This document shows positions 1 through 32,000 of a stretch of DNA of 32,000 nt, piece by piece; positions within the stretch are counted from its first letter, which is position 1; each line of letters begins with the position of its first letter. Source of the stretch: an uncultured Muribaculaceae bacterium. Its GTDB lineage: Bacteria; Pseudomonadota; Alphaproteobacteria; Rs-D84. The translations under genes were made by a program, and so were the position numbers. Below the pieces are notes generated by a model. That model did not search any database. It was given only the letters and a program-made list of their open reading frames with translations, and was not told the origin of the DNA. The stretch is taken from positions 661,101 to 693,100 of the forward strand of contig OZ246409.1 in assembly GCA_965231035.1 (NCBI GenBank), in the 5' to 3' direction.

Positions 1-66
1 TAGGTATTCCTTTTGTTTTTATTTTTTACTTATACAGTTTATATTATTATTTTATTATAATGCAAA

Positions 67-95
67 TTGTTTTAATTCACTTATTTTGATATAAT
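67..95 (+). promoter_or_regulatory. putative sigma70 promoter for the kefB-like gene
   Basis: TTGTTT (67-72), 17-nt spacer, then TGaTATAAT extended -10 (TG 87-88, TATAAT 90-95), about 30 nt upstream of a GGAGAGAGGA Shine-Dalgarno and the ATG at 127. Motif match only. Confidence 0.3.
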
Positions 96-126
96 TAGTT
101 TTACCAAAGTCCAGGGAGAGAGGAAA

Positions 127-1833
127 ATGACAACATCGATATTAATATTTTTTGGAATTGCTTTTGCGTTGGTTTTTTTGTTGAGGTTGGCAAAAATAGG
201 CACTTTGTTGGCATTTTTGTTGGCAGGCGTTTTGTCAGGTCCTTATGTTTTTGGACTTTTACAATTATCAGATATTTGGAACTTTCTTGGTGAAGTCGGA
301 ATAATGTTCCTGTGGTTCACTATTGGTATTGAACTGAATATGAAACGCCTGTGGCAGATGAAAAAGACCATATTTGGATTTGGTGCAGCCCAAGTTATGA
401 TGGTTGTTGTTATGTTATTCCCAATACTGTTCGGCTTAACAACCTGGACAATTATGGGAACAATTATGGTTTCTTTGATACTGGCTATGTCCAGCACGTC
501 CAGCGATTTGGAAATTTTGGCACAGCGAAATGAATTACAAACTTCACTGGGGCGCCAGACTTTTTCGATTTTGTTATTCCAAGATTTGTTGGCGATACCT
601 TTGATGTCTATGTTGCCAATATTTGCAGGTAAATCAATCAATATGGGTGCAAATATAATTGACGTTTTGGTCATGTCTGTGGGACTTATTTTGGGTGTTC
701 TGGTTGTCAGCCGTTTGATAATAAATCCATTAATGCATGCGGTCAGCAGAATGAAGTCCAAAGAACTTTTCTTGCTGACAATTATGCTGAATATAATTTT
801 GTGGGCAATTGTTTTACAGCTGATTGGTTTACCTCCTGAATTGGGTGCTTTTCTGGCTGGTATGTTATTGTCCGAAACAATTTACAGGCACCAGGTCAAA
901 GCTGAAATTTCACCATATGCCACATTGTTCTTGGCGTTCTTTTTTATCGCATTGGGTATGGGATTGGATTTAAAGATGTTGATGGATAATTGGTTGTTGG
1001 TTTTAATTGGTATAATTGGTTTGTTGATTATAAAATTTGTTGCGATTTATATTGTTGCACGTGTTCGTCATGTTAAAACAACAGATGCCTTTTTGATTGC
1101 CTTGGTTCTGGCCCAAGGGGGCGAGTTCGGATTGTTAATACTGCAAACAATGAAGACCAGTGGAATCGAAGCAATACCGTTTGTTCATGGTGAAATATTA
1201 ACTGCGGTTATAATCTTGTCTATTATGACAACTCCTATTTTGTTAGCAGTTTATGATAAATTGCAGAAATCTGGAAAATTGTTTTCTGTCTTGAAATCCA
1301 AGAAGTTCAATAACACAGAGGTTTCTGAAATAAAACCCGAAGTTATAATTTGTGGATTTGGTCGTGTTGGTCAAATAATTGCCCAGATGTTAGAATCCCA
1401 GAAAATACCATATGTTGCCGTTGATTTTAATGTTGATACTGTGATTATGTCCAGGGAAAAAGGGTACAAGATTTATTATGGTGACACAAATAATTCGGAA
1501 TTCTTGACTGATATCGGTTTAAGCGCTCATAAAACCAAGGCGGTGGTAATTGCTTTGGACAACGCTTGGGGTGCGAAAAGCACAATTCGTGCAATAAAAA
1601 CAATCGCTCCACGTGTTAAGATTTTTGTTCGTGCACGTAATATCGAAGAATCCAAATTGTTGTTAAAGGAAGGTGTCAAAGAAGTGCTTCCTGAAACCAT
1701 AGAATCTTCATTTATGCTGGGTGAAGGCGTTATGTCTAATATTGGTGTGTCACATGACAATATAGAAAAGGCCATAGCCCGTATACGTAAAAATAATTAC
1801 GAAAAACTGGAAGATATTCCGGATAAAAGATAA
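127..1833 (+). CDS. kefB: CPA2-family monovalent cation:proton antiporter with a C-terminal RCK/TrkA-N domain (KefB/KefC-like K+ efflux system)
   Basis: 568-aa ORF. The N-terminal ~390 aa are a polytopic membrane domain typical of Na+/H+ exchanger-type transporters. A Rossmann motif follows (VIICGFGRVGQIIAQML..VAVD), characteristic of TrkA-N/RCK. ATG is preceded by a strong SD. Confidence 0.8.
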   Translation: MTTSILIFFGIAFALVFLLRLAKIGTLLAFLLAGVLSGPYVFGLLQLSDIWNFLGEVGIMFLWFTIGIELNMKRLWQMKKTIFGFGAAQVMMVVVMLFPILFGLTTWTIMGTIMVSLILAMSSTSSDLEILAQRNELQTSLGRQTFSILLFQDLLAIPLMSMLPIFAGKSINMGANIIDVLVMSVGLILGVLVVSRLIINPLMHAVSRMKSKELFLLTIMLNIILWAIVLQLIGLPPELGAFLAGMLLSETIYRHQVKAEISPYATLFLAFFFIALGMGLDLKMLMDNWLLVLIGIIGLLIIKFVAIYIVARVRHVKTTDAFLIALVLAQGGEFGLLILQTMKTSGIEAIPFVHGEILTAVIILSIMTTPILLAVYDKLQKSGKLFSVLKSKKFNNTEVSEIKPEVIICGFGRVGQIIAQMLESQKIPYVAVDFNVDTVIMSREKGYKIYYGDTNNSEFLTDIGLSAHKTKAVVIALDNAWGAKSTIRAIKTIAPRVKIFVRARNIEESKLLLKEGVKEVLPETIESSFMLGEGVMSNIGVSHDNIEKAIARIRKNNYEKLEDIPDKR

Positions 1834-1845
1834 TTTTTCGAATTA

Positions 1846-1872
1846 AAGTCGTCCCCATTTTGGGGACGATTT
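1846..1872 (+). terminator. rho-independent terminator after the kefB-like gene
   Basis: Stem tcgtcccc / ggggacga (1849-1856 / 1862-1869) with a 5-nt loop, followed by a T-rich tract. Confidence 0.6.
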
Positions 1873-1925
1873 AATTTGCTTTTGATACTTCAAATTGCTA
1901 TCTTCTATGACGATAAGGGGTGTTC

Positions 1926-2441
1926 ATGAAAAATATACTGAAAATATTAACAATCGTATTTGGTGTTATTTTACTGGATCAAATTACCAAAGGTATTTTG
2001 ATTTATATGATAACAAAAACAATACCTTTGCACGTTGCGGCTTGGCAGTTGATACCAGTTCCATACATGATGGGTCAGGTTACCAATTTCTTTAACATTG
2101 TGTTTACTTGGAATCCTGGAACTTCGTTTTCAATATTCAGAAGTTTGGGTGAATCTATGCCGTTGATAATAATAGTTTTCACAGGGTTTATAATCGGCTT
2201 TTTGTCTTATTATTTGTTTAACAAGGCAGATAAGTACGAAAGATATCCAGTCGCATTAATAGTTGGTGGTGCGCTGGGAAATTTAATAGACCGTATTCGT
2301 TTTGGAGCAGTCGTAGATTTCTTGGACTTTCATATTGGTGGTGCACATTGGCCAGCATTTAATATCGCGGATACTTGTATTGCAATCGGTGTTGGCTTAT
2401 ATATAATCGGATGGTTTATTAATAAAAGGAAGAAAAAGTAA
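1926..2441 (+). CDS. lspA: lipoprotein signal peptidase (signal peptidase II)
   Basis: Motifs NPGTSFSIF, GGALGNLIDRIRFGAVVDFLDF and WPAFNIADTCIAIG match the LspA family signature. The ORF-track start at 1920 is GTG. The ATG at 1926 sits 6 nt after AAGGGG, so I use 1926. Confidence 0.9.
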   Translation: MKNILKILTIVFGVILLDQITKGILIYMITKTIPLHVAAWQLIPVPYMMGQVTNFFNIVFTWNPGTSFSIFRSLGESMPLIIIVFTGFIIGFLSYYLFNKADKYERYPVALIVGGALGNLIDRIRFGAVVDFLDFHIGGAHWPAFNIADTCIAIGVGLYIIGWFINKRKKK

Positions 2442-4030
2442 TGGTTCAATATCTAGATAATAATAAAAATTCTGGCTTTAATCAATGGATGGCGGGCAAA
2501 CAAAAAACTGATGGAAAGCCTTCAAAGTTTTCAGGATTTTTTTGGTGGATGATAATATTTTTATTGGCCTGGTGGTTGTTTTCAACTTGGTTTGCACTAA
2601 AGAAAGATGTTGAAACAAAAACAACTGAACCAACAGTTGTTGAAAATGTTTCACACGTTCCTGTAACAAATATAAACAATGATAAAGTTTCTGCAAATGT
2701 TCAAGGTCTGCGTGTTTCTAAAATAGAATTGAAAAGTTATAAACAAGATAGAAAACACAATGAAGGCAAAAATATTTCTTTGTTAGCAGGGGATAAGGAA
2801 TTCGCAGAAGTAGGTATGCTGGCAAATGGTACAACTGCGCCAACCGCTGAAACTGTTTGGAAATCAAACGGATCAGATGGTCAAAAAGTAATGACTTGGC
2901 GTAATGGTGACGGGGTTAACTTTAAACGCACAATCATTGTGAAAGATTATGTTGTTACAATCACAGATGAAATTAAAAACAACAGCAGTCGTGATTTTTC
3001 TTTTGCACCTTATGCCCTTATGAATCGTGAAGCAGCAAAAACAAAGGCTGTTTCGGTTGCAACTGGCGGGGTTGCGTTTGTAAATTCAGATATTGAACGT
3101 AATGGATGGGGAAGTCTGGATAAAAAATCATACGTTTATCAAACTACGAATGGTTTTACAGGATTTGAAGATCAGTATTGGGAAACGATTGTTGGTATAA
3201 ACAGTCCCGATCAAACAATACGTATGAAAAAAACAGGTAATTTTTATCAAACAGAGGCTTCTGCTGGACCAGTACAAGTTTCTGCGGGTAAAACTGTAAG
3301 CATAGAAACAAAACTGTTCGCTGGTCCACGTGATTCAAAAATATTGGCCGGGGCTGGTATAACAGGTTTGTCAGATACAATGGATTATGGTTGGTTCTGG
3401 TTCTTGTCCCAGCCGATGCTTTGGGCTTTGAACAGTTTGAACGTTTTGGTTATGAATTATGGTTTGGCAATAATATTGCTGACGTTGGTTCTGCGTGGAT
3501 TAATGTGGCCTTTGACACGTAAATCTTATACTTCAATGGCGGCAATGCAAAAAATGCAGCCAGAAATGCAAAAAATTCAAAAACTGTATGCGAATGATAA
3601 AATGCGTTTGCAAATGGAAATGATGAAGTTGTACCAAACACACAAGACTTCACCAATGTCCGGATGTCTGCCAATGTTATTGCAGATTCCAATTTTCTTT
3701 GCATTATATAAGGCTTTGTTAATTTCTATTCCAATGCGTCAGGCTGGTTTTTTATGGATTCAAGATTTATCTTTGATGGATCCTTACTTTATATTGCCAA
3801 TATTGATGGGTGCAACAATGTGGTGGCAACAACATCTGCAAGGAACAGGTGCCCAAGGTGGTGATAAAAATGATCCTATGGCACAAACCCAGAAAGTTAT
3901 GAAGTGGATGCCGATATTGTTCACAGCAATGTTTGCATGGATGCCGGCTGGGTTAGTTCTGTATTGGACCGTTTCAAATATGTTTGGAATAATGCAGATG
4001 TATATTATAAAAAGAAAAATGAAAAAATAA
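2441..4030 (+). CDS. yidC: membrane protein insertase YidC (Gram-negative type with large periplasmic P1 domain)
   Basis: 529 aa with an N-terminal TM, a ~300-aa periplasmic domain, and a conserved C-terminal core (YGLAIILLTLVLRGLMWPLTRKSYTSMAAMQKMQPEMQKIQKLY...). The start overlaps the lspA stop in TAATG. Confidence 0.92.
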   Translation: MVQYLDNNKNSGFNQWMAGKQKTDGKPSKFSGFFWWMIIFLLAWWLFSTWFALKKDVETKTTEPTVVENVSHVPVTNINNDKVSANVQGLRVSKIELKSYKQDRKHNEGKNISLLAGDKEFAEVGMLANGTTAPTAETVWKSNGSDGQKVMTWRNGDGVNFKRTIIVKDYVVTITDEIKNNSSRDFSFAPYALMNREAAKTKAVSVATGGVAFVNSDIERNGWGSLDKKSYVYQTTNGFTGFEDQYWETIVGINSPDQTIRMKKTGNFYQTEASAGPVQVSAGKTVSIETKLFAGPRDSKILAGAGITGLSDTMDYGWFWFLSQPMLWALNSLNVLVMNYGLAIILLTLVLRGLMWPLTRKSYTSMAAMQKMQPEMQKIQKLYANDKMRLQMEMMKLYQTHKTSPMSGCLPMLLQIPIFFALYKALLISIPMRQAGFLWIQDLSLMDPYFILPILMGATMWWQQHLQGTGAQGGDKNDPMAQTQKVMKWMPILFTAMFAWMPAGLVLYWTVSNMFGIMQMYIIKRKMKK

Positions 4031-4062
4031 AAAAATGTCGTAAGAAATTACGACATTTTTTT
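4031..4062. terminator. bidirectional terminator between yidC and the convergent 120-aa ORF
   Basis: A6-atgtcgtaa-GAAA-ttacgacat-T7. The stem is a perfect 9 bp with a GAAA tetraloop, and A/T runs flank both sides. The stop of the minus-strand ORF (4048-4050) lies in the 3' arm. Confidence 0.7.
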
Positions 4063-4410
4063 AAAATATTTATACAGTTGGTCTGGTGTCAATATCCATG
4101 GATTTTTTATCCCTAATGCCTGTTTGGTGAAACCAACACAAGTCAGAGAATATTTAATATGGCATAGAGTAGAGATGTTTTCTTGTTTGTGTTTTACTTG
4201 TATAAAAACCCAATCATTATTTTCTAATATTTTTAAATCTCGGGACTTTAATAAAAATATATCAATTTTTCTAATAGACGGATTTAATAGTAAATATTTT
4301 TGTTCTTTGCCGGTTGTTTTCTGCTGTATTAAAACTGCACAGTGACGGAATTTTTTGCAAAATATTTTAGGTATAATCTTGGAAGTTTTTTCTGAAAAAC
4401 CAATTATCAT
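4048..4410 (-). CDS. hypothetical protein (120 aa, basic, no recognisable family)
   Basis: A 120-codon open frame in very AT-rich DNA, where stops are frequent, ending exactly at a bidirectional terminator. The SD is weak (GAGA). I recognise no motif. Confidence 0.45.
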   Translation of the reverse strand: MIIGFSEKTSKIIPKIFCKKFRHCAVLIQQKTTGKEQKYLLLNPSIRKIDIFLLKSRDLKILENNDWVFIQVKHKQENISTLCHIKYSLTCVGFTKQALGIKNPWILTPDQLYKYFKKMS

Positions 4411-4470
4411 TTTTTTCTCGTTTAATTAGTGTCAGTACTATCTGTCAGGTAATACTGACATATTAGTAAT

Positions 4471-4818
4471 TCAGTCTATCCAGCCTTTATTCTTAGCAGC
4501 TTTTTCGATAGTTTGCATTGCGGTGTTCCAAATTGCAGCTTTTCGGTTTTCAGACCATATATGTTGATGAGGAGAGCGTTTTTTATCTCCAAATTCTTTC
4601 ATAACATCCAGTTGTTCACCGGTTAATAATCCAGATAAATAAAGTTTGGTAATTAATGTTTCTACGTCCAGTATTTCACATACTCGCCTGGTTGATGAAA
4701 TATTACGTTGGGAAAACCCATTCCTGATTTGTCTGGAATATAAAAACCAGAACCATAGTTGTTCTGCATTGTGGAACTTTTCCGACAATGAAACATTTTT
4801 TACTGTTTGCGCAGTCAT
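4471..4818 (-). CDS. hypothetical small protein (115 aa), possibly a DNA-binding regulator
   Basis: ATG is preceded by GGAGAG at 6-nt spacing. Trp-rich N-terminal helix (AEQLWFWFLYSRQIR). The segment LLTGEQLDVMKEFG loosely resembles sigma70-region-4/LuxR-type HTH, which is a weak impression only. Confidence 0.6.
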   Translation of the reverse strand: MTAQTVKNVSLSEKFHNAEQLWFWFLYSRQIRNGFSQRNISSTRRVCEILDVETLITKLYLSGLLTGEQLDVMKEFGDKKRSPHQHIWSENRKAAIWNTAMQTIEKAAKNKGWID

Positions 4819-4970
4819 TTTTTTCTCTCCTTTTTGAAAGTTTTATCGAAGTAATTCGACAAAGGTTTATAAAATAACAATAAGAATATGTAAAACATTA
4901 CAACCAAAGGTTGATTTCTGATTCGGATTTCCGATTCGTTCAACAGTTTTGTTTTATATTAACGAATCGT

Positions 4971-4996
4971 AAAAAACAGCCGCATTGCGGCTGTTT
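4971..4996 (-). terminator. rho-independent terminator after virB10
   Basis: aaacagccg / cggctgttt 9-bp stem (4974-4982 / 4988-4996). On the minus strand it is followed by T6 (complement of A-run 4971-4976). It lies 20 nt past the virB10 stop. Confidence 0.7.
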
Positions 4997-5016
4997 GAAA
5001 CTTTTATAAATCAAGT

Positions 5017-7359
5017 TTATTTTATTGGCGGAAAGCAATCACCACCGCTACTGGGGCAACAGTTGAATCCTTGATCTTTCATGTCTGTGTAAACTTCGCC
5101 AGTACAACATCCATTTGTATCTGGTGCAGAACCGTCTTCACATGTTATTGCTTTCGTCTGAGTTTTTTCTCCACTCTCAAACGGATCCTTTATAGTTCCA
5201 TCTTCATTATATTTCAAGCCCAATACCTGTTCGTTATACGCTTGTGAATAAACAGGTTTACCGTTACTGTCTGTTGTTAACATTTTTTGTGTATTACCTT
5301 TGTCATCTTTGGTCGTCAAACTTGTTGCCTGTTGATTTTGATAAACAGCTTCTTGTTTCGCATTATTTTTTGCCTGATATTGGCTTGATTGGCAATAAAA
5401 TACAACAGTGCGATAATCCAATCCATCTTTTTGAATGGTTGCAGCACTATTTGCAGTAACTCCGCCTTTACCGTCGCAATATTTACTTAGATCAAAAGAC
5501 CTGACTTGACCAACCAGAGTATCTGGTTCTTTGACCCCAACTGTAATATCACGTTCAACTGTTGCTGCATAGCTTGAATCATAGTCGGTAATTGAACATT
5601 TCTTCCCGCTGTCCAGGCCACAGGTCACAATCAAATCATTTGGTGAAAATACAGTGATTCTGGTTCCAGCAGAAATAGAGAACGGTGGAACAGTATTATC
5701 AATCATATCAACCAATAATTTCTGGGCAACCGTATTCCATGCTTTGATAATTTCATTCTTGGCAAGCTCACTGGAACGAACCTGACCAGTTTGTGTAACA
5801 GTATTATTATCCAAATCAATTTGATTAACGAATTTGTCAGATATAGGTGCAATCATATTTACGGCGGCCGGTACAGCTGCTGTTAACAATGGCATAACGA
5901 ATTGTTCCATATAATCTGTGCTGCCGCGCCCCGGAACACCAGTTCTTCCCTGGGCATCAGCCGAGAAAGGTTTACCACCCATAAAGTTAAATTCCACGCC
6001 ATCTGGTCGAACGAAACGATACCAATCAATATTAACGCGACCGATGGATTTATAAGGTCCAGGCATATCTTGGTCTGAAACATATCCCAACATCATTGTT
6101 CCAGCTGGAATTATAATTGTGCGACCATTATCCGAATAAACATTTCTATCGACTGTTGCAGTAACTGGCAGACGTGTTTCCTTGGCAACTGCACGTATTT
6201 CAGAAACGATTGTGGCAGGAATTGGTTTATACTGACGCAACACAAATGTGCGGTCGTATGGTTTGCTGGAAACGGTTGCCTCGGACCCATAAAGTTTTGA
6301 TGATGGCAACCTTTCACTTTCAGGTTTTGCAGCAGAAATCACATGAGAAGATTTTCCATATGTCGCCGTTGCAAGTTCTTCCGAGCTTAACTGACGTGCT
6401 TTGTTCACTGTGCGGTTGTCAGCTGGGTTAGATAATTGAGGTATCGTACCGTTTGATATATTTCCATAACCAATATGTTCGGCATCTGTTCCAATTTTTC
6501 TGGATACATCTTTGATATCTGTAATTATGCCATTGTCAGGATTATAGATGCCAGTTGGTAAAACACAATCTTTGTCCGAAAATGGATGAAATTTATAAGT
6601 ACCTTTTTCTGGTTTTATCCAGCCGATTTGCTGACCAGTTATATTATACCCAGGAAAAGAAAAATCAGAACAAGCCTCAGAATTCATTTTAGTATTATCT
6701 GGTTTTGGTGCAGAAATAATTTCTTTATCCAAGGCAGGTTTAATATCTTCTTTTTGACCATCATCAGCAGAAACAAAAGGATCAGCAGGTGAAATAGATT
6801 CAATTTCATCCTTTATTTGTGGTTTTGTTTCTGCAACCGGTTCAGGTTTAATTTCTTTTTTTTCTGTTGCCCCAACTGCAATTGGAATCTTTTCCGTGCG
6901 GTTCATTTTCGCAGGTTGGTTTGCGCCACGCCAATCAATAAATAACGATACAGCCATAACATCCTGCTCTGCCTTTGGCGCATAATCCATACTGATTGTG
7001 CAAGAAATATTATTATTTATTTGACCGATGTTTTCACAAGTTGATTTTTTTGATAACCCGGGGATTTCTTTTGATAAACGAACCGTATCAATCTTTACAG
7101 GTACATTGGAAGATATTACAAACCGTTGGCTTTTTGCCTCGCCAATATTGGTTGTTGCCCAATCAAGTGAGTCAGGATCAATATGTAAAACAGCCTGGAC
7201 GTTTTCATTTGATTCAATGTTCGTCTGCTTTTTATCGCCACGAAATAACAAGGTAAGCAAAATAAGAACAACAATAAACGCAGCAGTCAGCAAAAGCCAT
7301 TGTACATGCTTTGGAGTGTTTTGTTTTAATTCTGAAAATTGTGTCTTTAGATTTGCCAT
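5017..7359 (-). CDS. virB10: VirB10/TrbI-family type IV secretion core protein, enlarged (780 aa) by extra N-proximal and C-terminal domains
   Basis: Short cytoplasmic N-terminus plus one TM (WLLLTAAFIVVLILLTLLF) and a Pro/Glu/Lys-rich linker. A TrbI-type barrel follows: IPATIVSEIR..LPVTATVDRNVYSDNGRTIIIPAGTMMLGYV..GRVNIDWYRFVRPDGVEF...ADAQGRTGVPGRGSTDY. It sits 7 nt downstream of virB9. Confidence 0.8.
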   Translation of the reverse strand: MANLKTQFSELKQNTPKHVQWLLLTAAFIVVLILLTLLFRGDKKQTNIESNENVQAVLHIDPDSLDWATTNIGEAKSQRFVISSNVPVKIDTVRLSKEIPGLSKKSTCENIGQINNNISCTISMDYAPKAEQDVMAVSLFIDWRGANQPAKMNRTEKIPIAVGATEKKEIKPEPVAETKPQIKDEIESISPADPFVSADDGQKEDIKPALDKEIISAPKPDNTKMNSEACSDFSFPGYNITGQQIGWIKPEKGTYKFHPFSDKDCVLPTGIYNPDNGIITDIKDVSRKIGTDAEHIGYGNISNGTIPQLSNPADNRTVNKARQLSSEELATATYGKSSHVISAAKPESERLPSSKLYGSEATVSSKPYDRTFVLRQYKPIPATIVSEIRAVAKETRLPVTATVDRNVYSDNGRTIIIPAGTMMLGYVSDQDMPGPYKSIGRVNIDWYRFVRPDGVEFNFMGGKPFSADAQGRTGVPGRGSTDYMEQFVMPLLTAAVPAAVNMIAPISDKFVNQIDLDNNTVTQTGQVRSSELAKNEIIKAWNTVAQKLLVDMIDNTVPPFSISAGTRITVFSPNDLIVTCGLDSGKKCSITDYDSSYAATVERDITVGVKEPDTLVGQVRSFDLSKYCDGKGGVTANSAATIQKDGLDYRTVVFYCQSSQYQAKNNAKQEAVYQNQQATSLTTKDDKGNTQKMLTTDSNGKPVYSQAYNEQVLGLKYNEDGTIKDPFESGEKTQTKAITCEDGSAPDTNGCCTGEVYTDMKDQGFNCCPSSGGDCFPPIK

Positions 7360-7366
7360 AATTTTA

Positions 7367-8839
7367 TTACTGTATCCTGACCACGTGGCAGCTGGTGCCC
7401 GAGAATTTCAACATTTGATCACATAGTTTTTGTGCAGTGTCAATATCTGACAATGGACCAATTCGTAAACGATACAAACGTGCAGTAGCGGAATCTGAAC
7501 CCAGTTCGCCAACACCATGTTCATCAACTGCAAAGAATACCATACTCTTATAAGGTGTTAAAATTCCTTTGCCGTCTTCTCCGCTGAATTTAGCCATCAA
7601 ATCTGTCCAATAATCGTTCAATGCCTTGACCGAGGTATCAGATTTTAATTCCACAGCAACACCAGATTGATTACTGGATATCAATGGAATATTTGTTTGT
7701 GGTAAATAAGCCCCAGCAGTATTTCTTTCTGTTGGTAACATATTTACACCTTGGGTTGAACCACTGTAAGAACCAGAAACTGAAGAAACATTTGATGTAC
7801 CATAATTTACAGTTGGTGCAACACCATAACCATTTGTTGAAACAACAGCAGCACCGGTTCCATTATAAGTTACGTTATTCAAAGATTGTCCAGAAGACAT
7901 GCTTTGGGCAACGTTTGCTTCGGCCAATGCCATTACACTGTTTGTGTCTGTGATCAAGAATGGTTTTTCACGTTTCTTGATACAAACAATTCTTTGACCT
8001 GAACGCAATATCATATCGCCAACAGCTTCGACAATTAATAATCTGCCGTTTTCACCGTCTGTGCGGAAACCAACCGGGCTTTCGCCACCTTCGACCAACA
8101 GCGATACAACTGGGCGTTGGGTCATTGCAATTACTTTGTCACCGAAATCAATGTATGTGAATATTCTATCACGCCATACACGTTCTGGTGCAATTACGTA
8201 ATCATCTGGATTTGGAACAAATATATCCAAATCAAAACGGAATTCACTGGGGTCGATTTTCATAGATTTAATCCAACCATAATCTTCGCCATCAACACCG
8301 ACAGAAGAACTGCCAGTTGAAACTTTTTTAAATATAGAATTCATTCCCGCGGATTGTGATGCAGAACCAGAAGAACTTGGTAAACTAGAATTGCCATCTA
8401 AAACAATATCAACCTGGGAATATGTTATTTCACTGCTGTTCGCAGGTTCACTGCGTAAATAGAAGATGTATTTATTTCCGGACTTTCCGGTAACAATCAA
8501 ATTTGTATCTGCACCTTGGTTACTGCCAGCAGGTGTTACATACATTGAACGACCATTTTTCTGTGGATCGAATTCAAACAAGTCTTGGTTTCCAACAATA
8601 CCGTCCGCAATCTGTTCACCTTCGGGCAGGTTAATCATAGTGACCATCCCGTTGCGTAATTTAACAGGCAGAACACTGCCCGCAGTCCATGTCAATTGTG
8701 CGTATCCAGGCTTGGTACTGCCAGATGCCATATTTGCATTTGGATTATCCCAAGCATCTTGAACACCTTCGGCAAACGACGAACTTTGCAAACAAACCAA
8801 TGCAAGTATGAAAAAAATCGATAATTTTGAAAATTTCAT
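7367..8839 (-). CDS. virB9: VirB9/CagX/TrbG-family type IV secretion outer-membrane core protein with a C-terminal SPOR-like domain
   Basis: Signal peptide MKFSKLSIFFILALVCLQSSSFA|EG. VirB9 N-domain: MVTMINLPEGEQIADGIVGNQDLFEF...DTNLIVTGKSGNKYIFYLRSEP. VirB9 C-domain: RIFTYIDFGDKV...RPVVSLLVEGGESPVGFRTDGENGRLLIVEAV. The start is trimmed from the ORF-track 8917, which overlapped virB8, to the ATG at 8839 preceded by AAGGAA. Confidence 0.8.
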   Translation of the reverse strand: MKFSKLSIFFILALVCLQSSSFAEGVQDAWDNPNANMASGSTKPGYAQLTWTAGSVLPVKLRNGMVTMINLPEGEQIADGIVGNQDLFEFDPQKNGRSMYVTPAGSNQGADTNLIVTGKSGNKYIFYLRSEPANSSEITYSQVDIVLDGNSSLPSSSGSASQSAGMNSIFKKVSTGSSSVGVDGEDYGWIKSMKIDPSEFRFDLDIFVPNPDDYVIAPERVWRDRIFTYIDFGDKVIAMTQRPVVSLLVEGGESPVGFRTDGENGRLLIVEAVGDMILRSGQRIVCIKKREKPFLITDTNSVMALAEANVAQSMSSGQSLNNVTYNGTGAAVVSTNGYGVAPTVNYGTSNVSSVSGSYSGSTQGVNMLPTERNTAGAYLPQTNIPLISSNQSGVAVELKSDTSVKALNDYWTDLMAKFSGEDGKGILTPYKSMVFFAVDEHGVGELGSDSATARLYRLRIGPLSDIDTAQKLCDQMLKFSGTSCHVVRIQ

Positions 8840-8867
8840 GACAGTTCCTTTATTAACTTTCTCTGCT

Positions 8868-9581
8868 TTAATTAATTGTTTCTGAAATCCATTTAAATTC
8901 CAGAGGATCTTCTTCACCGGATTCCACTTTGTATTCGGAAACCCGAATTCCCAAAGGATTATCCAGCCGATCAGTCCATTTTATTTTATTTCCTAATTCC
9001 AATTTCAGTATGATTGTATAATCTTTTTGATACTTCTGTCCATCACTATTTGTGCAGAAATATCTAAAACTTACCGCATAGGTATCCAACTCACCGGTTT
9101 TCTTATTTTCTCTGTGTGGGGCAATTCCTGTAAACTCAACAGGGCAATGAAATTCAAAATCTGGAACCTCGTCCATATATGCCGTCCACATCTGGGTTTT
9201 TGCAAAATTTGCATATACCTCTGGCGTGCTCCACATATAAACGGTTCCGTCTTCGCTGGCAGACCATTTCTTTTGCATAACACCGGCATTTGGAATAATT
9301 TCGTTTCTGGCCTTGATATATTCTTTTATAAAAGCCTGTTTGTAAAACTCGATATTTTCTTCGTTTGGTGAAAAAGATGAAAGTTTGATTTCTAAATCAC
9401 TTCTGGGTTGAGTGGTCAAGAAAAAGACTTGGGTTTTGTTCAAAGGATACATTTTTACCAATGTTACAACAAGAACAATCACAACAACCAAAGCTGCTGA
9501 AAAAACAAAAGTCATCAATCTGGATAGCAAAATCGGTGGTTCTACACTTTCTGACACTGGCCTATCTCTCCCTTCGTCCAA
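8868..9581 (-). CDS. virB8: VirB8-family type IV secretion inner-membrane protein
   Basis: About 230 aa with one N-terminal TM (FVFSAALVVVIVLVVTLV) and a periplasmic domain with FIKEYIKARNEI. The conserved VirB8 NPxG motif lies near the C-terminus (DNPLGIRVSEYKV). The start is uncertain: TTG at 9581, GTG at 9557 (preceded by GGGAGAG), or ATG at 9515. Confidence 0.75.
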   Translation of the reverse strand: MDEGRDRPVSESVEPPILLSRLMTFVFSAALVVVIVLVVTLVKMYPLNKTQVFFLTTQPRSDLEIKLSSFSPNEENIEFYKQAFIKEYIKARNEIIPNAGVMQKKWSASEDGTVYMWSTPEVYANFAKTQMWTAYMDEVPDFEFHCPVEFTGIAPHRENKKTGELDTYAVSFRYFCTNSDGQKYQKDYTIILKLELGNKIKWTDRLDNPLGIRVSEYKVESGEEDPLEFKWISETIN

Positions 9582-9749
9582 AGATTGTAGAAAAAAAACG
9601 CATTGTCACGCAAGTGAAAAATTGAATATTTTCAAAGATAAAATTATAAAATATCAGCTTTTTGTTAATTTTGTGAAAGAACTGTGTAACAAATTTTATT
9701 TTAATTATTGTTTTTACTGGGCTAAGTGTTTTTTTGTTTAACTTTTCGC

Positions 9750-9778
9750 TTGCGCTGGTTTATTTAAAGCTTTATAAT
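9750..9778 (+). promoter_or_regulatory. putative sigma70 promoter for tRNA-Trp-secE-nusG
   Basis: TTGCGC (9750-9755), exactly 17 nt, TATAAT (9773-9778), about 120 nt upstream of tRNA-Trp. Confidence 0.45.
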
Positions 9779-9899
9779 ACTTTCCGCTTGATTTTTAGTT
9801 ACAGTGTGCTATCTTGGCACGAGTTAATGATTTAAAAAGCGGTGTTTTTGGCAGATTTTGCAGTGATTTTAACTGGCTATTTCTGTCGGGGAAACTATT

Positions 9900-9973
9900 A
9901 GGGGCATAGTTCAACGGTAGAATATCGGTCTCCAAAACCGCGGATGAGGGTTCGATTCCTTCTGCCCCTGCCA
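9900..9973 (+). tRNA. trnW: tRNA-Trp (anticodon CCA)
   Basis: Manual cloverleaf fold. Acceptor AGGGGCA/TGCCCCT, anticodon loop CTCCAAA, T-arm GAGGGTTCGATTCCTTC, encoded 3' CCA. It has the canonical position just upstream of secE. Confidence 0.92.
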
Positions 9974-10057
9974 GATTTGACAAGCTGTAATAACAGGCTT
10001 GTCGGGTCAAAAGAACGAGAAAAGTGGTGTTTTACTGCCAGTAAAATCGGAAAATTT

Positions 10058-10237
10058 ATGAAAAAATTGCTTGAATATATTAAATCGGTAAGAAGTGAAT
10101 GGTTCAAAATTGTATGGCCTTCACGCGATACAGTTATTCGCACAACTGGTATGATTTTTTTATTTTCCGCAGCAGCAGCATTGTTTTTCTTTTTAACAGA
10201 CAGTGTGTTGCACACTATTGTTGGTTGGATTTTCTAA
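10058..10237 (+). CDS. secE: preprotein translocase subunit SecE (short single-TM form)
   Basis: 59 aa: MKKLLEYIKSVRSEWFKIVWPSRDTVIRTTGMIFLFSAAAALFFFLTDSVL. The K.V..E..KV.WPsr motif plus one TM match SecE, and the gene lies between tRNA-Trp and nusG. The ORF-track start at 9944 overlaps the tRNA and is rejected. Confidence 0.88.
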   Translation: MKKLLEYIKSVRSEWFKIVWPSRDTVIRTTGMIFLFSAAAALFFFLTDSVLHTIVGWIF

Positions 10238-10258
10238 ACGGGACAAAGAGGGCTTTTA

Positions 10259-10792
10259 ATGGAAGGCAATATGCAGTGGTTTGTCGTAAATGTTCACACC
10301 GGTTGCGAAGACAAAGTCGCACGCGGATTACGCGAACAAATTGATAAACGTCGTTTGAACGCTTTGTTCGGAGAAATTCTGGTTCCTGTACGTGAAGTTA
10401 CGGAAATTAAAGCCGGCAAACGTGTAAAGAGTGAAAAGAAATTTTTTCCTGGATATATTGTTGTTCAAATGGTTATGACAAACGAAACTTTCAGCTTGGT
10501 TAAATTAATGCCTCAGGTTGTTATGTTCTTGGGTCAAAAGAATAAACCAATTGCCGTCGGCGAAGACGAAGCCCGCAGATTACAAAAGCAAGTAGAAGAG
10601 GGCGGTGTCATATCTGAAATTCAGGAATACGAAGTTGGTCAAGAAGTTCATGTTATTGACGGACCTTTTGCAAATTTCAACGGTGTTGTATCCGAAGTTG
10701 ATAATTTGAAACAAAAGATGACTGTTAAAATTTTGGTATTTGGTCGTGAAACCAGTGTTGCATTGGAATTCAGCCAAGTAGAAAAAGTTTAG
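10259..10792 (+). CDS. nusG: transcription termination/antitermination factor NusG
   Basis: 177 aa with an NGN domain (WFVVNVHTGCEDKV, FPGYIVVQM) and a KOW motif (GQEVHVIDGPFANFNGVVSEV). SD is AAGAGGG. Confidence 0.95.
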   Translation: MEGNMQWFVVNVHTGCEDKVARGLREQIDKRRLNALFGEILVPVREVTEIKAGKRVKSEKKFFPGYIVVQMVMTNETFSLVKLMPQVVMFLGQKNKPIAVGEDEARRLQKQVEEGGVISEIQEYEVGQEVHVIDGPFANFNGVVSEVDNLKQKMTVKILVFGRETSVALEFSQVEKV

Positions 10793-10911
10793 TCACAAAG
10801 AAATTTGTGACAGACGCGGATCGCGTCACTTGTGGAAGATGCGCCACATCGAACCACAACACTAACCACGATAAGATGAATGTCTTATCAAAATAAAAAT
10901 GGAGTGATAAA
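10792..10911 (+). promoter_or_regulatory. structured leader of the rplK-rplA operon (candidate L1-autoregulatory leader / attenuator)
   Basis: Hairpin gtcacaaa-GAAA-tttgtgac (10792-10811). Its 3' arm can alternatively pair with gtcac at 10825-10829. Further stems are gacgcg/cgcgtc, tgtgg/ccaca and gataaga/tcttatc. The functional assignment is by position only. Confidence 0.4.
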
Positions 10912-11343
10912 ATGGCAAAAAAAGAAGTTAAGGGATTGGTCAAACTGGTCGTCCCTGCTAAACAGGCTAACCCTGCGCCTCCAATTGGACCAGCACTGGG
11001 TGCCGCCGGCGTTAATATCGCCGAATTCTGCAAACAATTTAATGACAAGACATCTGATAAAGAACCAGGAATGCCAATTCCTTGTATTATCACTGTTTAT
11101 ACAGATCGCAGCTTTGAATTTATTATGAAGTTGCCTCCGGTTTCTTATTATATTAAGAAAGCTTTGAAACTGAAATCTGGATCAAAAAAACCAGGTCGTG
11201 ATTTTGTTGGCACTATTAAAATGGACCAGATTAAAAAAATCGCAGAAGATAAAATGCCGGATTTGAATTGCTCTACCATTGAAGCTGCTTGCAACATCGT
11301 AGCAGGTCAATGCCGTTCTATGGGCGTAAAGGTGGAGGAATAA
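10912..11343 (+). CDS. rplK: 50S ribosomal protein L11
   Basis: 143 aa. The motif [30 protein letters not shown] is the L11 signature. Confidence 0.97.
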
Positions 11344-11346
11344 TCA

Positions 11347-12021
11347 ATGAAAGTTACAAAAAGACAAAAAACTTGGGGTGTATTGGATGCTGAAAAAGTT
11401 TACAGCATGAATGACGCTATTGAAACTTTGCGTGGATATTGCTCTAAGAAATTTGATGAAACTTTGGAAATCGCAATTCGTTTGGGTATCGATATAACCA
11501 AGGCCGATCAGAATATTCGTGGAATGTTGTCTTTGCCACATGGCACAGGTAAAAAGGTTCGCGTTGCAGTTTTCACAAACGATAAACAAGCTGATGCAAA
11601 AAAAGCAGGGGCTGATATTGTCGGTGGTGATGAACTGATTGAAAAAGTAGCAGGTGGTTTTATTGAGTTTGATCGTGTTATTGCAACACCAGACATGATG
11701 CCAAAAATGTCCAAAGTAGCCCGAGTATTGGGTCCAAAAGGACTGATGCCGAACCCAAAATTGGGAACTGTTACAAACAACGTTGCCGAAGCAATTGCAA
11801 CCGCCAAGGCTGGTCAGATTGAATACCGTCCTGAAAAGACAGGTATCATTCATGCTGGTATCGGCAAGATGTCGTTCACAACAGACAAGTTGGTTGATAA
11901 TGCAAACGCATTGATTGATCAATTGAAAAAGGTAAAACCTTCTTCTTCTAAGGGTCAATATATTTTGGGTTGCAGCATTGCAACAACCCAGGGACCTGGT
12001 TTGAAAGTAGAAGCAAAATAA
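11347..12021 (+). CDS. rplA: 50S ribosomal protein L1
   Basis: 224 aa with the L1 hallmarks LPHGTGKKVRVAVF and GPKGLMPNPKLGTVT. The GGAGGA SD lies inside the rplK 3' end. Confidence 0.97.
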   Translation: MKVTKRQKTWGVLDAEKVYSMNDAIETLRGYCSKKFDETLEIAIRLGIDITKADQNIRGMLSLPHGTGKKVRVAVFTNDKQADAKKAGADIVGGDELIEKVAGGFIEFDRVIATPDMMPKMSKVARVLGPKGLMPNPKLGTVTNNVAEAIATAKAGQIEYRPEKTGIIHAGIGKMSFTTDKLVDNANALIDQLKKVKPSSSKGQYILGCSIATTQGPGLKVEAK

Positions 12022-12228
12022 TCTTTTGGTGAAATAATTTCACCAAAAGAAAAACAAATTTCTGTCCGAGACTGATGGTGTCGCAAGACTTAATTACCAT
12101 CATAGACAAAGAGATAAAAATCTTTGGGGCAGGAAAAAGCCCCATTACGCCAAAGCATTTGCGACGGCGAATGGAAAATTAACCAAGACACTTTTAGATA
12201 GTGTCGGAAGCTTAAGGAAAATGATAAG
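12022..12228 (+). promoter_or_regulatory. structured rplJ leader (candidate L10(L12)4 autoregulatory leader)
   Basis: Perfect 13-bp hairpin tcttttggtgaaa-taa-tttcaccaaaaga (12022-12050). Further stems are gatggt/accatc, ggggc/gcccc (12126-12143) and gacact/agtgtc (12187-12205). The position matches the known L10 leader. I could not run a covariance-model search. Confidence 0.45.
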
Positions 12229-12708
12229 ATGAGACGCGAAGAAAAATCAGACTTGATTTCAGCGTTGCAGTCGTCATTGCAAAAAGCAAATGGTATTTTC
12301 GTTGTCGAAAATCATGGGCTTACTGTTAAAGAAACAGAAGAATTGCGTAAAGAATTACGTGGTTTGGTTTCTGTTTTCAAAGTAGTAAAAAACCGCTTGA
12401 TGAAACTGGCATTGAAAGATACCGATTTTGCAGCTGTATCCGATTTGATGAAACGTCCAACAGCTGTTGCAGTTGCAACAGATGCTTTGGCAGTTACAAA
12501 GGTTTTGGCAAAATTTGCAGAAACCCATCCTAACTTGACCATCGTTGGCGGAAAAATGGATGCAGATTTATTGAATGCAGATGGCATTATGCAATTATCC
12601 AAGCTTCCATCACTGTTGGAAATTCGTGGTACAATCGCACGTATATTGGTAGAACCAGCATCACGCATTGCACGTGTTTCAGCAGAGTATGGAAAAAAAC
12701 AATCATAA
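12229..12708 (+). CDS. rplJ: 50S ribosomal protein L10
   Basis: 159 aa. Family-typical N-terminus (REEKSDLISALQSSLQKANGIFVVENHGLTVKETEELRKELR) and position between rplA and rplL. Confidence 0.95.
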   Translation: MRREEKSDLISALQSSLQKANGIFVVENHGLTVKETEELRKELRGLVSVFKVVKNRLMKLALKDTDFAAVSDLMKRPTAVAVATDALAVTKVLAKFAETHPNLTIVGGKMDADLLNADGIMQLSKLPSLLEIRGTIARILVEPASRIARVSAEYGKKQS

Positions 12709-12757
12709 AGTTGATTTGAAAATTCAACTTTAATAAAAAAACTTATGGAGTACTAAC

Positions 12758-13123
12758 ATGGCAGATATCAAGAAATTAGTTGATGAATTGTCAAAATTGA
12801 GCGTTTTGGAAGCAGTTGAATTATCCAAAGCGTTGGAAGAAACTTGGGGCGTTTCCGCAGCCGCTGCAGTAGCAGTAGCAGCAGGTCCAGCCGCAGCCGC
12901 AGCTGAGGAAAAGACTGAATTTGATGTTGTCTTGACAGATGCAGGCAGCAACAAGTTGGGTGTTATCAAAGCTGTAAAAGACATCACAGGCCTGGGTCTG
13001 GGTGAAGCAAAAACTTTGGTTGAATCTGCACCAAAGACAGTAAAAGAAGCCGTTGCAAAAGCTGACGCTGAAAAAATGAAAGCGACAATTGAAGCAGCTG
13101 GTGGAAAAGTAGATTTGAAATAA
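12758..13123 (+). CDS. rplL: 50S ribosomal protein L7/L12
   Basis: 121 aa with an Ala-rich hinge ([19 protein letters not shown]) and a conserved C-terminal domain ([32 protein letters not shown]). Confidence 0.97.
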
Positions 13124-13136
13124 ATCTGCAGAGTTA

Positions 13137-13170
13137 AAAGCCCAAGATACTTTAATGTATCTGGGGCTTT
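13137..13170 (+). terminator. partial terminator/attenuator between rplL and rpoB
   Basis: 14-bp stem with one A/G mismatch (aaagcccaagatac / gtatctggggcttt), a 6-nt loop and a T-rich 3' flank. An attenuator at this junction is well known in E. coli. Confidence 0.5.
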
Positions 13171-13277
13171 GGCTCGTTTTAGATAGTTCTGAAATTGCAA
13201 AAACAATTTTTGAATTATTGTATGATTTAAAATGATTACGGGACGCCGTAATCTGATATGCGACAAAGGAGCATTGA

Positions 13278-16200
13278 ATGGCAGTTATCCAGAAACTTAG
13301 AAAATCTTTTGGTAAAAGCTTTTTGCAAACACCACTTCCAGATCTTGTTGAAATTCAATACAACTCGTACAAAGATTTCTTGCAGACAGATGTGAAGCCA
13401 GAAGATCGTAAGAATATTGGTTTGCAAAGTGTATTTGCATCAATGTTCCCAATTAAAGATTATGCTGGTGTTGCTGATCTGGAATTTGTTGCGTACACAT
13501 TGGACAAACCTGTTTACAATGTAAAAGAATGCATGCTGCGTAATATGACTTATTCCAGCAAGTTGAAATTAAAGTTGCGTTTGATTTTGTGGGATGTTGC
13601 CGAAGATGGTAAAAAATCTTTGCGCGATATCAAAGAACAAGAAATATTTATGGGCGAAGTTCCATTGATGACAGAACGCGGAAGCTTTATCGCGTCAGGT
13701 GTTGAACGCGTTATCGTTTCACAAATGCATCGTGCCCAAGGTGTTGTTTTTGGAACAACAAAAGAATCCAAGGTTGCTGGAAATCCAACAACATATACCG
13801 CCAGAATTATTCCAGAACACGGCAGCTGGATTGATTTTGAAGAAGCCAAAGGTGTAATCTATGTTCGTATAGATCGCCGTCGCAAGATTCCTGCAACAGT
13901 TTTGTTACGTTGCTTGCCGGCTGCTGAAGATGAAAAGAAATGGGTTGCTGATCCACGCAAATCAACAATTCGTGGTATGTCAGATACAGAAATTCTGTCT
14001 GCTTTTTACAAAAAGATTCCTTTGTCTTTTGATGGAAAATTATGGACTGGTGAAACTGCTGTATTCGAAGGGTTGGAAAAATATCGTTTGAATTATGCTA
14101 TTTTGAATCCAAAAGACAAAAAGTCTATGGCAGAAAAAGGCGAACGTCTGAATTCAAAGAAACTGTCCAAGATTACATCGAAAACTTTTGGCATTTTGCC
14201 TGAATCTTTGGTTGGTGAATATTTATTCGAACCAATTACTGTTGGCGAAGAAGTTGCTTTTGCAGCTGGTACAGAAATCACAGAAGAAGTTTTGGCTGAT
14301 ATTGAAAAATTGAACATCAAAGAAATTTCTTTGATTTCAATTGATAATGCAACAATCGGTGCACATATCAGAAACACTGTTATTGCAGACAAAACAACAA
14401 ATCGTGAAGAAGGATTAATCGAAATTTACAATATTATCAGACCTGGTGAACGCCCAACATTGGAAGCAGCAATTAATCTGTTTATGCGTCAAGGGTTTGA
14501 AGCATCCTATTATGATTTGTCTGCTGTTGGTCGCTTTAAAATGAACAAGCGTTTGAAAATTAATTCTGGTAAAAATCCAGAAGATGAACGTTTGCTGACA
14601 AAATCTGATTTTATTACAGTATTAAAAACATTGGCAAACATCATTGATCACAAAGATACAATTGATGATATTGATAACTTGTCAAATCGTCGTGTTCGCA
14701 CAGTTGGCGAATTGTTGGAACAAACTTTCCGCACAGGTTTGGTTCGTATTGAACGCTTGGTTCGTGAAAGCTTGTCCAGTCCAAATATCGCAAACATGCA
14801 ACCACAAGATGTTATCAATGCAAAACCATTAATGTCTTTGATTTCAGAATTCTTGGGAACATCACAATTATCACAATTTATGGACGCACAAAATCCATTG
14901 GCAGAATTGGAACACAAACGTTTGATTTCTGCTTTGGGTCCTGGCGGATTGAATCGTGATCGTGCTGGTATTGATGTTCGTGACGTTCACCAAACTCACT
15001 ATGGTCGTCTATGTCCAATTCATACACCAGAAGGTGCAAATATTGGATTGATAAACCATTTGTCATCTTATGCACGTGTTAATCCTTATGGATTTATTGA
15101 AACACCTTACTATGTTGTTAAAAACGGTAAGATTACAGAAGAAAAAGTTTACCTGACTGCAGACGAAGAATTGGGACATAAAATTGCACAAGGAAATACT
15201 CCAACTACTGGAAACGGTACATTGACCGAAGAACACGTTACAGCACGTGTAGACGGTGAATTTACAATGGTTCCAAAAGAAGAAATTGATTTAATCGACG
15301 TTGAACCTCGTCAGGTAGTATCAATCGCAACTGGATTAATACCATTCGTTGAAAACGATGACGCGAACCGTGCTTTGATGGGATCAAATATGCAACGTCA
15401 GGCAGTTCCATTGATGCGCGTTGATTCTCCTTTGGTTGGAACTGGTATAGAACGCGAAGTTGCACGTGATTCACGCACAGGCAAAGTTGCAAAACACAGT
15501 GGTGTTGTTGAATCTGTTGATGCAAATCGTATTGTTATTAAATGTATGAACAGCCGTAATGTTGTAACAGGTGTTGATATTTATAACCTGGAAAAATTTG
15601 AACGTTCAAACAGTGAAACATTAATTCATCAAAAACCATTGGTCAAAGTTGGCGATCGTATTTCTGCTGGTGATATTATTGCAGACGGTTCTTCTATGAA
15701 CTATGGTGAATTGGCTTTGGGTAAAAACGTATTGGTTGCTTTTGTACCATGGCGCGGATATAACTACGAAGATTCTATTGTTATTTCTGAACGTATTTCA
15801 CGCGATGACGTTTTCACATCTATCAAGATTGTTGAAAAAGAATTCAAAGTTCGTGATACTCAATTAGGCCCAGAAAGCTTTACACGCGATATTCCAAACG
15901 TTGGCGAAGAAGCATTAAAAAACCTGGACGAATCTGGAATTATTTATATTGGTGCACGTGTAAAACAAGGCGATATTTTGGTTGGTCGTGTTTCTCCAAA
16001 ATCTGAAACTTTGCTGACCCCAGAAGAAGCTTTGCTGCGTAACATTTTTGGTGAAAAGGCACTGAACGTAAAAGATACTTCTTTGCGCGTTGGTGCAAAT
16101 GAAGAAGGAACCGTTATCGGTGTTAACGTTTTAACACGTCATGGTGTTAAAAAAGATGACCGTACACAGATGATTGAATTGCAAAAGATTGAAAAAATTA

Positions 16201-17408
16201 ATCGTGATCGCGAAGAAGAAATTGCAATTATCGAAAAAGGATTTGCTGATCAAGTTTATCAGATTGCTGATGGTGCAGTGATTGACAATGGAACAGGCAG
16301 TTTGAAACCTTTCATTGGTAAAAAACTGACAGAAGAAGTTTTTGAAGGTATACGTCCATCTGATATAAAAAAGATTGTTGTTCGCAACAAAGAAGCGCAG
16401 ACAAGAATTGATGAACTGCGTGAACAGCATATAATTGCTTTGAAACTTTTGAATGAAAAAGCAGATGCCGAAATTGCAAAAGCAACAGAAAGTAATTCTT
16501 TGAATGCAGGTGTATTAAAAGAAGTAAAAGTTTACATCGCACACAAAATGAAATTACAGCCTGGTGATAAAATGGCAGGTCGTCACGGAAACAAGGGTAT
16601 CGTATCCAAAGTTGTTCCAATCGAAGATATGCCACATTTGGAAGATGGAACACCAGTTGATATTGTTCTGAATCCTTTGGGTGTGCCATCTCGTATGAAT
16701 ATTGGTCAGATCTTGGAAACTCACCTTGGTATGGCTGCACGTTCTTTGGGACATCAGATTGGTGATGTTTTGGAAGAAGTAAAACAGAAACGTGCTGTCA
16801 CAGATGATTTACGTAACATTATGGGTAAAATCTATGGCAAAGAAGTATCTGAAAAATTAGAAAAAATGACAGATACAGATGTCAGAACCCAGGCATCATT
16901 GTTACGTGATGGTGTTCCAATGGCGACACCAACATTTGACGGTGCAACACCAGAAGATATTAAAAAGATGCTGAAATTGGCAAAGTTGCCAGAAACTGGT
17001 CAGTTCACTTTGTATGATGGTATGACCGGTGAACCGTTCGCACGTCCTGTTACAGTAGGCGTAATGTATATGTTGAAATTGCATCACTTTGTTGATGAAA
17101 AAATACACGCCAGATCTGTTGGTAACTATTCTTTGGTTACACAACAGCCGTTGTCAGGTAAGGCACATAACGGTGGTCAAAGATTAGGAGAAATGGAAGT
17201 TTGGGCATTGGAAGCACATGGCGCAGCACACCTGTTGCGTGAAATGCTGACAGTAAAATCAGACGACATTGCAGGCAGAAATAAAATGTATGAATCTATT
17301 ATTTCCGGCAGCAATGATATCCAAACCGGTACACCAGAAGCGTTCAACGTATTTGTTCGCGAATTGCGTGGATTAGGTTTAGCCATGACACCAAAAAAAA
17401 TTGACTAA
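13278..17408 (+). CDS. rpoB: DNA-directed RNA polymerase subunit beta
   Basis: 1376 aa with conserved blocks throughout (for example [86 protein letters not shown]). Confidence 0.99.
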   Translation: [1376 protein letters not shown]

Positions 17409-17425
17409 GTAAAATATAAAAAAAA

Positions 17426-17443
17426 CTTGGGGGCAACCCCAAG
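17426..17443 (+). other. GNRA-capped RNA hairpin in the rpoB-rpoC spacer
   Basis: cttgggg-GCAA-ccccaag: a perfect 7-bp stem with a GCAA tetraloop and no U-run after it. This looks more like a processing or stability element than a terminator. Confidence 0.4.
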
Positions 17444-17477
17444 GAATTATAAAGAGATAAAACCAAAGGAACAATGA

Positions 17478-20400
17478 ATGACCAATATGTTGCAGAAGAT
17501 ATTTGGACAAATTGAAACCAAGGAACAATTCGATGCCTTGCGTATAACTATTGCATCACCAGAAGAAATTCTTTCTTGGTCCCATGGCGAAGTAAAGAAA
17601 CCAGAAACTATAAACTATCACTCTTTAAAACCAGAATCTGATGGATTATTTTGCCAACAAATCTTTGGTCCAATCAAAGACTATGAATGCGCTTGTGGTA
17701 AATACAAACGTATCAAGTTCCGTGGTGTTGTCTGCGAACGTTGCGGTGTAGAAGTTGGATCCGCATCTGTTCGTCGTGAACGTATGGGGCATATTAAATT
17801 GGCTATGCCGGTATCTCATACTTGGTTTATGCGTGAAGGTAAAATTGCAACATTGTTGAACAATTTGCCACAAAAGAAATTAGAACAAGTTATTTACTAT
17901 GATGCTTATATCGTAACAGAACCTGGTTTGACCAGTTTGAAATTGTACGATGTTATCAGCGAAGATGAATATCAATCTGCTGTTGAAGAATTTGGTGCAG
18001 ATTCATTCCATGTTGGTATTGGTGCAGAAGGTGTTCGCAACATTATTTCAAATATGGATATGGGCGATATGCGCACACAATTACGTGCCGAATTGTCCGA
18101 GACAAAATCCGAAGCAAAGCGCAAAGGTATTATCAAACAGTTGAAATTGGTTGAATCATTCTTGGATTCTAAAACAGATCCAGCATGGATGTTGCCAGAT
18201 GTTTTGCCAGTTATCCCACCAGATATGCGTCCATTAGTTACATTGGATGCGGGCCATGTTGCTGCTTCTGATTTGAACGATTTGTATCGTCGCGTAATTA
18301 TTCGTAACAATCGTTTAAAGAAATTTATTGATATGCATGCACCTGAAATCATTGTTCGTAATGAAAAACGCATGTTGCAAGAAGCTGTTGATTCATTGTT
18401 CGACAATGGACACAAAGCGCGTCCAATGGTTTCACAAAATCGTCGTCCATTGAAATCTTTGTCAGATTCTTTGCGTGGTAAATCTGGACGTTTCCGTATG
18501 AATATGTTGGGAAAGCGTGTAGATTATTCAGGTCGTAGCGTTATCGTATCTGGACCAACTTTGAAATTACATCAGGTTGGGTTGCCAAAGATGATGGCTT
18601 TGGAATTATTTAAACCATTTGTATTTGCACGTCTGCTGGCTGGGGAATATGCAAACACATTAAAGACTGCTCGTAAGATGGTTGAAAATGGTGAAGAAAT
18701 CGTTTGGGAAATTTTGGAAAAGGTTATTTACCAACACCCTGTATTGTTGAACCGTGCACCAACTTTGCACAGATTGTCTATGTTGGCGTTTGAACCAATT
18801 TTGATTGAAGGTAAAGCAATCCGTTTGCACCCATTGGTATGTAAGGGATTCAACGCTGACTTTGACGGTGACCAGATGTCTGTTCACGTTCCAATTTCAT
18901 TGGAAGCCCAGTTAGAAGCACGTACTTTGATGCTGTCTTCTAATAACGTTTTGTCACCTGCAAACGGTGAACCAATGATTGTTCCAACACAGGACATGGT
19001 TTTGGGTGTTTACTATATTTCATTGATAAATGGTGAACATACTGAAAAATCACCACGTTTTGCAAATATGGATGAAATCAAATTGGCATTGGATAACAAA
19101 ACAATAAAGTTGCATACACCAATCGTTGCACGTGTTAACGGTAAAAGATATAACACAACCGCTGGTCGTATGATGTTGGGAGAATTGCTACCAAAATGTG
19201 AAAGCATGCCGTTTGATTTGGTTAACAAAGTTATGCCAGCTGGGGAAATTAAAGCTTTACTTTCCATAACATATGAACGTTGTGGTGACAAAGATATGAT
19301 TATATTGGCGGATAACTTGAAAAATACAGGTTTTGAACAAGCTGCAAAATCTGGAATTTCTATCGGATTTGAAGATATTGTTATTCCTGCTGAAAAACAA
19401 GCAATGGTTGAAAAGGCTGAAAAAGCGGCTGGAGAAATTGAAGAACAATATCAAAACGGTTTGATATCACATGGTGAAAGATATAACAAACTGATAGATA
19501 TGTGGCAAAAGACAACTGATAAAATCGGTGAACTGGCTTTCCAAGGATTACGTAAAACAACAGGTGATAATTGGAATTCGATTATCATGATGGCTGACAG
19601 TAAGGCACGTGGTTCCAAAGAACAGATACGTCAGGTTGCAGGTATGCGTGGTATGATGGCAAAACCAGACGGTTCTATTATTGAAGTTCCAATTATATCA
19701 AACTTTAAAGAAGGTTTGACAATGGCCGAGTACTTTACTTCAACACACGGTGCACGTAAAGGTTTGTCAGATACAGCTTTAAAAACTGCTGACGCTGGAT
19801 ATTTGACACGTCGCTTGGTTGAATTGGCACAAAATACTATTATCACAGAACATGACTGTGGAACAAAAGAATATGTAACTGTAAAACCAATTTACCAGGG
19901 AAGTACTTTGTCAGTTGCTTTGGGTGATTTGATTTTAGGACGTACAGCTGCACAAGATATCGTTCATCCAATTACAAAAGAAGTAATTGTAGCAGAAGGT
20001 GAATTAGTTACCAAGGCAGCAGCAAAAAAGATAAACGATTCTGGGTTACCAAAAATTAATGTTCGAAGTGTTTTGACATGTAAATCAGATGGTTTGTGTG
20101 CAAAATGCTATGGTATGGATTTGTCACGCAGTTCGCTGGTTCATGTTGGTGAAGCTGTTGGTGTTATCGCAGGTCAGTCAATTGGTGAACCTGGAACTCA
20201 GCTTACATTGCGTACCTTCCACGTTGGTGGTATTGCTTCTGGTGGTGCAGACAGTCACTTTATCGAAGTTCCAGTTGCGGGTACTGTGAAGTTGGACAAT
20301 GTATGCTTTATTAAAAATTCGGCTGATCGTGTAGTTGTATTATCTCGTAACAGCGATGTATCCATTGTTAACAAGAAGGGTGAAAAACTGTTTAGCCAAA

Positions 20401-21587
20401 AGTTGCCTTATGCATCTATGTTAATCGTAAATGATGGTGACACAGTTGAAAAGGGTGCAAAGATTGCTGAATGGGATCCATACTCAAATACAATCATTGC
20501 TGAAAAAGCTGGTGTTGTTAAGTTTAATGACTTGATTGAAAACGTTTCATACATAGAAGAAGTTGATTCTATGACTGGTATCGTTTCACGCAAGGTTACA
20601 AACTGGAAAACATCAACCAAGAAAGCTTTGAAACCATCGATTACTTTGGTTGATGAAAAGGGTGAAATTGTTTCTTTGGGCGGCAAAAAAATTGCAGAAT
20701 ATTTGTTACCAATTTATTCTATATTGAATGTTGCAGACGGGGACAAAATTTCCGCAGGCGATATTTTGGCACGTATACCTGTTCAGGCTAAACGTACGGG
20801 CGATATTACAGGTGGCTTGCCACGTGTTAATGAATTGCTGGAAGTTCGCCGTCCATCAAATCCTGCATTATTAGCAGAAATTGACGGAACAGTCGAACTG
20901 GAAGATGCAAAATTGAAAATAATTATTCGTATTGAACCAGAAGACGGTACACAACCTGTTGAATATGCTGTTCCAAAGGGAACCAACCTGTTGGTTCGCA
21001 GTGGTGATGTTGTAAAGAAAGCTGAAAAGTTGGTTGACGGTGATTATGTTCCACAAGATATTTTGCGTATCTTGGGTCAGAAAGCTTTGGCAACGTTTAT
21101 GGTTGAACAGATTCAACAAGTTTATCGTTTACAAGGTGTGCCAATCAATGATAAACATATCGAAATTCTGATACGTGAAATGACACGTCGTGTTGAAATC
21201 ACAAACCCAGGTGATACAGGATTCTTAATGGGTCAGGTTGTTGATCGTATTGATTTTGAAGAAGAAAATGAACGCGTTATAAAAGAAAGTGGTCGTGTTG
21301 CCGAAGCAAGTCAAGTCTTGGTCGGTTTGACACGTGCATCTTTGACCAGTCGTTCGTTTATATCAAATGCTTCGTTCCAACAAACAACAAAAGTGTTGGT
21401 TGACGCTGCAATCAATGGTGCAACAGATAAATTGGTCGGTATTAACGAAAACCTTATCGTTGGAAGATTAATACCAATTGGAACTGGCAGCTATGTTCAA
21501 CGTGTTCGCGAAATTGCCAAAGAGGAAGAAAAATCCGAAAAATTGGCACGCGATGGTGGTGATCAACAGCAGCTGTTGAATATATAA
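17478..21587 (+). CDS. rpoC: DNA-directed RNA polymerase subunit beta'
   Basis: 1369 aa with a zinc-binding motif (CACGKYKRIKFRGVVCERCGVEV), the catalytic NADFDGDQM, and trigger-loop/bridge-helix regions. Confidence 0.99.
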   Translation: MTNMLQKIFGQIETKEQFDALRITIASPEEILSWSHGEVKKPETINYHSLKPESDGLFCQQIFGPIKDYECACGKYKRIKFRGVVCERCGVEVGSASVRRERMGHIKLAMPVSHTWFMREGKIATLLNNLPQKKLEQVIYYDAYIVTEPGLTSLKLYDVISEDEYQSAVEEFGADSFHVGIGAEGVRNIISNMDMGDMRTQLRAELSETKSEAKRKGIIKQLKLVESFLDSKTDPAWMLPDVLPVIPPDMRPLVTLDAGHVAASDLNDLYRRVIIRNNRLKKFIDMHAPEIIVRNEKRMLQEAVDSLFDNGHKARPMVSQNRRPLKSLSDSLRGKSGRFRMNMLGKRVDYSGRSVIVSGPTLKLHQVGLPKMMALELFKPFVFARLLAGEYANTLKTARKMVENGEEIVWEILEKVIYQHPVLLNRAPTLHRLSMLAFEPILIEGKAIRLHPLVCKGFNADFDGDQMSVHVPISLEAQLEARTLMLSSNNVLSPANGEPMIVPTQDMVLGVYYISLINGEHTEKSPRFANMDEIKLALDNKTIKLHTPIVARVNGKRYNTTAGRMMLGELLPKCESMPFDLVNKVMPAGEIKALLSITYERCGDKDMIILADNLKNTGFEQAAKSGISIGFEDIVIPAEKQAMVEKAEKAAGEIEEQYQNGLISHGERYNKLIDMWQKTTDKIGELAFQGLRKTTGDNWNSIIMMADSKARGSKEQIRQVAGMRGMMAKPDGSIIEVPIISNFKEGLTMAEYFTSTHGARKGLSDTALKTADAGYLTRRLVELAQNTIITEHDCGTKEYVTVKPIYQGSTLSVALGDLILGRTAAQDIVHPITKEVIVAEGELVTKAAAKKINDSGLPKINVRSVLTCKSDGLCAKCYGMDLSRSSLVHVGEAVGVIAGQSIGEPGTQLTLRTFHVGGIASGGADSHFIEVPVAGTVKLDNVCFIKNSADRVVVLSRNSDVSIVNKKGEKLFSQKLPYASMLIVNDGDTVEKGAKIAEWDPYSNTIIAEKAGVVKFNDLIENVSYIEEVDSMTGIVSRKVTNWKTSTKKALKPSITLVDEKGEIVSLGGKKIAEYLLPIYSILNVADGDKISAGDILARIPVQAKRTGDITGGLPRVNELLEVRRPSNPALLAEIDGTVELEDAKLKIIIRIEPEDGTQPVEYAVPKGTNLLVRSGDVVKKAEKLVDGDYVPQDILRILGQKALATFMVEQIQQVYRLQGVPINDKHIEILIREMTRRVEITNPGDTGFLMGQVVDRIDFEEENERVIKESGRVAEASQVLVGLTRASLTSRSFISNASFQQTTKVLVDAAINGATDKLVGINENLIVGRLIPIGTGSYVQRVREIAKEEEKSEKLARDGGDQQQLLNI

Positions 21588-21593
21588 ACAATT

Positions 21594-21636
21594 AACAGGT
21601 AGCATCAGGAGATATCTCTTTTTGTTACCTGTTTTG
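21594..21636 (+). terminator. putative terminator region after rpoC
   Basis: Outer stem aacaggta/tacctgtt (21594-21601 / 21626-21633) encloses an inner hairpin around the palindrome gagatatctc, followed by T5. A T-run follows the outer stem. Confidence 0.5.
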
Positions 21637-21649
21637 TTAGTTATAGACA

Positions 21650-22054
21650 ATGAAAGAAATTCCAGCTATTTATTGCGATATTGATGGTGTTCTGAACAAA
21701 AAGTACGCTATTGCAGGTACAAACTATGATAGGTTTGGTGCAACAAATGAAAATATGGTTCGTGTAATAAATGCGCTGGGAACTGATTTTACAATTGTTT
21801 TTATAACTGGACGTTGGTCAATGGGTCAAGGAAGAGTTGAAAAACATATTGACGATTTGTTGCCTGGCATAAACAAGAAAGTTTTTTGTAAGTCCAAAGA
21901 TTATCCGGGAACAACAGCCGAATATAAAATTGGAATTATAAAAGAATTGGAAAAGAAGGGATATAAATTTTACTTTGGTCTGGATGATCATAGTTCAGTT
22001 ATAGGTTTTATGCACAATCATGGAATGTTTGTTGCACAAGTTATAGCCGATTAA
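21650..22054 (+). CDS. small capless HAD-superfamily phosphatase-like protein
   Basis: 134 aa. HAD motif I is CDIDGVLN (DxDxV), motif II is VFITGR, and motif IV-like is FGLDDHSS. It resembles stand-alone polynucleotide 3'-phosphatase or nucleotidase-type HAD domains. No obvious SD. Confidence 0.6.
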   Translation: MKEIPAIYCDIDGVLNKKYAIAGTNYDRFGATNENMVRVINALGTDFTIVFITGRWSMGQGRVEKHIDDLLPGINKKVFCKSKDYPGTTAEYKIGIIKELEKKGYKFYFGLDDHSSVIGFMHNHGMFVAQVIAD

Positions 22055-22062
22055 AATTTATC

Positions 22063-22090
22063 TTGAAAATTTAGGTATTTTTAATAAAAT
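22063..22090 (+). promoter_or_regulatory. putative sigma70 promoter for rpmF-plsX
   Basis: TTGAAA (22063-22068), 16 nt, TAAAAT (22085-22090), 30 nt upstream of the rpmF ATG. Confidence 0.3.
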
Positions 22091-22120
22091 AAACAAATGT
22101 AAAAAATAAAAGGATTTAAA

Positions 22121-22270
22121 ATGGCAGTGCCAAAAAGTAAAACTAGTAAAGCCAGATCAAAACAACGTCGTGCTCATGACGCTTTGCCTGTAATGCCGTC
22201 CAGCGTTTGCAAGAAATGTGGCGAAAAGAAACGTCCACATCACGTTTGTCTTGCCTGTGGAACAAAATAA
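22121..22270 (+). CDS. rpmF: 50S ribosomal protein L32
   Basis: Not in the ORF track because it is under 60 aa. It translates to MAVPKSKTSKARSKQRRAHDAL...CKKCGEKKRPHHVCLACG, the typical L32 N-terminus plus a CxxC...CxxC zinc ribbon. SD is AAAGGA. It lies upstream of plsX, as is usual. Confidence 0.93.
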   Translation: MAVPKSKTSKARSKQRRAHDALPVMPSSVCKKCGEKKRPHHVCLACGTK

Positions 22271-22284
22271 TAGGATATAAACAG

Positions 22285-22311
22285 AATAGGGCAATAACTT
22301 TTTGCCCTATT
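22285..22311 (+). terminator. hairpin (possible attenuator) between rpmF and plsX
   Basis: aatagggca / tgccctatt: a perfect 9-bp stem with a 9-nt loop, followed by atgTTTTcTcTT. Confidence 0.4.
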
Positions 22312-22326
22312 ATGTTTTCTCTTGCT

Positions 22327-23403
22327 ATGCCCGAAATAAAAAAAATTATTTCTATTGATGCAATGGGTGGCGATAAAGCCCCACTGGCTGTGTTGGGTGG
22401 TATGAACCAGTTCTTGTTTCAGAATGGCGAGAACAGTGTCCATTTCAGAATATTTGGTGATGAAAAAATTTTACGCGTGTTATTAACCAAATATCCACGT
22501 GTGGGTCGTAATAGCGAAATTATAAATGCTCCTGAAAAAATAAAATCAAATGATAAAGTTCGAGATGTGATTCGTCGTGCAAATGACACTTCGATGTACA
22601 TGGCAATCAAAGATGTTCGCGAAGGTAATTCTTCTGCGGTTGTAAGTGCTGGGAATACTGGTGTTTTAATGGCTTTATCAAAATTGGCATTAAAGACGAT
22701 TGATGGAATATCACGTCCAGCAATTACAACAATGTTGCCATCTGGTGGTGGTGATAAACGTGTTGTGATTTTGGATTTGGGTGCCAATGTTCAATGTGAT
22801 GAAGAAAATCTTTTTGACTTTGCATTGTTGGGAAGTGTATATGCCGAAGTTATGGGAAAAATGAAATATCCAAAATTGGGCATATTAAATATTGGTGAAG
22901 AAGAAACCAAGGGAAATGAGACACTTCAAAAATTGAATAAAGTTTTATCCGAAAATAAAGAAAATCTGCCTTATGAATATATTGGTTTTGTCGAGGGTAC
23001 AGATATCAGTGGCGGAAATGTCCAAGTTGTTGTTACAGACGGATTTACTGGAAATATTGTTTTGAAAACTGTCGAAGGTACAGCCAAATTGATCAAGCGT
23101 GTTATTATGGATAACTTGAAAAAATCTATTTTGGCAATTATTGGTGCATTCTTTTTGGTTCATGTTTTCAAAAGATTAAAAAATAAAATTGACCCCAGAG
23201 CTTATGCTGGTGCCGTTTTCTTGGGTCTTAACGGATTTGCTGTTAAGACACATGGAAACAGTGATGCTTTGGCTTTTGCAAATGCTATTAAGTATGCAGC
23301 CGATTTGACCGAGGCTGATTTTAACGAACAAATAGAAACCAGAATTATGAAAGTTTCCAAGATAAAAGAAAAATTAAAAGAATTGGAAAACCAACAAAAT
23401 TAA
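22327..23403 (+). CDS. plsX: phosphate acyltransferase PlsX
   Basis: MPEIKKIISIDAMGGDKAPLAVL... carries the PlsX DAMGGD motif at the usual distance from the N-terminus. GNTG and TDGFTGNIVLKT motifs are present. The ORF-track start at 22207 overlaps rpmF and is rejected. ATG 22312 remains an alternative. Confidence 0.93.
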   Translation: MPEIKKIISIDAMGGDKAPLAVLGGMNQFLFQNGENSVHFRIFGDEKILRVLLTKYPRVGRNSEIINAPEKIKSNDKVRDVIRRANDTSMYMAIKDVREGNSSAVVSAGNTGVLMALSKLALKTIDGISRPAITTMLPSGGGDKRVVILDLGANVQCDEENLFDFALLGSVYAEVMGKMKYPKLGILNIGEEETKGNETLQKLNKVLSENKENLPYEYIGFVEGTDISGGNVQVVVTDGFTGNIVLKTVEGTAKLIKRVIMDNLKKSILAIIGAFFLVHVFKRLKNKIDPRAYAGAVFLGLNGFAVKTHGNSDALAFANAIKYAADLTEADFNEQIETRIMKVSKIKEKLKELENQQN

Positions 23404-23429
23404 AAAAACCGTCCATGTGGCGGTTTTTT
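23403..23429 (+). terminator. rho-independent terminator after plsX
   Basis: A7-ccgtc-catgt-ggcgg-T6 hairpin, starting within the plsX stop codon. Confidence 0.65.
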
Positions 23430-23440
23430 AATCAAAATAA

Positions 23441-23468
23441 AAACACCGGTAATAAATCACCGGTGTTT
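23441..23468 (-). terminator. rho-independent terminator for the 111-aa minus-strand gene
   Basis: aaacaccggt / accggtgttt: a perfect 10-bp stem with an 8-nt loop. On the minus strand it is followed by TTTTTATTTT. A second small hairpin ttccgg-acaa-ccggaa lies between it and the stop codon. Confidence 0.65.
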
Positions 23469-23508
23469 CTCCCTTCCTTCCGGACAACCGGAAACTTGGT
23501 ATGCTTAT

Positions 23509-23844
23509 TTAAGCAGCCATGGCAACTTTTTCTGATACTTTGACTTCTGAAGATTCCATAATTTTCTTTGCTTCGGAAAAAACCATTTCCTTTACACGCA
23601 ATGCCAAAGCTTTTGTTTCCAAGCTTTCAGCAGCAACTTCAAAGCTGTCTGTGCGAATTTGTAATGATACATAGGCGCCAACCAAGGATGCACGTGGCAA
23701 ATCTTCTATGGATCTTGGAGAATTGTTTTGTCCGATATGTAATTCATCGCTGAGTGATATAATTTGACGATCTTCATTTACCCAAACAGTAGTAGTCAGA
23801 ACTTTATTAAGTGCGACCATTATTTCTTTTATGTTTTTTTGCAT
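23509..23844 (-). CDS. hypothetical protein (111 aa, acidic, predicted mixed alpha/beta, no family recognised)
   Basis: ATG is preceded by GGGAGAAAAGG. The gene has its own terminator and is transcribed divergently from mraZ. No signal peptide or TM. Confidence 0.65.
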   Translation of the reverse strand: MQKNIKEIMVALNKVLTTTVWVNEDRQIISLSDELHIGQNNSPRSIEDLPRASLVGAYVSLQIRTDSFEVAAESLETKALALRVKEMVFSEAKKIMESSEVKVSEKVAMAA

Positions 23845-24128
23845 CCTTTTCTCCCATTGGTTTTAAGGTTTTTTGAAAATTTGAATCAGATTTTGTATTT
23901 ACAAAATTTAAAATCAAATTTTATTTTTGTTTTTTATTTTCCCCAGAATTCTGCTTTTTGTGCGGTTTTCTGCGGTTTTTTGAATTACCTTCCTTGTCTA
24001 TACACGAATCATAGAACAAAAACGAATCGGTCGTCAAGTAAAAATTTATTTTATTTGAATTTTATTATAATTTATTTATAAAAACAGCTTTAAACCATAA
24101 AATACCATAAAATAATTATATGTTGTCA

Positions 24129-24157
24129 TTGACAATAATAAAAACACGTGCTAAATT
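24129..24157 (+). promoter_or_regulatory. putative sigma70 promoter for mraZ with an overlapping palindromic operator-like site
   Basis: TTGACA (24129-24134), 17 nt, TAAATT (24152-24157). The -35 is embedded in the 13-nt palindrome ttgtca-t-tgacaa (24123-24135). Confidence 0.45.
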
Positions 24158-24210
24158 TGCACCTGAACGAGGGGATTCTGGGAAATCTCGGTAGAATAAG
24201 GAAAAAATAA

Positions 24211-24666
24211 ATGTCTTTATTTCTTTCATCTTATGAAAATCGCTTGGATACAAAGGGGCGTATTTCTGTCCCAGCATCCTTTCGTTTCACAGTTGTATCA
24301 GAATCATTTCCAGGTGTAGTTCTTTTCAGGTCTTTTACAAATAAATGCATCGAAGGGCTTTCTATGTCCCGTATGGAAAAGCTGGCGTCGGCTACGGATC
24401 AAATGGGTGTTTTTGACAGTGAATTGGACGATTTGTCGGCTTTGTTATTTGCTGATGCGCGTCCTTTGCAGTTTGATGTTACTGGCAGAATTGTTATCCC
24501 AGAAGATTTATTAAAACACGCTGGTATAAAAGATTCTGCGGTTTTTGTTGGTCGTGGTAACAGTTTTCAAATTTGGAATCCATCATCATTCAAAGAAACC
24601 CAAAATAAATCTATGGACAATTTACATAAACTGCGTCCCAGTTTGAAAATACCTTCGGTAAATTAA
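24211..24666 (+). CDS. mraZ: transcriptional regulator MraZ
   Basis: 151 aa with the two diagnostic DxxxR-type repeats (LDTKGRISVPASFR and DVTGRIVIPEDLLKHAGI), plus VFVGRGNSFQIWNPSSF. SD is AAGGA. Confidence 0.9.
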   Translation: MSLFLSSYENRLDTKGRISVPASFRFTVVSESFPGVVLFRSFTNKCIEGLSMSRMEKLASATDQMGVFDSELDDLSALLFADARPLQFDVTGRIVIPEDLLKHAGIKDSAVFVGRGNSFQIWNPSSFKETQNKSMDNLHKLRPSLKIPSVN

Positions 24667-24683
24667 TTGATTTTTATATAATT

Positions 24684-24711
24684 AAAAACCGTGCAATTTG
24701 CACGGTTTTTT
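24684..24711. terminator. bidirectional terminator between mraZ and the convergent 662-aa gene
   Basis: A5-ccgtgc-aattt-gcacgg-T6. Confidence 0.7.
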
Positions 24712-24734
24712 AGTTAATATTTTAAATGTTCAAA

Positions 24735-26723
24735 TTAATCTGTATCGGTTGCAGCAGTGACAACATCGTCTTCTGAAGCGGCACCTGTAATACTTGTACA
24801 TGTTCTTATGTAAGAACTGCAAGCGTTTCTGGCAGAAGCCTTGGTAACGGTTGATGTGCTTGAATATCCGTTTGTAGACAAGCATGATGCAACATCGCTT
24901 AAGCAACTTTCTGCATATTTAGACAGAATTTCGTCTTGTGAATTCTTAATCACAGCCAAAGTATTCTGCAAGTAACCCTTAATAACATCATTGCTCTTGT
25001 TAAATGTTTTGTTTGTACCTGTGTATGTAAAATCCTGACACTGGTTTAAAACAGATATGCACATACCATAATTCTTACTGTCACTGCTGTCATTATAGCC
25101 AATTTTATTTTGTAGATACACAATCATGTTTGTTACAGGTGTTACAGCAGTAATAGAATTTGTTACATATTCTCCAATATTTCCAGTACCCCAAGCATTA
25201 TTGGTACCAGTTGCATAATTCCATGTAGCATAAATATTGCTTCCGGATGTTGATGTAGAAGTAATATTTCCACCTGAAACACCAGGCTGACTGCCAACAA
25301 CAACTTTGCCATTTACAATGTACTTACCAGTTGGATCCAAGCAGTTTTCATAATCACTGCCGCAAACGAAATCGTCTTGCATACAAGAATCCAAAGCGCT
25401 GATGCAAGAACGCATATCTGTGTAGGTATTCTTTTTCTGAACAACCAACAATCTGGCTTTTTGCAAGAAGCTTTGAGCATTTGTTAAAGTTGTTGTCATC
25501 TGAGAATTTGCATCAGTCAAGCTGCGTTCATAAGCTATACACTGTTTGTCGATTTCCAAATCATAGCTGTTGGTGATAATTGTTGTATCAACACCTTGTG
25601 ATTTGCAAGAATCCAAAACGGCTGCTTTGCAACGTGCAGTTGCTGTCTTGTAAAGTTCAGCACCACGTTGATTGCTGATGCTGTTCGCATTATCGCCACC
25701 CAAAAATTCTGATAAATCAAATCCTGAGTTATCAAAACTCATACTGGAAAGACTGGATAATAAATCTGTGGATGAACTTGTGCTGCTGGTAGCATTTGCA
25801 CTTTTTACATCCAATATCAGACTTTTGATTTTATCCAAATCTGTTTTTAACTGAGTTGTATCTGACTTACCTTGCATTGCAGCTTCGGCCTCAGTCTGAG
25901 TGAACAATGAAGAAACTTCGTCTTTACTTAAACCTATGTACTGAATCTTCTGAGCAACGTCTTGTAAATTCTGAGTTGCTTCTTTCAATGCAGCTTCGGT
26001 CTTGGCGTAATTTTTAATATTTGCAGAACAGCTGCAACGTCCTTGATTGTCATCCAAAACATTACAGAAGTTATCCATACATTGTGTAAACTGAGCCTTG
26101 CAATAATCGGATGTTTGGGCAATTTCGTCCATCGAAGATACCGAAGTAGTGTTGGCACTTGAAGAGCTGGTTGTAGTTGCAGCACGAACGGTTGTGGTTG
26201 GTGCACGTGAAACAACGCTGGAAGTCGAAGTAGGTCTGACACTGACACGACCAATGTAAAGAGGTGTATTAACAGTATCTGTTTGAGTCAGGCTGGCAGC
26301 ACGAGAAGAATTAGCAGAAGATGTAGTGTTCCTACGTGATACAACATTTTGATTTGTTTGTCCGGCTGTGCTGCGAGAAGCAGTTGTTGTGGAATAATCG
26401 CGTGCACGAACTGTATCTGCAGTTCTGTTTGAAACAACGCGTTGAGTAGTATTTCTTTCGGTTGCAGAATACGAGGTTGAAGGTACAGCACGGCTGGCAG
26501 CACGTGCGGTTATTGTGTGCTGAATAGATTTTTCAGGAATAACTGGATTTACAGGTTGCGCCTCTTGCACATCTTGTACATTTTGATCTTCAACTGGTGC
26601 AGTGTAATCAGCTGTACTATCGTCAGTATATTCAACCGAGTCATCGTAATAAATCGGTGCAACTTCTGCAAAAGCGGGCATAACTAGTAAACCACTAAGT
26701 ACTGCAATAAATCTTTTCATCAA
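24735..26723 (-). CDS. secreted Ser/Thr-rich, cysteine-repeat protein of unknown family (662 aa)
   Basis: Sec signal peptide MMKRFIAVLSGLLVMPAFA|EV, an acidic stretch, and a ~130-aa S/T/R/N low-complexity region. The remaining ~455 aa are helical-looking and hold all 18 Cys by my count, mostly as CxxxLxxC pairs. Confidence 0.8.
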   Translation of the reverse strand: MMKRFIAVLSGLLVMPAFAEVAPIYYDDSVEYTDDSTADYTAPVEDQNVQDVQEAQPVNPVIPEKSIQHTITARAASRAVPSTSYSATERNTTQRVVSNRTADTVRARDYSTTTASRSTAGQTNQNVVSRRNTTSSANSSRAASLTQTDTVNTPLYIGRVSVRPTSTSSVVSRAPTTTVRAATTTSSSSANTTSVSSMDEIAQTSDYCKAQFTQCMDNFCNVLDDNQGRCSCSANIKNYAKTEAALKEATQNLQDVAQKIQYIGLSKDEVSSLFTQTEAEAAMQGKSDTTQLKTDLDKIKSLILDVKSANATSSTSSSTDLLSSLSSMSFDNSGFDLSEFLGGDNANSISNQRGAELYKTATARCKAAVLDSCKSQGVDTTIITNSYDLEIDKQCIAYERSLTDANSQMTTTLTNAQSFLQKARLLVVQKKNTYTDMRSCISALDSCMQDDFVCGSDYENCLDPTGKYIVNGKVVVGSQPGVSGGNITSTSTSGSNIYATWNYATGTNNAWGTGNIGEYVTNSITAVTPVTNMIVYLQNKIGYNDSSDSKNYGMCISVLNQCQDFTYTGTNKTFNKSNDVIKGYLQNTLAVIKNSQDEILSKYAESCLSDVASCLSTNGYSSTSTVTKASARNACSSYIRTCTSITGAASEDDVVTAATDTD

Positions 26724-26835
26724 GAAATCCCTTCTTCATTATCAGTTATTATATCATACACACCAAATCTGGGCAATCGAAAAATTGGGCAAAAAATAAA
26801 GAGTTTTTTAGAAAAAATTATAAAAATATTGCAGC

Positions 26836-26863
26836 TTGCTATATTGAAAATAAGCGATAGAAT
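26836..26863 (+). promoter_or_regulatory. putative promoter for the RHH-RGG gene
   Basis: TTGCTA (26836-26841), 16 nt, TAGAAT (26858-26863), about 40 nt upstream of the GGGAGG SD. Confidence 0.3.
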
Positions 26864-26905
26864 AGACAAACACGTAAATCGCGTGACCACGCCAGGGAGG
26901 CATAT

Positions 26906-27364
26906 ATGAAAAAAACAGAAGAAATCAAAGATACTGCGAACGACGCGACAGTGGATACAGCAGAAAAATCAGAAAAAAAATTAACTGGAAAAACAGTATC
27001 AGTAGAATTAACAGAAGAGCAATATGCTTTCTTAACAAACTGGCAAAAAACACATGAAAAAGAACTGGGAATTGAAGTTCCAATTGGTTCAATGGTTCGC
27101 AAAGCAGTTGAAAGTGCTATGAAAGCACAAAACAAACCTGAACGATCAGAACGTCCAGAACGTCGTGATGGTGATCGTGGTGAAAGAAAAAGTTTTGGTG
27201 ATCGTGCACCGCGCAGCAATGGTGGTGACAGACCAAGTTTTGGCGGTCGTGATGGTGGTCGCCCATCATTTGGGGGTCGTCCAAGTTTTGGTGGATCATC
27301 TCGTGGTCCAAAGTTTGGCGGATTCAGTGATAAAAGAAACACCGTACGAAAATTTGATAAATAA
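26906..27364 (+). CDS. ribbon-helix-helix (CopG/Arc-like) domain protein with a C-terminal Arg/Gly/Phe-rich (RGG/FGG) repeat tail
   Basis: Strong SD (GGGAGG). Residues ~29-73 (KTVSVELTEEQYAFLTNWQKTHEKELGIEVPIGSMVRKAVESAMKA) fit a beta-alpha-alpha RHH pattern. Residues ~78-140 are ERxER.. followed by four [RK][PS][SK]FGG repeats. Confidence 0.7.
   Translation: MKKTEEIKDTANDATVDTAEKSEKKLTGKTVSVELTEEQYAFLTNWQKTHEKELGIEVPIGSMVRKAVESAMKAQNKPERSERPERRDGDRGERKSFGDRAPRSNGGDRPSFGGRDGGRPSFGGRPSFGGSSRGPKFGGFSDKRNTVRKFDK
27137..27325 (+). repeat. coding low-complexity repeat (RGG / RPSFGG units)
   Basis: The DNA repeats ggtcgt..ccaagttttggygg encode DRPSFGG-RDGGRPSFGG-RPSFGG-SSRGPKFGG. This repeat also creates the spurious antisense ORF 26839-27342. 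Confidence 0.8.
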
Positions 27365-27367
27365 AAT

Positions 27368-27388
27368 AAAGGGCTGAATAAGCCCTTT
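27368..27388. terminator. bidirectional terminator between the RHH-RGG gene and the permease gene
   Basis: aaagggct-gaata-agcccttt 8-bp stem with A/T-rich flanks. The permease stop codon (27388-27390) abuts it. Confidence 0.55.
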
Positions 27389-28284
27389 TAATTTGCTTTT
27401 ACAACCAACAATATTCCAAAAACTATTGCACAAAAACATATAAGTTTTTTAATAATACTTTTCTTGTCATACTTTTCTTTAAGTTTGATATTAAATATGA
27501 CGCTTAGCAAAAAACTGTAAAGTAAAACAAAAAACGGTTGTGATGAATTTATGGCTTTGATTTGTATAACAGCAAGGTGTGATAAGGCATAGGTTCCGGC
27601 AATATTACCAATAAATGTGAATAATTCATCGAAAAAGAAAAGATGAAAACTTTTTTTGAAATTCGGAAAATTTTCTATGATATCCATACGATTTTTCTTG
27701 AAAAGGAAAAAGCTTAAAGATATTAGAATGGACATTACTGATGAATAAAAAGCAAAACCGACCCAATTAAAAGAATTAAGGGCTTGTTTTTCAACAACAG
27801 AGCTCATTGAAAGCATAGATACGGTTATAAGCATCAGGAAAAATGCTATGTTCAGTTTAAGTTTTGTCTTACCCTCTATGTTAAGTATAATATTAAAAAG
27901 CAAAATTATTGCACAGCCTGATATTTGACCAATTGAAAGAGTATCTTTCAATAAAATATATGCAAATATGGGAGTAAAAATGTATCCCAGTGCAAACATA
28001 GAATTTATAATCGATGTATCAATTTTTTTCATTGCGTTATAGTAGGGAAAAAGGTAAAAAATATTGATAAATCCGCATAGCAGAATATATGGCAACATAT
28101 TCATATCAAAAGCTGGAATCTTCCCAAAAAACAAATAAGTTGGTAAAAGTATAATACTTGTAAAAGAGAAGAAAAATACGATTGTAGATATTCTTTTAAA
28201 TTCGTAATTTGATAAACGACTGTCAATAATTGTTGAAAAAGCATGAAGTGCCGGAGCCAGAAGAGCAATTAAAATAACAAACAT
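27388..28284 (-). CDS. DMT-superfamily (EamA-like) permease, about 10 TM
   Basis: 298 aa that are almost entirely hydrophobic helices arranged as two ~140-aa halves, as in EamA-domain transporters. SD is AAAGG. Confidence 0.7.
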   Translation of the reverse strand: MFVILIALLAPALHAFSTIIDSRLSNYEFKRISTIVFFFSFTSIILLPTYLFFGKIPAFDMNMLPYILLCGFINIFYLFPYYNAMKKIDTSIINSMFALGYIFTPIFAYILLKDTLSIGQISGCAIILLFNIILNIEGKTKLKLNIAFFLMLITVSMLSMSSVVEKQALNSFNWVGFAFYSSVMSILISLSFFLFKKNRMDIIENFPNFKKSFHLFFFDELFTFIGNIAGTYALSHLAVIQIKAINSSQPFFVLLYSFLLSVIFNIKLKEKYDKKSIIKKLICFCAIVFGILLVVKAN

Positions 28285-28314
28285 AATTTACCTTTTTATA
28301 ACTCATACTTTATA

Positions 28315-29190
28315 TCATAAAAAATAATCTGCGAAAAACATTATTTTCTTGCAACGTTTTTCAACAACTTCATCCCTGATAGATTCTAATTCGGGGTCAT
28401 ACAATTCTGGCATTGAATTTATAATTGATCGTAACATATAATTCTGTACATCTTGCAATTTAATTTGGGTTCCCGATATTTTATTATAATAGATCAATAA
28501 ATCATTCAAAAATTCTGGGTATTCTGGATTGTACAAAAATGCAAATTCCCGGGTTCTGTCACCAATATCAGAATTTCCAAAATCAAAAATACCAGTCAGT
28601 CTGTAATCTTCGTTAACAACAGAATTTTTGCCTTCGAAGTCCTTGTGCAAAAAAACCGGGTCTGGCACACATTTATCACAAGCAATCCGATACTTATCAT
28701 AAATTATATTTAGTATTTCCAACGGAATATATGTAAGTAGAAGTGGATAAATTTCATCTTTTTGGCGAAACTTCGGTGGAATTAGGCAGGGTTTTGAACG
28801 TATGTTTTTAAATTCAGACAATGGGATTGAATGTAAATCAAAAAGGAAATTTGCACAATCTGTTACAAAGTTTCTTTTAAGATTGCTTTCCAAAGATGTG
28901 TATTCATCCAAAGACCAATGGTGCCCAAGAATTGATTTATGAACAGAATAACAGTAATTTCCGTCAGTTATAATCTTGATATCAGGGATTTGAATTTTAA
29001 TATATTTTTTTACAACTGATAAAATTTCAACTTCGCGCAAATACCATTCAATACTGTATTTTGGAAATCTGAAAATATTATCATCAATTAAGAACGCCAA
29101 TGAAGTCCAACCTTCACCAATAAACAACACATTGGAATCAGTAAACTTTTCTGTTAAATAAGTTATAACATCTTCTTTGAGGGTTTTCAT
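28315..29190 (-). CDS. APH-family small-molecule kinase, closest in motif pattern to APH(2'')-type aminoglycoside phosphotransferases
   Basis: N-lobe FIGEGWTSLAFLIDDNIFRFPKY, catalytic loop LHKDFEGKNSVV (HxDxxxxN) and GIFDFGNSDIGD (DFG/Mg site). The ORF-track start at 29217 is TTG and abuts the tRNA, so the first ATG at 29190 is used. Confidence 0.75.
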   Translation of the reverse strand: MKTLKEDVITYLTEKFTDSNVLFIGEGWTSLAFLIDDNIFRFPKYSIEWYLREVEILSVVKKYIKIQIPDIKIITDGNYCYSVHKSILGHHWSLDEYTSLESNLKRNFVTDCANFLFDLHSIPLSEFKNIRSKPCLIPPKFRQKDEIYPLLLTYIPLEILNIIYDKYRIACDKCVPDPVFLHKDFEGKNSVVNEDYRLTGIFDFGNSDIGDRTREFAFLYNPEYPEFLNDLLIYYNKISGTQIKLQDVQNYMLRSIINSMPELYDPELESIRDEVVEKRCKKIMFFADYFL

Positions 29191-29218
29191 TTTAAATCTT
29201 TTTACAAAAACAAACAAC

Positions 29219-29294
29219 TGGTATCCCCAACAGGAATCGAACCTGTATCAAAGGTTTAGGAAACCCTTATTCTATCCAGTTGAACTATGGGGAC
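29219..29294 (-). tRNA. trnR: tRNA-Arg (anticodon CCU)
   Basis: Manual fold of the reverse complement. Acceptor GTCCCCA/TGGGGAT, D-arm GTTCAACTGGATAGAAT, anticodon loop TTCCTAA, T-arm ACAGGTTCGATTCCTGT, encoded CCA. Confidence 0.88.
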
Positions 29295-29327
29295 AATGCA
29301 CTATATCTTACATATCAGATTTTAGTA

Positions 29328-29356
29328 TTGCAAGTCATTATGTCAGTGTATATAAT
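29328..29356 (+). promoter_or_regulatory. putative sigma70 promoter for fabH-ihfA
   Basis: TTGCAA (29328-29333), exactly 17 nt, TATAAT (29351-29356), 85 nt upstream of the fabH ATG. Confidence 0.5.
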
Positions 29357-29441
29357 GAAATCTGTCCGGTATATAGTGGTATTTAGTGTATGTTAAATTT
29401 ATTGGTTAATTAATTTATTATAGTAACAAAAAGGAAATATT

Positions 29442-30380
29442 ATGGGAAACAGAATGGTGGGCTATGGTTCGTATTTGCCCGAAAAAGTTATGACAAATAA
29501 AGACTTTGAAAAAATTATGGATACTTCAGATGAATGGATAACAACCAGAACAGGTATGCAGAATAGGCATTTTTCAAAGGATGATGAAACAGTTGCTGAT
29601 ATGGCAACAATTGCAGCTGAACGTGCGCTGGTTAATGCAAAGCTGACAATTGATGATATAGATTTGATTATTGTTGCTACGACTACACCTGAATTGGATT
29701 TTCCTTCGGTTGCAGTTCAAGTTCAAGGCAGGTTAAATGCAAAAGTTAATATGCCTGCATTTGATGTTCGAGGGGCGTGCACAGGTTATATTTATGCTTT
29801 GCATTGTGCCCGTGGCTTTTTTACAGCCGGTATGCATAAACGTATAATGATTATCGGTGCAGAAAAGATGACGCGTTTTATTGACTGGACTGATCGTAAT
29901 ACTGCGGTTTTATTTGGCGATGGTGCAGGTGCTTTGATTTTTGAGCATTCTACATCCAGTTATTCTGGTGTTATTGATACTGTTGTTATGTCAGATGGAA
30001 CAGGCTTTGATATGCTGCATGGTACTTTGGATCACAAGATAAGTATGAATGGTCCTGAAACTTATAAAAAGGCAGTGACACTTATGCCTGAAGCAGCAAC
30101 TTATATAATGGAACATGCAGGTATAACAGCGGATAAGGTTGATTGGATTATACCACATCAGGCGAATTTGCGTATTATTCAAAGTGGTGCTGAAAGACTT
30201 GGATTCCCATTAGAAAAGATTATAGTCACTGTTGATAAACACGCTAATACCAGTTCTGCATCCGGAGTTTTGGCTTTGGCACACGCTTTTGATAACGGTG
30301 TTATAAAAAAGGGTCAATTGGTATTATATCCTGCATTCGGAAGTGGTTTGACTTGGGGTGCGGCACTAATCAGGGTTTAA
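29442..30380 (+). CDS. fabH: 3-oxoacyl-ACP synthase III (FabH)
   Basis: 312 aa with the catalytic Cys in AFDVRGACTGYIYAL, His in IPHQANLRI and Asn in DKHANTSSAS. SD is AAGGAA. Confidence 0.95.
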   Translation: MGNRMVGYGSYLPEKVMTNKDFEKIMDTSDEWITTRTGMQNRHFSKDDETVADMATIAAERALVNAKLTIDDIDLIIVATTTPELDFPSVAVQVQGRLNAKVNMPAFDVRGACTGYIYALHCARGFFTAGMHKRIMIIGAEKMTRFIDWTDRNTAVLFGDGAGALIFEHSTSSYSGVIDTVVMSDGTGFDMLHGTLDHKISMNGPETYKKAVTLMPEAATYIMEHAGITADKVDWIIPHQANLRIIQSGAERLGFPLEKIIVTVDKHANTSSASGVLALAHAFDNGVIKKGQLVLYPAFGSGLTWGAALIRV

Positions 30381-30402
30381 CTTAACACAAAGGAGCTTGA
30401 AA

Positions 30403-30684
30403 ATGGCGACAATAACAAGAATAGATTTCGCAAATAAATTGCGAGAAAAGTTTGGTTTAACCACAACTGATTCTTATAAATTGGTTGACTTGATTTTCAA
30501 CGAAATAGAAGAATCACTGGTTCGTGGCGAAGAAGTTAAAATCACAGGACTGGGCAGTTTTAAGATTCTGAACAAACCTGAACGTATGGGTCGAAATCCA
30601 AAAACGGGTGCACCGGCTGTAATATCTGCACGCCGCGTTGTAACATTCAGACCAAGTACCGAATTCAGAAAGAAAGTTGCTTAA
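30403..30684 (+). CDS. ihfA: integration host factor subunit alpha
   Basis: Strong resemblance to IHF-alpha (GLGSFKILNKPERMGRNPKTGAPAVISARRVVTFRPSTEFRKKV). ATG at 30403 lies 7 nt after AAAGGAG. The ORF-track TTG at 30397 is rejected. Confidence 0.92.
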   Translation: MATITRIDFANKLREKFGLTTTDSYKLVDLIFNEIEESLVRGEEVKITGLGSFKILNKPERMGRNPKTGAPAVISARRVVTFRPSTEFRKKVA

Positions 30685-30686
30685 TT

Positions 30687-30713
30687 AAAAAAACCGCCAA
30701 ACGGCGGTTTTTT
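30687..30713. terminator. bidirectional terminator between ihfA and the convergent peptidase gene
   Basis: A7-ccgcc-aaac-ggcgg-T6. Confidence 0.7.
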
Positions 30714-32000
30714 ATTTTAACCCGTAATATTTTAACAAACTGTCTGGTTTTGGATCGCGACCCAAAAATTCACGATAAATCTCGCTCATATTTTTTGAAC
30801 CACCCATTGCCAAAACTGTATCACGATATTTATATGCAAGTTCTTTATTAAATGGGTTACCATCAAATGCTATGTATGCATCAGCAGATAAACTTTCTGC
30901 CCACAAATATGAATAATATCCAGCATCGTATCCACCGGCAAATATATGGCTGAACGTATTTTGGAATTTGTTATATTTTGGAATTTTTATAACGGCAACT
31001 TTGCTGCGAACATTATCCAAAACAGATTGAACTTTTTCTTCGTTTGCGCCATTTAATTGGTGTAATTCCAAATCAAACAATCCGAATTCCAGCTGACGAA
31101 CCAACCACATTCCTTTTTCAAATTGGTCTGAGGCAATAATTCTTTTGATCAGAACATCTGGTATTTGTTCGCCAGTTTTATAATGTTTTCCTATTTTCTT
31201 TAATACTGTTGGATTTAACCAAAAGCTTTCCAAAAATTGAGAGGGAAATTCAACAACATCCCAGTCCACGTCAAAACCACTGCCATCAAGTTCATTTGTT
31301 GTTGAAAGTAATTGATGAACAGCATGTCCCATTTCGTGGAAAAGTGTGTTAACATCGTTCAAAGATAGTAAGGATGGATTTTTATCTGTCCCAACCGGAA
31401 AATTTCCAACAACAACAGCCTGGGCCAAATGTTCTCGATTTTGTGAATCCATATAATGCGAAGAAAAATCACTTGCCCACGCACCGGATTTTTTCGATTC
31501 ACGTGTTTGCAAATCTAAATATATACCTGCAATAACTTTTCCATCACGAATAACGTCAAAATATTTTACATTTTTATCCCATATTTTTGCAGGGCGTTCA
31601 TGAAATTCGATTCCAAACATTTCAGAAATAACTGACATAGTTCCGTTTATAGTCGCATTCATTTCAAAATATGGCTTTGTTTCTGCTTCGTCCAGGTCAT
31701 ATTTTTCCTTTTTTAAAATTCGTGCATAAAAGTTAACATCCCAAGGTTGTAAATCAATCTTTGAAAATTTTTCCAAATCGTCATATTCTTTTTGTGCAAC
31801 TGGTTTTGCCAGCTTTGCAATTTCTGACAGATATTTATCTGCATGTTCTGGCGTCTTGGCATCACGGAATTGAAATGCCAATTCTGCGTAATTTTTAAAT
31901 CCCAAAATTTTTGCTTTTTCGTCACGCAACTTCAAAATCTGGGGGATTATTTTTTCGTTTTCAGGTGCACGTGTAGAATAGTTTTTATACATTTCTTCAC
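30712..32000 (-). CDS. M3-family zinc metallopeptidase (oligopeptidase A / Dcp-like), C-terminal part; gene continues beyond the window
   Basis: HEMGHAVH zinc motif plus the downstream EFPSQ segment typical of thimet/oligopeptidase A enzymes. The frame is open to the window edge, so the listed Met is internal. Confidence 0.88.
   Translation of the reverse strand, partial: EEMYKNYSTRAPENEKIIPQILKLRDEKAKILGFKNYAELAFQFRDAKTPEHADKYLSEIAKLAKPVAQKEYDDLEKFSKIDLQPWDVNFYARILKKEKYDLDEAETKPYFEMNATINGTMSVISEMFGIEFHERPAKIWDKNVKYFDVIRDGKVIAGIYLDLQTRESKKSGAWASDFSSHYMDSQNREHLAQAVVVGNFPVGTDKNPSLLSLNDVNTLFHEMGHAVHQLLSTTNELDGSGFDVDWDVVEFPSQFLESFWLNPTVLKKIGKHYKTGEQIPDVLIKRIIASDQFEKGMWLVRQLEFGLFDLELHQLNGANEEKVQSVLDNVRSKVAVIKIPKYNKFQNTFSHIFAGGYDAGYYSYLWAESLSADAYIAFDGNPFNKELAYKYRDTVLAMGGSKNMSEIYREFLGRDPKPDSLLKYYGLK

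What the first reader, a model, noticed from the sequence alone, without database searches (positions are those of the whole stretch)
5017..9581. Stand-alone virB8-virB9-virB10 operon: a T4SS core-complex module without ATPases, pilin or channel genes nearby
**Seen in sequence**
- Three tightly packed minus-strand genes have clear VirB8 (NPxG motif), VirB9 and VirB10/TrbI signatures.
- The operon begins in a promoter region shared divergently with tRNA-Trp-secE.
- It ends at a good rho-independent terminator 20 nt after virB10.
- Nothing resembling virB1-B7, virB11 or virD4 occurs anywhere in the 32 kb.

**Established knowledge**
- In canonical VirB/D4 loci, and in the scattered rvh loci of Rickettsiales, virB10 is followed by virB11 and virD4.
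- As far as I recall, the best-known B8-B9-B10-only operon is comB8-10 of the Helicobacter/Campylobacter DNA-uptake system.
- As I recall alphaproteobacterial synteny, the slot upstream of tRNA-Trp-secE is normally occupied by tuf. The operon sits there, embedded in core housekeeping DNA.

**Inference**
- Either this is one island of a dispersed T4SS, or it is a periplasm-spanning scaffold reused for something else, such as DNA uptake or envelope tethering.
Basis: partly seen in the sequence, partly recalled or inferred. Interest (0 to 1): 0.7.

Follow-up and report, generated by a model that had tools for sequence, protein, structure and literature searches.

The report
Chromosomal virB8-virB9-virB10 secretion-core operon
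Three genes for the envelope-spanning core of a type IV secretion machine sit alone, strongly conserved, among housekeeping genes of a tiny-genome gut bacterium (Candidatus Enterousia), and are most likely one island of a scattered secretion system that this partner-dependent organism relies on.

Summary
Three packed minus-strand genes encode VirB8, VirB9 and VirB10 homologues, all above Pfam thresholds. A terminator follows virB10, and I found no other T4SS gene in the 32 kb or in about 20 kb of flanks.

The window comes from the Candidatus Enterousia / Rs-D84 clade, uncultured gut Alphaproteobacteria with genomes under 1 Mb. The operon occupies the same slot (secE/tRNA-Trp | B8-B9-B10 | orf115-orf120 | yidC) in about 55 species. 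VirB9 is better conserved than YidC.

VirB9 carries a C-terminal SPOR (peptidoglycan-binding) domain. VirB10 has two extra periplasmic domains and a Cys-rich tail.

The same VirB9-SPOR T4SS subfamily occurs in several forms:
- complete conjugative clusters on Sphingomonadales plasmids;
- complete Cag-like clusters;
- sister gut lineages with B8-B9-B10 plus singleton virB11 and virB2 genes scattered in housekeeping DNA.

The best reading is therefore one islet of a dispersed, vertically inherited, rvh-like T4SS (confidence about 0.6). I could not show that the Enterousia clade itself has VirB4, VirB11 or VirD4, so an ATPase-less scaffold remains possible (about 0.2-0.25).

I class it as a new variant of a known kind, of moderate interest.

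The parts
8868..9557 (-). virB8 homologue. It is 229 aa from GTG 9557; a TTG at 9581 would give 237 aa. It has an N-terminal TM helix, a periplasmic VirB8 domain and an NPLG motif at residue 200.
   Evidence: Pfam VirB8 at E 6.6e-13. The gene is called as 229 aa in identical public contigs. GGGAGA lies upstream of the GTG, and the NPxG motif was located.
7367..8839 (-). virB9 homologue with a C-terminal SPOR domain (490 aa). The order is signal peptide, CagX/VirB9 N- and C-domains (about residues 48-290), a Ser/Gly/Asn-rich linker, then the SPOR-like domain.
   Evidence: Pfam CagX at 7.2e-22, and SPOR at 20.0 bits against a cut-off of 21. SPOR scores above the cut-off in relatives (26.6 bits; precomputed PF05036 hits). 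The protein is 70-100% identical across the clade.
7370..7657 (-). SPOR-like domain of VirB9 (about residues 395-490), with two invariant cysteines.
   Evidence: The model shows beta-alpha-beta-beta-alpha-beta topology at pLDDT about 70-80. Foldseek hits the RlpA SPOR domain (TM 0.70-0.71 normalised to the target, E 0.03-0.04) and DedD. The domain is conserved in every lineage.
5017..7359 (-). virB10 homologue (780 aa), about twice the canonical length.
   Evidence: Pfam TrbI at 5.4e-19 over residues 374-575 only. Full-length homologues go down to about 41% identity.
6856..7197 (-). VirB10 extra domain 1 (residues 55-168), an ASH/PapD-like beta-sandwich with the invariant pair C108/C120.
   Evidence: Model pLDDT above 90. 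Foldseek finds ASH/PapD-like domains at E 4e-6. NCBIfam gives a weak choice-of-anchor-D hit. The cysteines are invariant.
6460..6678 (-). VirB10 extra domain 2 (residues 228-300), beta-rich, with the invariant pair C230/C265.
   Evidence: Model pLDDT about 86. The columns are invariant across distant members.
5632..6240 (-). VirB10 barrel (residues 374-576). It includes the two-helix antenna (residues 482-553, coordinates 5701-5916), which is nearly invariant within the clade.
   Evidence: Pfam TrbI. The best solved-structure matches are ComB10 and CagY. The model shows helices 482-508 and 530-553. Invariant columns are listed.
5020..5148 (-). Cys-rich C-terminal tail of VirB10 (C..CC..CC..CFPP).
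   Evidence: It is invariant in the clade and modelled at pLDDT about 81-85. The same module is a free-standing 111-aa membrane-anchored ORF in L035.
4971..4993 (-). Intrinsic terminator ending the operon: 7-bp GC-rich stem, AAT loop and T6.
   Evidence: Read directly from the sequence. An equivalent hairpin plus T-run is present in 55 of 55 related loci.
9558..9899 (.). Divergent intergenic region between virB8 and tRNA-Trp/secE. It presumably holds the operon promoter; there is a sigma-70-like match on the minus strand at 9677-9648.
   Evidence: Sequence. The promoter scan shows no enrichment over shuffled sequence, so the promoter site itself is only a candidate.
9900..9973 (+). tRNA-Trp (CCA), upstream of secE (10058-10237) and nusG.
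   Evidence: ARAGORN and Rfam. Gene calls in identical contigs.
4048..4818 (-). orf115 (4471-4818) and orf120 (4048-4410). Both are cytoplasmic-looking proteins of unknown function that follow the operon in nearly all loci of the clade that extend that far. They probably form a separate transcription unit.
   Evidence: The synteny holds in about 47-51 related loci. There are no Pfam, NCBIfam, PHROG or PDB matches. They are absent from sister lineages.

Best explanation
The operon encodes the periplasm-spanning core of a type IV secretion system. That system has become a fixed, vertically inherited chromosomal organelle of the genome-reduced gut Alphaproteobacteria of order Rs-D84 (Candidatus Enterousia and relatives).

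The inferred roles of the three proteins are as follows.
- VirB8 is the bitopic inner-membrane assembly factor.
- VirB9 and VirB10 form the outer-membrane core complex.
- The VirB10 two-helix antenna forms the outer-membrane pore.
- The VirB9 C-terminal SPOR domain, on a long flexible linker, anchors the complex to peptidoglycan.
- The two extra disulfide-bonded periplasmic domains of VirB10 replace the usual proline-rich spacer.

The three genes form their own transcription unit, ended by a conserved terminator. They are most likely one islet of a dispersed, rvh-like T4SS whose ATPases, pilin and channel genes lie elsewhere in the roughly 0.9 Mb genome. The organism probably uses the machine to interact with the partner or host cells it depends on. 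The substrate is unknown; protein or DNA transfer or uptake are all possible.

Shown here: the identity of the three proteins, their domain architecture, the operon boundaries, the fixed position, the strong purifying selection, and the existence of scattered virB11 and virB2 in sister lineages. Inferred only: the remaining parts in the Enterousia clade itself, and the function.
For: - Family assignments for all three proteins.
- The source lineage is Candidatus Enterousia / Rs-D84. Its genomes are about 0.75-1.0 Mb and its lifestyle is thought to be partner-dependent (PMC12306168).
- The synteny is identical in about 55 species-level genomes.
- Median identity across the clade is 70% for VirB9, 50% for VirB10 and 47% for VirB8, against 59% for YidC and 62% for LspA.
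- The terminator after virB10 is present in 55 of 55 loci.
- The VirB9-SPOR plus long-VirB10 pair defines a subfamily that includes complete conjugative clusters on Sphingomonadales plasmids: relaxase-B2-B3-B4-..-B8-B9-B10-B11-D4.
- The same subfamily includes complete Cag-like clusters.
- In sister gut lineages, VirB11 (E about 1e-75 to the plasmid VirB11) and a TrbC/VirB2 pilin lie within 5 kb of the module, interleaved with LptF/G and TsaB.
- Elsewhere VirB11 is a lone gene 40-50 kb away on the same contig, or sits alone in other housekeeping contexts. This matches the Rickettsia rvh 'archipelago', which has single-gene islets (PMC2653234).
- Retention of VirB8, an inner-membrane component with no role in a pure outer-membrane tether, argues for a full trans-envelope machine. 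This last point is inference.
Against: - No VirB4, VirB11, VirD4, VirB6, VirB2, VirB3 or relaxase was found in the window, in about 20 kb of extra flank, or within +/-10 kb of the module in about 55 Enterousia-clade species.
- None of the 120 best homologues of the sister-lineage VirB11 could be assigned to the Enterousia clade. I checked this by contig identity, longest-contig length and composition. That list was truncated at about 64% identity.
- The Enterousia locus has also lost genes that accompany the module in its closest relatives: the VirB7-like lipoprotein, two bitopic proteins and the secreted c3 protein. That pattern fits further reduction.
- The only genome survey of Rs-D84 that I could read does not mention secretion systems at all.
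Confidence: 0.6

Rival explanations
1. ATPase-less repurposed scaffold. In the Enterousia clade the rest of the T4SS has been lost. VirB8-VirB9(SPOR)-VirB10 survives as a peptidoglycan-anchored complex spanning both membranes. It would act as a passive or otherwise-energised conduit or envelope tether, for example for taking up metabolites or DNA from a partner cell, or for holding the outer membrane to the wall.
For: - No other T4SS gene was seen near the module in about 55 species or in 52 kb of this genome.
- The clade has shed the locus-linked accessory genes kept by its nearest relatives.
- The Cys-rich tail is fused onto VirB10 in this clade.
- The genomes are extremely reduced and lack standard transporters (PMC12306168).
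- No Enterousia VirB11 appeared among the listed VirB11 homologues.
- Conservation is very strong, so the module is not decaying.
Against: - No T4SS core is known to work without VirB4 (established knowledge of T4SS).
- VirB8 is retained.
- Sister lineages with the same module keep VirB11 and the pilin.
- Absence was tested over only about 6% of the genome, and the homologue list was truncated.
Confidence: 0.22
2. ComB-like DNA-uptake machine. The module is the outer-membrane part of a competence T4SS that imports DNA. That would suit an organism unable to make nucleotides.
For: - ComB10 is the best solved-structure sequence match, at E 6e-8.
- NCBIfam scores ComB10 at 61.6 bits, nearly equal to VirB10 at 66.9 bits.
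- JGI annotates several VirB9 homologues as 'ComB9'.
- Rs-D84 lacks nucleotide biosynthesis.
Against: - The nearest complete relatives are conjugative plasmid systems with a relaxase and VirD4, at 38% VirB9 identity and E 1e-45. That is far closer than ComB9.
- ComB also needs ComB4, ComB6, ComB2 and ComB3, none of which was seen.
- No ComEC was examined.
- This is a sub-case of the dispersed-T4SS reading that differs only in substrate and direction.
Confidence: 0.1
3. Remnant of an integrated conjugative element. The three genes would be a decaying, non-functional fragment.
For: - The closest conventional relatives are plasmid-borne conjugative systems.
- The module lies next to a tRNA gene.
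Against: - The reading frames are intact in every one of about 55 species and the position is fixed.
- VirB9 is more conserved than YidC.
- There is no compositional anomaly.
- No integrase, repeats or relaxase are present.
- The terminator is conserved.
- The module lies on the 5' side of the tRNA, not at its 3' end.
Confidence: 0.02

Closest known systems
Rickettsiales vir homologue (rvh) T4SS 'archipelago' (Gillespie et al. 2009, PMC2653234)
   Same: Both are chromosomal, vertically inherited P-type T4SSs in a reduced alphaproteobacterial genome. In both, the genes are split into islets embedded in housekeeping DNA, including single-gene islets (virB2, virB1, virB4b). The sister lineages here show the same pattern for virB11 and virB2.
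   Different: - In rvh, virB8-B9-B10 stays linked to virB7, virB11 and virD4 in one islet, and B4, B8 and B9 are duplicated. Here the operon stops at virB10 with a terminator.
- VirB9 here carries a SPOR domain, and VirB10 is about 780 aa with ASH-like domains and a Cys-rich tail.
- By sequence the module is nearer to Sphingomonadales plasmid systems. Plasmid hits from the Holosporales-type endosymbiont Paracaedimonas reach only about 26% identity.
- The other components have not been demonstrated in Enterousia.
Conjugative VirB/D4-type T4SS of Sphingomonadales megaplasmids (Sphingosinicella sp. BN140058 p1; Erythrobacter aureus YH-07 plasmid)
   Same: - This is the nearest conventional relative: VirB9 is 38% identical at E 1e-45, and the order B8-B9-B10 is the same.
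- VirB9 is also long (430 aa), and its C-terminus aligns to the end of the SPOR domain.
- A VirB7-like 'PCAC' lipoprotein is shared with the intermediate lineages L030 and L035.
   Different: - The plasmid system is complete (relaxase, B2, B3, B4, B5, B6, B11, D4, TopB) and mobile.
- Its VirB10 is about 530-550 aa and lacks the N-terminal ASH domain and the Cys-rich tail.
- The window has only B8-B9-B10 and sits in core chromosomal DNA.
Helicobacter pylori ComB (comB6-10 plus comB2-4) and Cag (CagX/CagY) systems
   Same: - ComB10 and the CagY C-terminus are the best solved-structure sequence matches to the VirB10 barrel.
- ComB keeps B8-B9-B10 in one operon, apart from its ATPase operon (established knowledge).
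- Relatives of this module include Cag-like clusters with giant VirB10 proteins.
   Different: - Similarity is confined to about 120 residues of the barrel, at E 1e-7 to 1e-8.
- To my knowledge no SPOR domain has been described in ComB9 or CagX.
- ComB and Cag each have a VirB4 ATPase.
SPOR-domain proteins (FtsN, DamX, DedD, RlpA)
   Same: The C-terminal ~95 residues of VirB9 have the same fold class and match Pfam SPOR. The model matches the RlpA and DedD SPOR domains. The domain has two conserved cysteines.
   Different: Here the domain is fused to a T4SS outer-membrane core subunit rather than to a division or lytic protein. Binding to denuded glycan has not been tested.

Membership tests
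VirB8 family (PF04335) | Bitopic protein with an N-terminal TM helix and a periplasmic NTF2-like VirB8 domain, scoring above the Pfam gathering threshold and carrying an NPxG motif. | tested here: met
   49.4 bits against a cut-off of 23.2, covering 193 of 213 profile positions. NPLG lies at residue 200. No significant match to solved VirB8 chains by sequence alone: E 0.2-0.6.
VirB9/CagX family (PF03524) | Secreted protein with the two VirB9 beta-sandwich domains, scoring above the Pfam threshold. | tested here: met
   78.6 bits against a cut-off of 34.2, covering nearly the whole profile. TrwF matches at E 1.4e-5. Foldseek matches the TrwF N-terminal domain. A signal peptide is visible in the sequence.
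VirB10/TrbI family (PF03743) | N-terminal TM helix, periplasmic spacer, and a C-terminal beta-barrel with a two-helix antenna. | tested here: met
   69.2 bits against a cut-off of 35. The TM helix and two long helices at 482-553 appear in the model. The barrel fold itself was modelled with low confidence.
SPOR domain (PF05036) | RNP-like beta-alpha-beta-beta-alpha-beta domain scoring above the Pfam threshold; binds denuded peptidoglycan. | tested here: inconclusive
   The window protein scores 20.0 bits against a cut-off of 21. Orthologues score above the cut-off (26.6 bits; precomputed hits). The topology fits, and Foldseek matches RlpA SPOR at TM 0.7 with a weak E-value. Glycan binding cannot be tested here.
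Complete type IV secretion system | A VirB4-family ATPase, the one component regarded as universal to T4SSs. | not testable with these tools
   None was found in the window plus flanks (about 52 kb), nor within +/-10 kb of the module in about 55 related species. The rest of the roughly 0.9 Mb genome could not be read.
Complete type IV secretion system | VirB11 and/or VirD4 ATPases, the VirB6 channel and the VirB2 pilin. | tested here: inconclusive
   These are absent locally in the Enterousia clade. VirB11 and VirB2 are present as scattered genes in sister lineages. No Enterousia VirB11 was found among the 120 listed homologues, but that list was truncated.
Rickettsiales rvh T4SS | Orthology to the rvh components, and the islet C arrangement virB9a-B8a-B7-B8b-B9b-B10-B11-D4. 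| tested here: not met
   There are no duplicates, and no B7, B11 or D4 in the operon. The nearest relatives are Sphingomonadales plasmid systems. The resemblance is in organisation, not in orthology.
ComB DNA-uptake T4SS | ComB10/ComB9/ComB8 equivalogs together with ComB4, ComB6, ComB2 and ComB3. | tested here: not met
   The NCBIfam ComB10 equivalog scores 61.6 bits against a cut-off of 300. No ComB4, ComB6, ComB2 or ComB3 was seen locally.

The most novel reading that the evidence does not exclude
In the Enterousia clade the T4SS has been pared down to VirB8-VirB9(SPOR)-VirB10 alone. This would be a peptidoglycan-anchored, double-membrane-spanning core complex that works without any T4SS ATPase, pilin or VirB6 channel. 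It could serve as a conduit or attachment organelle through which a bacterium with a genome under 1 Mb and few transporters obtains metabolites or nucleic acids from a partner cell. That would be the first T4SS core complex shown to have an ATPase-independent function.
Probability: 0.22. Interest if true: 0.85.

Novelty: new variant of a known kind. Interest (0 to 1): 0.5.

Why it matters
Rs-D84/Enterousia are widespread, uncultured gut bacteria with genomes under 1 Mb. They cannot make amino acids, nucleotides or lipids, and how they obtain these is unknown. A T4SS core that is kept at a fixed chromosomal site in about 55 species, and that is conserved better than YidC, is a strong candidate for the organelle behind their dependence on a partner.

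The work defines an undescribed T4SS subfamily marked by a VirB9-SPOR fusion and a VirB10 with ASH-like domains. The subfamily spans a full series of states:
1. conjugative plasmids;
2. complete chromosomal clusters;
3. scattered islets;
4. a bare B8-B9-B10 operon.

That series is a natural experiment in how mobile secretion systems are domesticated and dismantled, parallel to the Rickettsia rvh system but independent of it.

If the Enterousia clade truly lacks VirB4 and VirB11, that would overturn the view that the core complex functions only as part of an ATPase-driven machine.

Tried and rejected
1. **Linking a VirB11 to the Enterousia clade.**
   - The last homologue search used a sister-lineage VirB11. 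It returned 38 sister-lineage hits, 74 hits from Cag-like systems and 8 singletons.
   - The contexts I examined belonged by composition to other lineages.
   - The result is inconclusive because the list stops at about 64% identity.
2. **VirB11-profile scan of JGI metagenome contigs.** This was meant to reach below that cut-off. The tool failed with 'unexpected contig name' and the cap was consumed.
3. **The same profile on viral contigs.** It gave one hit, another Cag-like cluster.
4. **Literature.** Searches for VirB8/9/10 with SPOR, RF32 with T4SS, and orphan VirB8-10 found nothing relevant. The 2023 Enterousia paper is not held, and the 2025 paper has no held supplements.
5. **Fission/fusion test.** I tested whether the secreted c3 protein of sister lineages equals orf115, orf120 or the VirB10 C-tail. 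hhalign found no relationship.
6. **Function of orf115 and orf120.** Pfam, NCBIfam, PHROGs and PDB profile searches all came back empty.
7. **Hidden VirB7-like mini-ORF.** I searched the window and the Enterousia loci by profile and by motif and found none.
8. **Structure models.**
   - The VirB9 model was poor (mean pLDDT 41) because the permitted alignment was too shallow. Only its SPOR and N-terminal domains were usable.
   - The VirB10 barrel was also poorly modelled as a monomer.
9. **ICE-remnant reading.** I rejected this because of the conservation and fixed synteny.

Full report
**1. The observation**

The window carries three adjacent minus-strand ORFs at 8868-9581, 7367-8917 and 5017-7359. 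They score above the Pfam gathering thresholds for VirB8 (49.4 bits), CagX/VirB9 (78.6 bits) and TrbI/VirB10 (69.2 bits). NCBIfam agrees, with VirB10 at 66.9 bits and ComB10 at 61.6 bits.

Shine-Dalgarno sequences and public gene calls place the true starts at GTG 9557 (VirB8, 229 aa) and ATG 8839 (VirB9, 490 aa, with a signal peptide). The genes are therefore separated by 28 nt and 7 nt. VirB8 has an NPLG motif.

A GC-rich 7-bp hairpin followed by T6 lies about 23 nt after the virB10 stop, at about 4993-4971. tRNA-Trp and secE-nusG-rplKAJL-rpoBC diverge from virB8 across about 340 nt.

Every other sizeable ORF in the window is housekeeping or unknown. The identifiable ones are a Na+/H+ exchanger, LspA, YidC, PlsX, MraZ, EamA, an APH-family kinase, FabH and an M3 peptidase.

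**2. Where it comes from**

Identical proteins occur on public contigs of up to 716 kb. A scan of species-representative genomes returned 80 loci. The close relatives include MAGs named Candidatus Enterousia sp., together with many 'Alphaproteobacteria' or 'Rickettsiales bacterium' MAGs from ruminant, horse, human, mouse and termite guts.

Enterousia belongs to the uncultured order Rs-D84. Its genomes are about 0.75-1.0 Mb and lack biosynthesis of amino acids, nucleotides and lipids. They also lack respiration and standard transporters, and the bacteria are thought to depend on a partner organism (PMC12306168).

**3. A fixed, strongly selected module**

Across about 55 species-level loci the arrangement is the same: rpoB...nusG-secE-tRNA-Trp | virB8-virB9-virB10 | orf115-orf120 | yidC-lspA.

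Median identity to the window proteins:

| Protein | Median identity |
|---|---|
| VirB9 | 70% |
| LspA | 62% |
| YidC | 59% |
| VirB10 | 50% |
| VirB8 | 47% |

The C-terminal VirB9 domain and the VirB10 antenna region are almost invariant.

All 55 loci have a strong hairpin plus T-run within 120 nt after virB10. The hairpin sequences differ between species, so the operon boundary itself appears to be maintained. I ran no shuffled control for this count. Base composition shows no island signature. This is not a decaying ICE fragment.

**4. Unusual anatomy**

*VirB9.* It carries a low-complexity linker and then a C-terminal domain of about 95 residues.
- The domain matches Pfam SPOR. The score is 20.0 bits against a cut-off of 21 here, and above the cut-off in orthologues.
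- It is predicted as beta-alpha-beta-beta-alpha-beta.
- It matches the RlpA and DedD SPOR structures, with TM about 0.7 normalised to the RlpA target and weak E-values of 0.03-0.04.
- It is present in every lineage that has the module.

*VirB10.* At 780 aa it is about twice the usual size. In order it contains:
1. a TM helix;
2. an ASH/PapD-like beta-sandwich with an invariant Cys pair (pLDDT above 90; Foldseek E 4e-6);
3. an acidic linker;
4. a second Cys-pair domain;
5. the barrel, with two long antenna helices;
6. about 200 extra residues ending in a Cys-rich C..CC..CC..CFPP tail.

That tail is a discrete module. In locus L035 it is a separate 111-aa membrane-anchored ORF.

By sequence the three proteins are very far from solved T4SS components. 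The best matches are ComB10 at E 6e-8, CagY at 5e-7 and TrwF at 1e-5.

**5. What the relatives show**

This is the decisive evidence. The same VirB9-SPOR / long-VirB10 pair occurs in four states.

(a) *Complete conjugative clusters on Sphingomonadales megaplasmids.* The order is relaxase, virB2, B3, B4, B5, B6, a VirB7-like lipoprotein, B8, B9, B10, B11, D4. VirB9 is 38% identical at E 1e-45, far closer than ordinary VirB9s, and its C-terminus aligns to the end of the SPOR domain.

(b) *Complete Cag-like clusters in roughly 42-49% GC gut bacteria.* These have a 1530-aa VirB10, VirB11, TrbL/VirB6 and a 1138-aa protein. The N-terminus of that 1138-aa protein is homologous to the N-terminal region (TM helix plus ASH-like domain) of the long VirB10.

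(c) *Intermediate lineages L030 and L035.* Here VirB9 is 57-64% identical to the window's. The cluster is VirB7-like - X - Y - B8 - B9 - B10 - (tail) - c3.

(d) *A sister group of low-GC gut MAGs.*
- The module is B8-B9-B10 plus a secreted protein of about 95 aa (c3).
- It occurs in at least eight different housekeeping contexts, often next to an N-type ATP synthase operon.
- In six of these loci a VirB11 (E about 1e-75 to the plasmid VirB11) and a TrbC/VirB2 pilin lie within 5 kb, interleaved with LptF/G and TsaB.
- In another genome VirB11 is a lone gene 40-50 kb away on the same contig.
- Further VirB11 singletons sit in other housekeeping contexts.

This is the pattern described for the Rickettsia rvh 'archipelago', which has single-gene islets for virB2, virB1 and virB4b (PMC2653234).

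**6. What could not be settled**

In the Enterousia clade itself I found no further T4SS gene. I looked in the window, in about 20 kb of extra flank, and within +/-10 kb in about 55 species. The probes were the plasmid-derived set and lineage-specific profiles.

The 120 best homologues of the sister-lineage VirB11 contained none that I could assign to Enterousia, but that list stops at about 64% identity. Only about 6% of a roughly 0.9 Mb genome was visible, so absence is not shown.

**7. Interpretation**

The most likely reading (about 0.6) is that this operon is the core-complex islet of a dispersed, vertically inherited T4SS. That system would derive from an alphaproteobacterial conjugative system and would be used by a partner-dependent bacterium.

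The mechanism is inferred from the families. VirB8 nucleates assembly at the inner membrane. VirB9 and VirB10 build the outer-membrane complex, with the VirB10 antenna as the pore. The SPOR domain pins the complex to peptidoglycan. The ASH-like domains stiffen or extend the periplasmic span.

The main rival (about 0.22) is that Enterousia represents the end of the reduction series and has kept only B8-B9-B10 as an ATPase-independent envelope conduit or tether. A ComB-like DNA-uptake role (about 0.1) is a variant of the main reading. An ICE remnant is excluded.

**8. Novelty and score**

I found no description of a VirB9-SPOR fusion, of this long VirB10, or of a T4SS in Rs-D84. This is a new variant of a known kind. 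It is interesting for T4SS evolution and for the biology of an unexplained reduced-genome gut lineage, but on present evidence it is not a new kind of system. Interest 0.5. It would be about 0.85 if the ATPase-less reading were confirmed.

Noticed in passing
window 24735-26723 (-): A 662-aa secreted protein. It has a signal peptide, a long Ser/Thr-rich region and then a Cys-rich C-terminal half. There is no Pfam match beyond a spurious proline-rich hit. It is conserved in the identical public contig (661 aa in L104).
   Followed up: partly
window 4048-4818 (-): orf115 and orf120 follow virB10 in nearly all Enterousia-clade loci that extend that far, with orf115 at 55-77% identity. They are absent from sister lineages and have no match in Pfam, NCBIfam, PHROGs or the PDB. 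orf120 has invariant His23 and Cys91, which may indicate a small thiol enzyme.
   Followed up: partly
window 4028-4063: A 16-bp AT-rich perfect inverted repeat with T-runs on both sides lies between the convergent yidC and orf120. It looks like a bidirectional terminator.
   Followed up: no
L009-L035 (e.g. L010:12166-12525): In sister lineages a secreted protein of about 95 aa (c3: signal peptide, no known family) follows virB10 (in a few loci after one intervening small ORF), whatever the genomic context. It may be an undescribed core-complex partner. It is not related to orf115, orf120 or the VirB10 tail.
   Followed up: partly
L030:3635-3835, L035:5478-5651, L089:13802-14095, L090:13805-14110: A small lipoprotein with a lipobox and a conserved 'LK-(S/T)PCAC' motif sits in the virB7 position. 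It is shared by the Sphingomonadales plasmid T4SSs and two gut lineages. In L030 and L035 it is followed by two bitopic proteins of unknown family before virB8.
   Followed up: partly
L035:11651-11986: The Cys-rich tail that is fused to VirB10 in the window occurs here as a free-standing 111-aa membrane-anchored ORF. This is a fusion/fission event within the family.
   Followed up: yes
L091-L095, L106: A Cag-like T4SS cluster in roughly 42-49% GC gut bacteria. It encodes VirB8, a 566-aa VirB9-SPOR, a 1138-aa protein, a 1530-aa VirB10, VirB11, an 887-aa TrbL/VirB6 and a 1069-aa M23 peptidase. Several of the neighbouring large proteins have no family.
   Followed up: partly
L014-L017, L096, L102: The singleton virB11 is repeatedly adjacent to lptF/G and three conserved ORFs of unknown function (about 265-295 aa), in lineages where it is otherwise unlinked to the module.
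   Followed up: no
L009-L017, L022, L025, L026: In the sister group the module lies divergently next to an N-type ATP synthase operon (AtpR, gene-1, and alpha/beta/gamma/epsilon/a/b subunits).
   Followed up: no
L003 and L006 flanks: The D,D-carboxypeptidase (Peptidase_S11) about 9 kb from the module also carries a SPOR domain. SPOR-mediated wall targeting is therefore used more than once in these small genomes.
   Followed up: no
L013, L016, L035 (record titles): These contigs are titled 'uncultured Bacteroidales bacterium' but carry the alphaproteobacterial module and its synteny. They are probably mis-binned in the source MAGs.
   Followed up: no

What the first reader, a model, noticed from the sequence alone, without database searches (positions are those of the whole stretch)
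7370..7663. VirB9 homologue fused to a C-terminal SPOR-like peptidoglycan-binding domain
**Seen in sequence**
- After the normal VirB9 C-domain (ending ...GQRIVCIKK) there is a ~90-aa Gly/Ser/Asn/Thr-rich linker.
- A ~98-aa module then follows: GVAVELKSDTSVKALNDYWTDLMAKF...KSMVFFAV...ARLYRLRIGPLSDIDTAQKLCDQMLKFSGTSCHVVRIQ.

**Established knowledge**
- The beta-alpha-beta-beta-alpha-beta layout, the LYRvRvGP core and the paired Cys (..A..LC..L.....C.VV) match the SPOR-domain consensus.
- SPOR domains occur in FtsN, DamX, DedD and RlpA and bind denuded septal glycan strands.

**Inference**
- I am not aware of SPOR being described as part of a T4SS outer-membrane core protein. Wall interaction is normally supplied by VirB1-type lytic transglycosylases or OmpA-like lipoproteins.
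- A SPOR anchor would tether the complex to peptidoglycan, or target it to septa and new poles.
Basis: partly seen in the sequence, partly recalled or inferred. Interest (0 to 1): 0.7.

Follow-up and report, generated by a model that had tools for sequence, protein, structure and literature searches.

The report
VirB9 secretion protein with SPOR tail
A core outer-membrane protein (VirB9) of a type IV secretion machine in tiny-genome gut alphaproteobacteria carries a conserved, slightly altered cell-wall-binding SPOR domain on a flexible tether, which probably anchors or positions the machine in the cell wall; no paper in the library searched describes this combination.

Summary
Window 7367..8839 (-) is one 490-aa VirB9 gene. 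Its last 98 codons (7663..7370, exactly as reported) form a folded module, and several independent tests identify that module as a SPOR domain:
- Pfam SPOR scores 23.4 bits against a cut-off of 21.
- All 34 homologous tails hit SPOR.
- A profile of the tails retrieves bona fide SPOR proteins from 1.84 billion sequences.
- hhalign against canonical SPOR domains gives 99.1% probability, E 1.6e-18.
- An AlphaFold model shows beta-alpha-beta-beta-alpha-beta, and its top three PDB matches are the RlpA and DedD SPOR domains.

The fusion is not a frameshift or assembly join. 274 species genomes encode the tail. 73 of the 80 loci fetched carry one uninterrupted VirB9-plus-tail frame, in conserved chromosomal synteny (nusG | virB8-virB9-virB10-two small ORFs | yidC). 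More distant VirB9 lineages carry it too.

The hallmark SPOR glutamine that contacts the glycan is glutamate in 286 of 287 tails, while the RlpA-type Leu-x-Arg-x-Arg face and a cysteine pair are kept.

The most likely function is a peptidoglycan tether or positioning device for the secretion core, analogous to Legionella DotK. The ligand is untested. I rate it a new variant of a known kind, of moderate interest.

The parts
7367..8839 (-). virB9 gene (490 aa plus stop), probable start MKFSKL; the listed GTG ORF extends upstream to 8917
   Evidence: Pfam CagX 7.2e-22. Identical to database protein P0001 over all 490 aa. One uninterrupted frame through the tail.
8768..8839 (-). Predicted signal peptide (aa 1-24, MKFSKLSIFFILALVCLQSSSFAE)
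   Evidence: Read directly from the sequence (hydrophobic core, then Ala-x-Ala-like end). Poorly conserved, as signal peptides usually are. Inference only.
8390..8752 (-). VirB9 N-terminal beta-domain (aa 30-150), the I-layer part
   Evidence: AlphaFold pLDDT about 80-88, all-beta. Lies within the CagX match.
7970..8299 (-). VirB9 C-terminal domain (aa 181-290, ends ...GQRIVCIKKR), the O-layer part
   Evidence: End of the CagX match. Identity 0.91-1.0 across 119 homologues. Not confidently folded as a monomer.
7895..7945 (-). Conserved predicted helix after the VirB9 C-domain (aa 299-315, SVMALAEANVAQS...)
   Evidence: Helix in the full-length model. Identity 0.84-0.99.
7742..7885 (-). Hypervariable low-complexity tether (aa 319-366; 62% Gly/Ser/Asn/Thr)
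   Evidence: Identity 0.12-0.4 with length variation. pLDDT 25-40.
7664..7741 (-). Conserved pre-SPOR motif (aa 367-392, MLPTERNTAGAYLPQTNIPLISSNQS). The core [GA]x[YF]LPxxx[IV]P[LF][IV] is kept even in distant fusions.
   Evidence: Invariant P, R, T, G, L, I, P, I, Q in alignment A1. Present in distant tails. The model places IPLI as an extra strand.
7370..7663 (-). SPOR-type domain (aa 393-490): beta1 GVAVELKS, alpha1, beta2, beta3 LYRLRIGP, alpha2 with Cys473, beta4 with Cys484
   Evidence: Pfam SPOR 23.4 bits, cut-off 21. 34 of 34 homologues hit SPOR. hhalign 99.1%. Model and Foldseek hits to RlpA and DedD SPOR.
7649..7651 (-). GAA codon for Glu397, at the position of the hallmark SPOR glutamine (RlpA Q270, FtsN Q251)
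   Evidence: Alignments. Glu in 286, Asp in 1 and Gln in 0 of 287 aligned tails. Role of the Gln is taken from PMC6895207.
8868..9581 (-). virB8, upstream in the same operon
   Evidence: Pfam VirB8 6.6e-13. Syntenic in 76 of 80 loci.
5017..7359 (-). virB10 (780 aa; TrbI domain aa 374-575, with long N- and C-terminal extensions)
   Evidence: Pfam TrbI 5.4e-19. NCBIfam VirB10 domain. Syntenic in 80 of 80 loci.
4048..4818 (-). Two conserved small ORFs (115 and 120 aa) downstream of virB10, probably the end of the operon
   Evidence: tblastn hits in 72 and 71 of 80 loci, in the same order. No family hit. A bidirectional terminator-like hairpin at 4028-4063 follows.

Best explanation
This is a chromosomal type IV secretion VirB9 whose C-terminus has acquired a SPOR-family peptidoglycan-binding domain.

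Shown here:
- The protein has a signal peptide, both VirB9 domains, a conserved helix, a roughly 50-aa disordered variable tether, a conserved 25-aa motif, and a 98-aa SPOR fold with a probable disulfide pair.
- The fusion is vertically inherited in the reduced-genome gut lineage that includes Candidatus Enterousia.
- It also occurs in more distant alphaproteobacterial virB8-virB9-virB10(-virB11) operons.

Inferred:
- The VirB9 C-domain sits at the periphery of the outer-membrane layer of a roughly 14-fold core complex.
- Each machine would therefore dangle a ring of about 14 SPOR domains into the periplasm on tethers long enough to reach the sacculus.
- Multivalent binding to glycan strands would fix the machine in the wall. 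If the ligand is the amidase-generated denuded glycan, binding would also bias assembly to septa and new poles.
- This would be the job done by the separate OmpA-like lipoprotein DotK in the Legionella Dot/Icm core.
- The glycan-facing Leu-x-Arg-x-Arg of RlpA is retained, but the hallmark Gln is Glu, so the exact glycan form recognised may differ from that of classical SPOR domains.
For: Identity and reality of the domain:
- Pfam SPOR hits.
- A profile of the tails finds canonical SPOR proteins at whole-library E 1e-4 to 5e-7. Those proteins score 71-117 bits on Pfam SPOR.
- hhalign 99.1%, E 1.6e-18 over 84 columns.
- The AlphaFold topology is beta-alpha-beta-beta-alpha-beta in two independent runs.
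- The top three Foldseek PDB hits are 6i09_A RlpA SPOR (target TM 0.70), 6ztg DedD SPOR and 6i05 RlpA SPOR.

Fusion is genuine and selected:
- 120 listed homologues at 70% identity or more, almost all full length.
- 274 species genomes encode the tail.
- 73 of 80 loci have one 481-596-codon frame.
- Synteny is conserved.
- The tail is about as conserved as the VirB9 N-domain, while the linker is not.
- Distant fusions have CagX plus the tail and sit in virB operons.

Binding-face conservation:
- RlpA ..L-H-R-V-R-L-G-P aligns with L-Y-R-L-R-I-G-P.
- Arg457 is kept in 284 of 290 tails, Arg459 in 290 of 290, and the Cys pair in 290 of 290.
- The roles of RlpA L307, R309 and R311 come from PMC6895207.

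Precedents:
- DotK binds peptidoglycan and promotes polar Dot/Icm localisation (PMC10266036).
- Core complexes have 14-fold symmetry, with the VirB9 C-domain in the O-layer (PMC9371333).
- SPOR domains are typically joined to a membrane anchor by disordered low-complexity linkers (PMC6895207).
Against: - No binding or localisation data exist, and the organisms are uncultured.
- The single highly conserved, ligand-contacting SPOR residue (Gln) is Glu in 286 of 287 tails. Glu cannot donate the two hydrogen bonds described for RlpA Q270.
- Pfam aligns only the C-terminal half of its SPOR model (positions 39-76), and the full-length protein scores 20.0 bits, just under the cut-off of 21.
- Sequence searches of the PDB give no significant SPOR hit.
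- Foldseek E-values are modest (5e-3) and model confidence is moderate (pLDDT 69.6).
- The position of the VirB9 C-terminus relative to the outer membrane was not modelled here.
- I could not check whether these genomes encode the amidases that make denuded glycans.
Confidence: 0.6

Rival explanations
1. The tail is a repurposed SPOR fold. It descends from SPOR but no longer reads denuded glycan. The fixed Gln-to-Glu change retunes it to a differently modified glycan (for example N-deacetylated GlcN, whose free amine could pair with the carboxylate) or to chain ends. T4SS placement would then follow a different wall mark.
For: - Glu in 286 and Asp in 1 of 287 tails, never Gln, including lineages only 28-39% identical to the window tail.
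- In canonical relatives the position is Gln in most of 61 domains and invariant in the 8-sequence reference set.
- RlpA Q270 donates hydrogen bonds to the MurNAc lactyl carboxylate and the GlcNAc N-acetyl oxygen (PMC6895207).
- In Legionella, GlcNAc deacetylation state controls DotK binding and T4SS polar localisation (PMC10266036).
Against: - The rest of the RlpA-type binding face is retained.
- Most SPOR-glycan contacts are made by backbone atoms.
- A few repeats of ordinary multi-SPOR proteins also carry Glu, Asp or His at this position, so the change need not alter specificity.
- There is no direct evidence for any alternative ligand.
Confidence: 0.2
2. The tail acts as a protein-protein module or plug inside the machine. 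It would dock on another T4SS part (the extended VirB10, a VirB7-like lipoprotein, or the conserved pre-SPOR motif of a neighbouring subunit) and stabilise or gate the core complex rather than bind the wall.
For: - A conserved 25-aa motif precedes the fold and is modelled as an added strand.
- VirB10 in these lineages has unusual large extensions: 780 aa here and 2274 aa in L081.
- The Gln-to-Glu change is compatible with loss of glycan binding.
Against: - The closest relatives are ordinary periplasmic multi-SPOR proteins.
- The basic glycan-facing residues are invariant.
- A hypervariable tether whose length varies between homologues (64-97 aa by one measure) suits reaching a distant, non-stoichiometric target better than a fixed docking site.
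- VirB10 and VirB8 evolve much faster (about 50% identity) than the tail.
Confidence: 0.08
3. The tail is a surface-displayed adhesin. The VirB9 C-terminus emerges at the cell surface, and the tethered SPOR domains bind exposed peptidoglycan of a partner or prey cell, giving contact for a parasitic or epibiotic lifestyle.
For: - These bacteria have genomes under 1 Mb, lack respiration and standard transporters, and live in dense gut communities (PMC12306168).
- The Cys pair is compatible with any oxidising compartment.
- From my own recollection, not checked here: older epitope-tag work reported surface accessibility of the C-terminal part of pKM101 TraO.
Against: - In solved core complexes the outer-membrane channel is formed by VirB10, and the VirB9 C-domain lies on the periplasmic side of the O-layer (PMC9371333).
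- SPOR proteins characterised so far act on the cell's own wall.
- Nothing found here points to export of the tail.
Confidence: 0.05
4. The finding is an artefact: the tail belongs to a separate downstream SPOR gene joined to virB9 by a frameshift or mis-assembly.
For: In one distant lineage, gene callers split virB9 and a 101-116-aa SPOR ORF.
Against: - Those splits coincide with runs of N or with single-base differences between 3.6-4.6x coverage assemblies inside the linker.
- In the window's own lineage the single frame is seen in 73 of 80 independent species genomes and in 119 full-length proteins.
- The seven shorter frames, and the one locus where none was detected, were not examined individually; several of those matches lie close to a contig end.
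Confidence: 0.01

Closest known systems
SPOR domains of RlpA, FtsN, DamX, DedD and CwlC (Pfam PF05036)
   Same: - Same fold and topology.
- Same beta3 motif (x-Arg-x-Arg-x-Gly-Pro), with RlpA's L307/R309/R311 face.
- Placed at the C-terminus after a disordered low-complexity tether.
- Like RlpA, it hangs from an outer-membrane-associated protein.
   Different: - The hallmark beta1 Gln is Glu.
- There are long insertions in the alpha1-beta2 and beta2-beta3 loops, so Pfam aligns only the second half.
- An alpha2-beta4 Cys pair is present instead of FtsN's beta1-beta4 pair.
- A conserved extra N-terminal motif is present.
- The carrier is a secretion-system subunit, not a divisome or lytic protein.
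Alphaproteobacterial multi-SPOR proteins (2-3 SPOR repeats, 430-690 aa; e.g. P0201, P0202, P0205)
   Same: They are the nearest sequence relatives of the tail. They share Trp in alpha1, the YRLRxGP strand and the invariant C..L....G..C.VV pair. They are the likely donors of the domain.
   Different: They have no VirB9 part. Gln is retained in most repeats, and the loops are shorter.
Legionella DotK (OmpA-like lipoprotein of the Dot/Icm outer-membrane core)
   Same: It is a peptidoglycan-binding module that is a stoichiometric part of a T4SS outer-membrane core. It contributes to polar placement and is sensitive to glycan modification (PMC10266036; PMC9371333).
   Different: - DotK is a separate protein with an unrelated fold.
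- OmpA-like domains bind the peptide (meso-DAP) part of peptidoglycan.
- It belongs to a type IVB system.
Canonical VirB9/TraO/TrbG/CagX and Rickettsia RvhB9a/b
   Same: - It has the N- and C-terminal VirB9 domains and the virB8-virB9-virB10 gene order.
- It is chromosomal, vertically inherited and sits among housekeeping genes, as in the Rickettsiales rvh system (PMC2653234).
   Different: - Rickettsia typhi VirB9a and VirB9b are 247 and 158 aa, too short to carry such a tail.
- This protein scores far below NCBI's VirB9 equivalog cut-off (50.9 against 217.7).
- No match to the tail exists in 72,556 plasmids.
Extra domains on other T4SS core subunits (Xanthomonas VirB7 N0 domain, H. pylori CagX/CagY/CagT expansions)
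   Same: They follow the same evolutionary theme: an accessory domain grafted onto a core-complex subunit changes how the ring interacts with the envelope (PMC9371333).
   Different: In the sources read here, those additions are not described as peptidoglycan-binding modules.

Membership tests
SPOR domain (PF05036) | Profile match at or above the curated Pfam threshold | tested here: met
   - Isolated tail: 23.4 bits against a cut-off of 21, E 7.5e-5.
- Whole protein: 20.0 bits, just below the cut-off. Only model positions 39-76 align.
- All 34 homologous tails hit SPOR at E <= 0.1, best 4.8e-9.
- hhalign against canonical SPORs gives 99.1%, E 1.6e-18, across the whole domain.
SPOR domain (PF05036) | RNP-like beta-alpha-beta-beta-alpha-beta fold, a four-stranded sheet backed by two helices | tested here: met
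   AlphaFold models give E28-36, H39-53, E69-73, E91-98, H101-115 and E120-124 in tail numbering. The same elements appear in the full-length run. The Foldseek top three are RlpA and DedD SPOR structures. Model confidence is moderate, with a core pLDDT of 70-85.
SPOR domain (PF05036) | Conserved beta1 glutamine that hydrogen-bonds MurNAc lactyl and GlcNAc N-acetyl (RlpA Q270, FtsN Q251, DamX Q351) | tested here: not met
   The position is Glu397. Across 287 aligned tails it is Glu in 286, Asp in 1 and Gln in 0. The role of the Gln is taken from PMC6895207. This is the preferred residue in SPOR domains, not an absolute rule: a few canonical repeats also deviate.
SPOR domain (PF05036) | Basic or hydrophobic glycan-binding face on beta3 (RlpA L307/R309/R311; FtsN W283/R285) | tested here: met
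   L-Y-R-L-R-I-G-P aligns with RlpA L-H-R-V-R-L-G-P. Arg457 is kept in 284 of 290 tails and Arg459 in 290 of 290.
SPOR domain (PF05036) | Binds denuded peptidoglycan glycan strands and localises to septa | not testable with these tools
   This needs sacculus pull-down, ITC with synthetic glycans, and localisation of a periplasmic fluorescent fusion.
VirB9/TrbG/CagX (PF03524) | CagX profile match covering both VirB9 domains | tested here: met
   78.6 bits against a cut-off of 34.2, model positions 5-197 of 198. NCBI's strict VirB9 equivalog model is not reached (50.9 against 217.7), so this is a divergent member.
VirB9/TrbG/CagX (PF03524) | Encoded between virB8 and virB10 in a T4SS operon | tested here: met
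   VirB8 and TrbI/VirB10 flank the gene on the same strand. The order is conserved in 76-80 of 80 related loci.
Rickettsiales-type (rvh-like) chromosomal T4SS | Chromosomal, vertically inherited, split into scattered islets, with duplicated virB8/virB9 and no nearby mobile-element genes | tested here: inconclusive
   - The locus lies between yidC and tRNA-Trp/nusG/rplK in conserved synteny, and no virB11 or virD4 follows virB10.
- Duplicated virB8 is seen only in the distant fusion lineages.
- The rest of the genome (virB2-6, B11, D4) could not be inspected.

The most novel reading that the evidence does not exclude
The VirB9 tail would define a distinct 'Glu-type' SPOR subclass that reads a wall mark other than the classical denuded glycan, for example N-deacetylated or otherwise edited strands. 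It would thereby write the position of a type IV secretion machine directly into cell-wall chemistry. That is a one-protein solution to the polar or septal placement problem that Legionella solves with DotK plus a peptidoglycan deacetylase.
Probability: 0.2. Interest if true: 0.75.

Novelty: new variant of a known kind. Interest (0 to 1): 0.5.

Why it matters
How secretion machines are placed and held in the cell wall is only partly understood. Known solutions use separate lytic transglycosylases or OmpA-like or LysM proteins.

- Here a septum- or pole-reading domain is fused directly to a core ring subunit, at roughly 14 copies per machine. This gives a simple, testable model for wall anchoring and spatial targeting of a T4SS.
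- It extends the known partners of SPOR domains beyond division and wall-remodelling proteins.
- Bacteria with genomes under 1 Mb, and several related lineages, have kept the fusion. This argues that the machine and its wall tether are central to the lifestyle of an abundant but uncultured group of gut alphaproteobacteria.
- The fixed Gln-to-Glu change offers a natural experiment on SPOR ligand specificity.

Tried and rejected
1. Sequence searches of the PDB with the tail, with profile A1 and with profile A3 gave no significant SPOR hit. The best hits were antibody heavy chains at E about 0.1, and CwlC SPOR only at E 1.1. I treated these as uninformative. The canonical SPOR profile A2 itself reaches RlpA only at E 0.02.
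3. Word-indexed protein searches with the tail alone returned almost only contig-end fragments of the same family. These were useful for showing abundance but not for finding new architectures.
4. In a distant lineage, gene callers list virB9 and a separate small SPOR ORF, which looked like a 'Rosetta stone' split. Reading the DNA showed scaffold gaps (N runs) or single-base discrepancies between low-coverage assemblies inside the linker. I therefore do not count them as true stand-alone genes.
5. tblastn of the tail against 72,556 plasmids found no match, so this is not a feature of known conjugative plasmids.
6. No second SPOR-like domain was found in the six-frame translation of the window.
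7. The weak Apo-CIII, Rpf1_C and FliN_N Pfam hits were dismissed as noise.
8. The frameshift or assembly-join hypothesis was rejected.
Full report
**What is at the coordinates**

The minus-strand ORF 7367..8917 contains a 490-aa protein that starts at MKFSKL (ATG at 8839). It is 100% identical over its full length to database protein P0001. Pfam assigns it to CagX/VirB9 (78.6 bits against a cut-off of 34.2). It lies between VirB8 (8868..9581) and a 780-aa VirB10/TrbI (5017..7359) on the same strand.

The finding's coordinates are exact. Gly393 begins at 7663 and Gln490 ends at 7370, followed by TAA TAA. virB10 starts 8 nt later.

The window is chromosomal and housekeeping around this locus:
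- One side carries a kefB-like gene, lspA and yidC.
- The other side carries tRNA-Trp, nusG, rplKAJL, rpoB and rpoC.

**Is the tail a SPOR domain?**

Six lines of evidence agree.
1. Pfam SPOR scores 23.4 bits (cut-off 21) on the isolated tail and 20.0 bits in the whole protein. Only the C-terminal half of the model aligns.
2. All 34 homologous tails hit SPOR, best E 4.8e-9.
3. A profile of the tails was searched exhaustively against 1.84 billion representative proteins. It retrieved 50 proteins. Besides VirB9 fusions, these are canonical multi-SPOR proteins that score 71-117 bits on Pfam SPOR.
4. Profile-profile comparison of 17 diverse VirB9 tails with 8 canonical SPOR domains gives 99.1% probability, E 1.6e-18, over 84 columns that cover the whole fold.
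5. AlphaFold predicts beta-alpha-beta-beta-alpha-beta for the tail alone (pLDDT 69.6, core 70-85) and again within the full-length protein.
6. The three best Foldseek matches in the PDB are the RlpA SPOR domain with bound denuded glycan (6i09_A, target TM 0.70), DedD SPOR (6ztg) and RlpA SPOR (6i05).

Plain sequence searches of the PDB were not informative. This is expected for a family with under 20% pairwise identity (PMC6895207).

**Is the fusion real?**

Yes.
- 120 listed homologues at 70% identity or more are almost all full length.
- A scan of one genome per GTDB species found 274 genomes that encode the tail.
- In 73 of the 80 loci fetched, a single 481-596-codon frame runs from VirB9 through the tail. 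I did not examine the others individually; several of those matches lie close to a contig end.
- The order rplK-nusG | virB8-virB9-virB10-orf115-orf120 | yidC is conserved.
- Per-residue conservation across 119 proteins is 0.91-1.0 in the VirB9 C-domain, about 0.8-0.9 in the tail, and 0.1-0.4 in the variable linker.

The related records are gut and rumen metagenome-assembled genomes labelled Candidatus Enterousia, Alphaproteobacteria or Rickettsiales. Enterousia belongs to the order Rs-D84. Its members are described as rod-shaped bacteria with genomes under 1 Mb, no respiration and peptidoglycan synthesis genes (PMC12306168; taxonomy).

More divergent fusions also exist. Their tails are 28-39% identical to the window tail and they still carry CagX. 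They sit in virB8-virB8-virB9-virB10-virB11-like operons.

In one such lineage virB9 and the SPOR ORF appear split. This traces to N-gaps and low-coverage base differences inside the linker.

**Anatomy, corrected**

The '~90-aa linker' has three parts:
- a conserved predicted helix (aa 299-315);
- a hypervariable stretch of about 48 aa that is 62% Gly/Ser/Asn/Thr (aa 319-366). Linker length between conserved anchor motifs varies from 64 to 97 aa among close homologues;
- a conserved motif, MLPTERNTAGAYLPQTNIPLISSNQ (aa 367-391). Its core [GA]x[YF]LPxxx[IV]P[LF][IV] persists in distant lineages and is modelled as an extra strand.

**What matches SPOR and what does not**

According to the RlpA-glycan structures, four side chains contact the glycan: Q270, R302, R309 and R311, with L307 adding hydrophobic contacts. 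Only the Gln is highly conserved across SPOR domains. FtsN Q251, S254, W283, R285 and I313 are needed for septal localisation (PMC6895207).

- The tail's beta3 strand, L-Y-R-L-R-I-G-P, aligns residue for residue with RlpA's L-H-R-V-R-L-G-P.
- Arg457 is kept in 284 of 290 tails and Arg459 in 290 of 290.
- The beta1 Gln is Glu397 (codon 7651..7649). Across 287 aligned tails it is Glu in 286, Asp in 1 and never Gln.
- In the canonical relatives, Gln is invariant in the 8-sequence reference set and dominant among 61 repeat domains. A few Glu, Asp or His exceptions occur.
- The Cys473/Cys484 pair (alpha2/beta4) is present in 290 of 290 tails. It is shared with those alphaproteobacterial multi-SPOR proteins. 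It is not the FtsN C252-C312 pair, so it marks a subfamily and is not part of the general SPOR consensus.

**Mechanism**

Shown: a secreted VirB9 with a tethered SPOR-type fold, conserved and co-inherited with virB8 and virB10.

Established knowledge: minimal T4SS cores contain about 14 copies each of VirB7, VirB9 and VirB10, with the VirB9 C-domain at the outside of the O-layer (PMC9371333). SPOR domains are normally joined to a membrane anchor by disordered linkers, and RlpA hangs its SPOR domain from the outer membrane.

Inference: a ring of about 14 tethered SPOR domains binds glycan strands around the machine. This anchors it and, if the ligand is amidase-made denuded glycan, biases assembly to septa and new poles.

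The nearest functional precedent is DotK. It is an OmpA-like lipoprotein in the Legionella core complex that binds peptidoglycan in a manner dependent on GlcNAc acetylation, and it promotes polar localisation (PMC10266036). The Gln-to-Glu change keeps open the possibility that the tail reads a modified glycan.

**Novelty**

- Full-text searches found no paper containing both 'VirB9' and 'SPOR domain', and no paper combining SPOR domains with T4SS core complexes.
- Classical Rickettsia VirB9a and VirB9b are 247 and 158 aa, too short to carry such a tail (PMC2653234).
- No plasmid in PLSDB encodes the tail.
- Automated annotation has touched it. Some homologues carry precomputed PF05036+PF03524, and NCBI names some fragments 'SPOR domain-containing protein, partial', while full-length proteins are named only TrbG/VirB9.

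I therefore rate it a new variant of a known kind: a T4SS core subunit with a built-in peptidoglycan-binding module, and a new carrier for SPOR.

Interest is moderate at 0.5. Wall-binding accessories on secretion systems are familiar. A SPOR domain fused directly to VirB9, with a fixed change at the key ligand residue, is unexpected and experimentally tractable.

Noticed in passing
window 5017..7359 (-): VirB10 is 780 aa, but the TrbI/VirB10 domain covers only aa 374-575. There is a long N-terminal region with a weak 'choice-of-anchor D' hit. There is also a roughly 200-aa C-terminal extension ending in a Cys-rich stretch (…CCTGEVYTDMKDQGFNCCPSSGGDCFPPIK). In a distant fusion lineage VirB10 reaches 2274 aa (L081).
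   Followed up: partly
window 4048..4818 (-): Two small ORFs (115 and 120 aa) lie directly downstream of virB10. They have no Pfam or NCBIfam match but are conserved in order in 71-72 of 80 related loci. A bidirectional terminator-like hairpin at 4028-4063 follows. They are possible unknown T4SS accessory proteins.
   Followed up: partly
window 7664..7741 (-): A conserved 25-aa motif lies just before the SPOR fold ([GA]x[YF]LPxxx[IV]P[LF][IV]). It is retained in tails only about 30% identical to the window tail. AlphaFold adds IPLI as an extra strand. Its role (sheet extension, autoinhibition or docking) is unknown.
   Followed up: partly
window 24735..26723 (-): A 662-aa predicted secreted protein has a long Ser/Thr-rich low-complexity region and a Cys-rich C-terminal half. 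No family was assigned. It lies next to mraZ. It may be a surface or envelope protein.
   Followed up: no
L084-L087 (loci 7900-8060): In a distant lineage, virB9 and the SPOR tail are called as two overlapping genes. The break coincides with N-gaps or single-base differences between 3.6-4.6x coverage assemblies in a GC-rich linker, so it is probably an assembly artefact and not a true split.
   Followed up: yes
P0196-P0226 (representative proteins): The nearest non-VirB9 relatives are proteins with 2-3 tandem SPOR repeats, all carrying the same Cys pair. The middle repeats often replace the hallmark Gln with Glu, Asp or His. SPOR repeats within one protein may therefore differ in ligand preference.
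   Followed up: partly
window 7970..7990 (-), VirB9 ...GQRIVCIKKR: An invariant Cys (Cys286) sits at the end of the VirB9 C-domain. From my own recollection, not checked here, this resembles the Agrobacterium VirB9 cysteine that forms a disulfide with the lipoprotein VirB7. No VirB7 candidate was identified in the window.
   Followed up: no
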